From an uncultured Acidimicrobiia bacterium (GTDB lineage: Bacteria; Actinomycetota; Acidimicrobiia; Acidimicrobiales; SZUA-35), in the NCBI GenBank assembly GCA_963781035.1, contig CAWAEN010000015.1:166943-230942 (forward strand): a stretch of 64,000 nucleotides of DNA, given 5' to 3'. Below, in pieces: positions 1-64,000 of the stretch; the stretch's first letter is position 1, and each line of letters begins with the position of its first letter. Both the position numbers and the translations under genes were made by a program. The notes under the pieces were generated by a model. That model made no database searches and was not told the origin of the DNA. It was given only the letters and a program-made list of their open reading frames with translations.

Positions 1-109
1 CGTATCGCGGCATCGGCATCCCGGCGTGTATCGAGGGTGGCCGTTCGTTGGCCGACCGGCTGGTCGCTGCGTGACAACGACGGGTCGCCTCGACGCGTCC
101 GCCTCACCG

Positions 110-1561
110 ATGACCCGGCGTCAGGTGCCCGTTTGGGCGCGATGCGCCATCGCCGGCATCTGCATCGCCGGCTCCGTTCCGCCGTGGGGATGGTGGCCGC
201 TGGCATTCGTCGGGTTCGCCATCGTCGATCGTCTCCTCGTGGGCACCACGGCCAAACAGCGTTTCGGTCGAATGTGGACCGTCGGTGTGTGGTGGCTCGG
301 GCCGGCGATGCTCTGGATGATCGACCTCACACCGCCCGGCTATGTCATCGCGGTCCTGCTCTACTCGGCGTACTACGGCGTCGCCGCCGCACTGACGCCG
401 CCAGACGCACGAAGGCGTTGGATCTTCCCGGGAGCATTTGCGGTTGCCGAGCTCGTTCGTTGGCATTGGCCCTTCGGCGGGGTGCCGCTGGCCAACGTCG
501 CCCTGAGCCAGGTCGACTCACCCATCGGCCAGACCGCCAAGCTGTTCGGACCGCTGTTCGTGATCATCCTCGTGATCGTGATCGGTCAGGCCCTGGCCGC
601 TGTCCTCGTCGAACGGGAAACCACGGCACCCCGCATTGCCGGCGTGGTGATCCTGGTGTCGCTCGCCGCAGCGTGGCTCCACCCTCGCGCCGACGTGGTC
701 GGCGAGCTCGACGCGGCCGTTGTCCAAGGCGGCGGGCCGACCCGGACCCGAGCGTCATCCGATCAACAGCCGGTCGTTCTTGCTCGCCACGTCGAGGCAA
801 CACGTCAGATCTCCGAGCCCGTCGACCTGGTGCTCTGGCCGGAGAACGTGGTCAATCCCGGCCGGTTCCTCGACATCGACGATGCCGCAGGCGTCGTCGG
901 CGAGGTCGCCGTCGAACAGGACGCGACCCTGCTGGCCGGTTGGTTCTATCCCATCAACGACGGAACGGCCACGGTGAACTACCAGGCCGCGATCACACCA
1001 GCGGGCGAGGAAGTCGATCGATACGACAAGGTGCGGATCGTGCCGTTCGGCGAGTACGTGCCGTTGCGGGGACTGATCGAACGGTTCAGCAGTGAGATCC
1101 CCAGTCGCGATGTCGTCCCGGGAACCGGACCGGCCGTGGTCGACACACCGGTCGGCACGATCGGCGTGGCCATCTCGTGGGAGGCCTACTTCGAGCGTCG
1201 CTCGAGAGATGCTGTCGAGAACGGAGCGCAGCTGCTGGTGAATCCGACCAACGGCTCGTCCTACTGGCTCACCCAGGTCCACACCCAACAAGTGGCCTCG
1301 AACCAGCTCCGGGCAATCGAGAACGATCGTTGGCTCCTGATGGCCGCACCGACCGGACTGTCTGCGGTGATCAACGCCGATGGCACGCTGCTGCAGCGTT
1401 CGGACATCGGCGAACGCATCGTCTTGGAGGCAACGGTCGAGATGCGCAGTGGACGGACCCTGGCCAGCCTCGTCGGATTCTGGCCGGTGTTGGTCTACGG
1501 CCTGACCGCGCTCGCCTCCCCCCTCGTTCTGCGGCAGCTGAGCCTCACTTCTGAGGTCTGA
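110..1561 (+). CDS. lnt: apolipoprotein N-acyltransferase
   Basis: ORF 26..1561. Multi-TM N-terminus, then a CN-hydrolase domain (VLWPENV, ISWEAYF). ATG at 110 (MTRRQVP) preferred over GTG at 26. Confidence 0.85.
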   Translation: MTRRQVPVWARCAIAGICIAGSVPPWGWWPLAFVGFAIVDRLLVGTTAKQRFGRMWTVGVWWLGPAMLWMIDLTPPGYVIAVLLYSAYYGVAAALTPPDARRRWIFPGAFAVAELVRWHWPFGGVPLANVALSQVDSPIGQTAKLFGPLFVIILVIVIGQALAAVLVERETTAPRIAGVVILVSLAAAWLHPRADVVGELDAAVVQGGGPTRTRASSDQQPVVLARHVEATRQISEPVDLVLWPENVVNPGRFLDIDDAAGVVGEVAVEQDATLLAGWFYPINDGTATVNYQAAITPAGEEVDRYDKVRIVPFGEYVPLRGLIERFSSEIPSRDVVPGTGPAVVDTPVGTIGVAISWEAYFERRSRDAVENGAQLLVNPTNGSSYWLTQVHTQQVASNQLRAIENDRWLLMAAPTGLSAVINADGTLLQRSDIGERIVLEATVEMRSGRTLASLVGFWPVLVYGLTALASPLVLRQLSLTSEV

Positions 1562-1581
1562 GTTCCGCAGAACGGGGGTCA
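1518..1581. repeat. palindromic intergenic repeat, copy A (CCCCCCTCGTTCTGCGG ... CCGCAGAACGGGGGTCA)
   Basis: Inverted arms read directly. Sits at the convergent lnt/dinB junction and contains the dinB stop codon. Related copies at 4132, 14155, 16042, 45838 and 50793. Confidence 0.65.
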
Positions 1582-2780
1582 GTCGGGTAGGAGGGGGACG
1601 GACCGGTCGCGGCGACCGACCAACGCCGTGCGGCCGATCGACCGCTTGCCGAAGCGATCGCGGATCTGGTCGACCGCGGCATCGAGCTCGATCGGGTGAC
1701 GGTCGTCGAAGTCGAACGCCATCTGTACCGCGGCGTCGCTGGTCAGGCCGGTGACCGAGAGGCCGATCTTGGTGAGCCCGCGCTGCTCGGCTTCCGGCCA
1801 GACGATGTCGAGGAGGCGACGGGCTTCGAACAGGATCACCTCGGTCGATGAGGTGGCTTGCACCATCGTGTGGGATCGCGTGGCCTGGGTGAAGTCGCCG
1901 AAGCGAAGGCGGAGCACCACCGTCCGAGCCACACGATCCGCGTTTCGCAGCCGATGACTCACCCCGTCGACGACCTCCAGCAGGATGGCGTCGCAATCAA
2001 GACGCACGAGCCTTCGCCGCGGGAAGGACCGCTGGGACCCGATCGATCGTCGCCGACGGCCGGTGTCGACCCGGCGTGGGTCGCGGTTGTGGGCCAGTGC
2101 GTGGAGGTGGTGCCCGGATCCCCGGCCGAGCATGGCGATCAGGGCGTCCTCGTCGAGCGCAGCGACCTGGGCCACGGTGAAGAGCCCTCGCTTGTTGAGC
2201 TTCAGAGCGGTGACCGCACCGACACCCCACAGCTTCTCGACCGGCAGCGGATGAAGGAATGCGAGCTCACCGCCGACCGGAACCACCAACAAGCCATCGG
2301 GCTTCGAGACGCCGCTCGCCACCTTGGCCAGGAATTTGGTCGACGCCACACCAACGCTGATCGGGATCCCGACCTCGGCGAGCACTCGTTGTCGCAGGCG
2401 CCGAGCGATGCCGACCGGCCCTCCCCGAAGGCGCCACAGGCCGGTGACATCGAGGAACGCCTCGTCGATCGACATGCCTTCGACCTCGGGAGTCGTGTCG
2501 TGGAAGATCTCGAAGACGGCCTTGCTGGCCTCGATGTAGGCCGACATCCGCGGTGGGACCTCGATCACCTCGGGGCAGCGACGGCGGGCCTCTCCCCGCT
2601 CATCGCGGTGCGCACGCCGAAAGCCCGGGCTTCGTAGCTGGCAGCGAGCACGACACCGCCGCCGACCATCATCGGCCGGTTGCGGAGAGACGGGTCGTCG
2701 CGCTGCTCGACCGACGCGTAGAAGGCATCGAGATCGGCATGGAGGATCGATCGAACCTGCGGAGTGCGCGTCGACGTCAT
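1579..2780 (-). pseudogene. dinB: DNA polymerase IV (Y-family), frame-disrupted
   Basis: N-terminus [19 protein letters not shown]...[14 protein letters not shown] lies in frame 2565..3089. The rest ([42 protein letters not shown]) lies in frame 1579..2889. Frames switch at a C/G run near 2591-2599. Confidence 0.85.
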
Positions 2781-2795
2781 CGAACACATGTTCGC
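2780..2795. promoter_or_regulatory. LexA SOS box (TCGAACACATGTTCGC) overlapping the dinB start
   Basis: Matches the actinobacterial/Gram-positive SOS consensus TCGAAC-N4-GTTCGA in 15 of 16 positions. Overlaps the dinB ATG candidates at 2780 and 2789. Confidence 0.7.
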
Positions 2796-2884
2796 ACAGG
2801 GCGGAGGGCCCGACAAGCCCCGCGTGACAGGCACGGCCAGGGTTCGTAGTGTGCCGATGGAGGTGATCACGATCACGTCCATCA

Positions 2885-2923
2885 CACATCCATCAGCCAC
2901 ATCCATCAACCACATCCATGAAC
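2885..2923. repeat. 3 x 13-bp direct tandem repeat (CACATCCATCAGC / CACATCCATCAAC / CACATCCATGAAC)
   Basis: Read directly. Relatively AT-rich. Lies in the divergent dinB / LLM-oxidoreductase intergenic region, 26 bp upstream of the ATG at 2949. Confidence 0.8.
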
Positions 2924-2948
2924 GCAAACACTCAGAGGGGACCCTGAC

Positions 2949-4118
2949 ATGCGACTCCGATTCGGCACCTTCATGGCGCCATTCCACCCACCCGAGCACA
3001 ACCCGACCTTGGCCCTCGAGGGCGACCTCGAGCTGATCCAACACATGGACACCCTCGGCTTCGACGAGGCCTGGATCGGCGAGCACCACTCCGCCGGCAG
3101 CGAGATCATCGCCTCGCCGGAGATCTTCATCATGGCTGCGGCCGAACGAACCAAGAACATCAAGCTCGGCACCGGCGTCGTGTCACTGCCCTACCACAAC
3201 CCACTGTGGGTGGCCGAGCGCATGGTGCTGCTCGACCATCTCACCCGCGGTCGTGTGATGTTCGGCGTGGGCCCCGGCGCCCTCCCGACCGACGCTGCCA
3301 TGCTCGGCCTCGAACCGCCCCAGATGCGACCGTTGCTCGAGGAGTACCTCGAGATCGTGATGCACCTGCTCACGTCGGAGGAGCCCATCAGCTACGAGAA
3401 CGACCGCCTGACGCTGAAGGACGCACGGCTCCACCTGCGCCCCTACTCCGAGCCGCTGTTCGACATGGCGGTCGCTGCCGTCGCCTCCCCGTCCGGGGCG
3501 AAACTGGCCGGCAAGTACGGCCACGGTGTGCTCTCACTCGGGGCCACCGTCGCCATCGGCATGGACGTGCTGGCCCACCACTGGACCATCCAGGAAGAGA
3601 CCGCGGCCGCCAGCGGCACCGTCGCCGACCGCGACAAGTGGCGCCTCGTTGGCCTCATGCACCTCGCCGAGACCGAGGAGCAGGCCAAGGAAGACGTGAA
3701 GTACGGCATCACGCAGTGGTTCCGCTACTTCCAGAACGTGGCTGCGTTCCCGCAGATGGCGGTCGAGGGCGGCGACATCGACGAGATGATCGAATTCGTC
3801 AACGGCGGGCTCGGAGTGATCGGGACGCCGGAGCAAGCGGTCGAACAGATCGAGAGCCTGCTCGAGCAGTCGAACGGTGGCTTCGGCGCCTACCTCACAC
3901 TGGCCCACAATTGGGCCAACACCGAAGCGACCAGGAAGAGTTACGAGCTGCTGGCTCGCCACGTCATGCCGAGGTTCCAGAGTGGCGGCGGTGGGTTGGT
4001 CGCCGCCGCCGAACGGGCCCGAGCTGTTCGTCCGGAATTGGCGGACAAGCAGATGCTTGCGGTCGAGGAAGCCACCGCCCGCTACGAGGAGGAAAAGGGC
4101 GCCATCGTCCTCACCTGA
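2949..4118 (+). CDS. LLM-class flavin-dependent oxidoreductase (luciferase-like monooxygenase)
   Basis: 389-aa [18 protein letters not shown]...[12 protein letters not shown] is typical of luciferase-like monooxygenases. Confidence 0.85.
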
Positions 4119-4131
4119 TCCACGCCGCTGA

Positions 4132-4200
4132 TCCACCCCGTTCTGCGGAGTCGCACCCTCACTTCTGGGGGCTGCGTGCCGCAGAACGAGGGGTGGTGGA
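4132..4200. repeat. palindromic intergenic repeat, copy B (TCCACCCCGTTCTGCGG ... CCGCAGAACGAGGGGTGGTGGA)
   Basis: Same arm sequence and inner CCTCACTTCTG core as copy A. Lies between convergent genes ending at 4118 and 4212. Confidence 0.65.
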
Positions 4201-4211
4201 CAGAGCTTCGC

Positions 4212-4406
4212 TCAGGTGGGGTTGGGGCTGCGACCGACGAAGAACATCCACAGTCCGCCGACCACGAAGAACACCGCAGCGAACGACAAGACGGCACTCA
4301 TCGCACCGCCGATGAGGGGCACCCACGTGAAGATGTTGCGGATCAGGAAGGCGATGATCCCGACGATGACGAGTGTGAGGCCGGGACGATCAACAATGAA
4401 ACCCAT
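4212..4406 (-). CDS. small membrane protein (2 predicted TM helices), function unknown
   Basis: 64-aa ORF that is strongly hydrophobic (LTLVIVGIIAFLI, AMSAVLSFAAVFFVVGGLWMFFV). No family recognised. Confidence 0.5.
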   Translation of the reverse strand: MGFIVDRPGLTLVIVGIIAFLIRNIFTWVPLIGGAMSAVLSFAAVFFVVGGLWMFFVGRSPNPT

Positions 4407-4586
4407 GGAGCGATCCTATGGTCGGGGACAGTTGCCGACAGCGAACGGCGCCGGAACTGTCCCGGGCCACCGGTCGTTGACTGGTAGCTGAACGGCGCCG
4501 ACCCGCTTCGAGTTCCCGCCGGTCGACATCCGGTCCCGACCGGCACGTGACACCGATCCCCGCATCCACCGACACGAAAGCACCCC

Positions 4587-5546
4587 ATGGTTGCCACTCT
4601 GACCGACATCAGCCCCATCACATGGGAACACCCGACAGACCGGGCGGCCCTCGGGGCACTGCAGCAGCTCCCGGGGTTCGACACCGTCCTGCGCAAGGCG
4701 ATCGGCATGTTCGGCGAACGCAACATCCGCATGAGCTACCAGGCCGAGGCGGTCAAGGTCGGCTCATCGCAGTATCCGGACATCCACGAACAGCTGCTGC
4801 GGGTCTGCGACGTCCTCGACACCGACGTGCCGCCGCTCTACATCTCTCAGACGCACTTGGCGAACGCCGGAGCGGTCGGCATGGACCGACCCTTCATCGT
4901 GCTGAACTCCTCGCTGGTCGAACTCTTGAGGCCACGAGAGATGCGGGCCGTCCTCGGTCACGAGGTCGGCCACCTCATGAGCGGACACGCGCTCTACCGC
5001 ACCCTGCTGTTCCTCCTTCTCGACTACGCCAGACCATCGGTGCCCGTGCTCGGCCAGGCGGTCCTGCCGATCACGTTGGCTCTCCAGGAATGGAGCCGGA
5101 AGGCTGAGATCTCGTGCGACCGGGCGGGCCTGCTCGCCACACAGAAGCCAAAGGCCTCATACGGTCTGCTCGCAGCGATGGCCGGCGGAATCCGGGGCCG
5201 AAAGGGTGAAATCGACCTCCCGTCGTTCCTGGCCCAGTCGGACGAGTATTTGGATGCCGAAGGACTCGACGCGTACTACAAGTTCATGTCGACGCTCGGA
5301 CGATCACATCCGTTCCCGGTGGTTCGCGTCGCCGAGCTGCGCAGGTGGATCAGCAGCGGTGCCTTCGACGCCATCGTCGACGGCGACTACGTCCGCCGAG
5401 CCGACGAGCATCAGTACCTCGAAGATGTCAACGAGGCCCGTCGGAACTTCTCCGACACTGCGTCCCACGTCTTCGAAGACACCGAGCGTTACGTCAACAA
5501 CGCACTCCTGGGGTTTGCCGAGAAGGCTGCCGGCCTCTTGCGATAG
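4587..5546 (+). CDS. M48-family zinc metallopeptidase (HtpX-like)
   Basis: 319-aa ORF with an HExxH motif (LGHEVGHLMSGHALY). Confidence 0.85.
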   Translation: MVATLTDISPITWEHPTDRAALGALQQLPGFDTVLRKAIGMFGERNIRMSYQAEAVKVGSSQYPDIHEQLLRVCDVLDTDVPPLYISQTHLANAGAVGMDRPFIVLNSSLVELLRPREMRAVLGHEVGHLMSGHALYRTLLFLLLDYARPSVPVLGQAVLPITLALQEWSRKAEISCDRAGLLATQKPKASYGLLAAMAGGIRGRKGEIDLPSFLAQSDEYLDAEGLDAYYKFMSTLGRSHPFPVVRVAELRRWISSGAFDAIVDGDYVRRADEHQYLEDVNEARRNFSDTASHVFEDTERYVNNALLGFAEKAAGLLR

Positions 5547-5684
5547 TCGGGTCGGCCATGGCTCCACCAGTGACCGCCAACAGTGACTTCTTCCCCTACC
5601 GGCAAGGCCGGATGAACACGACGATCGGCACATGTCTCGATACCCGCGCTCCCTCTTCGGGCCAGACGAATTCGGCGGTGTTCC

Positions 5685-6476
5685 ATGGTGACGATCATCG
5701 ACCTCCCGGAACGTCACCAGCAGTCGTACTTCGTGTGCCTGGAGGACTGGTCGCAAGAAATGGTCGAGGCCGGCGACCACAAACGTGACTGGTTTGCCGG
5801 CGCCGCACAGCACGGGTTGCGAGTGAAGGTCGCGATCGACGACCAGGATCAGGCGGTCGGCATGATCCAGTACCTGCCCATCGAAGAGGCACCGGCGGAA
5901 GGCGTGGGGCTCTACATGATCCTGTGCATCTGGGTGCACGGCTACGACGAAGGAGTCGGGGACGTCCAGCGTCGAGGCATCGGCTCCGCGTTGCTCGAGG
6001 CCGCCGAGGCCGACGCAAGAGACCTCGGGGCCACCGGCATGGCGGCCTGGGGCCTGAGGATCCCGATCTGGATGCGGGCCTCCTGGTTCAAGAAACATGG
6101 ATATCGGGCGGCAGACAACCAAGCCGGCCGGCAGCTCGTGTGGAAGCCGTTCACACCGATGGCTCGGGAGCCGAACTGGATTTCGAGCAAGCCGGTCCCT
6201 CGGGGCGAGCCGGGACAGGTGACGGTGACCGCCTTCAAGAACGGATGGTGTCCGGCGGCAAATCTCGTCTTCGAACGAGCCAGGAAAGCAGCCGACGAAC
6301 TCGGGGACAGAGTCGTTTTCGTCACAATCGACGTGGCAACCAAGGCAGACCTCCTGCACTACGGGCACACTGACGAGGTGTTCGTCGACGGAAAGCCTGT
6401 GCAACGAGGAGCTCCTCCGAGCTACGGGACGATCAAGAAGAAGATCGAGAAACGGCTGCACCGTCTTGCCCGGTGA
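5685..6476 (+). CDS. GNAT-family N-acetyltransferase with a C-terminal thioredoxin-fold-like extension
   Basis: 263-aa ORF. Acetyl-CoA binding-like segment QRRGIGSALLEAAEADARDLG. C-terminal region has GWCPAAN. Confidence 0.7.
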   Translation: MVTIIDLPERHQQSYFVCLEDWSQEMVEAGDHKRDWFAGAAQHGLRVKVAIDDQDQAVGMIQYLPIEEAPAEGVGLYMILCIWVHGYDEGVGDVQRRGIGSALLEAAEADARDLGATGMAAWGLRIPIWMRASWFKKHGYRAADNQAGRQLVWKPFTPMAREPNWISSKPVPRGEPGQVTVTAFKNGWCPAANLVFERARKAADELGDRVVFVTIDVATKADLLHYGHTDEVFVDGKPVQRGAPPSYGTIKKKIEKRLHRLAR

Positions 6477-6515
6477 CCGCAGCCCTGTTGACTGCACCTC
6501 GGTGAGGGCGGTCGG

Positions 6516-7175
6516 ATGACTGCTGCTCACCCGGCCGCGCCGATCACCATCGCTCGACCGCTCCTGCGTGGCTGGAGTCATGTCGGCGCGTTCGTGGTCG
6601 CCATTCCGGCGGGCATCGTGCTCCTCCTGCGAGCTGACCATGCTCTGACCCGAACGGCCGCTGCCATCTACATCACAACCGTTCTCCTGAGCTTCGGGAC
6701 CTCTGCCGCCTATCACCGCTTGGCTCGAACGCCCAGGGCAACGGCGATCATGCAGCGCCTCGACCACTCGATGATCTACCTGTTGATCGCTGGAACGTAT
6801 GTGCCGGCCTGCCTCGTCGGGCTTCCGCCGCGTTGGGGCATCCCGTTGCTGTCGGTGGTCGGGGTCGGCGCTGTGACCGGCATGGTCCTGAAGCTCGCCG
6901 CCTTCCACCGAGTCCAGTGGCTCTCCTACTCGCTGTACCTGGTGATCGGTTGGGCGGCCGTCGGAGCTCTTCCCGGCATGATCCGATATCTCCCAACGGC
7001 ACCGTTTCTCCTGATCATGGGCGGCGGGCTGCTCTACACGCTCGGCTTTCCCGTTCTCATGCGAAAGCGCCCCGACCCGTGGCCCAGCGTGTTCGGCTAT
7101 CACGAGATCTGGCACGTCCTGACGGTGCTCGCTGCGACCCTGCACTTCGGAGCCGTCGCTCTCCTCGTGACCTGA
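6516..7175 (+). CDS. hemolysin III / PAQR-family membrane protein
   Basis: 219-aa polytopic ORF with conserved AYHRL, DHSMIYLLIAGTY and HEIWHVLTV motifs. Confidence 0.85.
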   Translation: MTAAHPAAPITIARPLLRGWSHVGAFVVAIPAGIVLLLRADHALTRTAAAIYITTVLLSFGTSAAYHRLARTPRATAIMQRLDHSMIYLLIAGTYVPACLVGLPPRWGIPLLSVVGVGAVTGMVLKLAAFHRVQWLSYSLYLVIGWAAVGALPGMIRYLPTAPFLLIMGGGLLYTLGFPVLMRKRPDPWPSVFGYHEIWHVLTVLAATLHFGAVALLVT

Positions 7176-7240
7176 AACCGGTTGATGCGAAAACGGACTT
7201 CGGGCCCTGTCGCAGAACGGATCAGACCGGCAACCTCTGA

Positions 7241-9076
7241 GTGACCGCCGTTTCGAGACTGGAAAGCGCCATGCCCACCGACCACACGACCAACACCCCG
7301 GACGGACCATCCATTGGCCGAGGCGAGACCGACCACCTCCTCGTTCCACTGTTGGACGCAGTTCGAAATGCGCCGGACCGGCCGATGGCCTCGGTGCGCC
7401 GCGGTGACACCTTCGTCGATCGATCCGCCGCCGAGGTGTGGCAACGCGTTGAGTCTCTGGCTCGTGGACTGATCGCCCGCGGAGTCGAGTTCGGTGACCG
7501 GGTCGCGCTCATGTCGTCGACGCGCCTCGAGTGGCTCGAGGTCGACCTCGCAATCAACGCTGCCGGGGCGGCGACGGTGCCGATCTACGACACATCATCG
7601 GCCGAGCAGGTCGAATGGATCCTGATCGACAGTGGTGCGAAGGCCCTGGTGTGCGAGACCAGCGCCATGCGCGACCTCGTTCCCCCAGACTCGCCATGCA
7701 CTGACCTGCTCACCATCGAAGACGGCGATCTCGATGAGCTCGCAGCCGCTGGCGCAGTCGTCGATCCGGGGGAAGTCACCGGGCGGATCGAACAGCTCCG
7801 CGCCGAGTCGGTTGCGACGCTGATCTACACATCGGGAACCACCGGGCGGCCGAAGGGTTGTGTCCTGACCCATGGCAATCTTCGGTCGAACGTCCACCAG
7901 GTCACCGATGCGCTCGGCGATTCGATCGGGCCGTCGGACACGGTCCTCGTCTTCCTCCCGCTCGCACACATCCTCACCAAGACCACGGTCGAGTTCGCGC
8001 TCGACCGCGGTGTCCGCGTCGCGTTCGCCTCGTCCATCGCCGAGCTCCCGAACGAGCTCGCCATGGTGAAACCAACAGTGATCTCCTCGGTGCCTCGCAT
8101 CTTCGAGAAGGTCTTCGCCAAGGCGCAGCACACCGCGGCGACGGAGAAGAAGACCCGCATCTTCGATCACGCAGCGGAGGTTGCCGGGCGCTGGTCCAGA
8201 CAACGAGCAGCGGGCCGAGTGGCGCCGCTGACCCGGGTCCAACACGCCATCTTCGACCGCCTCCTCTACACCAAGATCAAGGCCGGGTTCGGCGGGGAAC
8301 TTCGTATGGCGTTCTCCGGCGGAGGTCCACTCGGCGAGCGGCTCTGCTCGTTCTTCGATGGAATCGGAGTTCGCATCTACGAGGGCTACGGACTCACCGA
8401 GACCAGCCCGCTCCTCACGATCAATCGGACAGACAGCTGGAAGCCGGGCACCGTCGGGCTGCCGGCTGTCGGCACCATGATCGACGTCGCCGCCGACGGA
8501 GAACTCCTCGTCACCGGACCCCAGGTGTTCAGTCACTATTGGCAGAACGACGAGGCAACCGCAGAAGCCTTCGACGAGCGGGGCCGATTCCACACCGGCG
8601 ACATCGGCGAGTTCGACAGCGACGGCTTCCTCCGAATCACCGGACGGAAGAAGGAATTGATCGTCACCGCCGCCGGCAAGAACGTCGCCCCGCAACCGCT
8701 GGAGGACCGGATCCGATCTCATCGTCTGGTGAGCCAGGCCATGGTGCTCGGAGACAATCAACCGTTCGTGTCTGCGCTCATCACCATCGATGAGGACTCC
8801 ATCGACGATTGGAGGGCGGAGGAGGAACTCGAGCACCTCTCGATGAGTGATGTGCTGAGTTCTGATGCGTTGCGGGCCGAAGTCCAGCATGCGGTCGATG
8901 CTGCGAACGCCTCGGTTTCGAGAGCTGAGTCGATTCGCGAGTTCCGCATCTTGCCCAGAGACTTCACACTGGAGCAAGACGAGGTGACGCCAACCATGAA
9001 GGTGCGGCGCCTGACCGTCCAGGAGAACTGGGCGCACATCATCGACACGATCTACACATCGACTCATCACACCTGA
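7241..9076 (+). CDS. long-chain fatty-acid--CoA ligase (AMP-dependent synthetase)
   Basis: 611-aa ORF. AMP-binding motif LIYTSGTTGRPKGCVLTHGNL and YGLTETSP...GDIG...GRKKELI. Alternative ATG at 7271. Confidence 0.9.
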   Translation: MTAVSRLESAMPTDHTTNTPDGPSIGRGETDHLLVPLLDAVRNAPDRPMASVRRGDTFVDRSAAEVWQRVESLARGLIARGVEFGDRVALMSSTRLEWLEVDLAINAAGAATVPIYDTSSAEQVEWILIDSGAKALVCETSAMRDLVPPDSPCTDLLTIEDGDLDELAAAGAVVDPGEVTGRIEQLRAESVATLIYTSGTTGRPKGCVLTHGNLRSNVHQVTDALGDSIGPSDTVLVFLPLAHILTKTTVEFALDRGVRVAFASSIAELPNELAMVKPTVISSVPRIFEKVFAKAQHTAATEKKTRIFDHAAEVAGRWSRQRAAGRVAPLTRVQHAIFDRLLYTKIKAGFGGELRMAFSGGGPLGERLCSFFDGIGVRIYEGYGLTETSPLLTINRTDSWKPGTVGLPAVGTMIDVAADGELLVTGPQVFSHYWQNDEATAEAFDERGRFHTGDIGEFDSDGFLRITGRKKELIVTAAGKNVAPQPLEDRIRSHRLVSQAMVLGDNQPFVSALITIDEDSIDDWRAEEELEHLSMSDVLSSDALRAEVQHAVDAANASVSRAESIREFRILPRDFTLEQDEVTPTMKVRRLTVQENWAHIIDTIYTSTHHT

Positions 9077-9107
9077 CGACGGACAGGCCGGCGACTAGCT
9101 TGCGGCG

Positions 9108-10226
9108 ATGGCCTCACACGAAACGTCCGATTGGGACGTCCTCATCGACCGCGACAACCTCCACAACACAACGATCGCCACAGCTACACCCCAGGCGTTG
9201 GCCGACGGACAGGTCAGGCTGCACATCGATGCGTTCGGGCTCTCGGCGAACAACATCACCTACGCCGCCTATGGCGACATGATCGGCTACTGGGGTTTCT
9301 TTCCTGCCGACGCCGGCGAGGACGGCACGAAGTGGGGCCGCGTTCCTGTGTGGGGGTTTGCCGACGTCGTCGAATCCACTCTGTCGAGCCTGCCGGTCGG
9401 CGAGCGCATCTACGGCTACCTGCCGATGTCCACCGAACTCATCGTCGAGCCCACTCGGGTCAATGACGGCGGCTTCTTCGATGCCAGCGCGCACCGATCG
9501 GCGCTGCCTGCCACCTACAACCGCTATTCGCGCTCGTCCGGCGACCCGAGCTACTCCGCCGAGCTCGAGGACGAACAGATGCTGCTGCGTCCGCTCTTCT
9601 TCACGTCGTTCCTCATCGACGACTTCCTCGACGACAACGACTTCTTCGCCGGACCGACTGTGATCGCCACCAGCGCCTCGAGCAAGACCGCATTCGGAAC
9701 GGCAGAACTCCTGAGCAAGCGGGAGGGCATCACCGTGATCGGGCTCACCTCGCCCGGCAACGTCGAGTTCTGCCAGAAGCTCGGAACCTACGATCAGGTG
9801 TTCACCTACGACCAAGTGCTCGACGTCGACAACAGCCCGCTCAGTGCCGACACACCCTCCGTCCTGATCGACTTCGCCGGCAACCGTTCGGTGGTGGCGG
9901 CGGTACACGCCCGCCTCGGCGATCAGCTTCGCCACTCTGCCGTGATCGGCGGCACACACTGGGACGCCGAAGGCAGTGACGCACCACTTGCGGGACCGGA
10001 GCCCACCTTCTTCTTCGCCCCGACACAGATCGAGAAACGCCATGCCGAGTGGGGTGCGGCCGAGCTCGATGCCCGGCTGGGAGCTGCGTGGTCACCATTC
10101 GTCGAACGGTCGAAGCAACTCCTGACCGTCGAGCACAGCCACGGACCGGAATCGGTCATCGACCGATTCATCGAGCTGCTCGACGGGACCACTCCTCCAT
10201 CGGTGGCACACATCCTCCACCCGTGA
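9108..10226 (+). CDS. DUF2855-family protein (dehydrogenase-like fold, unknown function)
   Basis: 372-aa ORF. The N-terminal segment LSANNITYAAYGDMIGYWGFFPA resembles DUF2855 proteins, recognised from memory. Confidence 0.6.
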   Translation: MASHETSDWDVLIDRDNLHNTTIATATPQALADGQVRLHIDAFGLSANNITYAAYGDMIGYWGFFPADAGEDGTKWGRVPVWGFADVVESTLSSLPVGERIYGYLPMSTELIVEPTRVNDGGFFDASAHRSALPATYNRYSRSSGDPSYSAELEDEQMLLRPLFFTSFLIDDFLDDNDFFAGPTVIATSASSKTAFGTAELLSKREGITVIGLTSPGNVEFCQKLGTYDQVFTYDQVLDVDNSPLSADTPSVLIDFAGNRSVVAAVHARLGDQLRHSAVIGGTHWDAEGSDAPLAGPEPTFFFAPTQIEKRHAEWGAAELDARLGAAWSPFVERSKQLLTVEHSHGPESVIDRFIELLDGTTPPSVAHILHP

Positions 10227-10475
10227 GCAGCCGGTACTGATGAGCATCCAAACCCAGCGGGTCGAACCGAGCTGAAAACGCGAGAGAGCGGCGTTCCGGT
10301 CGAGCTGGCTCTGATGACCGAATGAATCGGTCCCCGTACGCCGGGTCGACGCAGCCGTAGTGGCCGGAACACCGCGTCTCGATACCGACCATCATGATCC
10401 TTCGCGGCGCCGCGCGCAAGGGACGGTTTTGTGACGAAATCGCCACTCGGCGTGGTCCGCTCTCACGCCAGAAGG

Positions 10476-10913
10476 TCACACGTCCAGAACGATCGTGACC
10501 GGGCCGTCGTTCACGATCTCGAGCGACATCTCGGCCCGGAATCGACCCGTGGCGACGCTCGCTCCGAGGTCACGCAAACACTGACAGACCCGCTCGATCA
10601 GCGGTTCGGCTGTCTCCGGTCTTGCAGCAGCCATGAAGCTCGGGCGATTGCCCTTCCTGGCATCGCCGTACAGCGTGAACTGGCTGACCACCAGCACCTC
10701 GCCACCGACATCGCCGAGCGCGAGATTCATCTTCCCATCGTCGTCTTCGAAGACACGCAACTTCCACAGCTTGTCCGCCATTCGCGATGCTTCGGTCTCG
10801 GTGTCGTCGTGGGTCACGCCCACCAACACACACAGTCCGACACCGATGGCGCCGACCGTCTCGCCGCCGACGGAAACGTCGGCCCGTTCCACCCGCTGGA
10901 TGACTGCTCGCAT
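10476..10913 (-). CDS. dtd: D-aminoacyl-tRNA deacylase
   Basis: [18 protein letters not shown]...[18 protein letters not shown]. Start taken at the internal ATG at 10913 of ORF 10476..10976. Confidence 0.9.
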
Positions 10914-11082
10914 CGACGCAGTCTGCCGCAATCGACCGGTCACCAGCGGGGAGCCGCCGACGGGGCAACCATCCATGGGGGGAGCTGCTGCGATCCTGTT
11001 CAGCGGGGCCGTGGGGAACTCGCCCTAGCCTTACAGCGTTGTGACGGCGGCGTCTCGAGCCGACGTCGCCAGAAAGAACGTG

Positions 11083-12366
11083 ATGACAACCCACCCCGAT
11101 CCCGACGCACCGTTGCGCCTCGCCTATCTCTCGTATCGGTCGAAGCCCACCGTCGGAGGACAGGGCATCTACACCCGGCACCTCACGAAGGCACTCGCCG
11201 ATCTCGGTCATCATGTCGAAGTGTTCTCCGGCCAGCCGTACCCCGAGCTCGACGAACGCATCGGTCTCACGAAGCTGCCGAGCCTCGACATCTTCAACGA
11301 CACCTACCCCGGTCGCTTCCCCGCCTATTGGGAGATCAAGACCAAGGCCGACCTGCTCGAACTGGCCACCTTCAGTACGGGTCAATTCCCCGAGCCACTG
11401 GCGTTCAGTTATCGCGCACTACAGGTTCTGAAGCAGCGGGCCGGCGAGTTCGACCTGGTCCACGACAACCAGTGCCTCGGCTACGGAATCCTCGGGATCG
11501 ACAAGCTGATCCCGACACTCGTGACGCTGCATCATCCCATCACGGTCGACCGTCGCCTCGAGATGGAGGCAGCTCCCAATCGGCGCAAGCGCCTCAGCGT
11601 GGGGCAGTGGTATGGATTCGTGAAGATGCAGGGCCGGGTCGCCAAGCGCATGCCTCGCATCGTCGTGGTCTCGGAGAACTCGATCCAGGACATCCACGAC
11701 GACATGGGCGTCGACCTCGACCGCATGCGTCTGGTCCACGTCGGCGTCGATCCCGATCTGTTCAAGCCGATCCCCGACGTCGAGCGCATCCCTGGCCGAC
11801 TCATCACGACCGCGTCGGCCGATGTCGAACTCAAGGGCCTCAAGTTCCTGCTCGAGGCCATGGCGAAATTGCGGACCGAACGCGATGTCAGCCTCACGGT
11901 GATCGGCCGGGCCAAGCCGGGTGGGCCATCGGCGGAGATGATCGAACGTCTCGGCCTCGGTGAGCACATCCAGTTCGTCACCGGCGTCCCCGACCAGCGC
12001 ATCGTGGAGCTGTACGCCGAGTCCGAGTTGGCCGTCGTCCCGTCGCTCTACGAGGGTTTCTCGCTGCCGGCGATCGAGGCCATGGGATCAGGCACGCCGC
12101 TGGTCGCCACCGACGGCGGGGCGCTCCCCGAGGTCACGGGTGTCGACGGCGAGACCGTGCTGCGCTGCAAGGCCGGCGACGTCGACTCGCTGCGGGTGGC
12201 GCTCGAACGGGGTCTCGACGACCCGGACCTCCGCCACCGGATCGGAGCGGCGGGTCGTGAGCGAGTCAGCGAGCTCTACACATGGCGACAGACCGCGGTT
12301 CGCACCGTGGAGCAGTACCGCGAAGTCATGGCCATGCGCGAGGCGTCGAACCACGAGGCAGTCTGA
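11083..12366 (+). CDS. glycosyltransferase family 4 (GT-B fold)
   Basis: ORF 11041..12366. GGQGIYTRHL near the N-terminus and C-terminal SLYEGFSLPAIEAMGSGTPLVATDGGALPE. Its stop overlaps the next gene's start. Confidence 0.85.
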   Translation: MTTHPDPDAPLRLAYLSYRSKPTVGGQGIYTRHLTKALADLGHHVEVFSGQPYPELDERIGLTKLPSLDIFNDTYPGRFPAYWEIKTKADLLELATFSTGQFPEPLAFSYRALQVLKQRAGEFDLVHDNQCLGYGILGIDKLIPTLVTLHHPITVDRRLEMEAAPNRRKRLSVGQWYGFVKMQGRVAKRMPRIVVVSENSIQDIHDDMGVDLDRMRLVHVGVDPDLFKPIPDVERIPGRLITTASADVELKGLKFLLEAMAKLRTERDVSLTVIGRAKPGGPSAEMIERLGLGEHIQFVTGVPDQRIVELYAESELAVVPSLYEGFSLPAIEAMGSGTPLVATDGGALPEVTGVDGETVLRCKAGDVDSLRVALERGLDDPDLRHRIGAAGRERVSELYTWRQTAVRTVEQYREVMAMREASNHEAV

Positions 12367-13133
12367 TGCTCACCGTCGACTATGACCGCCTCGGCCTCGA
12401 ACCCGGCATGCGAGTGCTCGACCTCGGCGCCGGTTTCGGCCGCCATGCATTCGAAACCGCTCGGCGCGGCGCGTCCGTCGTCGCCGCCGACCTCGCGTTC
12501 GACGAGATGAAGGCCACCCAGGACACGTTCGCGGCGATGTTCCTCGAGGGCGAGCTCCCCGATGGTCTGACCACCGTGACGGTGCAAGCCAACGGCCTCA
12601 CCCTTCCGTTCGCCGACGGTTCGTTCGACCGGATCATCGCCAGCGAGGTGCTCGAACACGTCCCGGACGACCTCGGCGTCATGACCGAACTGTTCAGAGT
12701 GCTGGCTCCCGGCGGCCGTCTCGCCGCGACGGTGCCCGCCCAGCTGCCCGAGCAGGTCTGCTGGTGGATCAACGATGCCTACCACGCGCCGAAATCAGTC
12801 GGCGGCCACGTCCGGATCTACGGGCAGCCCGAGCTTCGGATGAAGCTGGCCTCGGTCGGCTTCGAGCCCGGCGATTCGCACCGTGCCCATGCCCTCCACA
12901 GCCCGTACTGGTGGCTCAAGTGCGCCGTCGGCCTCGACAACGAGGACAACTTCCTCGTGAAGCAGTACCTCAAGCTGCTCACCTGGGACATCGTCGAGGC
13001 GCCGACGCTCACCCGCACGGCCGAGCGGATCCTCAACCCCGTTCTCGGCAAGTCCGTGGTCATCTACGCCGACCGTCCGAGCTCGACCGGCGTCACCGAC
13101 TCCGACAGCGACCGAACGCTCGCCAACGCATGA
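12366..13133 (+). CDS. class I SAM-dependent methyltransferase
   Basis: Motif I VLDLGAGFGRHA. ATG at 12366 shares one base with the upstream TGA. Own stop overlaps the next start (ATGA at 13130-13133). Confidence 0.85.
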   Translation: MLTVDYDRLGLEPGMRVLDLGAGFGRHAFETARRGASVVAADLAFDEMKATQDTFAAMFLEGELPDGLTTVTVQANGLTLPFADGSFDRIIASEVLEHVPDDLGVMTELFRVLAPGGRLAATVPAQLPEQVCWWINDAYHAPKSVGGHVRIYGQPELRMKLASVGFEPGDSHRAHALHSPYWWLKCAVGLDNEDNFLVKQYLKLLTWDIVEAPTLTRTAERILNPVLGKSVVIYADRPSSTGVTDSDSDRTLANA

Positions 13134-14144
13134 TGCAGCTTCCATCCGTCGACGGATTGCTCACGGCGGCCGACCTCCGGTTGTCGGCGGAGACCATCGT
13201 CGACCTCCAGCTCCCGAACGGGATGATCCAGTGGTATCCCGGCGGCCATGCCGACCCCTGGAACCACGTCGAGACCGCGATGGCGCTCAGCACCTGCGGC
13301 TTCGTCGACCAAGCCGAGCTCGCCTATCGCTGGCTGGCCGACATCCAGCGGCCCGATGGGAGCTGGCACAACTACTACACGGCCGACGGCATCGAGGACT
13401 CCAAGCTCGACTCCAACTGCATCGCCTACATCGCAGCCGGGGTGTGGCATCACTTCCTCGCCACGGGCGACCGCGAGTTCCTCGCCGAGTACTGGGATGT
13501 GGTCGAGCGTGCCATCGAGTTCGTCCTCGATCTGCAGACGAAGCGAGGCGAGATCATCTGGGCCAGACACGCCGATGGCAAGCCGTGGAGCTATGCCCTC
13601 CTGACCGGGTCGTCGTCGATCTGTCACAGCCTCCGGTGCGCGGCGTGGATCGCCGAGGCGCTGGGAACGACCTCGACCGCACTGGGTGGAGGCACGTGAT
13701 CGTCTGGCGAGCGTGATCGCCAACCAACCGAATGCGTTCGAGCCGAAGGCTCGATGGGCCATGGACTGGTACTACCCGGTGCTCACCGGTGCGGTGGTCG
13801 GCGACGACGCCGCCAAGATGCTGAGCAAGGGGTGGGAGACCTTCGTGATGCCGGGCAAGGGTGTGCGGTGTGTGTCCGATCGCCCGTGGGTGACGGCGGC
13901 CGAGACCTGCGAATGTGCGCTCGCCCATCTCGCTGTCGGTGAGCGGGCGACAGCGCTGACGATGTTCACCTGGGTCCAGGCACTGCGCGATCGTGACGGC
14001 AGCTACTTCACCGGAATGGTGTTTCCCGAGCTCGTGCACTTCCCCGACCAGGAGCGAAGTGCGTACACGGCAGCGGCCGTGATCCTGCTGGCCGACGCCC
14101 TCCACGGCGTCAACCCCACCAGCACCCTCTTCACCCACCACTGA
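13130..14144 (+). pseudogene. prenyltransferase / squalene-cyclase-repeat (alpha/alpha toroid) family protein, frame-disrupted
   Basis: N-part (QWYPGGHADPWNHVETAMAL...RPDGSWHNYY) lies in frame 12764..13699. C-part (ARDRLASVIANQP...WAMDWYYPV...RDRDGSYFTG) lies in frame 13686..14144. Frames switch near 13665. Confidence 0.7.
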
Positions 14145-14154
14145 TCAGCTAGGC

Positions 14155-14210
14155 ACGTGCAAACCCGAGGTTTGTGCCATGCATTTCCGGGGGTCATGGC
14201 CTCGGGTTCG
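14155..14210. repeat. palindromic-repeat family member, variant copy L
   Basis: GTGCAAACCCGAGGTTTGTGCCATGCATTTCCGGGGGTCATGGCCTCGGGTT. About 44 of 50 positions match the reverse complement of 16042..16094. Confidence 0.7.
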
Positions 14211-14248
14211 TTTCGGCCATGCCGGCGGCCGTGCCGTATGGTCGAATC

Positions 14249-15160
14249 ATGCGTATTGGAATCAACGGCTCCGGCCTGCTCGCCCGCCCCGACATCACCA
14301 CGATCACTGACGACATCGCGGCCATGGAGCACACGGGCTTCGACTCCTATTGGTTGGCCCAGACCGGGCTCGTCGACGCCCTGACCACCCTCGCCCTGGC
14401 CGGACCGAAGACCTCGAACATCACGCTCGGCACCGCCGTCGTCCCGACCTGGCCCCGCCATCCTCAGGCGCTCGCAGCGCAAGCACTCACCGCACAAGCC
14501 GCCAGCACCGGACGCATCGTGCTCGGCATCGGACTCGGTCATCAGATGTCGGTCGAGGGCAACTGGCGGATGACGTGGGAGAAGCCGATCCGACACATGC
14601 TCGACTACCTCGACGTGCTGCAGCCACTTCTGACCGAGGGCAAGAGTGACGTCACCGGCGATGTTTGGAGCTTCTTCGGCGAGTTCGCCAGGCCGACCGA
14701 GGAACCACCCGCGGTCATGCTCGCCGCCCTCGGCGACCAGATGCTGAAGATCGCCGGCAAACGAACCGACGGCACCATCCTGTGGTGCGTCGGGCCGAAG
14801 ACGCTCGAGCAGCAGATCGTGCCCAAGATCAACGACGCCGCCGCGTCGGCGGATCGCCCGACACCCTCGGTCGTCTGCAGCCTGCCGGTGTGGGTCACCG
14901 ACGATGCCGACGCCGCACGTGACATGGTCGCCAAGACACTCACGATCTACGGCCAACTGCCGTCCTACCGAGCGATGCTCGACATCGAAGGAGTCGACGG
15001 GCCCGCTGACATCTCGCTGATCGGAAGCGCCGAGCAGGTCAAAGATGGCGTAGCCATCATTGCTGCTTCCGGAGCGACCGACTTCACTGCGGTGATTCCG
15101 ACGCCGGATCCGGACGAGCGGGCAGCCACGATCGAAGCACTCGCAGCGACGGTGGGTTGA
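14249..15160 (+). CDS. LLM-class F420-dependent oxidoreductase
   Basis: MRIGINGSG...TGFDSYWLAQTG...GRIVLGIGLGH. Start at the internal ATG at 14249 of ORF 14174..15160. Confidence 0.85.
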   Translation: MRIGINGSGLLARPDITTITDDIAAMEHTGFDSYWLAQTGLVDALTTLALAGPKTSNITLGTAVVPTWPRHPQALAAQALTAQAASTGRIVLGIGLGHQMSVEGNWRMTWEKPIRHMLDYLDVLQPLLTEGKSDVTGDVWSFFGEFARPTEEPPAVMLAALGDQMLKIAGKRTDGTILWCVGPKTLEQQIVPKINDAAASADRPTPSVVCSLPVWVTDDADAARDMVAKTLTIYGQLPSYRAMLDIEGVDGPADISLIGSAEQVKDGVAIIAASGATDFTAVIPTPDPDERAATIEALAATVG

Positions 15161-15209
15161 CCAGTCGACGCGCCGCTACGAACGCTGCTCCGCCGAAGCT
15201 CGACCTCGG

Positions 15210-16001
15210 CTACGAGAGCTCGGCGAGGAACGACGAAATGGCATCATTGACGACGCCGGGGTGGCTCATGTTCGGCGCGTGTGCCGCTCCCTCGACCTGA
15301 ACGAAGCCTCGACAGTCGGGCAGGGCCGACGCAACGGCCTCACCGTGGTCGAGCGGGATGGCTTGATCAGCGGTGCCGTGAATGACGAGCGCCGGGCAGG
15401 TGATCTCCCCGAGTCGATCGGTGACATCGTCGCGACTCAACAACGTCTGGCCCGTGATGTCGAGCGGGCTGGTGCCGCGACGGGCCCGCCATTTCGGAAT
15501 CCACTCGGCTGCCAGCGCCTCTGTCCCGAGGATCAAGCCGGCAACATTCTGCAGGACCGCCTCGAACACGTCGTCGTCGTCGCCGGTGACCGCGGCCAAC
15601 ATTGCGCCATACCCCTCGAGCACCTCTGGTGGATCAACGGCAGAGTCGGAATCGATCAACACGATCGCCCGCACGCGATCCGAATGAGCCAGAGCAGCGC
15701 GCAGGGACAGGAATCCACCCTGGGACATACCAACCCACACCGCCTGATCGATGCCGAGCGAAGCGAGCAGACCGGCGGCGTCGTCGGCCGAGTCCCAGTA
15801 GCTGAAGTGGTCGGGGGCCGGGGTGTCACCGAAGCCGCGCTCGTCCCACCGGATACAGCGGTACTCATCGCCGAAGCGTTCGACCTGATCGTCGAACATG
15901 GTGTGGTCCATCATGAAGCCGTGGCTGAAGATGATGGCGGGGCCCTCCCCACCTGAGTCCTCGTATCGAATGGGGATGCCGTTGACCTGTGTGATTGCCA
16001 T
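15210..16001 (-). CDS. alpha/beta hydrolase
   Basis: 263-aa ORF with HGFMMDH and the nucleophile elbow GMSQGG. Confidence 0.85.
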   Translation of the reverse strand: MAITQVNGIPIRYEDSGGEGPAIIFSHGFMMDHTMFDDQVERFGDEYRCIRWDERGFGDTPAPDHFSYWDSADDAAGLLASLGIDQAVWVGMSQGGFLSLRAALAHSDRVRAIVLIDSDSAVDPPEVLEGYGAMLAAVTGDDDDVFEAVLQNVAGLILGTEALAAEWIPKWRARRGTSPLDITGQTLLSRDDVTDRLGEITCPALVIHGTADQAIPLDHGEAVASALPDCRGFVQVEGAAHAPNMSHPGVVNDAISSFLAELS

Positions 16002-16041
16002 GGCGCAACGCTAGACGCATCGTTCGTGTCGCTGCTCGACA

Positions 16042-16094
16042 ACCGGGGGCTATGACCCCCGAAAATGCATGGCACAAACCTCGGGTTCACACCC
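16042..16094. repeat. palindromic-repeat family member, variant copy R (inverted relative to copy L)
   Basis: AACCGGGGGCTATGACCCCCGAAAATGCATGGCACAAACCTCGGGTTCAC. Overlaps the stop codon (16087-16089) of the methyltransferase gene. Confidence 0.7.
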
Positions 16095-16707
16095 TCTGGA
16101 GGATTCGCAAGGAGCCGACTGAGCACAGCTCGACGAATCGGCCAGACGCCAGCGCCGGAAGGTAGATCTGCTCGTACGGCGGCCGCCCACCATCCGCCGG
16201 ATCGGGAAAGACATCGTGGACTGCCAGCACACCGCCCGCAGCGACGTGAGGCGTCCACAGCTCGTAGTCGAGCCGGGCCGGCTCTTCGCCGTGACCGCCA
16301 TCGATGAACAGCAGCGACAGAGGCGTCGACCACGAGGCGGCAACTCGGGGCCCGTCGCCGACCACGGCAACGACGACGTCTTCGAGCCCGGCCTCGAACA
16401 CCGTGCGACGAAAGACGGGCAGCGTGTCCATCCGACCCGTCACAGGGTCGACCAGATCGGGTTCGTGGTGTTCCCACCCCGCCTGGTTCTCCTCAGAACC
16501 GCGATGATGGTCGACGCAGAACAGCGTGCTGTCGCCCCGTTGACGCACCGCGGCACCGATGTAACACGCCGATTTCCCACAGTAGGAACCGACCTCCAGC
16601 ATCGTCCCCGCCGGGGCATCGAGCGCCGCTCGCCACAGCGCCACACCCTCGTCCGGTGGCATGAACCCACGGGCCGCCTCCGCCGTCGACCGTTCCGAAG
16701 CGGGCAT
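16087..16707 (-). CDS. class I SAM-dependent methyltransferase (O-methyltransferase-like)
   Basis: MLEVGSYCGKSACYIG...FIDGGHGEE. ATG at 16707. An alternative GTG at 16731 overlaps the upstream stop. Confidence 0.8.
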   Translation of the reverse strand: MPASERSTAEAARGFMPPDEGVALWRAALDAPAGTMLEVGSYCGKSACYIGAAVRQRGDSTLFCVDHHRGSEENQAGWEHHEPDLVDPVTGRMDTLPVFRRTVFEAGLEDVVVAVVGDGPRVAASWSTPLSLLFIDGGHGEEPARLDYELWTPHVAAGGVLAVHDVFPDPADGGRPPYEQIYLPALASGRFVELCSVGSLRILQRV

Positions 16708-16727
16708 CTCCTCGATCGAACCGGTGT

Positions 16728-17171
16728 TCACACACCGACCCCGTTGACCGTCGACGTCGAACCGCCGAACAGTCGGTCGAGCAGGAAGAACTTCGCCACC
16801 CACACGATGAAGTAGCCGACCAAACTGGCGAAGTTCACGGCCAACCCAGCGCCGAAGGCGGCATCGGCGCCGGCCGCCATTCCGGTCGACACGACGAGGC
16901 CGGCCGCCGTGATTGCCCAGAACGGAAGCATCTGTCGCCGTACATCGTGGCGCCCGTCGACCTCCCAGACCCACGCTCGACTCAGGAGGTAGGCAGGAAT
17001 CGACATCACACCGGCAGCGAACATGTTCGCCACACCACCGGACCACCCCCACACGCTGTTGGCGAGGTACAGAAAGGTTTGGTGCCCGGTGAAGTTGAAC
17101 GCCGACACCATCAGGTAGCGCCTCGCCATCTTGGCCTTCGGCGAAGCGAGATCAGTCGTAGAGAGCGGCAC
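16728..17171 (-). CDS. GtrA-family membrane protein (polyprenyl-phosphate sugar handling family)
   Basis: 147-aa ORF with four hydrophobic segments. Family-like segments NFTGHQTFLYLANSV and VWVAKFFLLDRLF. Confidence 0.75.
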   Translation of the reverse strand: MPLSTTDLASPKAKMARRYLMVSAFNFTGHQTFLYLANSVWGWSGGVANMFAAGVMSIPAYLLSRAWVWEVDGRHDVRRQMLPFWAITAAGLVVSTGMAAGADAAFGAGLAVNFASLVGYFIVWVAKFFLLDRLFGGSTSTVNGVGV

Positions 17172-17268
17172 GAAGCGAGGTTAGCTGCGCAATTCGAAGC
17201 TCTCTCGCACCGTCACCATCCGCATCATGATGTCGCAACGCCGCTGAGTCTGAGCAGAATGGTCCCTC

Positions 17269-18108
17269 ATGTCCCAGTCCGCAGTCGACGACCTCCTCGA
17301 TCTTCTCGATCTCGAGCAGATCGAACAGAACCTCTTCCGGGGTGAAAGCCCAGACGAGAAGCGCCAACGGGTCTTTGGCGGTCAGGTGGCCGGTCAAGCC
17401 CTCGTGGCGGCTACGCGCACGGTTGCGAGTGGCCTCGTGCACTCGTTGCACGCCTATTTCCTCCGCCCCGGCGATCCGACGATCCCGATCGTCTACGAGG
17501 TGGAGCGGATTCGAGACGGGCGCTCGTTCACGACCCGCCGCGTGGTGGCGATCCAGCACGGGCGAGCAATCTTCCACCTGTCCGCCTCCTTCCACACGCC
17601 CGAGGTCGGCATCGAGCACCAGAACTCACCGCCTCCCGATCTCCCGGCCCCGGAGAGCCTGCCGACCTTCCTCGAACGGAACCTCGAGCGCAAGGAGCAG
17701 ATGGGTGACTGGTACAGCCGACCCCGGCCGATCGACACTCGCGTCGTCCCAGGAGACCACGGCGATCTCGAACAGTGCATCTGGATGCGGGCCGACGGCG
17801 AACTGCCGGACGACATCGTCGTCCACCAGTGCGTCCTCACCTACGCGTCTGACATGACGCTGCTCGACAATGTGATTCGCCCGCACGGCCTGTCGTTCAT
17901 GGACGGAACGATGATGATGGCCAGCCTCGATCATGCAATGTGGTTCCATCGCCCCTTCCGGGCAGACGAGTGGTTCCTCTATGCCCAGGACACACCCACG
18001 GCAGCAGCCGCCCGCGGCCTTGCCCGCGGCCAGATCTACCAGAATGGGAATCTCGTGGTTTCGGTAGTTCAGGAAGGGCTCGTCCGCGAGCTCGCACCCC
18101 CGACGTGA
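17269..18108 (+). CDS. tesB: acyl-CoA thioesterase II
   Basis: LLDLLDLEQIEQNLFRGESP...RVFGGQVAGQAL...HSLHAYFLRPGD...RDGRSFTTRRV. Confidence 0.9.
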   Translation: MSQSAVDDLLDLLDLEQIEQNLFRGESPDEKRQRVFGGQVAGQALVAATRTVASGLVHSLHAYFLRPGDPTIPIVYEVERIRDGRSFTTRRVVAIQHGRAIFHLSASFHTPEVGIEHQNSPPPDLPAPESLPTFLERNLERKEQMGDWYSRPRPIDTRVVPGDHGDLEQCIWMRADGELPDDIVVHQCVLTYASDMTLLDNVIRPHGLSFMDGTMMMASLDHAMWFHRPFRADEWFLYAQDTPTAAAARGLARGQIYQNGNLVVSVVQEGLVRELAPPT

Positions 18109-18166
18109 TCTCGCATCTGCGAGGACGACGGAACAACGACCGGAAGAAGACGAGAGGCGACCATCG

Positions 18167-19504
18167 ATGAGGCTCAACGGCGGAACGACACGACGACGAC
18201 TGGCAGCCTTGGCCGCGTTCGCGGTGCTGGTGTCATCATGCTCGATCACCTCGTTCGAGGAGCGGCAGGCAGAGATCGATCGAAGAGAGGCGGAGTCCGG
18301 CGCGCTGGTCCGATGCCCCGAACAGTGGAGCGGCGGAAATCCTTCGCGGTCCGGTCATGCTCGATGACGTGCCAGACAGTGGCGCCGACGACCCGGTGTG
18401 GGCCGACCTCGATCTCGAGACCGTGGTCATCGCCGAGTACGACAGTCCGATCACGTTGAAGGCCCGATCGGGGAGCAACGATCTCTATGTCGCTCAACGA
18501 AACGGCATCGTCCGGCGGATCCAGCGCACCTTCACCAAGAACGGGGGCGAGCGGATCACGTCAGACACGAGTGTCGTTCTCGATCTGTCCGAGACCGTGT
18601 CGCTCGACGGCGAGCAGGGTCTGCTCGACATCGATTTCTCGCTCGACGGACGCCTCTTGTACGTCAGCTACACCGATCTCGACGGGTCATCAGTCGTCGC
18701 CGAGTACGACATCGCCCGCAGCAGCACAGCAAATGCGAACTCCAGCCGCGAGCTGCTGCGCATTCCACAACCGGCCAGCAACCACAACGGCGGCAGCCTC
18801 GCCATCGGCGCCGACGGCTTCCTCTACATCGGCATCGGCGACGGCGGCGGTAGCGGCGATCCGGATGGCAACGGTCAGAACACCGACACCTTGCTCGGGA
18901 ACGATCCTGCGCATCGATCCGGTTGCGACCGAGACGGCCGCCTATCTGATCCCCGACGGAAATCCGTTTGCGTTCGACGGTGGCGGCGCCCCGGAGATCT
19001 TTCTGTACGGCGTACGCAATCCGTGGCGATTCTCGTTCGACCTCCCCACCGGCGACATGTGGATCGCCGACGTCGGCCAGAACGCATTCGAAGAGATCAA
19101 TCAGCTGACCGTCGTCGACGGGTTTCGGAGTCGGCGCAAATCTTGGTTGGAACCGCTTGGAGGCGTTCGACCCCTATGAGGGCGGGACACCCCCACCGTC
19201 GAGCACGGTGCCGGTCTTCGCCTACGCCCACGAGAACGGTCGCTGCTCGGTCACCGGCGGTCACGTCTACCGAGGCGAGGTCATTCCGCTTCTGCTGGGC
19301 GTCTACGTGTTCGGCGACTACTGCACCGGCGAAGTCTTCGGTCTCACCACAGGTGCGGAGACCATCGTCCGCCCGTTGACGTTCCAAGCCCCGGACAACC
19401 AGTTGGTGTCGTTCGGGCAGGGACCGGCCGGCGAGCTCTACCTCGTCTTGTCCGGCGGCGAGATTCTCCGGGTCCAACCGGCTCCGGCCGTCGAGGAAGA
19501 GTAG
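18167..19504 (+). pseudogene. PQQ-dependent sugar dehydrogenase (soluble glucose/sorbosone dehydrogenase family) lipoprotein, frame-disrupted
   Basis: Lipobox signal (AVLVSSCS) in ORF 18167..18367. Beta-propeller body is split over frames 18357.. ([23 protein letters not shown]), 18487.. (ILRIDP...[12 protein letters not shown]...[15 protein letters not shown]) and 19157..19504 ([11 protein letters not shown]). Frames switch near 18360, 18895 and 19140. Confidence 0.7.
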
Positions 19505-19519
19505 ACCTCGGTGGCGCGA

Positions 19520-19535
19520 TCGAACACATGTTCGA
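19520..19535. promoter_or_regulatory. LexA SOS box (TCGAACACATGTTCGA), perfect consensus
   Basis: 16/16 match to TCGAAC-N4-GTTCGA. The 14-nt core is identical to the dinB box. Followed by TACTGT (a -10-like TAnnnT), then the ATG at 19548. Confidence 0.65.
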
Positions 19536-19547
19536 TACTGTCGTTCG

Positions 19548-19739
19548 ATGACCCCACCCCCTGAACCACCATTCACCGATCTGACCCGCACCGAACGACC
19601 CGCCACCGCCGAGGAGTGGGAGCAGGTCCGCCGCTCGGTCGCGATGCTGCCGCCCGGTGCCTGGGCAATGCGCCGGGAACAGACGCTCCACACCCTCGGC
19701 ACACTGCTCGCGAGCCTCCACGCAGCCCCGAAGCGGTAG
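19548..19739 (+). CDS. hypothetical 63-aa protein (candidate SOS-regulated)
   Basis: ORF with high third-position GC. Starts 13 nt after the SOS box and ends 10 nt before the phosphatase ATG. No family recognised. Confidence 0.45.
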   Translation: MTPPPEPPFTDLTRTERPATAEEWEQVRRSVAMLPPGAWAMRREQTLHTLGTLLASLHAAPKR

Positions 19740-19749
19740 CGTTGCGCCG

Positions 19750-20526
19750 ATGGGCGACCCCGGACGATCCCCATTCGGAGCATCCCAGGCCCCGACCGTC
19801 GACGGCGTGTACAACGTCCGCGACATCGGTGGCTTCCCGACGGCGGGCGGTGCCGTCGTGTCGCCCGGTCGCGTGCTCCGGTCAGCGGCACTCGACGACA
19901 TCAGCGACACCGGGCTCGACCAGCTTCGGGCGTTCGGTCTCCGAACGGTGCTCGACCTCCGATCCGGAGCCGAGCTGGAGCACTCCGGGCGTTTCCCCGT
20001 CGACCGGTTCCCGGTTCGATGGGAGCATCTCCCGTCAGGCGTTGGACCACCGACGAGCGCAGACGATCGCAGCCAACACCTACTCGATCACCCCGATCCG
20101 ATGGCACCGATGTACCGCCAGATCATGCTCACCGCCGGAGCTGAGTTCGCCAGAGGAATCCGCATCCTGGCCGATCCGGCCAACCATCCCACTGTGGTGC
20201 ACTGCACCTCGGGCAAAGACCGGACCGGCATGTTCGTCCTGATCCTGCACCTGACGCTCGGCGTCTCGCTCGACAATGCCATCGCCCACTACCACCAGGA
20301 CCCGGCCACCACCGACCGAGCCGCAGCCGACATGGTCCGCCGCTTCCCTCGGATGGGTGAGCTCCCGCCGGAGAAGATGCGCAGAATGGCGGGCACGAAC
20401 ACCCGCTGGGTGACGGGCGCCCTCGCCGCCATCGGGGGAGAACACGCCGTTCCCATGTGGCTGGCGTCGCACGGCTGCGACTCGCACGCCCAGGCCCGCC
20501 TGCGAGTTGCACTCACCACCGTCTGA
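19750..20526 (+). CDS. tyrosine-protein phosphatase (Y_phosphatase3-like)
   Basis: P-loop HCTSGKDRTG. Start at the internal ATG at 19750 of ORF 19657..20526. Confidence 0.85.
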   Translation: MGDPGRSPFGASQAPTVDGVYNVRDIGGFPTAGGAVVSPGRVLRSAALDDISDTGLDQLRAFGLRTVLDLRSGAELEHSGRFPVDRFPVRWEHLPSGVGPPTSADDRSQHLLDHPDPMAPMYRQIMLTAGAEFARGIRILADPANHPTVVHCTSGKDRTGMFVLILHLTLGVSLDNAIAHYHQDPATTDRAAADMVRRFPRMGELPPEKMRRMAGTNTRWVTGALAAIGGEHAVPMWLASHGCDSHAQARLRVALTTV

Positions 20527-20528
20527 AC

Positions 20529-20960
20529 TCAGTCGGTCAACTCGTAGCGATACACGTTGGTCGATCGCGGCACGAACCCGATTCTCTGGTACAGACGGTT
20601 CGCCGCTTCCCGGCTGGGCCGCGATGTCAGATCAACGGTGGCAGCGCCCGCGGCGCGAGCTCGTGAGAGTGCTTCTTCGTTGAGGGCCTGCCCGACTCCG
20701 AGACCACGAGCCTCGCTGTCGACCACGACATCCTCGATCCAAGCCCGCACCGCAGTGGGAATCCGAAACATCACGAGGGTCAGCGTGCCGACGATCTCAC
20801 CGTCGTGCTCGGCCACCAGCACGGTCGAGGCCTCCGATTCGACCATCTCGATCAGCTCGTCGCGCGTCGGAGGAGGATTCGAGGAAGAGAGCTGTGGGAT
20901 CAGGCGAGCGAACGCGTCGACGAGCGAATCACTGACCTCGGTGGCTTCGTGGACGAACAC
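20529..20960 (-). CDS. GNAT-family N-acetyltransferase
   Basis: 143-aa ORF with RGLGVGQALNEEALSRARAAGA...ANRLYQRIGF. Confidence 0.85.
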   Translation of the reverse strand: MFVHEATEVSDSLVDAFARLIPQLSSSNPPPTRDELIEMVESEASTVLVAEHDGEIVGTLTLVMFRIPTAVRAWIEDVVVDSEARGLGVGQALNEEALSRARAAGAATVDLTSRPSREAANRLYQRIGFVPRSTNVYRYELTD

Positions 20961-21054
20961 GCCGGACAGTATGGCAGCGTCCCGCCGGTCGACGACGGCG
21001 ATCCATCAGTCGCCGTCGCCCCGATACCCTCGAAGCGTGTCCCACCTCCGTTGG

Positions 21055-21880
21055 ATGAATGAGTTGCCCGCCATGCGCGACCCGATGCTGATCATGGCGT
21101 TCGAGGGCTGGAACGACGCCGGAGATGCAGCCTCCATGGCAACCAGCCATCTGGCTGATCGCTTCGACGCCGCCCCGATCGCCTCGATCGATGCCGAACC
21201 GTTCTTCGACTTCTCCTCCACCCGGCCGATGGTCCGCCTCGACGGTGACGGCCGGCGCAGAATCGACTGGCCGAGCAACGAGTTCCGGTTCGCCCATCTT
21301 CCCGACGGCACACGCGACGTGATCATCCTGACGGGGATGGAGCCGCAGCTGAAGTGGCGAACCTTCTCGAAGGAGATCGTCTACCCTCGCCAAGCAACTG
21401 AACGTCGGCCTGGTCGTCACCCTCGGAGCACTCATCGCCGACGTGACGCACTCCCGGCCCATCACCGTCTACGGAACCAGCCACGATCGAGCCCTGTGCG
21501 AACAACTCGAGCTCGAGCCGTCGACGTACGAGGGCCCCACCGGAATCGTCGGCGTCGTTCACCACGAATTCCAGCAAGCCGACATCGCGTCCATGTCCCT
21601 GTGGGCCGCCATCCCCAGCTATGTGCCTCACGCTCCGTCCCCGAAGGCGGCCTTGGCGCTGGTCGAACGGGTCGGCGACCTGCTCGCAGCACCGACGGTG
21701 GACTCGTCGCTCGTCGGCCAGGCCGAGGACTACGTCGAGCAGATCGATGCCCTCGTTGCCGACGACGACGAGACGCGGGACTACGTGCTCCAACTCGAGC
21801 AGCAGTACGACGCCTCGATGCGACCGGAGTCGACGGCCGAGCTCATCGAGGAGCTCGAGAAGTTCCTGAAGGATCAGTAG
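21055..21880 (+). pseudogene. PAC2 (proteasome assembly chaperone 2-like) family protein, frame-disrupted
   Basis: N-part MLIMAFEGWNDAGDAAS...VIILTGMEPQLKWRTFSKEIV lies in frame 20557... C-part LAKQLNVGLVVTLGALIADVTHSRPI...GPTGIVGVV...SLWAAIPSYV lies in frame 21443..21880. Frames switch near 21380. Confidence 0.75.
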
Positions 21881-21904
21881 CGGTCGCAATCATCCGCGAC
21901 CAGG

Positions 21905-22618
21905 TCAGGGATCGCTCCGCCACACCGGGGCGCGAGGCGGGTCGAAGCTCGTGACGACATCCCGACCCTCGATGGCGTCGAAGGCCAGATCGACCCAGCG
22001 GTCGACACTCGCCAGCGGTGACGGCAGGGACGATCGATCGAACCAGCCGACATCGAGGCACTCCTGAGGGTGGGCGGCGAGCTCGCCGCCGACCGCCCGG
22101 CAGTGAAACACGAGGGAGTACAGAGGCAGCCGGGAGAACCCGAGGCGGAGCCCGTCGAGAATCGCGAGCGGCTGGACGACCTCGCACTGGATCCCCGTCT
22201 CCTCCCACACCTCCTTGACCGCGACCTCTGCTGGGGAGTAGCCGATGTCGGCCCACCCGGTCGGGTACAGCCACACGCCGGAGTCGGAGCGTTGGATCAA
22301 CAGGAGCCGACCGTCTTCGTCCCCGACGACGGCCCCGACGGCGACCTTCGGTGTCACGTAGCCGGCCACGCCACGACCAACGATCTTCATCCACTCGTCG
22401 CGATGGCCGACCGCGGTGCCCGGGTCGGCCGAGACGGCGGCCTTGATGTCGGACGCCACCTCGAGAATCTCCTCGTACCGCTCACGCTCGTAGGTGCTGT
22501 CGGTGAAACCGAGGCCGGTGCGGGCGATGCCGGCCAGGGCTTCGGACCAGCGGATGAGCTCGTCCGCGCCCACCGGAACCTGCCCGTCCGCCCCGGCTTC
22601 TGCGCCCACGCGACTCAC
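21905..22618 (-). CDS. NUDIX hydrolase with the family-specific N-terminal domain
   Basis: Nudix box GWADIGYSPAEVAVKEVWEETGI. Its start overlaps the glnD stop by 4 nt. Confidence 0.85.
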   Translation of the reverse strand: MSRVGAEAGADGQVPVGADELIRWSEALAGIARTGLGFTDSTYERERYEEILEVASDIKAAVSADPGTAVGHRDEWMKIVGRGVAGYVTPKVAVGAVVGDEDGRLLLIQRSDSGVWLYPTGWADIGYSPAEVAVKEVWEETGIQCEVVQPLAILDGLRLGFSRLPLYSLVFHCRAVGGELAAHPQECLDVGWFDRSSLPSPLASVDRWVDLAFDAIEGRDVVTSFDPPRAPVWRSDP

Positions 22619-24910
22619 TCCTCGGTCTTCATGGAGTCCATGATGGCGAACTCCAGCTCACGAAGGATCTCCGGATCCTCGATCTTGTTCCCGAGATGGT
22701 CGCACAGGTAGAAACTGTCCACCGCCTCGGGTCCCAGCGTCTGGACGCTCGCGCTGCGGATGTCGAGCCGGAACTCGGCCAACGCCTGCGCGACCCGATA
22801 CAGGAGTCCGATCGTGTCCGGAGCGTGGACATCGACAACGGTGGCCACGTCGGAGATCGAGTTGTCGACGGTGACGAGTCGCCGAGCCGGCTCGGCCGAC
22901 AGGCGGCGACGGTAACGCTGATGCTGCACGGCTCGCTGATTGACACGGGCCGACAGTGCGAGGCGCCCATCGAGTGCCAGGTGGATGTTGGCCACGACGG
23001 GGTCCCAGTCGATGCCGTGCCCATCGCTGTCGTTCACGGTGAAGCGGCTGCAGGCCATTCCGTCATCAGCGACGAAGGCGGACGCATCGAGCACATCGAG
23101 CCCCGTCAGGGCGAGCACGGCTGCGACCCGTCCGAACATGCCTGGTGCATCATGATCGACCACGGTGACGACGTTGCGGTGCGCGACGACCGAACGCTGC
23201 CCGACCGCCATCTGTTCGAGGAGCTCGACCGGCGGGAAGTCCGGTGTCACGTCTTCGAGCCGGCCTCCTTCGATCACGTGGCAGGCCCGTTCGACCAGCG
23301 TTGCGACCAGTCCGGCCTTCCATGAGTTCCACACTGCAGGACCGGTGGCGATGGAATCGGCCTCGGTCAGGGCTCGCAACATTCGCAGGAACGAGACGGA
23401 GCGACCGGCCGCGGCCACGGCACGAATCGTTCCCTCGTCGGAGATGTCGCGACGGACGGCAACGTCTGACAGCATGAGGTGGTAGCGGCACAGGTCGACG
23501 AGGACGGCCGCATCGGATTCGGCGTAGCCCATACGTTCGGCGATCACGCTGATCCGTTCCATACCGACGTCGGTGTGGTCGCCGCGGTAGCCCTTCCCGA
23601 TGTCGTGCAGGAGCGCCCCCACGACCAACAGGTCTGGCCGATCGACCTCGTGGGTCAACGAACTCGCGTTGGCTGCGGCCTCGCAGAGATGCCGATCGAC
23701 CGTGAAGGTGTGCAGGACATTCCGTTGCGGCTTTGCTCGCACTGTCCGCCACTCGGGCAGCAAGCGGACCATCAGGTCGAATTGATCGAGATCTTCGATC
23801 ACCTCGATCGCCGTGCGTCCGGCAAGGAACAGATTGGCGAAACGATGGCGAGCATCGTCGCCCCACGGCTCCGGCGGCGTGTCGCCATGATCCCGAAGCT
23901 GCTCGAGCATTCCCCGTCCGAGCATGTGACCGGTGGTGGCGGCCAGCTCAGCGGCACGCAGTGTGAGCAACGGGTCCGAGTCCGGCGTGATGGTGTCCCG
24001 CAACTCGATCTGGCCGTTCCGAAGCTCGAATTGCGAGGTGAGTCGTTCAGGAGCCGCCTTCGTCTTTCTGGAGGTGCGGGCACGACGCCATCGCACCCAC
24101 ACCTCATCGGAGTGCCACGCCGTGCGGCGTCCGGCAGAGGCGAGGTCGAGCATCAACGCCTGCCCGTCAGCCATGCCCAAGGCGTCGGCGACGGCATCCT
24201 GATCATCGAGGGTCAGGGTGTCGGTGGCTCGCCCCGTCGAGCGGTGGAGTTCGACCCGGGCCGACAACAACAGTTCGGCCTGGGGAGCCAGCTCCTCCAG
24301 CTCGGAGGTGGCAAATCCGGGAGCGGCGCGATCTGCCCACCGCATCGCGTGGAGATCCCGAAGCCCGCCGCGCCCGTTCTTCAGCTCCGGTTCGATGGTG
24401 AACGACACGTCGCCGTACTGCTCGTGCCGACGCTCGACCGACGCGGACAACAATTCGAGGTAGCTCGCCGACCTCTTCGCCCACAGCTGCTCGGTCGATG
24501 TCCTCCAACTCACGATGCAACGCCGGGTCACCGGCGATCAGTCGGAGATCGAGCAGGGCCGTGGCCCGATCGAGTTCGAACCGGGCTCCATCGATGGTCT
24601 GGCCGACGGTGGCCACGACATGGCCGAGCTTGAGTCCACGGTCCCACACCGGATACCAGAGTCGCTCGGCGATGTCCGGAATCCCTTTCCGCTTCTTGTC
24701 GTGAACCAGGATGACGTCGAGATCGCTGAAGGGCCACAACTCGCCCCGTCCGTACCCTCCGAGGGCCAGCAGTGCGATGCCCTCGAGGTCATCGGTGGCG
24801 GCGTCCATGAGCTCGGCGAACCATGCGTCGGCGGCCTCGGCGTGGGCGCGGCAGTAGTCAACCCCCGCGAGGTGAGGGGCGACCAACAGCGGGGTCCGAG
24901 TCTTCGCCAT
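22615..24910 (-). pseudogene. glnD: [protein-PII] uridylyl/adenylyltransferase GlnD, frame-disrupted
   Basis: N-terminal nucleotidyltransferase (LALGGYGRGELWPFSDLDVILV) lies in frame 24203..24910. The remainder (NGRGGLRDLH, HD domain LLHDIGKG, two C-terminal ACT-like repeats) lies in frame 22615..24531. Frames switch near 24500. Confidence 0.85.
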
Positions 24911-24949
24911 GGTGTTGTCTATCTGCCGTCGTCGGGAACGCAGTGGCGG

Positions 24950-25420
24950 TCACGGGCGAAGACCCTCGTTCCGCCGCCGCCGAAGATGGACATGGGCCTT
25001 TGCCGCACCCCACGTGAGGCCGGCCGTGTGGAGGTCCTCGTGAAGGTCGCTGAACGCTGCCGGCACCAGGTCGAAGTGGTCGCCAGGGAAGATGCGAACA
25101 GCGTCAGGGTCTCGACGTGGTCGCGGGGCCCCGGTCTCGGCCAGTGTCTGCGTGATCGGCTCCACCAGCCTGCGGATGACGGCCAGAGGGTTGACATGTT
25201 GATCGTCGATGTCGGACCGGAGGAGGGCAGTCACCGTTTCGATGGTGCTGTCGACATCGCGAGAAAGGCGTCCGGCGGCAATGCGACCTTCCTCCACGCC
25301 GAGACGCTCGATGAGCAGACCTTCGACCCATCTCGGCACGTGTTCTGCCAGTCCTTCGATGAGCGCTTCGGCGTACGCAGCGAGCAGCTCGTCATCAGAG
25401 GGCCGGTCAGTCGTACGCAC
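24950..25420 (-). CDS. hypothetical protein
   Basis: 156-aa ORF with coding-like composition. No family recognised. Overlaps the S1-protein stop by 14 nt, so the start is uncertain. Confidence 0.5.
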   Translation of the reverse strand: MRTTDRPSDDELLAAYAEALIEGLAEHVPRWVEGLLIERLGVEEGRIAAGRLSRDVDSTIETVTALLRSDIDDQHVNPLAVIRRLVEPITQTLAETGAPRPRRDPDAVRIFPGDHFDLVPAAFSDLHEDLHTAGLTWGAAKAHVHLRRRRNEGLRP

Positions 25421-26477
25421 TGCTGACAGCCTGCCGGATCGACAGCTCGATCCGTCGCCGCTTGCGATCGACCGACAGCACCTTCACTCGCACGATCTCG
25501 CCAGGGGCCACGAGCTCCTCCGGGGCGGACACTCGGTGTTCTGCCAGCTCGGAGAGGTGCACGAGGCCTTCGCTGCCGCCGATGTCGACGAACGCCCCGA
25601 AATCGACGAGGCGGCAGATGGGCCCCTCCAGGATCGAGCCGACCTCGATCCCGGCGAGCGGGTCCGGTGCCACGCGACGCATCGACAACGACACGCGCCG
25701 CTTCTTGACCTTCACGTCGAGGATCTTGACCTCGACCTCGTCACCGACCTCCACGACCTCGGACGGGTGCCGAACGTGATGCCACGAGAGTTCGGAGAGA
25801 TGAACCAGGCCCTTGACGCCGCCGCCAAGATCCACGAAGGCTCCGAAGTCGGTGAGCGACGAGACGCTCCCTGACCTCGTCGAACCAACCTCGAGGCCGG
25901 ACAGGACGTCATGGACCTGTTTCCGCTGTTCCTTCAGGAGCAACGATCGACGTGACAGGACGAGCCGCTCCTTGGCGAGGTCGACCTCGAGAACGCGGAA
26001 GTCGAACGACTGACCCACAAAGGGACGCAGATCGGACGGCGGTTCGAGCACGAGATGCGTCGACGGGACGAAGCCGCGCACGCCGGCGTCGACAACGACG
26101 CCGCGCTTCGAGACCGACACGACGGTGCCCGAGATCAACTCGTTGCGTTCCGCAGCGCCGACGACCTGCTCCCAGGCCCGCTTCTTGAGTGCCCATGCCC
26201 TCGACAGCACGAGGCGACCCTTCGGATCCTCACGACTCAGCAACGCGCCCTCGACCCGATCGCCGATGCTCAGGATCGAGGACGGGTCGGTGTCGGCGTC
26301 GTCGAAATTGCGACGAGAGATCACGGCTGGCCGCCCATCGTCGGTCGTCAGCTCGACCTCGTCGCCGGACACCTGGGTGACGAGGCCGCCGATGATCTTG
26401 GCTGCATCGGACGGCGCCCGCGCTGCTCCTCTTGCCGGCGGAACCGGCGGAGGAATGGGCGTGGGGACGTCAGGCAT
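25407..26477 (-). CDS. S1 RNA-binding domain protein (four S1 repeats, RpsA-like paralogue)
   Basis: Repeated S1 signatures (GTVVSVSKRGVVVDAG.RGFVP, GSVSSLTDFGAFVDLGGGVKGLVHLSELS, GPICRLVDFGAFVDIGGSEGLVHLSEL). ATG at 26477. Pro-rich N-terminus. Confidence 0.85.
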   Translation of the reverse strand: MPDVPTPIPPPVPPARGAARAPSDAAKIIGGLVTQVSGDEVELTTDDGRPAVISRRNFDDADTDPSSILSIGDRVEGALLSREDPKGRLVLSRAWALKKRAWEQVVGAAERNELISGTVVSVSKRGVVVDAGVRGFVPSTHLVLEPPSDLRPFVGQSFDFRVLEVDLAKERLVLSRRSLLLKEQRKQVHDVLSGLEVGSTRSGSVSSLTDFGAFVDLGGGVKGLVHLSELSWHHVRHPSEVVEVGDEVEVKILDVKVKKRRVSLSMRRVAPDPLAGIEVGSILEGPICRLVDFGAFVDIGGSEGLVHLSELAEHRVSAPEELVAPGEIVRVKVLSVDRKRRRIELSIRQAVSSAYD

Positions 26478-26537
26478 GTGACAACGGTACGCAATGGAGG
26501 ACCGCAAGGTCACACCGAGTGTGTTCGCCCCCGTGTG

Positions 26538-27221
26538 TCAGAGCACTCCGATCGCCGTGAGCGTGTCGTCCGGGTCGGCCACCATGCCGGTGTAGAAGGC
26601 ACCGAACTCGGCATACACCGCCGACGCCTCGTCGTACCGCATCGTGTAGACGACCTCCTTGAGATCGTCCGGTTTCTGGGCGAAGAGCGTGACGCCCCAC
26701 TCGAAATCGTCGACGCCGGTCGAGGCAGTGATCAACTGCACGAGGCGACCGGCGAACTTCCGGCCGGACATGCCGTGCTCCATCATCAGATCTCGCCGTC
26801 GATCGAAATCGAGCGTGAACCAGTTGTCGTCGTGCTCGCGCCGTTTGCTCATCGGATAGAAGCACCAGGCGTTCTTTCCCTCGGGCGGAAGGACCGGATA
26901 GAGCCGGGCTTGTTTCGCCTCGTCGGGTACACCCTTTGCGTATTCGCTGACCTCGGTGAGCGAGACATAGCTGTCGACGAGCTCGAGTCCGGCAAGTGAC
27001 ATGGCCGTCTGGAACTGCCGCAACCGCCACAGATCCCTGCCGAGTGCCATCGTCGCCAGGTCGGCCTTGTGACCGAGCATCGCCACGGTGACGACCTGGT
27101 CATCGCCCGAGGTCGCGTCCTTGACCGCTTGGAGGATTGCCTCACGATCGGCGAGCGGAGTCACCCTCCAGAACAAATGGACGACACCGAGACCTTCACT
27201 GGGAACCGCTGGTTCGAACAT
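26538..27221 (-). CDS. hemQ: chlorite-dismutase-family coproheme decarboxylase (hydrogen peroxide-dependent heme synthase)
   Basis: 227-aa ORF resembling the actinobacterial HemQ/ChdC family (WCFYPMSKRR...NWF, FGAFYTG). Confidence 0.8.
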   Translation of the reverse strand: MFEPAVPSEGLGVVHLFWRVTPLADREAILQAVKDATSGDDQVVTVAMLGHKADLATMALGRDLWRLRQFQTAMSLAGLELVDSYVSLTEVSEYAKGVPDEAKQARLYPVLPPEGKNAWCFYPMSKRREHDDNWFTLDFDRRRDLMMEHGMSGRKFAGRLVQLITASTGVDDFEWGVTLFAQKPDDLKEVVYTMRYDEASAVYAEFGAFYTGMVADPDDTLTAIGVL

Positions 27222-27281
27222 GCCCGAAGTCTACGGAAGGCGGGACGGCCGCGACCGACGGGCCGCAGGTCGAAGGCAGGC

Positions 27282-28082
27282 TCAGACGAGGCTGTCCGGG
27301 CTGTAGATGCTGCCGTCGCCGCCGCGGGCGTACCCGACGAACGTCAAACCGGCACGGCGAGCGGTGGCCACAGCGAGGGACGACGGACCCGACACGGCGA
27401 CCAGCGCCGTGAAGCCGGCAGCCCACGCCTTCTGCACCATTTCGAACGATGCCCGTCCGCTGACGAAAAGGGCGAGATCGACTGCCGGGAGGCGATCGTC
27501 GAGCAACAGACGACCGACGACCTTGTCGACCGCGTTGTGCCGACCGATGTCCTCCCGCAACACGAGGAGATTGCCCGCACGATCGAACGCCCCTGCGGCA
27601 TGACTGGCGCCGGTGAGACCGAACAGCTCTTGTTGCTCATGTGCCTTCCCGGGGAGGCCGAGCAGGAAGGCCGGATCCCACGGTTCGTACGTAGGAAGCA
27701 CATGCAGACGCTCGGTGAGTTCGCCGATCGCCTCGGTGCCGCAGATCCCACACGACGACGTGGTGGATCCGAGCCGCGGGGTCGGCTGCGGGGCGACACC
27801 TCCGGTCGAGACGGACACGACGTTGAAATCGGAATCGACCGGCGCCCCGGTGACGCAGTACCGGATCCCGAGGATGGGAGCGCCGTGGAGCACTCCCTCT
27901 GACAGGCAGAATCCGGCGGCGAGCTCGAAGTCGTGGCCCGGTGTCCGCATCGTCGACGACACCTGGGTGTCGTCGAGGTGGATCGCCAACGGCTCCTCGA
28001 CGAGGAGATCGTCCGGGCATCTCGTCGACTCCCCGGCGGTGAATCGACGAGCGATGATCCTCTGGCTCCGCGATCGCACCAT
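27282..28082 (-). CDS. fdhD: formate dehydrogenase accessory sulfurtransferase FdhD
   Basis: EEPLAIHLDD...TMRTPGHDFELAAGFCLSEG...SSCGICG...GRHNAVDK. Confidence 0.9.
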   Translation of the reverse strand: MVRSRSQRIIARRFTAGESTRCPDDLLVEEPLAIHLDDTQVSSTMRTPGHDFELAAGFCLSEGVLHGAPILGIRYCVTGAPVDSDFNVVSVSTGGVAPQPTPRLGSTTSSCGICGTEAIGELTERLHVLPTYEPWDPAFLLGLPGKAHEQQELFGLTGASHAAGAFDRAGNLLVLREDIGRHNAVDKVVGRLLLDDRLPAVDLALFVSGRASFEMVQKAWAAGFTALVAVSGPSSLAVATARRAGLTFVGYARGGDGSIYSPDSLV

Positions 28083-28101
28083 CGGGCCAGGCTACTGACC
28101 G

Positions 28102-28422
28102 TCAGAGGTGGCGCTCGTCGCACTCCAGGGCCGACTCCACCGACGCCAGCGCACCGACGACGAGTTCGGCGAGTTCGTCGTCGATCGGGCCGAGCAACGA
28201 GATGTCGTCGAGCACGTCTTCGATGAGCCGGCGAGTCGACGCCGTCGTGGCTCGTTCGAACGCGCACTCCAACCAGATCCGATATGCCCGGGTCGGCTGA
28301 CCGCTGTCGCAGCCGAGCTCGAGCGTGGGCGAGTGTTCGATGAGCGTCAACAGTTCCATCACCCCGATCTGATCGATGGAGACGGTGGTGAGCGGGGCCG
28401 AGTGACCGAGCGACAGTGTCAT
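28102..28422 (-). CDS. hypothetical protein
   Basis: ORF 28102..28500. Third-position GC rises only after the internal ATG at 28422 (MTLSLGH). No family recognised. Confidence 0.45.
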   Translation of the reverse strand: MTLSLGHSAPLTTVSIDQIGVMELLTLIEHSPTLELGCDSGQPTRAYRIWLECAFERATTASTRRLIEDVLDDISLLGPIDDELAELVVGALASVESALECDERHL

Positions 28423-28551
28423 GCCAGGTCCATCGGATGGGCCGAACGGCCCATGAGTGTTCCACCCGAAAAGCCAATGGGGTCGGAGCTTCACTTTCAC
28501 AACTCTGCTTCGCTGCCCTCGGCAGCTCCGACCCCGATTCCGGGCCTCAGA

Positions 28552-30894
<2,343 letters not shown>

Positions 30895-30904
30895 CTAACA
30901 TGAG

Positions 30905-31105
30905 GTGATGGCCGCACCGCTCGAACGCCCGAAGACCCCTCTGTCGGTCATCGTCGTCGGCGCAGCCATCGCCGTACTCCTCGGCCTCTTCGTCCTGCGC
31001 CTCATCATCGGGCTCGTGATCACGCTGACGAAGATCGGGGTTGCCGTGGCGATCGTGGTGGCCATCGTCGTCGCGGTCCGTCGCCTCTCCGACGACGACA
31101 ACTAG
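30905..31105 (+). CDS. small membrane protein (2 TM), unknown function
   Basis: 66-aa hydrophobic ORF (SVIVVGAAIAVLLGLFVLRLIIGLVITLTKIGVAVAIVVAIVVAV). Confidence 0.5.
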   Translation: MMAAPLERPKTPLSVIVVGAAIAVLLGLFVLRLIIGLVITLTKIGVAVAIVVAIVVAVRRLSDDDN

Positions 31106-31115
31106 AGGATCCGGG

Positions 31116-32117
31116 TCAGGCGAGTTCCCGCACGACCTCGACGGCGATCTCGGCCGCCAACTCGGCTGGGCGAGCCCACGACGCCTCGGCACCGAAGCGG
31201 TCGGACAACTCGACCACGGTGACGTGCTCGGGGAGCTCGACCTCACCATGACGAACGCCCACGATCGCGAGCACGGGAACGGCTTCGGCCCTGGCCCACT
31301 CGGCCACTCCACCGACCACCTTGCCATGGAACGACTCGGCGTCGAGCATGCCCTCGCCCGTGATCACGAGATCAGCACCGACGAGCAGTTCGTCGAGACC
31401 GGCGGCCTCGGCCAACACGTCGAAACCACTTTCGATTCTGGCGCCGACCGCGACCAGCCCGCCGGCGAGACCACCGGCGGCTCCGGCTCCCACCAAGGTC
31501 GAGACGTCGACGCCGTACTGCTCGGTGTAGACCTGCACCAGACGCTCGAGCCGTCCGGTCAGCAGCTTGACCTGCGCCGGGCTGGCGCCCTTCTGTGGAC
31601 CGAAGACCACGGCCGCATCGGTGAAGAGCGTTTCGACGTCGCAGGCAACGACCAGATCGATCTCCTTCAACCGAACCGAGGGCGGCATCGCCCGAAGCGC
31701 CCCGAAGCCACCATCGGTGGTGGCAGATCCCCCGAGCATCACCACCACGGTTCTGGCCCCGAGTTCGATCGCCTGCGTGATCAGCTCGCCAGTACCGAAC
31801 GTGTCGGCGCCGATGGGATCGTTCGCCTCGGGTCCACCGATGAGCGCGAGTCCGGATGCGGCGGCCATCTCGATGAACGCTGTTCTGCCCTCGAGTCGCC
31901 ATCGAGCTTCGACCGGATCGCCCAGCGGATCCGTCACCAGCGTGGTCCTGTTGGCACCACCGAGCACATCGAGCGATCCCTCGCCTCCATCAGCCAACAG
32001 CACCCCGTCGACCGTCCAGCCCACCGACTCCAGCGACGACCGGACGGCCTCGAGCAACTCCTGCGACGTGGCGGAGCCGCGGAACTTGTCGAACGCCACA
32101 ACCACTCGTCCCGGCAT
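31116..32117 (-). CDS. glxK: glycerate kinase
   Basis: VVAFDKFRGSATS...LADGGEGSL...TGEGMLDAESFHGKVVGGVA. Confidence 0.9.
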   Translation of the reverse strand: MPGRVVVAFDKFRGSATSQELLEAVRSSLESVGWTVDGVLLADGGEGSLDVLGGANRTTLVTDPLGDPVEARWRLEGRTAFIEMAAASGLALIGGPEANDPIGADTFGTGELITQAIELGARTVVVMLGGSATTDGGFGALRAMPPSVRLKEIDLVVACDVETLFTDAAVVFGPQKGASPAQVKLLTGRLERLVQVYTEQYGVDVSTLVGAGAAGGLAGGLVAVGARIESGFDVLAEAAGLDELLVGADLVITGEGMLDAESFHGKVVGGVAEWARAEAVPVLAIVGVRHGEVELPEHVTVVELSDRFGAEASWARPAELAAEIAVEVVRELA

Positions 32118-32142
32118 ACGACGAAAGCGGTCATCGCTCCCG

Positions 32143-32736
32143 TCAGGGAGTGATGACCCCGTCGGTGCCGGCCATGACGATCAAGTGGGCACCCTGGGTG
32201 TCGCTGATCGGCGAGGTCGCCGGATCGAAGGGCTTCAAGACCGCGGCGGGGTCGACTCCGAAGATCTCGGCGACCGCTCGTGCATCGGACTCGTAACCCT
32301 CCACGTACAGGATCACCGACGGTCCGGGCGTGTCGGCGTTCTTGGGTGACGCCGCGTCGTAGCCGGCGGTGGAGAGCCGATCCTGGGTCCGCCCGGCGAC
32401 ACCGGACTGGATCGGGCTGGTGCCGTTGAGGGCCAGCGTGAGCACGTCGGCCGGATTCCGCTGGGCGCCCAAGGTGTCGTCGGTGCGGTGTCCTCGACCG
32501 GCTGGGTCGTGACGGTGTCGTTGATCGTCGTGTCGGTCGAGTCTCCGCCTTCGTCGAGCCGGCACCGTCGTGGTGGTCTCACCGTCAGCCGCCTCACTGT
32601 TGTCGCCGATCACCTCGAACCATCAGGAAGAGGCCGAGAAGGACGGCGCCGACGATGACGGCGATACCTCGAGCGGCGTTGACGCCTGCCGACCGCCCGA
32701 ACCCCTCACCGGAGTCATGTGCGCCTGCGGTCATGT
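32143..32736 (-). pseudogene. LytR_C (LytR cell-envelope-related C-terminal) domain membrane protein, frame-disrupted
   Basis: N-terminal TM (ATG 32736: MTAGAHDSG...GIAVIVGAVLLGLFLMV), an acidic Thr-rich linker and the LytR_C domain (LTLALNGTSPIQSGVAGRTQDRL...VILYVEG) lie in three frames. Frames switch near 32614, 32555 and 32470. Confidence 0.65.
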
Positions 32737-32879
32737 CGTCTCCTGGATGTTTCTCGTGCGGGGAACCGGTCTGGATCGGTGGCCGATCCTCGACCAGCGC
32801 CTGACCGTTTTAGCACGACAGCGCCCCACCCCCACTGACAGGCGTCCAGGCCGACCGTGCCAGCTACCATCGTGTTCCT

Positions 32880-32953
32880 GCCCGAATAGCTCAGTTGGCC
32901 AGAGCGCTGCTCTTGTAAAGCAGATGTCGTGGGTTCGAATCCCACTTCGGGCT
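32880..32953 (+). tRNA. tRNA-Thr (anticodon TGT)
   Basis: Manual cloverleaf: acceptor GCCCGAA/TTCGGGC, D-arm GCTC..GAGC, anticodon stem CTGCT/AGCAG with loop CTTGTAA, T-arm GTGGG-TTCGAAT-CCCAC. No encoded CCA. Confidence 0.9.
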
Positions 32954-32973
32954 CGTCCGTTCGATTTCGACCG

Positions 32974-34008
32974 TCAGCCGGTGAGATCGGCGTAGGCCGT
33001 TACATCGTCGAAGAACACCTCGACGATCATCGTGAGATCGGACTGATCTCGCCGACCCGACCGTCCAGCACACATTGCCCTCGACCGATCCGTCGGGGAA
33101 CAGTTCGGCGAAGGTGTCCAGTGCGTCGGGAATGACACCGCACGACGGGTCGAACGTGGCCAGGACGACACCGGAAGGTCCGACCGCCTTGAATGTGAGT
33201 TCGAACAAGGAGGCCGGAGCGGGTCCGGAGACGTACGTGACACGAAGCGGCGCACCCATGAACCGAGCGTCGGCGGGCGGAGGTTCGTTGAACTGGTTCT
33301 CCTCGGCCACTGCATCGGTGAGGTCGCGCAGCGGTTCGAGCACCTCGATGTTCCACAGGCGCAGTTCGCCGGACTCGAAGTCCTCGTACTCGACCACGAT
33401 CGTTTCGCCGACGGCATAGGGATCATCGACCGACCCCTTGCCGGCAACGGCCTCGAGCGGTCGGTGGTGTCGGCGGTGTCGGTGGTGTCGCCCTCCTCGC
33501 CGGTGTCAGGGGTCGTGGTGACAGTCGGATCCTCCTCGTCGTCGATCTGGGTCTGGAAGACGGTGGTCGCCGGGCCGGCCTCGTCATCATCCGAGGCGAG
33601 CGAGAACCACGCACCGGCCCCCACCGCACCGAGCCCGAGCAGAACTGCCGCCACGACCAGGATCGCCTTGCCACGGCCACCCGAGGACGATGGGGCACCC
33701 GAGGACGATGGGGCACCCGAGGACGACTGACTTCCCGAGAGGTACGGATCGGCTCCGACACTGCCCGATCCAGGAGGCGGTGCAGAGTAGATCGTCTCCC
33801 GTTCGCCCACCGGTGGCGCGCCGAACGTGTCGATGGGCGGCGGCGCAGACGGCATACCTGGCGGTGGCGGTGGTGCCACCATCGAGGTCGCGACCGCCGG
33901 CCCGGGGCCGTGCCCATCCGGCCACCATCGATCGTCGGAGCCGAAGTACCAGCCCTCGGGAGTCGGCAGCGGGTACTCGTTTCCGTCCCAAGCGATGTAT
34001 GTGGTCAT
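32974..34008 (-). pseudogene. Pro/Ser-rich single-pass membrane protein with a DUF4352-like C-terminal domain, frame-disrupted
   Basis: N-part (MTTYIAWDGNEYP...WWPDGHGP, SSSGAP repeats, TM ILVVAAVLLGLGAVGAGAW) lies in frame 32974..34008. The beta-rich domain (VVEYEDFESGELRLWNIEV...GNVCWTV) lies in frame 32891..33397. The tail (LTMIVEVFFDD) returns to the first frame. Frames switch near 33460 and 33040. Confidence 0.55.
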
Positions 34009-35072
34009 GATCCCTCCGTGTGGTCTGCCCGCCGCCGCACCACCTCGAACATGGCGATGGCACCGGCCATGGCGACATTGAGACTATTCAATTGACCGAG
34101 CATGGGTATCGATGCGCGGACAGAAACTCGTTCACGCACGAGTCGACTGAGGCCCCGCCCCTCGGCGCCCAGCACCAAAGCCACCGGTTGATCCGAAGCC
34201 AGTGGCAGATCGAAGATCGAGGTTTCGCCGTCCATGTCGAGGCCGACGGTGAGCACGCCGAGGTCGTTCAGTTCCTTGACCGCCGTGGGAATGCCACCGA
34301 CCACGGCCATCGACAGATGCTCGACCGCTCCGGCCGCGGTCTTCGTGACCGTCGGCGACACGTGCACCGCTCGATGCCTGGCCAGGACAACACCGGTGAC
34401 CCCGGCGCACTCGGCCGTCCGCAGAAGCGCTCCCAGGTTGCCCGGGTCGGTGACCCCGTCGACCACGACGAGGTGCGCGTTCTTCACGCCGGCGAGCTGT
34501 TCGAGAGTTCGCTCGGGGAGCGGATCGGCTCTCGCCATCACACCCTGATGGGACTCCGTGGCTGCCTCGGACTCGAACCGGCGCCGGGGGACCGAGCGGA
34601 GCGGGATCTTCATCTCGAACGACAGCTCGCTGATGTCGTCGAGGATGTCGGCCTGATCGAGATCCTCGATCATCACGATCTCGCGCACTCGTCTGGTTCC
34701 GGCGAGAAGCAGTTCTCGCACCGCCTGGCGACCCTCGACATGATCGCCGCCGAGGCCTCGTTGGGCCGGCGAGCGCTTGGCCCGAACTCCCGGAGACTTG
34801 CCTCGGCGCGAGGGAGGTCCACCGGCGCGCGGACCACCGGACGTCGCACTTCCCGCACGCCCACCGCCAGATCTCGACCCGCCGGACCTCGAGCCGCCGG
34901 ACTTCGAGCCGCCGGACTTCGAGCCGCCGGACCTCGAGCCACCGGACCTCGAGCCGCCGGACTTCGAGCCGCCGGACTTCGAGCCGCCGGACTTCGACCC
35001 ACCGCGAGCCGGGATCGAGTCTCGACGCCCGCCCCCCGCCTTGCCGCCACCGCTCTTGCGTTGCCCGCTCAT
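34005..35072 (-). CDS. rlmB: 23S rRNA (guanosine-2'-O-)-methyltransferase RlmB (SpoU/TrmH family) with a Gly/Ser/Lys-Arg repeat N-terminus
   Basis: EGRQAVRELL...VVDGVTDPGNLGALLRTAECAGV...LVLGAEGRGLS...IPMLGQLNSLNVAMAG. ATG at 35072 (MSGQRKSGGG). Its stop overlaps the downstream start. Confidence 0.85.
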   Translation of the reverse strand: MSGQRKSGGGKAGGGRRDSIPARGGSKSGGSKSGGSKSGGSRSGGSRSGGSKSGGSKSGGSRSGGSRSGGGRAGSATSGGPRAGGPPSRRGKSPGVRAKRSPAQRGLGGDHVEGRQAVRELLLAGTRRVREIVMIEDLDQADILDDISELSFEMKIPLRSVPRRRFESEAATESHQGVMARADPLPERTLEQLAGVKNAHLVVVDGVTDPGNLGALLRTAECAGVTGVVLARHRAVHVSPTVTKTAAGAVEHLSMAVVGGIPTAVKELNDLGVLTVGLDMDGETSIFDLPLASDQPVALVLGAEGRGLSRLVRERVSVRASIPMLGQLNSLNVAMAGAIAMFEVVRRRADHTEGS

Positions 35073-35077
35073 TCGAC

Positions 35078-35575
35078 TCACTCCGCTTTCATCGCGTCTG
35101 ATCTGGTCACCAGTGCCACAGCATGACACTGCACGCCACCCTGGAGACCGGCCACACCTTCGGTTCGTTTGCCTTTCACCGCGACCGGACCACCGACAAC
35201 GGCGCTCAGGCGTTGCTCGATCTCGGTCTTGTGCGGCGCCAGCTTCGGCGCGTCGAGCACGACAGTGCAGTCGACGTTCACGACCGCCCACCCGGCAGCC
35301 CAGACCTGCGCCATGGCCCGATGCAGTAGGTCGACGCTGTCAGCGCCGGCGTTCGCTGGATCATTGTCGCTGAAGATCTGGCCGATGTCGGGACAACCGG
35401 CGGCGGCCAGAAGGGCATCGGTGCAGGCGTGAGCGATCGGATCGGCGTCGCTGTGACCGACCAGCCCGGCACTGTCCGGGAACACCGTCCCGCCGAGAAC
35501 CAGCCGTCGATCGGGATCATCGGACCAAGGATGGACGTCGAATCCATGGCCGATACGGAACGACGGAGCGGTCAT
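35078..35575 (-). CDS. ispF: 2-C-methyl-D-erythritol 2,4-cyclodiphosphate synthase
   Basis: RIGHGFDVHPW...GHSDADPIAHACTDALL. Confidence 0.95.
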   Translation of the reverse strand: MTAPSFRIGHGFDVHPWSDDPDRRLVLGGTVFPDSAGLVGHSDADPIAHACTDALLAAAGCPDIGQIFSDNDPANAGADSVDLLHRAMAQVWAAGWAVVNVDCTVVLDAPKLAPHKTEIEQRLSAVVGGPVAVKGKRTEGVAGLQGGVQCHAVALVTRSDAMKAE

Positions 35576-36219
35576 GCCCCGGCTCCGTCAACTGCGTTGG
35601 CCCGTGACAGGAACGCTTCGGCGACGACGAGGTCATCGACGGATGTGATCTTGAGGTTCGAGGTCTCGCCGTCGACATGCAGCACGTGATGACCGAGCTC
35701 ATCGACCAGGGACGCGTCGTCGGTGGCATCGTCACCACCGGCGTGGGCTCGACACAGAATGTCGCGATCGAAACCCTGCGGCGTCTGCACCGCCACCAGT
35801 TCGGTCCGATCGACCGCACCACCGGTGATCTTCCGCAGTGTGTCGGTCACGGGCACCACCGGGATGACGGCAGCTGCGTGATCCAGCCCGGCGATCACCC
35901 GCCGTACGAGGCCAACCGACGCAAGCGGTCGAGCACCATCGTGCACGAGCACGTGCGACGCAGTGGCCGGGACGGCGGCGAGTCCGGCCCGGACCGAATC
36001 TGATCGCGTGTGTCCACCGCTGACGATCACATCGCCGGGAAGAGACGCCCGATCGACGACCGTGTCTGGTACGACGACCACCACACCGTCGACGCCGCCG
36101 TCCTTCAGCGCAGCCACGGCCCAGTCCAGCACCCGACGACCGGCAAGCGGCTCGAGCTGCTTGAGGGCCCCGAATCGACGTCCGGAGCCACCGGCGACGA
36201 CGATTCCCCAGACACCCAT
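35572..36219 (-). CDS. ispD: 2-C-methyl-D-erythritol 4-phosphate cytidylyltransferase
   Basis: VVAGGSGRRFG..KQ...VLVHDGARP. ATG at 36219. 4-nt overlap with ispF. Confidence 0.9.
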   Translation of the reverse strand: MGVWGIVVAGGSGRRFGALKQLEPLAGRRVLDWAVAALKDGGVDGVVVVVPDTVVDRASLPGDVIVSGGHTRSDSVRAGLAAVPATASHVLVHDGARPLASVGLVRRVIAGLDHAAAVIPVVPVTDTLRKITGGAVDRTELVAVQTPQGFDRDILCRAHAGGDDATDDASLVDELGHHVLHVDGETSNLKITSVDDLVVAEAFLSRANAVDGAGA

Positions 36220-36313
36220 GAGCGCCGACGATAGCTCCAACCGCGTCCGAGAGGTCTTCCGGCAAGCAATGCGACGAGGGACGCGAACCACGATCCGACC
36301 GACTGTCGAACCA

Positions 36314-36329
36314 TGTGACAAATAGCACT
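36314..36329. promoter_or_regulatory. candidate CRP/GlxR-type site TGTGA-CAAATA-GCACT
   Basis: 8 of 10 matches to the half-sites of TGTGA-N6-TCACA. Lies in the ispD/crp divergent region, 22 nt before the crp ATG. Confidence 0.3.
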
Positions 36330-36350
36330 CCGGGTGAGTACGGTGGCCCG

Positions 36351-37010
36351 ATGGTTGATCCCGAGTTGCTCCGCACAGTCGAGCTCTTCGCAGACTTCAG
36401 CGACGACGAACTCGCGAGGCTTGCCAGGGACTGCGCCACGATGGAACTCCAGCGGGGTGACGTACTCTTCGCCGAAGGCGACCAGCCGGATCAGCTCTAC
36501 GTCACGCTCAGCGGCCGCATCGCGATGGTCAACCGATCCGTCGACGGTCGCGAATCAGTCGTTGCCCTGATGGAAGACGGCGACCTCTTCGGTGAGATGC
36601 CCTTGTTCGACTCGCAGAAGCGGTCCACCGACGCCCGTGCCCTGGAACCGTCCACGGCGATCTCGATTCCCTACGGCCCACTTCGGTCGATCTACGAGAC
36701 CAATCCGACGCAGCTGTGGAGGGTCGTGGCGCTGCTGGCCAAACGGCTGCGGGCGATGGACGGCGTGCTCGCCGACTCGGTCTTCCTCGACGTCACCGGG
36801 CGAACGGCCAAACGACTGCTCGAGATCGCCGGCGATCACGACGAGTTCGCCCTCCCCGTCACACAGGAGGAGCTGGCCGGCATGGTCGGAGCCAGTCGCG
36901 AACGAGTGAACAAGGCGATCGCCAGTTTCATCCGTCTCGGCTGGCTCGAGCAGCGAGATCGGCGCTACGTCATCGTCAAGCGGGATCAGCTGGAGTTGCG
37001 GTCCCGCTGA
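36351..37010 (+). CDS. crp: Crp/Fnr-family cNMP-binding transcriptional regulator
   Basis: cNMP domain (LFGEMPLFD...RSTDARA) and HTH (TQEELAGMVGASRERVNKAIASF). ATG at 36351 of ORF 36315..37010. Confidence 0.85.
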   Translation: MVDPELLRTVELFADFSDDELARLARDCATMELQRGDVLFAEGDQPDQLYVTLSGRIAMVNRSVDGRESVVALMEDGDLFGEMPLFDSQKRSTDARALEPSTAISIPYGPLRSIYETNPTQLWRVVALLAKRLRAMDGVLADSVFLDVTGRTAKRLLEIAGDHDEFALPVTQEELAGMVGASRERVNKAIASFIRLGWLEQRDRRYVIVKRDQLELRSR

Positions 37011-38114
37011 TCAGAATCGGCGAACCGACCCGCTCTTGCGGCGGGCGGCCGACGCCGCGCTCGAGATGGCGAGGTGCAGCTCTGCGGCGCGGCGCTCGCT
37101 CATTCCCTCGACCAGCTGGAGTTCATCCGGCGTTGCCGCCAGCAAGACGTCGAGAGTGCCGAAGTGCTCGACGAGGTTCTCCATGACGGCACCGGACAGT
37201 CGCGGTACCCGTGTGAGCAGACCGAGCCCTCGCGGGTTCAGTGATGCATTGAGATCGGTGCCGGCCGATGCCAGGTGCAGGGTCTTGGCCATGATCTCTT
37301 CGTTGAAGAGGGCATCATCATCGAGCGCAGAAAGGGCCGTCATGGCCTCCTCCACACGGAACGTGGTGTCGTCCTGGAAGTAGTCGCGGATGAGCAGTCG
37401 CCGATCGTCGGCAACACCGCCCATCAACTCGTTCAGCTGGAGCCGAACGAGGCGACCGTCAGAACCGAGCTCCAGGAGGTTTCGTTCGATCTCCGACGCG
37501 ATCCGAACTGTCATCTCGGCCCGCTGCAGCACCTCCACCACGTCCTTGAGCGCCACGAGGTTGTTGATTTCGAGGGCGGCGAGGGTGTGGGTGACCTGAT
37601 CGAGACGATTGCGGTACCGCTCCAGCGTCTGCAGCGCCTGGTTCGAGCGCTCGAGTAGCCGACTCACCGGCTCGAGGGAGTGTCGTTGGTCTCCGACGTA
37701 GGCCTGGATCTCCTTGCGTGACTGCGACACCGCAATCACGGGCACGTGCAGGCTGCGGGCCACTCGCTCGGCGGTGCGATGCCTCGTGCCCGTCTCGGCC
37801 GTTGGCACGTTGGGATTCGGGACGAGGTGGACATTGGCTCGGGCGATCCGGCTGCCATCGGATGCAAGGATGATGGCCCCGTCCATCTTCGCCAGCTCCG
37901 ACAGGCGTTGTGGCGTGAACGCCGCGTCGAGCAGGAAGCCCCCGGAGCAGATGTTCAGCACGTCTGGGCCGTCTCCGAAGACGATCAAGCCACCGCGTCC
38001 GGATTGGAGGACCCGGTCCAAGCCTTCGCGCAGGGGCGTACCAGGCGCCACCTGAGTGAGCGCACGCGCCATCGCGCCATCGAGGTCGAACTCCATCGCA
38101 GCATCGTAGTTCAT
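37011..38114 (-). CDS. disA: DNA integrity scanning protein DisA (diadenylate cyclase)
   Basis: GGLIVFGDG...DGAIILASDGSRIARANVHL...GTRHRTAERVA, with a C-terminal HhH region. Confidence 0.93.
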   Translation of the reverse strand: MNYDAAMEFDLDGAMARALTQVAPGTPLREGLDRVLQSGRGGLIVFGDGPDVLNICSGGFLLDAAFTPQRLSELAKMDGAIILASDGSRIARANVHLVPNPNVPTAETGTRHRTAERVARSLHVPVIAVSQSRKEIQAYVGDQRHSLEPVSRLLERSNQALQTLERYRNRLDQVTHTLAALEINNLVALKDVVEVLQRAEMTVRIASEIERNLLELGSDGRLVRLQLNELMGGVADDRRLLIRDYFQDDTTFRVEEAMTALSALDDDALFNEEIMAKTLHLASAGTDLNASLNPRGLGLLTRVPRLSGAVMENLVEHFGTLDVLLAATPDELQLVEGMSERRAAELHLAISSAASAARRKSGSVRRF

Positions 38115-38129
38115 CTCTTCGTGTTGGCG

Positions 38130-39498
38130 TCAGAAGGGTGAGCCGACCGGTGCGGGGAGTTCGGCGACGGCGTCGGCGATCGTTCCGACCCTGATGAGGC
38201 GCATGCCGGTGGGGCCCTCGGCCGCCGAGGTCGGCACGATGGCTTCCCGGAAGCCGAGCCGGTGGGCCTCCGCCAGGCGACGCTCCATCTGGGGCACCGA
38301 TCGAACCTCACCGGAGAGTCCCAGCTCACCGCAGGCAACGAGCCCAGCTGGGAAGGGACGATCAGCAATGGCCGAAACCACGGCAAGAGCGATCCCGAGA
38401 TCGGCCCCTGGTTCGACGACCGATGCACCACCGGCAACGGAGGTGAACACCTGCTGCCCGAAGGTCGACACCCCCGCACGTTGCTCGAGGACGGCACACA
38501 CCAACTTCACCCTGCTGACGCTCAATCCCTCGGTCTGCACTGCGGCCGGACGCTCGCCGTGAGGCGAGGCCAGGGCCTGGACCTCGACCAGGACGGGTCG
38601 GTGACCATCGAGGGCCGGCACGACGATCGACCCGGCGGTGTCCAGACGACGATCGGCCAGAAAGCGGCCGCTCGGGTCGGCGATCGCTTCGAGTCCCAGC
38701 CCCGTCATCTCGAACAGCCCGACATCGGTTGTCGGCCCGAAACGATGCTTCACCGCTCGCAGGAAACGAATGTCGTGGTGCCGATCGCCGGTGAACGACA
38801 GCACGGTGTCGACGACGTGTTCGAGCAAACGGGGGCCCAGCCAGTGCACCGTCCTTCGTGACGTGCCCGATGATGATCAGCGAGGTGTCGGTGGACTTGG
38901 CCACGGCGACGAGACGCGCCGCTGCTTCTCGCACTTGGGTGACCGATCCCGGCGACGCATCCAGTGCGGCGACACGGAGCGTCTGTATCGAATCGATCAC
39001 GGCCACTGCCGGACGTTCCTCGGCGAGCGTCGAGACGATGGTCTCCACGGTGGTGTCGTCGAGCACCATCAGCGACGGCGGAACCGAACCGAGCCGAGCG
39101 GCACGGGCGGCCACCTGCGACGGTGCCTCCTCACCGGTGACGAGCAGGACGCCGGCGCCGGTCGATGCCACCGAACATGCGATCTGCAGCGTGAGAGTCG
39201 ACTTGCCGACACCCGGTTCACCACTCAACAACGTGACCGAGCCGGCCACGAGACCGCCGCCGAGGACACGATCGACCTCGACGAGACCGACCGGGTTCGG
39301 AACCGAGGTCGAACCGTCGAATCCGGCGAGAGGATCAACGGCCCGCGCCGCCATCGTCGATCGTGGCCGGGCCTGCATGACCTCCTCGATCGTCGCCCAC
39401 CCCTCGCAGGAGGTGCACTGTCCGATCCATGCCGGTGTCTCGGCACCGCACGATCGACATACGAAGATCCGTCGTTGTCTTGCCATGCGATGGATCAT
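38130..39498 (-). pseudogene. radA: DNA repair protein RadA/Sms, frame-disrupted
   Basis: Zn-ribbon plus Walker A (FVCRSCGAETPAWIGQC, LLSGEPGVGKSTL) lie in frame 38362..39498. The Lon-like C-terminus (KHRFGPT...GEVRSV) lies in frame 38130..38849. Frames switch near 38840. Confidence 0.9.
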
Positions 39499-39527
39499 GA
39501 CAACAGGCTGTGACAGCCTCCTCGGCC

Positions 39528-40451
39528 TCAGCCGCCGTTGACGGCGTCGATCACCGGGGCGAAGTCATCGAGTGATCGCACGACGAAGTAGCGAGATGCC
39601 CCAACGCAGGCGGCAACGCTCGATCTTCTCGGCGATCTCATCGACCGTACCGATCAGGACGTAGGGGATCTCTGCAACGTCATCGCGAGTGAGCCCATCG
39701 ACGCGTCCGCACAGCTCGGCGATCGACGACTCGGCATCGTCGGTGATGTCGACCACCTGCACGAGGGCGTTGAGTTCCAGCTCGGGAAAACGCTCACCGG
39801 CTCCGGCCCGGACTTGCTCGAGCTGGCCATCGAGATGTGCGCGTCGTCCACGTCACCGTGTGGCGGTGGCCGTCCTCGAGGGTTCGACCCAGGCCCTGCA
39901 GCCCGATGATGTCTGCGTGGGCGCCGGCGTGACCGAGAAGCGCACGGCCATTGCCTCCGACCAGGATCGGGCAGCCGCTCCTGCACCGAGCGGTCGATCC
40001 TGGCGCCTCTGATGCGATGCTGCGGGCCGTCGTGATCAACCGTCTGCCCGTCGAGCAGCGCCCGAAGGATCTCGACCTGTTCGGCCAATTGCGACTTGCG
40101 ATCCGCCGCCGAAAGACGCTCGACCCCGGTCTCGTCGTACTCATGAGGCGTGTGGCCGGCTCCCAGCCCGAGCTCGAATCTGCCGTTCGACAGGTGGTCG
40201 AGCGTGGACGCTTCCCAGGCCAACTGAACGGGGTTCCTCATCGTGACGTTGAGCACGAAGGTGCCGAGCCGGATGCTCGACGTTCGCTCGGCGGCAGCGG
40301 CCAACACCGGGAGCGGAGCCGGTCCCGGCCCGACGTGGTCGGATACGCAGAACACATCGAATCCGGCAGTTTCGGCCCTCTCGGCCACATCCTGCGGGTC
40401 GAGGCCGTCCTGGCGGGCGTACTGGCACCCGAACCGCACTCGTGTCGTCAC
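39528..40451 (-). pseudogene. LLM-class F420-dependent oxidoreductase, frame-disrupted
   Basis: Pieces in three or more frames: VRFGCQY...GFDVFCVSDH...GRFELGLGAGHTPHEY; PILVGGNGRALLGHAGAHADIIG; LELNALVQVVDITDD...; tail YFVVRSLDDFAPVIDAVNGG. Frames switch near 39970, 39845, 39835 and 39590. The GTG start at 40451 overlaps the upstream TGA. Confidence 0.7.
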
Positions 40452-41953
40452 TCCGCTGGAGTCGACACGTCGAAGCTGCGAAGGATGGCGTGACCGTTCG
40501 ACTCCTCCACGGTGGCGCCCGGAGCGAACCAGGCCGTCTGGTATCCGTATTCCCGGGCCGCGTCGAGGTTGGCGAGGTCGTCGTCGACGACCATGATCAG
40601 GCTCGGTGGTTGACCCGTGACTCGGCGAAGCACCTCGTAGATGGGGCGGTCGGGCTTGCGCACGCCCACGGCGCCGCTCATCACCCACGGGTCGATGAGC
40701 CCGCCGAGACTGTGCTTGGTCTTCAGCTTGTTGGCCCACGAGGTGGCGTCGTTCGTGACGCAGGCGACCTGTACGCCCTGGTCGCGTAACGTTCGGAGGA
40801 ACTTGATCACCCCCGGGTTCAACTGAAATCGGCTGAGATAGGCATCGTCGAGCTCGTTCGGCTCACCCTCGATGCCGATGGCGCGCCAGAAGTCGGCCGT
40901 GGTCATCCGCCCCAGGCTGAGGGCACGCGACCGGGCCACGATCTCGTCCTCGGTCACCATCGACCCCATTTCGCGAACGAAGGGCACCAGGATGTCGTGG
41001 ATGTCGTTCCCCTCGCGGTAGACGACGCCCATCCCGTCGAGGGCAACCACCACCGGCGTGGTCGACACCTCGTCGGTGTCGATGTTCGATTTCGCGGCAG
41101 GGATGACCGGGGCCCCCCGTTTCTTCGGCTTCGGCTTCGGCTTCGGCTGCGAGGTCGTGCTCGGCTTCTTCTTGCGCCGATTCTGGGGGCGGACCAGGCG
41201 AAGGGCCTGACCCAACAACACCAGACCGGCGAGGACGGCAGCCAGGATCGCGACACCGCGCCACACGAGCGCAGTCACCGTTCGGGTCGATGATGCAATG
41301 GAGACCGTCGTCGCGCTCGTGTCGGCGAGCGTCGTCTCCCAGACCCGCACCGTGGTGTCGTCGCCGGCAAGGGCCTCACCCGTCGACTGATCGACGAGGA
41401 TCGGGTCACCCGGAAGCTCTATCTCGAGGCGGACACGCACATCCGATGCCGTCGCTCCGTAGCGAGTGGCCAGATCCTCGATCGACCTGCCGAGCGCTGC
41501 CACCAGCTCGGAATCGCCGAACGGCTCGAGACCGGCCGGGTTGATCGAGCCGTCGATCGAGTAGTCGACCCGGGCAAACCCCTTTGTCCGTTCGAGCCGG
41601 AAATCCCCGAAGAGATCAGCCTCGCCGGAGATCTCGCGCATGATCGCGTCGAGTTGTTCCGGGGTCCCGAAGGCCTTCGTCGCCGACAGCTGGAGACCGC
41701 CGTTGTCGAGGCGCTGTGGCGCATCGGTCTGCCAACCCGCGTCGTCGAGGTCACCGAGCGCGAGGCCGACCGTGCCGAGGTCGATGATGGCGCTGCTGGC
41801 CGCTCCGTCGAGCACGACCTCGGTGCGGACAAGACCCGAACCATCCTCCTCGACAGTGACGTCGACCAGGACCGACGAGTCACACCCGACCAGGAAGAGG
41901 AGGGCCGCGACGACCGACAACCGTCGAAGAATGGTCGAAAAGGCCCGAAGCAC
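40448..41953 (-). CDS. fusion protein: lipobox signal + LppM/DUF3153-like extracytoplasmic domain + TM + Lys/Pro linker + cytoplasmic HAD-family hydrolase
   Basis: AALLFLVGCDS lipobox. TM helix VAILAAVLAGLVLLG. Linker RRKKKPSTTSQPKPKPKPKKRG. HAD motifs ALDGMGVVY (motif I-like) and VVDDDLANLDAA. Confidence 0.7.
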   Translation of the reverse strand: MLRAFSTILRRLSVVAALLFLVGCDSSVLVDVTVEEDGSGLVRTEVVLDGAASSAIIDLGTVGLALGDLDDAGWQTDAPQRLDNGGLQLSATKAFGTPEQLDAIMREISGEADLFGDFRLERTKGFARVDYSIDGSINPAGLEPFGDSELVAALGRSIEDLATRYGATASDVRVRLEIELPGDPILVDQSTGEALAGDDTTVRVWETTLADTSATTVSIASSTRTVTALVWRGVAILAAVLAGLVLLGQALRLVRPQNRRKKKPSTTSQPKPKPKPKKRGAPVIPAAKSNIDTDEVSTTPVVVALDGMGVVYREGNDIHDILVPFVREMGSMVTEDEIVARSRALSLGRMTTADFWRAIGIEGEPNELDDAYLSRFQLNPGVIKFLRTLRDQGVQVACVTNDATSWANKLKTKHSLGGLIDPWVMSGAVGVRKPDRPIYEVLRRVTGQPPSLIMVVDDDLANLDAAREYGYQTAWFAPGATVEESNGHAILRSFDVSTPAE

Positions 41954-42107
41954 CGCCCCAAGCTAGTGGAACGGTGCTTCGGTGGAGTTCACACTTCACG
42001 GTTCTGCGAGTTGCGAGCGTCAGCGTTCACACTCGACACGAACGCGAGTTGAGAGCGTCAGCGAGCAACTGAGGAACGGGAGGCCCCAGGGGGCCGACCG
42101 TTCACGT

Positions 42108-44646
42108 TCACTCGGTCTCGGCGAGCTCCGGGGTCGACGGAGGCTGGAAGCCCTCGTGGGCCGTGAAGGTCGAGCTGGCGCTGACCTTCGTCGTCGGTGC
42201 CGACGTCGACGACGATGATCTCGCCGGCGCGGAACTCCTTGTAGAGGAGCTTCTCCGACAGCGGGTCCTCGACCAGACGCTGGATCGCACGACGCAGCGG
42301 ACGAGCACCCAGCGTCGGGTCGTAGCCCTCGTCGGCCAGGTGGTGCTTGGCGTCGTCGGTGAGCTCGAGGCCGATGCCCTGGCCCTCGAGCTGCTCGACG
42401 GTGCGCTTGATCAGCAGGTCGACGATCTCGGTGACCTCGGCCTTGCTCAGCTCGTGGAAGACGATGGTCTCGTCGATGCGGTTGAGGAACTCGGGCCGGA
42501 AGTGCGCCTTCAGCGCGTCGTTGACCTTCTCCTTCATCCGCTCGTAGGTGACGGCCTCGTCGTTCTTGGCGAAGCCGAGGGTGGCCTTGCGCAGATCGTG
42601 GGTGCCGAGGTTGGAGGTCATGATCAGCACGGTGTTGCGGAAGTCGACCGAACGACCCTGCGAGTCGGTGAGACGACCCTCCTCCAGGATCTGCAGCAGG
42701 GTGTTGAAGACGTCGGGGTGGGCCTTCTCGATCTCGTCGAAGAGCACCACGGAGAACGGCTTGCGCCGAACGGCCTCGGTGAGCTGGCCGCCCTCTTCGT
42801 AGCCGACGTAGCCGGGAGGCGAACCGACGAGGCGGCTGACGGTGTGCTTCTCCATGTACTCGGACATGTCGAGCGTGATCAGGGCCTTCTCGTCGCCGAA
42901 CAGGAACTCGGCGAGCGTCTTGGCCAGCTCGGTCTTGCCGACACCGGACGGGCCGAGGAAGATGAACGAACCCGACGGGCGCTTCGGGTCCTTGAGGCCG
43001 GCCCGGGTGCGACGGATCGCCTGGGAGACGGCCTTGATGGCGTCTTCCTGGCCGATGACCCGCTTGTGGAGCTCGTCCTCCATGCGGAGGAGCTTCTCGG
43101 TCTCCTCCTCGGTGAGCTTGTAGACGGGGATGCCGGTCCAGATCGACAGCACCTCGGCGATCGCCTCCTCGTCGACCTCGTCGAACAGATCGACGCCGGA
43201 GGCCTTGATCTCGGCCTCCATCTCCTCCTTTCGGGCGAGGAGCTCCTTCTCCTTGTCGCGGAGACTGCCGGCCTCTTCGAAGTTCTGGTTCTCGACCGCC
43301 GCCTTCTTCTGGTTGACGACGTCGGCGATCTCGGTCTCGAGCTCCTTGAACTCCGGCGGTGTGCTCATGCGCTTGATGCGCAGGCGGGAGCCGGCCTCGT
43401 CGATGAGGTCGATGGCCTTGTCGGGCAGGTGACGGTCGGCGATGTAGCGATCGGCCAGGTTGGCCGCCGCCACGAGCGCCTGGTCGGTGATGGTGACCCG
43501 GTGGTGGCTCTCGTAGCGATCGCGCAGACCCTTGAGGATCTCGATCGTGTGCTCGACGGTCGGCTCTTCGACCTTCGATCGGCTGGAAGCGACGCTCGAG
43601 TGCAGCGTCCTTCTCGAGGTGCTTGCGGTACTCGTCGAGCGTGGTGGCACCGATGGTCTGGAGCTCACCACGAGCCAGCATCGGCTTGAGGATGCTGGCG
43701 GCGTCGATGGCACCCTCGGCCGCGCCGGCACCGACGAGGGTGTGGATCTCGTCGATGAAGAGGATGATGTCGCCGCGGGTCTTGATCTCCTTGAGCACCT
43801 TCTTGAGGCGCTCCTCGAAATCGCCGCGGTAGCGGGAGCCGGCGACGAGTGCACCGAGGTCGAGCGTGTAGAGCTGCTTGCCCGCTGAGGGTGTCGGGCA
43901 CGTCGTCGGCCGCGATCGTCTGGGCCAGGCCCTCGACGATGGCGGTCTTGCCGACGCCGGGCTCACCGATGAGCACCGGGTTGTTCTTGGTGCGGCGGCT
44001 GAGGACCTGCATGACGCGCTCGGTCTCGCGGCATGCGACCGATGACGGGTCGAGCTTCTTCTCGCGGGCCAGCTGGGTGAGGTTGCGACCGAACTGGTCG
44101 AGCACGAGCGAACCGGACTGCGTCTCGCCGCCGCTGCCGCCCGAGGTGGCGGCGGTCTTGTCGCCGCCGCTCGGGACGAGCTGCCCGCACCACCCTGGCC
44201 GACGGGCCGGAGTAGCCGGAGAGCAGCTGGATGACCTGCTGGCGGACCCGGCTGAGGTCGGCGCCGAGCTTGACCAGCACCTGGGCGGCAACGCCCTCGC
44301 CCTCACGGATCAGGCCGAGCAGGATGTGCTCGGTGCCGATGTAGTTGTGACCGAGCTGCAGCGCTTCACGCAGCGAAAGCTCGAGGACCTTCTTGGCCCG
44401 CGGCGTGAACGGGATGTGGCCGCTGGGCGACGAGCCGCCCTGACCGATGATCTCCTCGACCTGGCTGCGCACGGCCTCGAGGGAGATGACGAGCGACTCG
44501 AGCGCCTTGGCGGCAACGCCCTCGCCCTCGTGGATGAGGCCGAGCAGGATGTGCTCGGTGCCGATGTAGTTGTGGTTGAGGAGGCGCGCTTCTTCCTGGG
44601 CCAGGACGACGACTCGGCGGGCTCGGTCGGTGAAGCGTTCGAACAT
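42108..44646 (-). pseudogene. clpC: ATP-dependent Clp protease ATP-binding subunit ClpC, frame-disrupted (at least 5 shifts)
   Basis: [21 protein letters not shown] (ATG 44646); [16 protein letters not shown]; [26 protein letters not shown]; [21 protein letters not shown]. These lie in four frames. Frames switch near 44190, a compensating pair near 44030, then 43875, 43565 and 42185. Confidence 0.92.
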
Positions 44647-44679
44647 GGGGCTCCTCCCGGATGGGGGATTCGGTTTCGA

Positions 44680-44698
44680 GTCACGCCGGCTGCGTGAC
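44680..44698. promoter_or_regulatory. perfect 19-bp palindrome GTCACGC-CGGCT-GCGTGAC (candidate ClgR-type operator)
   Basis: Contains a CGC-N5-GCG core like reported ClgR operators. Lies 34-52 bp upstream of the clpC ATG. Confidence 0.35.
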
Positions 44699-44828
44699 GT
44701 CGACAGAACAGTGGGAACAAGCCTACAGCGGGTCCTGTTCCCAAAGTCGGCCCGGGCGGTCACGGTCGTGAGGGATTCGTCGAAACCGCGGTTGAGCGGA
44801 CGCGCGGCGCGTGTCCTAGCCTCGTTCC

Positions 44829-45839
44829 GTGGCCACGAACCCACTGTCGCTCCTTCCAACCGCTGCCGCCGACAAGGAACGCGTCGAACGCACCCTTCTG
44901 GATGTGGTCCGGATCGACAACGATCCGTACCTCACCGAGATCTCCTCCCACCTGATCAAGGCCGGTGGCAAGCGACTGCGTCCGCTCTTCGCAATCGCCT
45001 CTGCTGCCGCCTCGATGGAGGACGGCTCATCGGTCCACGACGACATCGTCCGCGGCGGTGTCGCCGTCGAACTCGTCCACATCGGGTCGCTCTACCACGA
45101 CGACGTCATGGACGAGGCCGAGATGCGCCGCCAGGTCATCAGCGTCAACGCCCGGTGGGGCAACCTTCGCGCCATCCTGAGCGGCGACTTCCTGCTCGCC
45201 AAGGCATCCGAGATCGCAGCCGACCTCGGTGTCGAGGTCGCCGGCCTGCTCGCCACGACAATCGGCGATCTCTGCCGGGGCCAGGTCGGCGAGCTCCAGA
45301 CGATGTACGACGTCGACCGATCCGAGGAGCAGTACTTCCCGTCGATCGCCGGCAAGACCGCATCGCTGTACGCCGCGGCGTGTCGGATCGGCGCCATCGT
45401 GAGCGACCAGCCCCGCCGTGACATCGACCGGCTCACCGAGTTCGGGCGGCTGTACGGCATGGCCTTCCAGGTGGTCGACGACATCCTCGACGTGATCGCC
45501 ACCGACGAGCAGCTCGGCAAGCCGGCCGGCAACGACATGATCGAAGGCGTGTACAGCCTCCCTGTGATCCACACACTCGCGTGGTCGGAAGGTGGTCTGC
45601 TGCGCGAGCTCCTCACCGACGGTCTCGCCGTCGCCGAGCGCCACAAGGCGATCGACATCGTCAGACGTGGACCCGGTGTTGCGTCGTCACTGGCAGTAGC
45701 GCAGCGCTTCATCGACGAGGCCAAGCAGGTCCTGGCCGACGTCAGCACCAACGAGGCGGCAACCGCCCTGGCCGGCGCAGCCGACCACTTGTTGACGAGC
45801 ATCCCCTTCGACCGAACCGAGTCCGAGACCCACGCCTGA
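44829..45839 (+). CDS. polyprenyl diphosphate synthase (trans-isoprenyl diphosphate synthase family)
   Basis: First and second Asp-rich motifs ([23 protein letters not shown]). GTG start. Confidence 0.9.
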
Positions 45840-45920
45840 ACCCGAGGCAATGACCCCCGATTCTGTGGGGCTCAAACCCGAGGTTTGAGCCCCACGAATC
45901 GGGGCTGTCAGCCTCGGGTT
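45838..45920. repeat. palindromic intergenic repeat, copy E (nested 83-bp palindrome)
   Basis: ACCCGAGGC..TGACCCCCGATTCTGTGGGGCTCAAACC-CGA-GGTTTGAGCCCCACGAATCGGGGCTGTCA..GCCTCGGGT. Near-perfect long hairpin. Confidence 0.7.
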
Positions 45921-45940
45921 GGGGGAAGTAGCGTGCGAGA

Positions 45941-47089
45941 ATGGCTGGGATCCTGGGAGCACTCGAGGCACCGAGAATCTCGCCTCCCACCCGGCACTCA
46001 CTGCTGCGCGGTGTCCTCGCCTACCGCGCGATCGTCGGCGTCTGGATGACCGTCGTGTTCGCGTGGGAAATCTGGGAACGCAGCGGAAACGACCCGCTCG
46101 ACGTGAAACCGGACGTCGCCCACCCCGTCAGCGGCGCCGTTCTGATGGCCATCGCCTGGTCGGTCACTGCGGTCATCGGATTGTCCTACGCCCGCTCGGC
46201 CGACTCGGTCCTCTCCCCCGTCCGGATCCTCCCCGAGATAGCGATCGCCGCTGTCCTCCTCGGCGTCGACACCTGGGTCTATGGCTCCCCTCACTCCCAG
46301 GCGCTTCCCACCGTGTGGCCGCTGGCTGTCGTCTTCACCGTCGCCATCGCCGCCGGCACCCGGCCGGCGGTCGTCACCGGCATCGGTCTCGGCCTGGTCC
46401 GCTACGCCGGATGGCTCGTGTTCCCCTACGAGGACACCAGCCGGTGGAGCCTCGCCCGCGTCGCCAGCACCGTCCTCTTCGGTGTCGCCGGGTGGGTCGC
46501 CGGCTACCTGCTCGACTCCCAGGCAGCGGCCGATCGCTCGATCTCCGCATTTCGGGCCCGCGAAGAAGTCGCCCGCACGTTGCACGACGGGGTGCTCCAG
46601 ACCCTGGCCGTGATCCAGCGCCGCAGCGACGACACCGAACTCGTCCACCTCGCGCGAACCCAGGAACTCGAGCTGCGGGACTACCTCTTCGGCGGAGCGG
46701 AAGTCCACGCCGATCTGGCGGCTGCGCTCCGGGCTGCGGCCCGGCGGGCCGAGGAGCGGTACTCCATGCGAGTCGATGTCATCTGCGCCCCCGACCTCCC
46801 CGAAGGCAACGAGCGGGAGATCCACGCGCTGAACGGCGCCGTGACCGAAGCGCTCACCAACGCGGCCAAGCACGGAGCCAGCGAGTCGGCAACCGTCTAC
46901 GCCGAACCCGGCGAGGACACCACGTTCTTCGTCTCGATCAAGGACCGCGGCACCGGCTTCGACCTGCTCGATCACTCGGCCGGTGAAGGCCTCGCCGGTT
47001 CGATCAGAGGCCGCATCGCTGATGCCGGAGGCTCGGTCGAGATCACGTCGAAGCCGGGGAGGGGCACCGAGGTCACGCTGCGTCTCTGA
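45941..47089 (+). CDS. sensor histidine kinase (HisKA_3 / NarL-partner type, MacS-like polytopic N-terminus)
   Basis: Five hydrophobic segments, then the H-box ARTLHDGVLQTLAVI and an HATPase region (NAAKHG...DRGTGF...GGSVEI). Confidence 0.88.
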   Translation: MAGILGALEAPRISPPTRHSLLRGVLAYRAIVGVWMTVVFAWEIWERSGNDPLDVKPDVAHPVSGAVLMAIAWSVTAVIGLSYARSADSVLSPVRILPEIAIAAVLLGVDTWVYGSPHSQALPTVWPLAVVFTVAIAAGTRPAVVTGIGLGLVRYAGWLVFPYEDTSRWSLARVASTVLFGVAGWVAGYLLDSQAAADRSISAFRAREEVARTLHDGVLQTLAVIQRRSDDTELVHLARTQELELRDYLFGGAEVHADLAAALRAAARRAEERYSMRVDVICAPDLPEGNEREIHALNGAVTEALTNAAKHGASESATVYAEPGEDTTFFVSIKDRGTGFDLLDHSAGEGLAGSIRGRIADAGGSVEITSKPGRGTEVTLRL

Positions 47090-47147
47090 ACGGCGCCTCG
47101 AAGCGATGGACCGAACCAGCCCGACCTCCTGTGCGAAACTCGCGGCC

Positions 47148-47780
47148 ATGAGTTTCACCAGCCATGTGACGGTCGTACTCGCTGATGATCACCCGATCTG
47201 GCGATCCGGGGTACGCGCCGACCTCGGCGAGAACTTCCACGTCCTGGCCGAGGCGAGCGACGCCACCGAAACCATCGAGGCCATCACCAAGCACCGACCC
47301 GACCTCGTCGTCTGCGATCTGAACATGCCCAACGGCGGCGGGCTTCGCGTCGCCAAGGAGTGCGGGGAACTCACCAACATCGTGATGCTCACCGTGTCGG
47401 AAGCCGAGCGCGATCTTCTCGACGCCGTGGCGGCCGGAGCCATCGGCTACCTGGTGAAATCCACACCGCCAGGCGAACTCCGGACCGAGCTCTGGAAGGC
47501 TGCACAGGGTGAACCCGTCTTCTCCCCCGCGCTGGCCAGTCTCGTGCTCGGCGAGTTCCGCAAGATGTCGAAGGACCAGGGCCCGACCAACGCCCTGTCC
47601 GAACGCGAGCGCGAGGTCCTCCAGCACGTGGCGAGAGGCCACACGTACAAAGAGATCGGCGAGGAGCTGTTCATCTCACCGAAGACGGTCGAGAACCACG
47701 TCCGCAACATCCTCGGAAAGCTCCATCTCAGTCGGAAACAGGAACTGATCCGCTTCGCCATCGAGCACGGAATCGAGTAG
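47148..47780 (+). CDS. NarL/LuxR-family response regulator
   Basis: Receiver domain (VVLADDHPIWRSG...DLVVCDLNMP) and LuxR HTH (LSEREREVLQHVARGHTYKEIGEELFISPKTVENHV). ATG at 47148. Confidence 0.92.
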   Translation: MSFTSHVTVVLADDHPIWRSGVRADLGENFHVLAEASDATETIEAITKHRPDLVVCDLNMPNGGGLRVAKECGELTNIVMLTVSEAERDLLDAVAAGAIGYLVKSTPPGELRTELWKAAQGEPVFSPALASLVLGEFRKMSKDQGPTNALSEREREVLQHVARGHTYKEIGEELFISPKTVENHVRNILGKLHLSRKQELIRFAIEHGIE

Positions 47781-47946
47781 TTCGACATCCACCTGGACAC
47801 GAGTGGTCGGGCACATCTGCCTGCGCTCGCCAAGTCGATGAACCCACGAATGTGTTGATCGCTGAGGACGTTCACTCTGGGCTGTCCAGCGACGATGAAC
47901 GTACCGTTCCCTGGTGGGCGCAACCGCACAAGGTGACGATGCTGTG

Positions 47947-49861
47947 ATGGACTCGACGGCGCGGGGTGAAACCCCCGTGGCACGGCTGCGTCATGAGGCG
48001 GGCCTGACCGCAGGCCAGACACTCGCGCTGAGTCCCGGACGGTTCCGCTTCGGGCCGCTGCGCTCGAGCCACGGCGGCCTGGTCAGTGGCAACCCGGAGG
48101 TCGTGAGCTTCGAGCTCACCATCCAAGATGACGGATCTGCGCTGCTCACGGCCGGGCGTGAAGCGATCGCCGTCGAGGGAGTGGTCATCGACGGCCCCGT
48201 CGCGCTCGAGGATGGCGACGTCGTCCAGTTGAGCACCGATCACTTCGTCCTCGAGACCGCGGCGAGCACGACTGGTCGACGCCACCGCGAAACGATCGAG
48301 CCGCGTCCGATCCATCCGGTTGCGTCGCCGAGCATGACGATGTGGCTGGCCCTTTTCGGCGCGATCACGCTGATCGGCTGCGGAGCCGGCCTCTTCGACG
48401 GGCGCCTGTTCGGAATCGCACTCCTCGGCCTCGCCGGCATCGTCGGCACGCTCATGGTTCGATCGCGACAACGCCGGCGAGCGTCAGAGGCCCATCGTGT
48501 CGCCGTCGACAACGCCCGGTCGCTCTTCTTCTCCGAGATCGTCGCAGCAAGAAAGAACGCAGCCCAGAAGCTTCGCCTGGCGACCAACACACCGGCCACC
48601 ATCGCCAGTCGGGCCGGCGATCGCTCGAAGTCGCCGTCTCACGGTCAACGCATTCTCGCCACCATCGCCTCTGGCGACCGAGGGTGGGAGCCACCCGTCG
48701 TCGTTCACCGCGACCCCGGATGGAACCACGCTGCGATCGTCGACGAACTCTCGTTTCTGCCCGCCATTCCGTTCAGCGTCGATCTCGACGCGGGCCCGCT
48801 GGCCGTGGTCGGCCCCCGAGCGGCGACCCTGGCCGTTGCTCGTCACCTCATCACGACCGCACTGTGCGTCGAGGGTGGCGGCGCGACCATCAGCACCGAC
48901 CTGCCGACCGACTGGCGTTGGCTGCACGCCGCCGAACGAATCTCGATCCACGTCCTCGACCACGTCAGTGGCGACCTCGGCCCACGAACCGTGGTGCTCG
49001 CCGACTCGATCGAGGCCCTCCATTCGAGGTTCGCAATCGACGTGAACTTCAGCCATGTCATGGTGATCGACGACGACGGCAAAGCCACGATCACGACCGG
49101 TGACGGCGGCGGCGGATCCGGCTTCGTGCCCCACGGCATCACGACTCAACATGCCGACGACGTCCAGCAGCTCCTGGCCGACCCCGCGATCGCGCTCGAC
49201 GCCGAAGGGGACACCGTCGATCCGGTGCGCACCGAACTGCGACTGCTCGGTTGCGCCCACCGTCGACCGGTCGGCCATGCTCGATCTCGACGTCTTCGAC
49301 ACCGACCGCCTGCTCGTGACCGGCACCAACCGCTCGAAGAATCGGAATGTTCTCGCCACCGCCGCGCTTCAGCAGGCCGGCATACATCCCGGCCGTGCCC
49401 TCTTCGTCCTCGATCGCGGCGACCGGTCCTTGATCCGGTTGGCACAGCTCGAATCATGCGCCCGCTACGTGACCATCGACCAGGTCGACGGGGTCGATCA
49501 GCTGATCTGGGATCTCGCCGCGGCCACCGCCGATCCCGACTCCGAACCCGGCCTTCTGCTTGCCCCCGACCTCTGGAGCACGATCGCCTTCTACCGGGCG
49601 ACCGGCCACGAACATCTCGCCGACCGCATCGACGCCGTGGTCGCCAAGATGCAACGAGTCCCGCTCGCGGTCTCATCGACGACGCCGGCCGAAGCCCCGA
49701 CGGCCTCATTCCTGGTGTGGATCGAAACCACCGACGATCTTGCCGAGGTCAGACAACCCGGCGGAAGCGGTGTGCTCGACATCCGATACCTTCCCGGAAT
49801 CGACCTCACAGGCTCTGTTGCTCGCCTCAAGAACACCCCAACGCAGGAGATTCGACGATGA
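47947..49861 (+). pseudogene. FHA-like domain / 2-TM / double degenerate FtsK-SpoIIIE (EssC/EccC-like) domain protein, one frame disruption
   Basis: N-terminal FHA-like fold (GRFRFGP...VVSFELTIQDDGSALLTAG...LEDGDVVQLSTDHFVLE). Two TM helices (WLALFGAITLIGCGAGLF, IALLGLAGIVGTLMV). Two P-loop-like positions lack GKS/T (AVVGPRAATLAVARHL; LLVTGTNRSKNRNVLATAAL). Switches from frame 47914.. to frame 49100..49861 near 49255. Confidence 0.55.
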
Positions 49862-50778
49862 CCGAGACCACCTGGGCCGGCCGATCGGCCACACCGCCTC
49901 GCCCCGAAGACGACGATCGACGCTCGAGGTGGCTGCCGGTTGCCGGGGTCGTCGCACTGCTCGGTCTCATCGGCGGAGGCGGCTACCTACTCGGGAGCAT
50001 CGGCAACGACGACGCAGTCGACGCCCAAGCCGACGCTCCCGCCACCGACACCACGGTCGTCCTCTCCGCGACCTCGGTGCCACTCGACGACGCGGCCACA
50101 ACTGAAGCAGAGCCGTCGACCACGGCTCCGCCGACCACAGCACCGTCCACGACTGCGCCGCCAACCACCGCAGCACCAACCACCGCAGCGCCCACCACTG
50201 CGCCTTCGACGACCGCACCGTCGACCGATGAGGCCGAGGTCGTGGTCACCGTCGCCGACGGTGAGACCCGCGGTGCGGTTCTCCGTGGCGGCGTGCTCTA
50301 TCTCGGAGGTGCAGTTCCGAATCGAGCCGTCGCCGATCAGATCATCGAGCGGGCAGCCGCCGTCGTCGGCGAGGACAGGATCGTCGACCAGTACGTGGTC
50401 GATCCCGATGCCCCCGTTCCCGCAGGCGCCCCCCTCTACGTGGACGACGTCGTGTTGTTCGCCTACGGATCACCCACGTTCGATCCGCAGTTCGCCCCCC
50501 TGCTCGACCTCGGACTCCTGCTCCTCAGCCAGAACCCGCAGGTCACGATCACGGTCATCACCCACACAGACGCATCCGGCAGCGAGAGCTACAACCAGGA
50601 GCTTTCGGTCAGACGCGGCCAATCCGTCGCCCAATACTGGATGGATCGGGGCATTCCGATCGCGCAGATCATCATCGACGCCAGAGGCGAACTCGATCCC
50701 ATCGCCAGCAACGACAATGCCGAGGGGGCCCAGATGAACCGACGGGCCGAGTTCTTCGTCGAAGGTCTACTCGGCTGA
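49858..50778 (+). CDS. OmpA-family peptidoglycan-binding protein (TM, Pro/Thr linker, BON-like domain, OmpA_C; ArfA/OmpATb-like architecture)
   Basis: The ATG at 49858 overlaps the upstream TGA (ATGA). TM helix VAGVVALLGLIGGGGYLL. PT-rich linker. C-terminal TDASGSESYNQELSVRRGQSVAQYW...NRRAEF. Confidence 0.85.
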   Translation: MTETTWAGRSATPPRPEDDDRRSRWLPVAGVVALLGLIGGGGYLLGSIGNDDAVDAQADAPATDTTVVLSATSVPLDDAATTEAEPSTTAPPTTAPSTTAPPTTAAPTTAAPTTAPSTTAPSTDEAEVVVTVADGETRGAVLRGGVLYLGGAVPNRAVADQIIERAAAVVGEDRIVDQYVVDPDAPVPAGAPLYVDDVVLFAYGSPTFDPQFAPLLDLGLLLLSQNPQVTITVITHTDASGSESYNQELSVRRGQSVAQYWMDRGIPIAQIIIDARGELDPIASNDNAEGAQMNRRAEFFVEGLLG

Positions 50779-50792
50779 AACGCTGAGCTCCG

Positions 50793-50850
50793 CCCCCCCC
50801 GTTCTGCGGCACTCAACCCGCACTAGTGAGGGCTCAGAGCCGCAAATCGG
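50793..50850. repeat. palindromic intergenic repeat, copy C
   Basis: CCCCCCCCGTTCTGCGGCACTCAACCCGCACTAGTGAGGGCTCAGAGCCGCAAATCGG. Sits at the convergent OmpA/lysS junction and overlaps the lysS stop. Confidence 0.6.
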
Positions 50851-52258
50851 TGGTGGTTTCGGGCCGGAGGGTGGGGAACAGCACCACGTCGCGGATCGTG
50901 TGCACGTTCGCGAGCAACATCACCAATCGGTCGATACCGATCCCGAGACCTCCCGTCGGCGGCAGCCCGTACTCGAGCGCACGCAGGTAGTCCTCGTCGA
51001 CCACCATCGCCTCGTCGTCTCCCGCCGCCTTCCGGCCGGCCTGCTCCTCGAAGCGGAGGCGCTGCTCCACCGGGTCGATCAACTCGCTGAACGCGTTGCA
51101 CAACTCGCGCCCTGCGACGATGCCCTCGAACCGCTCGGTGAACCCGGCCAGCTCGCGGTGGTCGCGCGACAACGGCGACACTTCCTTCGGATAGTCGACC
51201 ACGAACACGGGATCCCAGAGCACGCCCTCGACCATCTTCTCATAGACCTCGAGGACGATCTTGCCCGGTCCGTCGCTGTCCTTGTAGCCGACCTCGAACT
51301 CGTCAGCCGCCGACCGGAGCTCCCCGATCGGCATGTCCAGACGAAGTGCCCGACCGGTGTGCTCCTCGATCAGCTGCAGCATCGACGCCCGGCGCCAGGG
51401 AGCGGCCAGGCTGATCGTGCGATCCCCGTACTGGAGTTCGGTGGTGCCGTGGAGCTCGATCGCCAGGTGTTCCACGAGCTGCTCGACGAGCTCCATGATG
51501 TCGTTGTAGTCGGCGTAGGCCTGATAGAGCTCGAGCATCGAGAACTCAGGATTGTGGCGGGTGCTGATGCCTTCGTTGCGGAACACTCTGGCGATCTCGA
51601 ACACCCGATTCAGTCCGCCGACCGTCAACCGCTTGAGGTAGAGCTCGGGGGCGATGCGGAGGTAGAGGTCGAGATCCAGAGCGTTGTGGTGCGTCGTGAA
51701 CGGCTTGGCCAACGCGCCGCCGGGAATCGGATGAAAGACCGGCGTCTCGACCTCGATGAAGTCGCGCTCCTCCAACCATCGTCTGATCAACGACACCGTC
51801 TTCGACCGCAGAATGAAGGCCTCGCGGCTCTCGGAGGTGACCCACAGGTCGACGTACCGCTGGCGGTACCGAAGGTCGGGATCGGTGATCCCGTGGAACT
51901 TGTCAGGGAACGGCCGCTTGGCCTCGGCCAGGAGCACCCATTCCTGCACCTTCACGCTCAGTTCCCCCTTGCGGGTCTTCATGACCTCGCCGGTGACCCC
52001 GATCCAGTCACCCAGGTTCAAGTCGCAGAAATCATCGAAGTCGGGCGTGACCTTGCTCGGAGCGAACAGCTGCACTCGTACGCCGCTGTCCTGGAGGGTG
52101 CCGAAGGCCAGCTTGCCCTGCACCCGACGCAGCATCAGCCGCCCGGCGATGGTCACCTCGACACCCGTCTCGGTGCCGTCTTCGATCGCGTCGTACTCGG
52201 CCCGCAGTGATGCGGCGCTGGCAGTCGGAGCGAAACGGTGGGGAATGGTGCGAGACAT
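50834..52258 (-). CDS. lysS: lysine--tRNA ligase (class II)
   Basis: 474-aa intact ORF with class II motifs (FIEVETPVFHPIPGGA, FRNEGISTRHNPEFSMLE, GLGIGIDRLVMLL). Confidence 0.95.
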   Translation of the reverse strand: MSRTIPHRFAPTASAASLRAEYDAIEDGTETGVEVTIAGRLMLRRVQGKLAFGTLQDSGVRVQLFAPSKVTPDFDDFCDLNLGDWIGVTGEVMKTRKGELSVKVQEWVLLAEAKRPFPDKFHGITDPDLRYRQRYVDLWVTSESREAFILRSKTVSLIRRWLEERDFIEVETPVFHPIPGGALAKPFTTHHNALDLDLYLRIAPELYLKRLTVGGLNRVFEIARVFRNEGISTRHNPEFSMLELYQAYADYNDIMELVEQLVEHLAIELHGTTELQYGDRTISLAAPWRRASMLQLIEEHTGRALRLDMPIGELRSAADEFEVGYKDSDGPGKIVLEVYEKMVEGVLWDPVFVVDYPKEVSPLSRDHRELAGFTERFEGIVAGRELCNAFSELIDPVEQRLRFEEQAGRKAAGDDEAMVVDEDYLRALEYGLPPTGGLGIGIDRLVMLLANVHTIRDVVLFPTLRPETTTDLRL

Positions 52259-52312
52259 GACGGCGTGGGCTGCCTTTGACGAGGGACGATGGGACGAGAG
52301 ACGTGCGGGAAG

Positions 52313-53182
52313 CTAGCGAGGAACGACGTCGAGACCGATGTCGAGCACGGGCGCCGAGTTGGTGATGGACCCAGAGGAGAGGAGGTCGACGCCGGTTCCG
52401 GCGTAGCTGTCGAGTGTGTCCAAGGTGATACCACCAGACGCCTCGAGCAGCGAGCGGGTTCGACCATGTTGTGCAGCCCACGCGTCGGCGGCGGCCACGA
52501 GGTCGACCAGTTCGTCCGGCGCAAAGTTGTCGAGCAGGATGATCGAGGCGTTGGCTTCGAGCGCTTCCATCATCTGGTCCGGTCGCTCGGCTTCGACGTG
52601 GATCGTCCGGCCGGGCCAGAGGGTCCGGGCCCGCTCGACTGCCTCGGTGATCGTCAGGCCGACCAGATGGTTGTCCTTCAGCATGAGCCAATCCGAGAGA
52701 TTCCCCCGATGGTTGGCGGCACCGCCCGCCCTCACGGCTGCCTTCTGGAGCGACCGATAACCAGGGAGCGTCTTCCTGGTGTCCCAGACCGTGACCCGTC
52801 CATCCGCGATCGCCACCCAACGGGCGGCATTGGTGGCGACCCCGGACAGGTGGCTGAGGAAGTTCAGAGCCGTCCGTTCGGCCGTGAGCATCGTGGCGAA
52901 GGGACCGGAGGCCACGCCGAGCACGTCACCGGCAGTCACGTGCTCGCCGTCGCCGAGCTTCCATTCGATCGACAGGAGCGGGTCGACCGACCGGAACGTC
53001 TCGTCGACACACAACGTGCCGGCGAGAACACCGGCCTCCCTGGCTCGAAATTCCGCCGTTGCCTGCTTCGTCGGGTCGAGCAGCGACGACGTCAGATCGC
53101 CGAACGGTGTGAGGTCCTCGATGAGTGCTCGCTCAACCAGGAATCGGATATCAGCGAGCGGCGGGTGCAGATCGTGACGCAT
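52313..53182 (-). CDS. nadC: carboxylating nicotinate-nucleotide diphosphorylase (quinolinate phosphoribosyltransferase)
   Basis: ERTALNFLSHLSGVAT...DTRKTLPGYR..QKAAVRAGGAANHR...LLDNF. Confidence 0.9.
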   Translation of the reverse strand: MRHDLHPPLADIRFLVERALIEDLTPFGDLTSSLLDPTKQATAEFRAREAGVLAGTLCVDETFRSVDPLLSIEWKLGDGEHVTAGDVLGVASGPFATMLTAERTALNFLSHLSGVATNAARWVAIADGRVTVWDTRKTLPGYRSLQKAAVRAGGAANHRGNLSDWLMLKDNHLVGLTITEAVERARTLWPGRTIHVEAERPDQMMEALEANASIILLDNFAPDELVDLVAAADAWAAQHGRTRSLLEASGGITLDTLDSYAGTGVDLLSSGSITNSAPVLDIGLDVVPR

Positions 53183-53242
53183 CGACGAAGGCTACCGTTG
53201 GTGCGTTCCGACGATGATCTGACGGTTCAGCCGGCGATCGGA

Positions 53243-53726
53243 TCAGGAATCGAGAGGGCCGAGCGACGTCACCGCGCCGAAGGCCGTGTCTGGGTCATAC
53301 CCGAGCGCAGCGATTTCGTCGGCCAGGTCGGGAGCGATCTCGAGCAGGGGAACGACAACGAAGTTGCGTTGGAACATCCGTGGGTGGGGCACGGTGAGCT
53401 CGGGTTCATCGACCGTGATCCCGTCGATCCACAACACATCGACGTCGAGGGTCCGTGGGCCCCATCGGATTCGCCGCTCGCGACCGGCGGCACGCTCGAG
53501 GGAGCGACAGAGATCGAGCAACTCCCGGGGCTGCAATGCTGTCCTGAGCTCGACAACGATGTTCAGGTAGGCGCCTTGTTCCGGCCCTCCGACGGGTTCG
53601 GTTTCGTACACAGACGAGGAGACAACGAGGTCTGGTATCGATCGCCACCGCGGCGGCGAGGTACCCACGACGATCGCCGAGGTTGGTCCCCAGACCGAGG
53701 AACACCCGGCGGCCCAGCGGGATCAC
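53243..53726 (-). pseudogene. folK: 2-amino-4-hydroxy-6-hydroxymethyldihydropteridine diphosphokinase, frame-disrupted
   Basis: N-terminus VFLGLGTNLGDRRGYLAAAVA lies in frame 53406..53726. The rest (SSSVYETEPVGGPEQGAYLN...WGPRTLDVDVL...PHPRM) lies in frame 53243..53668. Frames switch near 53645. Start overlaps the folB stop. Confidence 0.88.
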
Positions 53727-54103
53727 GTCCGCGATCGGTGGATCCGAACGCCGGTCGACGCAAGAATCGACGGGACGGGAGGACGAACCTTCCGAGCGAT
53801 CACCGTGACCGACACGGCGTTCGAGTCGCTGAGTACCAGATCCGCAACACGGGTGGCCATCCGTTCGAGTAGCAGGAACCGCTCGCTCCCGAGCGTCGAC
53901 GAGATCAGATCGATCGTGGCGCCGTAGTTGACGGTCTCGTCGAGATCGTCGGTGGCCGCCGCCGGGGCGAGGTCCAGATAGATGTCGATGTCGAACGTGA
54001 AGGGCTGCTTCCTCGCCTGCTCCTCTTCGAGCACGCCACAGAACACGAGGAGTTCGATGCCTCGCAACTCGATCCGATCCTCCAGCGATCCCGGTCTACT
54101 CAT
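53723..54103 (-). CDS. folB: dihydroneopterin aldolase
   Basis: DRIELRGIELLVFCGVLEEEQARKQPFTFDIDIYLD...VNYG. Confidence 0.9.
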   Translation of the reverse strand: MSRPGSLEDRIELRGIELLVFCGVLEEEQARKQPFTFDIDIYLDLAPAAATDDLDETVNYGATIDLISSTLGSERFLLLERMATRVADLVLSDSNAVSVTVIARKVRPPVPSILASTGVRIHRSRT

Positions 54104-54125
54104 CGAGCGACAGACAGATCATCGA

Positions 54126-54713
54126 TCATGCTTGCGCGTTGCCGTCGGCGATGCGAGCAGCGGCAGACACGAGCTCACGACCGTCAGGACCGAGTTGACG
54201 GCGCAGGAGGCGCTCGGTCACCACGATCGCCTCTGCTGTCTCCGGCACCATGCCGGACCAGCGGAAATAGCCGCCGAGAAGCCCGGCGAGGCGATCCGAG
54301 ATCTCCTCCATGTGCAGCAGGATCCGGGATCTCGAGGTCAGCAGGGCCCGCAATTCCGGGTACATCTGCGCCAGCGCAGTCTCGATGTCGAGGGAGCGAG
54401 GAAACGGCCAGTGCTTCCAACGGACACCCAGTTCGTCGTAGCTGTGGAGGTTGTGGTCAGACGTGATCAGGGAGACGACGAAGTCGAAGTTCTGCTCCCG
54501 GATCCAGATGATCTCCTCTTGCCGGCGCACCTTGCGGTGGTTTGTTCCGTACCCACCTGGTCGCTCGGAGATGGCCAGCTGCTCGCCGATCACCCACTGG
54601 AAGTGGCGAGGTTCGATCCCCTGCGCCCACTTGCCTTTCGCCATCTGACTCGCCTTCCGCAATGCCTCGATCGTGACTTCAGAGGATGCCGGATTTCTCG
54701 ACGAATGAAGCAC
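54126..54713 (-). CDS. hypothetical protein with a dual-specificity-phosphatase-like layout but a degenerate P-loop
   Basis: 195-aa ORF. LLHMEEISDRLAGLLGGYF occupies the position and spacing of an HCxxGxxR(S/T) loop, with Met for Cys and Ile for Gly. Alternative start at 54644. The fold assignment is my inference. Confidence 0.45.
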   Translation of the reverse strand: MLHSSRNPASSEVTIEALRKASQMAKGKWAQGIEPRHFQWVIGEQLAISERPGGYGTNHRKVRRQEEIIWIREQNFDFVVSLITSDHNLHSYDELGVRWKHWPFPRSLDIETALAQMYPELRALLTSRSRILLHMEEISDRLAGLLGGYFRWSGMVPETAEAIVVTERLLRRQLGPDGRELVSAAARIADGNAQA

Positions 54714-54744
54714 CTCGCCACGGGTTGTTCGGCAACCGGACAGC

Positions 54745-55558
54745 TCAGCGGTGCGCCTCGATCACCGCGAGGGCCTCTGCGGTCGCCGCAACGTCGTGGA
54801 CTCGCACCATGTCGACACCGGCCAGAGCAGCCTGGCATGCGGTCGCGACCGAACCCTCGAGACGATCGTCGGCAGCTACGGGCTCGACTCGGTCAGATTT
54901 CGCGAGCAGCGTGCCCAACATCGATTTTCGGCTGGTGCCGACCACCACCGGGTGACCGGAGTCGACAAATCGTCCGATCGACGCAAGGAGGGCCAGGTTG
55001 TGTTCGAGCTTCTTGCCGAATCCGAATCCGGGATCGATCCACACGTGGTCGACGCCGAACGATCGTGCACGATCAGCTCGCGCAACGAGATACGCCAGTA
55101 CATCGTCGACCACCGAGACGTACGAAGGGTCCGACTGCATCGTCTCCGGCACGCCACGCATGTGCATGGCAATCCATCCGGCTCCGACATCGGCTGCCAC
55201 CTCCGCCAGCGATGCCGACACGTCGTTGATGACCACCGCCCCTGCCTTCACCGCGGCGCGAGCCACCGGCTCGTGGCGGGTGTCGATCGAAACGGGACAG
55301 AACTCCGAGATCGCCTCGATGACGGGGACCACTCGTTGCAGCTCCACCTCGATGGGGACGGGGGCCGCTCCCGGACGTGTCGATTCTCCACCGACATCGA
55401 TCAGATCGGCCCCCTCGATCGATCATCGTCCTCGCTCGATCAATGGCGGTGTCGACCTCGATGTTGATCCCTCCATCGCTGAATGAATCAGGGGTGACGT
55501 TGAGGATCCCGAGCACGAGAGGATGACGACGATCGGGGTCGGCGGGGAGCTTCATCAT
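54745..55558 (-). pseudogene. folP: dihydropteroate synthase, frame-disrupted
   Basis: N-terminus LGILNVTPDSFSDGG lies in frame 55073..55558. The rest (DLIDVGGESTRPGA...SIDTRH...INDVS...DPGFGFGK) lies in frame 54745... Frames switch near 55425. Confidence 0.9.
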
Positions 55559-56424
55559 TCGACTCGCAGGATCCCGGCGGTCCGCCTGATCGTCCGCCCA
55601 CCGCTGATCTGGCAGCTGGTCGTGTCACCACGGACGACGGCCAGCACTCGCTCGAGCTCGGCTGCAGTGGGGCCGTAGCCATCTTCGTTGGTGAGCCAGC
55701 GCCTGAGCGCCGTTGCGGCAACGACAGCGGGAAGTGATCGCACACTCGCAGTGTCGGTCGGGTCGACACCGTCTGCCATTCGACCGAATTCGTCAGCGCC
55801 CTCACGAGCCACGTCGGCGCTGCGGTTCAGCAGCGGGACGACGTCTCGATCGCTGATGTCCGCCATCAACGGCAGCAGCTCGTGGCGCACTCGGTTGCGA
55901 ACGAACCGAGTGTCCTGATTCGACGGGTCGTCGACGGTCGAGATCGCCAACTCAGCGCACAACTGCGCAGTCTCGCGACGCCTCAGCGCGAGAATCGGGT
56001 GACGGTGACCTGGTGTCATCGCGGCGAGACCATCGAGACCGGCCCCTCGCATCAGGTTGACCAGCACCGTCTCGGCCTGATCGTCGGCGGTGTGACCGGT
56101 CATCGCGTCGGGGCCAAGGACGTCGTGGCGCGCACGACGAGCTCTGGCCTCGAGGTCGCCACCAGGAGCGACCTGGGCCCGCTCGGCACGGAACGACGCA
56201 CCGAAACGATCAGCGACGACCCTCACGACGTCGGCCTCGCCGGACGCTTCGGGTCGAAGGCCGTGGTCGACATGGACGGCAGTGACGTCGAGACCGGCGG
56301 CCGCGGCCAGAACGAGAAGGGCTGTCGAATCTGCGCCACCGGAGACCGCGCAGACGACGGTGGTCCCTGCCTCCGGGAAGTCGCAACGATCGAGCAGCGA
56401 GGCCACCAGGGCGTCGCCGGACAC
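55555..56424 (-). CDS. tilS: tRNA(Ile)-lysidine synthetase
   Basis: PP-loop VVCAVSGGADSTALL. GTG at 56424 lies 9 nt after the upstream stop (the ORF extends to 56523). Its stop overlaps the folP start by 4 nt. Confidence 0.85.
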   Translation of the reverse strand: MSGDALVASLLDRCDFPEAGTTVVCAVSGGADSTALLVLAAAAGLDVTAVHVDHGLRPEASGEADVVRVVADRFGASFRAERAQVAPGGDLEARARRARHDVLGPDAMTGHTADDQAETVLVNLMRGAGLDGLAAMTPGHRHPILALRRRETAQLCAELAISTVDDPSNQDTRFVRNRVRHELLPLMADISDRDVVPLLNRSADVAREGADEFGRMADGVDPTDTASVRSLPAVVAATALRRWLTNEDGYGPTAAELERVLAVVRGDTTSCQISGGRTIRRTAGILRVE

Positions 56425-56432
56425 GGTCTCGG

Positions 56433-57543
56433 TCAGGAGCCGGTCGAGGCGGTCATGCGGCTGATCCACAGCTCCGGCAACCGGATCTCGTCGATCGCCG
56501 GCAAGGCATCCGGACCGGTCCACACTTGATCGAACAGTTCACGCCCGCCGGCGGACTCGACGGCGCTGATGAACTTCTGACCCTCTTCGTACTGCGCCAA
56601 CTTGGCTTCGAAACCGAGGAGACGCTGGATGACCTTGGTCGGACCGGATCCGGCGTTGCGGCGTTTGGTGAACACGCGAGCAAATCGAGGTTGCGACGGA
56701 ATCTGATCGCGACCGGCGCGGCTCATCGTGACGTCGCCATGACCTTCGAGCAGACTCATCAGACCGCTGACCTTGTCGAGCGTCTCGCGTTGCTTCGGCG
56801 AGGCCAGGAGCTGCTGGAGCCCGCCATCGGTGAGCCCATCGATGCCGGCTCGCTTCTTCTCGATGGCCGACTTGGCGGCGTCGATGAAGCGGCTCGGGTC
56901 GGGATCGACGTCGTCCATGAGCTCGTTGACGAGCGAAAGGAAGTAGGGACGGAGCCATGGAACTGCGGTGAACTGCGCCCGATGGGTGCATTCGTGGATC
57001 GCGATCCAGAGTCGGAATTCCTTCGGCGGAAAGCCGTAGCGCTTCTCCATGGAGAGCACGTTCGGACCGACGTAGTAGACGAGGTCCTGCGACTCGGGGT
57101 TCTCGTCTTCGATGATCAGCAGGTCGTACTGGCCGATGACCCGGCCGGACATCCAGCCGAGCAATGCACCGACCTCGGCTCCGGCGAACTTCGGGCCGAC
57201 TTTCTCTGCGACCGGTTCGAAGACGCTGGCGATCGCTGCTCCGATCCGCGACGGCTCGTCGTCGGACGGCTCGTTGAGTTTCTCGAGCAACGGGCGCGTG
57301 AGGCGATCGAAGCTGGCCAGGTTGGCGTCGACCCAACCAGCACGATCAGTGACACGGCCGCGGGCCGGACCGGCCAGTGAAACGAGGCCGGTCTCCGCAG
57401 CGACGAGGTCTTCTGCCTGACTGGTGAGCGAGATCATGTCGGTCGCCAGCGTCTCGAGCGCGCTCGCGGTCGACATCGGCGTCGGAGTTTCCGATCTTCG
57501 CCGCGACTCGGCGGGCGGTGCCCCAATCGACCGAGACGCCCAT
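56433..57543 (-). pseudogene. zinc-dependent metalloprotease (DUF2342 family), frame-disrupted near the N-terminus
   Basis: HECTHRAQF motif in frame 56433..57599. The family-typical N-terminus MGVSVDWGTARRVAAKIG lies in frame 57346..57543. Frames switch near 57475. Confidence 0.75.
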
Positions 57544-57672
57544 CTACTGCTTCTTCGGGTAGCGGGGGCTCTCGACCTTGGCGAAGTAGCCGATGACAAC
57601 GGCCAAAATCGTCGCCAACGTACCGATGGCGAGGAAGAAGCCGATCCAGAAATGCCAGATGACAGCGAGCAT
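57544..57672 (-). CDS. 42-aa membrane peptide (below the ORF-track cutoff)
   Basis: Manual translation: MLAVIWHFWIGFFLAIGTLATILAVVIGYFAKVESPRYPKKQ*. The TAG stop (57546..57544) abuts the downstream ATG at 57543. One long hydrophobic stretch. Confidence 0.45.
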   Translation of the reverse strand: MLAVIWHFWIGFFLAIGTLATILAVVIGYFAKVESPRYPKKQ

Positions 57673-57689
57673 CGTGTGAGTCTAGGCGT

Positions 57690-57949
57690 TCAGCTGTCGA
57701 GCGTACGAAGCGCCTCGAACACACGGTCTCGCAGGCCGCTCGGCAGTTCGGTACGACACTTCTGGCTGACGACCGTCTTCAGTTCGCTGTGGAACTCGAA
57801 GGCGTCGAGACATGGTGCGCAGGCGTCGAGGTGGCTACTGATCGACAGCCCGCTTGTCGTCGGTGAGTTCGCCGTCGAGGAACACGTACAGCTCTTCGAC
57901 CGCCGCTTTGCAGTCGGTCGGATTTGCAGAACACGGATCTGTCGGTCAT
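57690..57949 (-). pseudogene. rsrA: zinc-associated anti-sigma factor (RsrA/RshA-like, HxxxCxxC), frame-disrupted
   Basis: The ATG at 57949 overlaps the sigH stop (ATGA). Pieces in three frames: [12 protein letters not shown]; CKAAVEELYVFLDGELTDDKRAV; ISSHLDACAPCLDAFEFHSELKTVVSQKC. Frames switch near 57912 and 57842. Confidence 0.7.
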
Positions 57950-58563
57950 GAGCTCGGCATCGTGGAGTGGCTGTCTGGGACACCATCGGCAGTGGGCTCC
58001 GGATCCAGAGGATCGGCGAGCCCTCGAGCAACGGCAAAGTCATACAACTCTCGCTGCAGTGCTTTTCTTCCACGGTGGAGACGACTCATGACCGTGCCGA
58101 TCGGGATGTCGAGCATCTCGGCGATCTCCTTGTAGGCAAAGCCCTCGACGTCGGCCAGCAACACGGCGGCTCGATAGTTGTCCGGCAGGGCGTCCATCGC
58201 GGCCACGACCTCGGCCTCGGAGAACAGATCCATGAGTTCGTCCTCGGCGCTCCGGCCGAGCGTGCCGGGCGTTGCCAGCTTCTTGTAGAGGTAGAGATCA
58301 CCGATGTCGTCGAGCTCGGTTTCCTCGGGGCGCCGCTGCTTCGCCCGATAGCGGTTGATCTGGGAGTTGGTGAGGATCCGGAAGAGCCACGCCCGCAAGT
58401 TGGTTCCGGCGGTGAAGGACTCGTAGCTGCGGAAGGCCTTGAGGTAGGTCTCTTGCACGAGATCCTCGGCGTCGGCCGAGTTCCTCGTGAGCCGGAGGGC
58501 GTGCGAGTACAACGCCGGCATGAACTCTTCGGTGTCCTCGACGAACGTCGCGCGATCAGCCAC
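57946..58563 (-). CDS. sigH: ECF RNA polymerase sigma factor SigH/SigR-like
   Basis: [22 protein letters not shown]...[18 protein letters not shown]...[34 protein letters not shown] closely resembles mycobacterial SigH. GTG start. Confidence 0.88.
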
Positions 58564-58674
58564 CGGTGGACCCTAGCGAACCGGAGTGACACCCAAGGCA
58601 CCGAGTACAGCGAGACTTGGGGCTGAGGAGCACGGCGACACGTCGAGCTGACGAGTGCGGGGCAGGTGCTGACG

Positions 58675-58747
58675 AGCCCGGACCGAGAATCGAACTCGGG
58701 ACCTTTTCATTACGAGTGAAACGCTCTACCGACTGAGCTATCCGGGC
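58675..58747 (-). tRNA. tRNA-Thr (anticodon CGT)
   Basis: Manual cloverleaf: GCCCGGA/TCCGGGC acceptor, GCTC-AGTCGGTA-GAGC, anticodon stem TTTCA/TGAAA with loop CTCGTAA, CCGAG-TTCGATT-CTCGG. Confidence 0.9.
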
Positions 58748-58808
58748 AAGCCGAGCACTCTAGCGGTGTTGGACCGCTTGCGAAATGCCGTTCCGGCGTC
58801 GAGTCGAA

Positions 58809-59894
58809 TCACCGGCGCAGCGGCGCGAGATCGAGCAGAAGCGACTGGAGCATCAGGGGTTCGTTCGGGTTGCGACGGAGGGCTTCGACGGCGCCTTGTA
58901 CTGCTGCGAGAGACGCAGTGGACCCATCGTGGCTGGACTCGATCAACCGGTCGCGATAGCGGTGCGACAACGTGGCCAAACCGAAGATCAGCTCATCGAC
59001 CCGCAGCTTTCGTATCTCTCGCTTCTGCTTGGCCACGAGGGTGCTGCGCCCCGATCCACGCTCGCCGGTGAGCTCGACTCGTGCGTCGAGCTCCTCGAGC
59101 TGGGTCTGGTGTTGGACCTCGAGCGGCTCCTGCGCTGCATCCATGGCCTCACGAACCTGCTGGACGAGTTCGACCACCATCGAACCCGTGCCGTCGAGGC
59201 GATCGGGAATCGTGCGCCAGAGCTCGGCTCGTTCGGCGAGCGCATCGTCGGTGGCGAGCAGCTTGGCCCGCTCGAAATCGCCGTTGGCCGCGGCCGCTGC
59301 TGCCTTCGCCCGGCTCGGCGGCACTCCGGCGGCGAACAGCGACGTCTCGATGATCTGGGTCGAGATCGGCGAGAACTCCACGGGGACGCAGCGGCTGGCA
59401 ATGGTGACGATCTCGGGCGGCACCTCTTGTGCGAGGAACACGAAGACGACGGTCGCCGGTGGTTCCTCGATGATCTTCAGCATCTTGCCGATCGACGCCT
59501 CATTGATCAGCTCGATCGACGGCACGACGATCACTTTGCGTGCGCCCTCCACCGGCGAGGTCGATGCCTGGCGGATGATCTCCTCCGCTTCGGGGACCGT
59601 GAGGAACGCACTCTCGGTCTCGACCATCACGAGATCGGGATGACTCGCCGCCAGGGCGAGTCGACGGTGACGCGAGGCCGTGGCGGTGTCGCCGGCGGCA
59701 ACTGCGTCGCTCGACAGGAGCAGGGCGGCGAACCCGAGGGCTGCCGCGATGGTCCCGGCCCCGGGACTCCCGAGAAAGAGGTAGGCGTGCACGGGGGCGG
59801 TGGCGGCGGCATCGAGGCGGGCGGTGGCCACGTCCTGACCGATCACGTCTGACCAGACATCCGGCAGCGTTCCTGCATCGTCGACGAGCGTCAC
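58809..59894 (-). CDS. holB: DNA polymerase III subunit delta-prime
   Basis: VIGQDVATARLDAAATAPVHAYLFLGSPGAG...KVIVVPSIELINEASIGKMLKIIEEPP. 4-nt overlap with tmk. Confidence 0.8.
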   Translation of the reverse strand: MTLVDDAGTLPDVWSDVIGQDVATARLDAAATAPVHAYLFLGSPGAGTIAAALGFAALLLSSDAVAAGDTATASRHRRLALAASHPDLVMVETESAFLTVPEAEEIIRQASTSPVEGARKVIVVPSIELINEASIGKMLKIIEEPPATVVFVFLAQEVPPEIVTIASRCVPVEFSPISTQIIETSLFAAGVPPSRAKAAAAAANGDFERAKLLATDDALAERAELWRTIPDRLDGTGSMVVELVQQVREAMDAAQEPLEVQHQTQLEELDARVELTGERGSGRSTLVAKQKREIRKLRVDELIFGLATLSHRYRDRLIESSHDGSTASLAAVQGAVEALRRNPNEPLMLQSLLLDLAPLRR

Positions 59895-60550
59895 GATGCA
59901 CCGCCGGCCGTGGCTGGGTCCGAGGTTTCGTCGAGCCGAGCGGACACCGCGGCCCAGACCGACGCAGCCACTTGGTCGATGGAACGCGACGCATCGATCA
60001 CGACCCAGCCGCGGGGATCATCGGCTGCCAATGCATCGAACGTCGACGCCACCCGGGCGTGGAACTCGTCGACCTCGGACTCGAGACGATCCAGAGCGCG
60101 TGACCGACGCGCCGCGGCAGCATCCGGCGGGCAATCGAGCAGCAGGACCAGATCCGGCCACAAGCCGTCGAGTGCCCAGTCGTTCACCGTCCGCACGGCC
60201 TCGACACCCAGGGCTCTACCTCCGCCCTGGTAGGCCAACGACGAGTACGCCGTTCGGTCCGAGATCACGTGGCGGCCCGCAGCAAGGGCTGGTCTGACGA
60301 CCTCGTCCATGTGTTGGGCCCGGTCGGCTGCCATCAGCAGCGTCTCGGCTCGCTCCCCGACCGGCGCCTGGCCGACGTCGAGCAACAACCGCCGGAGCTC
60401 GCGGCCGAGTGCGGTGGCGCCCGGTTCGTGGGTGACGACCGGCGAGCCGTGACCCTCGCCATCGAGCTTGCCGAGTGCCCGCGCCAACAATCGGACCTGG
60501 GTGCTCTTCCCCGATCCCTCGCCCCCCTCGAATGCGATGTAGAGCGCCAC
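59891..60550 (-). CDS. tmk: dTMP kinase
   Basis: MALYIAFEGGEGSGKSTQ...SDRTAYSSLAYQG. Confidence 0.93.
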   Translation of the reverse strand: MALYIAFEGGEGSGKSTQVRLLARALGKLDGEGHGSPVVTHEPGATALGRELRRLLLDVGQAPVGERAETLLMAADRAQHMDEVVRPALAAGRHVISDRTAYSSLAYQGGGRALGVEAVRTVNDWALDGLWPDLVLLLDCPPDAAAARRSRALDRLESEVDEFHARVASTFDALAADDPRGWVVIDASRSIDQVAASVWAAVSARLDETSDPATAGGAS

Positions 60551-60574
60551 GATCGAACTCTAGGAGGCGGCGCC

Positions 60575-63364
60575 CTAGAAGGCGTCGTCGTCTGAGGAGC
60601 TGACCGAGTCGATCGCCGATTTCACCGAACCGGTCGGCTCGACGGCGTTGGCCGCATTGGCCTTCGACGACGCAGCCTTCTTGGTCGCCTTCTTCTTGGT
60701 CGCCTTCTTCTTGGTCGCCTTCTTCTTGGTGGCCTTCTTCTTGGTGGCCTTCTTCTTTCTTCTTGGCCGGGCCCTTTGCTCGGCGATCGGCAAGCAACTC
60801 CGACGCCCGCTCGTCGGTCAGGGTCTCGATCTCGTCACCCTTGCGCAGGCTGGCGTTTGTCTCACCATCGGTGACATACGGGCCGAAGCGGCCCTCCTTG
60901 AGCACCATGGGCTTGTCGGAGGCAGGATCGATACCCATCTCCTTGAGTGGCGGCTTGGCCGCTCCCTGACCACGGCGACGCTTCGGCTGGGCCATCACCT
61001 CGACGGCCTTCGGCAGGTCGATGGTGAGCAGATCCTCCTCGACATCGAGGCTGCGGCTGTCGTTCTTGATCGTGCCGTCTTCCTGGGGAATCGCCTTCTG
61101 GATGTACGGCCCGTAGCGACCGTTGTAGGCCGTGATCTCGCCGCCGTCGGCCGGATCGGTACCGATGAGTCTCGGCAGCGTGAGGAGCTTGACGGCCTGC
61201 TCGAGCGTGATCTCGGCCGGCTCCATCGTCTTGAACAACGACGCGGTCAACGGCTTCTCACCGGTTTCGTCGTCGTGATCGCCCATCTGGACGTATGGAC
61301 CGAACCGTCCGGCCTTCACCTCGACGTCGAGGCCGGTGTCAGGGTGTTGTCCGAGGACGCGGTCGTCCTTCGGCGCCTTGATCAGTTCGAGCGCCTTCTC
61401 GAGCGTGAGATCAGCCGGCGGCAGATCTTCGGGGATCGACGCCCGGTCCTCGCCGTGTTCGAGGTAGGGCCCGTAGCGGCCGACGCGAGCCACGACGGCA
61501 ACCCCGTCCTCGTCGGCGCCGACGAGGATCGAGTTGACGGCGCGGGCGTCGATGTCGCCCAGCCGATCGTTGACCTTGTCGTGCAGCCCCGGCTCATCGC
61601 CGATGCCGAAGTAGAAGTCCCTCAGGTACGGAATGGCCTCGGCCACGCCTTCGGCAATCGAGTCGAGGTCGTCCTCCATTCTGGCCGTGAACGCGTAGTC
61701 GACCAGATCGGGGAAATGCTGTTCGAGCAGGGTGATGACGGCAAACGCCTTGAAGCTCGGGACGAGCGCCGTGCCCTTCTTCCAGACGTATTCGCGAGCT
61801 TGGATGGTGCCCATGATCGACGCGTAGGTCGACGGGCGACCGACGCGGAGTTCCTCGAGCTTCGCCACCAGCGACGCCTCGGTGTAGCGGGACGGAGGCT
61901 GTGTGTCGTGGCCGGCGGCCTCGACCGTGCCGAGCTGAGCGCGTGTCGCCCTGCTCGAGCGGAGGCAGCAACTGTTCCTTGGCATCATCGTCGTCGGCGT
62001 CTTCGTCCTTGGACTCGCGAATAGACGCTCAGGAAACCCTGATGCTTGATGACGGTGCCGGCGGTCGAGAAGACGGTGTCGCGACCGTCTGATGCGACGA
62101 CCCCGAGCCGGAGCGTCACCGTTTCACCGGTGGCGTCGGTCATCTGTGAGGCGACGGTGCGCTGCCAGATGAGTTCGTAGACCTGGCGATCCTGGGTGCT
62201 GAGCTCTCCTGCGACCTCTTCCGGCGTCCGGAAACGATCGCCGGCAGGTCGGATGGCTTCGTGAGCTTCCTGGGCGCCCTTGTCGCGGCTCTTGTACGTG
62301 CGGGGCTCGTCGGGCAGGAAATCCTTGCCGTAGCGCTCGAGGATCTGGTTGCGAGCCGCGGCGACAGCAGTCTCCGACAGCATCGTGCTGTCGGTTCGCA
62401 TGTAGGTGATGAAACCCCGTTCGTAGAGGCCCTGCGCCACTCGCATCGACTGAGCCGACGAGAGACGCAACTTCCGAGACGCCTCCTGCTGGTAGCTGGA
62501 AGTGATGAACGGAGCTGCCGGACGACGCCGATAGGGCTTGGCTTCACGCGACCGCACCTCGGCCGGGCGATTCTCGAGCGACTCGACCAGCGCAGCCGCT
62601 GCTGCTTCGTCGAGATGAACGGCGTCGGCACGGGTCAGCACTCCCTGCTGGGAGAAGTCGCGCCCGCTGGCCACACGCTTGCCCTCGACCTCGAGGAGCA
62701 TGGCGGTGAAGGACTTGTCGGCCGAATCTGCGTCGAACGTGCCCTTGAGATCCCAGTAGTTGGCCGACCGGAACGCCATGCGTTCCCGTTCACGTTCCAC
62801 GACGATCCGAGTGGCGACGCTCTGCACACGGCCGGCAGAAAGACCCTGCATCACCTTCTTCCAGAGAACCGGCGACACCTCGTACCCGTAGAGCCGGTCG
62901 AGCAGTCGTCGCGCCTCTTGGGCGTCGACCAACTGGCGGTTGAGATCGCCGGGCGAGTCGATGGCACGCTGGATGGCTTCGGGCGTGATCTCGGTGAACA
63001 CGATCCGCTTGACCGGAACCGTCGGGTTCAGCACCTCGAGCAGATGCCAGGCGATGGCCTCTCCCTCTCGATCCTTATCGGTCGCGAGCACGAGCTCGCT
63101 CGCATTCTTCATCATCGCCTTGAGCTTGCGGACCTGGTCCTTCTTCTCGGCGGTGACGATGTAGAGCGGTTTGAAGTCGTTGTCGACGTCGATGCCGAGG
63201 CGGGCCCACTTCTCGCCCTTGTGGGTCGCCGGGACATCGGCCGCATTCCGAGGGAGATCTCGGACGTGTCCGATCGACGATTCGACCATGTAGTCGTCGC
63301 CGAGATACTCCGCGAGTTTGACCGCTTTCGCCGGGCTCTCGACAATCACCAGAGGTTGTGCCAC
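60575..63364 (-). pseudogene. topA: DNA topoisomerase I with a Lys-rich repeat tail, frame-disrupted
   Basis: TOPRIM/N-part (LVIVESPAKA...ATDKDREGEAIAWH...ITYMRTDS) lies in ORF 61985..63364. The middle (TQPPSRYTEASLV...GRPSTYA) lies in ORF 60216..61988. The tail (KKKATKKKATKKK...DDDAF*) lies in ORF 60575..60793. Frames switch near 62015, 61950 and 60770. Confidence 0.93.
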
Positions 63365-63460
63365 GTCCGGCAGGGTAGGAACTCCAAACCCAAATCAGCC
63401 AGATGGTGCCGAATCAGCGAGCCGATGTCGGCAAAGGGACCGCCGGACCCAGGGCCGATC

Positions 63461-64000
63461 TCAGGCTTTGATCTCTTCGAGGTCGGGTGTCGGGGCCGGT
63501 CCCGGGACCCCTCGGAGAATCAGGAAGCCGAGCAGCGTCGCAGCGACCGAGGCCACCAACACGCCCATGGTGGCCTGTTCCCCGATGGCCGGATCCTCGA
63601 ACGCCAACGCACCGATGAACAGCGCGACGGTGAAGCCGATGCCGGCAACGGCTCCCGCTCCGAGAATGTGGCGCGACGTGAGGCCTGGCGGAAGCTCGAC
63701 CGAGGTGAAGCGGATGGCCAGAACGGAGGCCAGCCAGATACCGACCGGTTTGCCCACCACGAGACCGGCGACCACACCGAGCGCAACCCGAGAGGTGACT
63801 GCGTCGGCCACTGCCTCACCGGACAACGTCACCCCGGCGTTGGCCAGGGCGAAGATCGGGATGATGACGAAGCTCGTCCACGGGGCGAGCACACCGATCA
63901 GCCTCCCGGTGACGGGGACCGACTCCCGGATCTTCCATCCGGCGTTGCGCAGATCGGTCGAGGTGGCGGTGTCGCCCGACATGAAGTCCTCGACCCATTC
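63461..64000 (-). CDS. nhaA: Na+/H+ antiporter NhaA (C-terminal part; gene runs off the window end)
   Basis: APWTSFVIIPIFALANAGV...GKPVGIWLAS...ILGAGAVAGIGFTVALFI. There is no stop between 63982 and 64000. Confidence 0.85.
   Translation of the reverse strand, partial: EWVEDFMSGDTATSTDLRNAGWKIRESVPVTGRLIGVLAPWTSFVIIPIFALANAGVTLSGEAVADAVTSRVALGVVAGLVVGKPVGIWLASVLAIRFTSVELPPGLTSRHILGAGAVAGIGFTVALFIGALAFEDPAIGEQATMGVLVASVAATLLGFLILRGVPGPAPTPDLEEIKA

Follow-up and report, generated by a model that had tools for sequence, protein, structure and literature searches.

A Walker-less relative of the EccC/EssC ATPases paired with an OmpA-type protein in Acidimicrobiia

Gene organization of the clpC-lysS gap

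The window analyzed here, a 64-kb stretch of DNA from an Acidimicrobiia bacterium, carries four genes in the gap between clpC/polyprenyl synthase and lysS, all of them on the + strand, as the first-pass annotation had described. The first (45941..47089) encodes a MacS-like histidine kinase with a multi-TM N-terminus followed by HisKA_3/HATPase_c, and the second (47148..47780, start coordinate refined) a NarL/LuxR-family response regulator of 210 aa. The third gene, here called X, encodes a truncated, Walker-less membrane protein of the EccC/EssC family and extends from 47914 or 47947 to 49861. The fourth (49858..50778) encodes an OmpA-type protein of 306 aa, hereafter the partner, arranged as TM helix, linker, BON-like unit and OmpA_C. 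The ATG of the partner overlaps the stop codon of X (ATGA, 49858-49861), an overlap already noted before and found at the same place.

The reading frame of X is interrupted by one surplus G at 49249..49250 (junction CTC-G-GTT). A single frame change had been correctly predicted, but near 49255 instead of at this site. Removal of the G restored the frame and gave ...RTELRLLVAPTVDRS..., which was colinear with P0001. Similar frame breaks were detected elsewhere in the window, in clpC (four), folK, folP and a zincin gene. Since clpC, folK and folP are also broken in the assembly, the frameshift in X is most likely an assembly error, in agreement with the earlier suspicion. The intact orthologues of X have 627-735 aa; X is therefore one gene, as first proposed, and not two unrelated genes.

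The length of X is ~648 aa from GTG 47914 and 637 aa from ATG 47947. The GTG is the more likely start, because a -10-like hexamer (TACCGT, 47901..47906, in the window) is conserved as TAnnnT at a fixed distance of 6-8 nt from the ATG/GTG in 11 loci; a start in the corresponding place was picked by gene callers for P0007, P0012 and P0026. Such a short distance between hexamer and start codon implies a leaderless mRNA. A 16-nt conserved motif, TGAGGACGTTCACTCT (47863..47878; family consensus TGAGGAnnnTCGCCCT), was located 22-23 nt 5' of the hexamer in 11 of the 12 loci and represents a candidate regulator-binding site. It occurred as one exact copy in the 64-kb window, no second copy was found upstream of the kinase gene, and no Rfam family matched the motif region. 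Judged from this sequence conservation, the X operon is probably transcribed from a leaderless-type promoter that is itself conserved.

Kinship of X with EccC/EssC and its missing domains

Neither FHA nor FtsK was detected by Pfam and NCBIfam in X or any of the 27 family members, none of which had any Pfam match, and both assignments rest on a structure model and profile searches. The curated cutoffs of TIGR03928, TIGR03924/5 and Pfam FtsK_SpoIIIE were not reached by X (TIGR03928: E 0.26, 8.8 bits, cutoff 778). The AF2 model of X (pLDDT 80.8) was compared with the PDB using Foldseek. The best match was EssC from the B. subtilis T7b core unit (9qks_H, 'T7b core unit + DUF'; E 2.6e-10), and other matches included the N-terminal parts of ESX-3/ESX-5 EccC, D2-D3 of EssC/EccC and FHA domains. 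The X-family profile retrieved 474 proteins, and EssC/EccC-like proteins of 1300-1460 aa were matched with E values down to 7.7e-44. These long relatives, the closest matches of X outside its own family, carry Pfam FtsK_SpoIIIE and matched the EssC/EccCa models with E values of 1e-146 / 3e-94. Their alignment to X covered two segments, X 11-420, which pairs with N-terminal residues 80-560 of EssC-like proteins, and X 445-590. Through these intermediates and the predicted fold, X is homologous to the type VII secretion ATPases EccC/EssC, and the EssC-like architecture proposed at first is upheld.

From N to C terminus, X consists of an FHA fold, a TM hairpin of two helices, a stalk, the 'DUF' pseudo-ATPase known from EccC, and a single domain of the D2 type. 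The cytoplasmic N-terminal domain (47974..48261) displayed an FHA beta-sandwich in both Foldseek and profile comparisons, with the FHA domains of Ki-67 (2aff/1r21, TM 0.69) and CT664 (3gqs, TM 0.74) matched at E ~2e-5, and Ki-67 FHA recovered by the X profile against the PDB at E 0.005-0.013. The invariant residues of the family are G36-P37, S54-F55-x-L57 and E72. X reads GP, SFxL and E at the places expected for the GR, SxxH and N of FHA domains, where the HMM alignment backs the E-for-N position only. The canonical motifs were not recognizable, and the control by phospho-threonine binding that had been suggested is not supported.

The hairpin (48343..48459; WLALFGAITLIGCGAGL / LFGIALLGLAGIVGTLMV) is flanked by basic residues on both sides, placing the N and C termini of X both in the cytoplasm, and is followed by a long stalk helix reaching ~48582. 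DSSP assigned helices at residues 131-150 and 152-211. The TM/stalk region of the model matched the N-terminal chains of EccC (6umm_E and 7b9s_2, Foldseek), and hairpin, stalk and DUF of the EccC/EssC N-terminus were all found in X by these matches, 9qks_H and the profile alignment. The DUF domain and linker (48652..49179) contain the conserved motifs ASGD..W, FLPAxPF, GPRxxTLAVARH, DWRWL and GFxPHGIT..HA. X-profile positions ~180-420 aligned to the part of EssC-like proteins that lies after the TM helices and before D1, and P0170, a relative of 454 aa, matched positions 94-277 of the EccCa model (E 3e-14).

The FtsK/SpoIIIE-like pseudo-ATPase domain of the D2 type (49277..49828) has GTNRSKN as its P-loop and, in place of Walker B, LLLAPDLW, in which Leu replaces the catalytic Glu. 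LDRGDRSLIRLAQL is the counterpart of the FtsK 'DxKG..L..L' strand, and D-L-T-x-x-V-A is conserved at the C-terminal end. This domain (X 445-620) aligned to ~915-1090 of the long relatives, with an i-Evalue of 1.8e-7 for P0168 (1.8e9-sequence library), while direct matches of X to EssC D2 were weak (TIGR03928 positions 802-881; 5fv0/4lya, E 0.11). In one lineage (L020) the domain occurred as a stand-alone protein of 201 aa. The first-pass annotation had proposed two degenerate FtsK modules. This holds for the second, which is D2-type, but the first corresponds to the DUF pseudo-ATPase of EccC rather than to a Walker-type NBD that has decayed.

The P-loop positions of X read VVGPRAATLAVARH (48805-48846) and VTGTNRSKNRNVLAT (49316-49360). 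The loss of Walker A claimed for the window extended to all orthologues, as GK[ST] was absent in 28/28 family members. In the long relatives, GTTG[AS]GKS was present solely in D1, at ~535-660. The P-loop of D2 is thus degenerate already in the full-length relatives. The real loss in X is that of D1, the sole domain bearing Walker A, and of D3, leaving one FtsK/SpoIIIE-type domain in place of three (D1-D3). Since D1 and D3 are missing, X cannot be a secretion motor on its own. On sequence grounds X is probably a catalytically inert EccC/EssC derivative, and ATP binding without the P-loop lysine would be compatible with its sequence.

Compared with EssC/EccC (TsxC in the nomenclature of PMC11217815), X shares the hairpin of two helices whose ends both face the cytoplasm, the stalk, the DUF pseudo-ATPase and the D2-type FtsK-like domain, and the N-terminal FHA fold is common to X, EssC and the TsdC/TseC types. 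However, EssC has two FHA domains and X has one, and EssC/EccC proteins have 1300-1500 aa and three NBDs, whereas X has ~640 aa and no D1, D3 or Walker A. EssC/EccC are encoded together with WXG100 and core genes, while none of these was called within +/-8 kb of X in six loci, and X, unlike EssC/EccC, is coupled to an OmpA_C protein. In the description of type VII subtypes in PMC11217815 there are 0 occurrences of 'OmpA' or 'peptidoglycan'.

The OmpA-type partner and its pairing with X

The partner begins with a cytoplasmic N-tail containing the invariant T-W-A-G-R-S (49858-49899), followed by a single TM helix (49933-49995). Next comes a Pro/Thr/acidic linker that is hypervariable, and the remainder is made up of a BON-like unit (~50269-50406) and, behind it, the OmpA_C domain (~50452-50760) for peptidoglycan binding. 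OmpA_C was identified by Pfam (PF00691, 5.1e-16, 59.2 bits, above the 27.2-bit gathering cutoff), by the profile against the PDB (Pal, E 2.5e-16) and by Foldseek matches of the model to OmpA-like domains (TM 0.78-0.84, rmsd 1.5-1.7 A). Among its conserved motifs are HTDxxG..N..LS.RRG and NRRAEF; H236 T237 D238, G241, N246, L249 S250, R253 G254 and N294 R295 R296 are invariant in 30 sequences. The partner keeps the Asp/Arg motif for binding of peptidoglycan (DAP), TDxxG...N..LSxxR / NRR, and is predicted to bind it. Of the BON-OmpA_C architecture assigned at first, the OmpA_C half is firm and the BON half weak: PF04972 scored E 0.41 and 11.4 bits, below the 27-bit gathering cutoff, and a beta-beta-alpha-beta unit was predicted at residues 138-181 (pLDDT 80-88). 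PF04972 is present in the distant relatives P0076, P0077, P0099 and P0108.

The partner shares the order of membrane helix, BON-type unit and OmpA_C with ArfA/OmpATb (Rv0899) of Mycobacterium tuberculosis, and its model aligned to 2l26 over 174 columns with 28% identity; sequence profiles aligned the OmpA_C part only, the BON of the partner being below the threshold. The long Pro/Thr/acidic linker and the conserved cytoplasmic TWAGRS tail distinguish the partner from ArfA. The genes accompanying ArfA are arfB/arfC, while here the OmpA-type protein is encoded next to the EccC-like X. A single-pass or lipid-anchored OmpA_C anchor encoded beside the membrane core of a machine, as here, is also found for TagL/TssL (T6SS), MotB/PomB stators and PorE (T9SS), and the anchor domains of those machines were among the fold and sequence matches of the partner. 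This likeness is one of role only: the proteins that those anchors pair with have no relation to EccC, and an N-terminal domain of the stator or TssL type is absent here. Among the PADLOC defence-protein models, X had no match and the partner matched ZorB/MotB only, via OmpA_C.

X and the OmpA gene were adjacent in every examined lineage with full-length X except L007, including L003 and L005, where the genes are located away from the clpC-lysS gap, and the 4-bp overlap was found in 5/5 called loci carrying the partner. Together with the retained peptidoglycan-binding motifs, this is in accordance with the co-conservation and translational coupling postulated earlier. The partnership is not obligatory, because L007 has X and L020 a free-standing D2-type protein only, both lacking the OmpA gene.

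A probable envelope scaffold and competing explanations

We consider it probable, at roughly 60%, that X and its partner form a motorless, peptidoglycan-anchored envelope scaffold and not a secretion machine, a function deduced from the features above. It is rather unlikely that the two are instead the membrane and anchor part of a working type VII-like exporter, which would draw its energy from a full-length EccC/EssC-like paralogue, encoded elsewhere and with an active D1, by forming mixed rings with it. That the relatives closest to X outside its family have a D1 Walker A would fit such an exporter, one long relative being an 'orphan' without type VII neighbours that may depend on partners from another locus. 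OmpA domains that anchor to peptidoglycan also occur in other secretion machines, with TagL (T6SS), PorE (T9SS) and Dot/Icm chains among the fold matches. However, no X paralogue was found within the 64-kb window. The earlier statement that no type VII component lies nearby also held: none was called within +/-8 kb of X in L001, a syntenic, 81%-identical locus, and neither WXG100 nor other type VII core Pfam families (EccB/D/E, EssA/B, EsaA, YukD-like) nor kinase genes were called near X (+/-8 kb) in the six loci L001 and L003-L007.

Another unlikely explanation assigns X and the OmpA protein to the MacS-like two-component system, as its accessory sensors in the envelope or as its outputs; the two would then be a dedicated signalling module and not a structural tether. 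The kinase and regulator genes lie directly upstream of X in L001, L009, L010, L011 and L014 as well as in the window. They also occupy the same gap in L020, where the genes behind them encode a polytopic membrane protein and the free D2-type protein. The response regulator (Response_reg 1.1e-19, GerE 1.9e-19; best NCBIfam match NarL) was 99% identical to its L001 orthologue (dN/dS 0.016). The kinase (HATPase_c 1.3e-9, HisKA_3 0.01) aligned over its full length (20-381 to 5-365 of 367) to the NCBIfam model HK_morpho_MacS (NF047322; E 2.5e-41), and the regulator is NarL-type, as for MacRS (SCO2121/2120) of Streptomyces coelicolor. In Streptomyces, the direct targets of MacR are genes for membrane proteins and lipoproteins (PMC9739842). 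The conserved motif upstream of X could also belong to such a system. Its left half, TGAGGAC, presumably resembles the published MacR box TGAGTACnnGTACTCA.

Against this explanation, the kinase reached 142.1 bits, less than the 300-bit cutoff, and is therefore not a MacS equivalog; the host here belongs to the Acidimicrobiia. Homologues of the kinase by far outnumber those of X, with 1212 matches (E<=1e-30, some with DUF5931) compared to 27. No more than about half of the lineages have the two-component genes next to X. L003, L004, L005 and L015 have the X-OmpA pair without them and L007 has X without either, yet the motif was kept in four of these five loci (not L015). The control by a MacS-type kinase suggested by the first-pass annotation thus finds partial support at most.

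It is quite improbable that the adjacency is incidental, with X working by itself, e.g., to regulate EccC-type ATPases or act as their decoy, and the OmpA protein being an ordinary cell-wall-associated protein. The missing OmpA gene in L007, paralogous BON-OmpA proteins encoded at another locus without X, and FHA-TM-DUF proteins of 400-460 aa without an OmpA neighbour would agree with this, but the start/stop overlap persists in loci of 33-81% identity and in two genomic contexts, and the X-linked OmpA proteins form a distinct conserved subgroup. That X is the decaying remnant of a lost type VII system is very unlikely and largely refuted: despite its broken frame, lost catalytic motifs and an evolution 3-7 times faster than that of its neighbours, there are 27 intact orthologues with many invariant residues, the promoter is conserved, essential genes of the same assembly show similar frame breaks, and a dN/dS of 0.30, well under 1, shows purifying selection.

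In the scaffold favored here, the operon would be read from the leaderless-type promoter behind the 16-nt site, for which the adjacent kinase/regulator pair is the most obvious candidate. X, which probably forms oligomers as its relatives do, would offer a platform for protein interactions in the cytoplasm. The partner, co-translated with X and inserted as a single-pass N-in/C-out protein, would carry the BON-like unit and OmpA_C outside the cell on its long flexible linker, and would fix the platform to the cell wall. Contact between the two may occur via the membrane helices and possibly also via the invariant cytoplasmic TWAGRS peptide; the peptide is also present in the paralogous BON-OmpA group encoded without X and may therefore bind something other than X. 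The X-OmpA pair is a conserved and previously undescribed feature of Acidimicrobiia, which may provide these bacteria with a platform tethered to peptidoglycan.

Gene content and reading frame of the clpC-lysS gap

The gap lies between clpC (42058-44646, minus strand) with a polyprenyl synthase gene (44829-45839, plus strand) on one side, and lysS (50834-52258, minus strand) on the other. Gene calls bore out the four same-strand genes reported for it by the first-pass annotation. All are on the plus strand and encode a MacS-like histidine kinase (45941-47089), a NarL/LuxR-type response regulator (47148-47780), the protein X (47914-49861, previously called from 47947) and an OmpA-type partner of 306 aa (49858-50778). 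The genes of X and the partner are translationally coupled, the ATG of the latter overlapping the TGA of the former (ATGA, 49858-49861). The G+C content of the window was about 66%, and all of its relatives were Acidimicrobiia metagenome-assembled genomes.

The reading frame of X changed once, at CTC-GG-TT (49246-49252), with a surplus G at 49249/49250. Removal of one G restored ...RTELRLLVAPTVDRS..., a stretch that runs colinear with P0001, an orthologue of 81% identity. Compared with the syntenic relative L001, the window displayed four frame changes in clpC (42058-44646) and one each in folK (~53641-53726), folP (~55355-55558) and a zincin-like gene (~57461-57543), and L001 was 95-99% identical to the window at these essential or housekeeping genes. 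The density of breaks was roughly one per 2 kb of coding sequence. The assembly is indel-error-prone, therefore the frame break in X is best read as an error, as had been suspected before.

The dN/dS of X against L001 was 0.30, indicating purifying selection. The corresponding values were 0.125 for the partner, 0.084 for the kinase, 0.016 for the regulator, 0.057 for the polyprenyl synthase and 0.044 for lysS; by our estimate, selection on X was 3-7 times more relaxed than on these neighbouring genes. The reading of X as a decayed pseudogene, the weakest of the rival explanations, was rejected on its dN/dS and on the error pattern of the assembly.

Among 5.8 billion clustered proteins, only 27 relatives of X were detected, all of them cluster representatives from Acidimicrobiia metagenome-assembled genomes, with 33-81% identity. 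Among these, 26 were intact (627-735 aa) and one, P0024 (497 aa), lacked the N-terminus. The family alignment contained about 90 invariant columns, including ASGD..W, FLPAxPF, G.R...L..RH, DW.W, G..PHG.T..A, LDRGDR.LIRL.QL..C..Y..D, FYR and a C-terminal D-x-T-x-x-x-A. The X gene is genuine and conserved.

Kinship of X with EccC/EssC ATPases

No precomputed Pfam domain was present in any of the 27 relatives, and when X and the 27 members were scanned, Pfam and NCBIfam returned nothing significant, neither FHA nor FtsK. The assignment of X was therefore taken from a structure model and from profile searches. The AlphaFold2 model built on the family alignment (mean pLDDT 80.8) consisted, from N to C, of a beta-sandwich (12-104), two helices (131-150 and 152-211) and two alpha/beta domains (237-411 and 448-620). 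Its best Foldseek match in the PDB was 9qks_H, the Bacillus subtilis type VIIb core unit with its DUF (E 2.6e-10). Other matches included 6umm_E (ESX-3), 7b9s_2 (ESX-5) and the EssC/EccC ATPase domains 4lya, 4n1a and 4nh0, and generic RecA/KaiC folds ranked after these.

Profile evidence, which is independent of the model, led to the same lineage. The profile of the family gave 474 matches at E<=1e-3 among 1.84 billion representatives. Next after the X family came proteins of 1300-1460 aa, such as P0168 (E 7.7e-44) and P0169 (E 3.4e-34), that aligned to X twice, residues 11-391/422 of X with their ~80-560 and residues 445-590 with their ~915-1090. These long relatives match Pfam FtsK_SpoIIIE as well as NCBIfam EssC (TIGR03928, E 1e-146) and EccCa (E 3e-94). 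The proposed kinship of the central domains of X with FtsK/EssC was thus supported, and X very probably belongs, in truncated form, to the EccC/EssC lineage.

The first alpha/beta domain of X is the counterpart of the EccC "DUF", which in the long proteins lies between the membrane helices and D1; P0170, a relative of 454 aa, matched the EccCa model at 94-277 (E 3e-14). The second alpha/beta domain corresponds to D2 of the long proteins, and gave weak direct matches to residues 802-881 of the EssC model and, in the D2-D3 crystal chains 5fv0/4lya, to the D2 portion. D1 and D3 were absent. In the long relatives the sole canonical Walker A, GTTG[AS]GKS, lies in D1 at ~535-660, while D2 reads, for example, YGVHRETTSNTLAT. 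Both P-loop strings of X quoted by the first-pass annotation were found in the sequence, and Walker A was degenerate throughout the orthologues, no GK[ST] occurring in any of the 28 family sequences. The description of X as carrying two degenerate Walker modules was only partly correct, as the first module never was a P-loop nucleotide-binding domain, and the second is degenerate as claimed but was already so in the ancestor. FtsK-type ATPases have a catalytic Glu in Walker B; at that position X reads LLLAPDLW with an invariant Leu, which, on this reading of the pattern, would replace the Glu. Since X lacks D1, D3 and any GK[ST], it appears to be a motorless EccC/EssC derivative with the predicted order FHA, TM hairpin, stalk, DUF and degenerate D2. 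What sets X apart decisively is that it has no D1.

Several full-length proteins of 1300-1460 aa, among them P0168, P0169, P0186 and P0211, were FHA-bearing and EssC/EccC-like with Walker A in D1 only. The P0169 gene (L018 10001-14155) was an 'orphan' amid metabolic genes, and no WXG100 or other type VII gene was called within 10 kb of it.

Typical of FHA domains are GR, SxxH and the NG-turn Asn. At these positions the X family displayed invariant G36-P37, S54-F55-x-L57 and E72, of which only the Glu-for-Asn exchange was HMM-aligned. The FHA fold itself was supported by Foldseek (Ki-67, TM 0.69; CT664, TM 0.74), with weak support from the sequence as well (Ki-67 FHA, E 0.005). Because the FHA domains of EssC likewise lack the phospho-threonine site, binding the EssB pseudokinase instead (PMC11217815), and given the altered site residues of X, the phospho-threonine control suggested earlier is not supported. 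Near its C-terminus, X carries a conserved D-L-T-x-x-V-A, with an invariant Thr and Val/Ile at +3; speculatively, this tail might be a docking peptide.

The OmpA-type partner and linkage of the pair

The partner had been described as a TM/linker/BON/OmpA_C protein. The OmpA_C domain held up by Pfam (OmpA, 5.1e-16), by the profile of 30 orthologues, which matched Pal at E 2.5e-16, by the model of the C-terminal domain (TM 0.78-0.84 and rmsd 1.5-1.7 A against OmpA-like domains) and by the invariant HTD..G....N..LS..RG and NRRAEF; the BON domain was weak. Because a basic RRSR precedes the helix and acidic residues follow it, the protein is predicted to have an N-in/C-out topology. Length and composition of the linker were hypervariable. 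Residues 1-14 were conserved as strongly as the OmpA_C domain, with M1, W6, A7, R9 and P14 invariant and T5, G8 and A11 at least 90% conserved, and the T-W-A-G-R-S of this tail contains a W-x-G triplet. The motif [ST]-W-A-G-R-S also heads a paralogous TM-BON-OmpA group (MSELEELPSWAGRS...; P0065, P0069-P0079, P0087). The paralogues P0072 (L016 6001-7086) and P0071 (L017 6001-7044) occupy another conserved locus that has no X and reads FrhB, UDG, His_Phos_1, DUF3090 ... HTH_17, OmpA, UvrD.

X and the partner were adjacent in ten locus groups (L001/2/8, L003/13, L004/12, L005, L006, L009, L010, L011, L014 and L015) with X identities of 28-81%, and the 4-bp overlap recurred wherever the genes were called. 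In L003 and L005 the pair was located outside the clpC-lysS gap. The sole exception was L007, where X (P0007, 53% identical; 4360-6476) is followed directly by lysS after 130 bp with no OmpA-type gene. The co-conservation of X and partner therefore stands. The rival view that the two proteins have independent functions may draw on L007, and has the ten groups and the shared overlap against it.

A stronger rival takes X and the partner as an accessory of the two-component system. The kinase and regulator genes adjoin X in the window lineage, L009, L010, L011 and L014, and are missing beside it in L003, L004, L005, L007 and L015 (L006 is cut upstream), so the linkage proposed earlier holds in part of the family. 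The kinase family is large (1212 matches at E<=1e-30). L020 stems from an Acidimicrobiales genome of 5 Mb. Its clpC-lysS gap contains, besides kinase and regulator, a polytopic membrane protein of 746 aa with a weak DUF2157 and a D2-type protein of 201 aa that stands alone (L020 10980-13903; profile E 6e-26 and VIDRSDRSLIRLRQL motif for the D2-type protein), and has neither an FHA/TM/DUF part nor an OmpA gene. The 746-aa protein was also encoded between regulator and X in L010 (3628-5766) and upstream of X in L006 (3-2162). From this survey, therefore, the conserved core is X plus partner, and the two-component system has long resided in the gap as a frequent but not obligatory neighbour of X.

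Three tandem 23-nt copies (~GTGATGCCGGTGTGACCGGATCGA) separate the regulator gene from the 746-aa gene in L020 (10836-10980). A large set of 400-460-aa proteins (many of P0171-P0284) comprised only an FHA-like head, a membrane segment and the EccC-type DUF. P0170 (L019 8001-9365) is one of them and adjoins a FrhB/UDG/His_Phos_1/DUF3090 block that recurs beside the paralogous BON-OmpA gene in L016 and L017. P0188 (649 aa, FHA/DUF-type, from an Acidimicrobiales MAG) and the SWAGRS-BON-OmpA paralogue P0087 may share a contig, the longest being 95,264 bp in both.

Promoter conservation and possible function

Upstream of X, 11 of 12 distinct loci (the window, L001, L003-L007, L009-L011 and L014) displayed the same arrangement: TGAGGAnnnTCGCCCT, 22-23 nt, a TAnnnT hexamer, 6-8 nt and ATG/GTG. 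In the window these are the 16-nt motif at 47863-47878, the hexamer at 47901-47906 and a GTG at 47914, and the start of X was therefore moved to 47914. The pattern fits a leaderless transcript preceded by TGAGGACGTTCACTCT as a candidate site for the regulator. The motif occurred once in the 64 kb at zero mismatches, was a near palindrome in several loci (AGGACGATCGCCCT) and was kept with or without an adjacent two-component system. Its left half resembles what we take to be the MacR box, TGAGTACnnGTACTCA. MacR directly controls genes for membrane proteins and lipoproteins (PMC9739842). An ECF-sigma reading of the motif was rejected, the 22-23 nt between the 16-nt motif and the -10-like element being too long. 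Rfam gave no credible match over 45700-51000, and sigma-70 and terminator consensus scans were uninformative.

X alone could not be expected to drive secretion. In the complex proposed, X and the partner would contact each other through their membrane helices, and possibly through the TWAGRS tail, and so tie a cytoplasmic FHA/pseudo-ATPase platform to peptidoglycan under control of the neighbouring regulator. This tether is a tentative model, to which we give somewhat less than even odds; the cautious statement combining it with the identity of X has a probability of roughly 0.6. Another rival, also held unlikely, is an export apparatus energised in trans. As in type VII ATPases, X keeps the membrane hairpin, the DUF and the D2-type domain; unlike them, it has lost the only active motor domain and is tied to a peptidoglycan-binding partner. 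A defence-system reading of the pair was rejected.

To our knowledge, type VII secretion ATPases are three-motor machines that always come with WXG100 substrates. In a survey of type VII variants, the T7SSc-j ATPases each had four predicted NTPase domains and a WXG100 partner, and OmpA and peptidoglycan were not mentioned (PMC11217815). Among the papers searched, none joined Acidimicrobiia with type VII secretion, and none described such a pairing of a degenerate, FHA-bearing EccC protein with an OmpA protein.

A further reading, which we consider unlikely, is that the pair is an unrecognised ATP-independent envelope system derived from a fossilised type VII ATPase. Its pseudo-ATPase ring would still bind peptides, clamping the TWAGRS of the partner or the D-L-T-x-x-V-A tail of X itself, and the state of the cell wall (BON/OmpA_C) would be coupled to the cytoplasmic platform. 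If true, the 400-460-aa FHA-TM-DUF proteins, free D2-type proteins and SWAGRS-BON-OmpA proteins would represent a combinatorial toolkit across Acidimicrobiia.

The profile built here could annotate several hundred proteins that are now dark, the whole family being missed by Pfam and NCBIfam. The finding should interest mainly those who study type VII secretion or pseudo-enzymes, and the uncultured hosts limit how far it reaches. Should the pair prove to be a complex, it would provide a natural "minimal" context for the roles of DUF and D2 apart from ATP hydrolysis, and for the placement of EccC-type assemblies relative to the monoderm actinobacterial cell wall.
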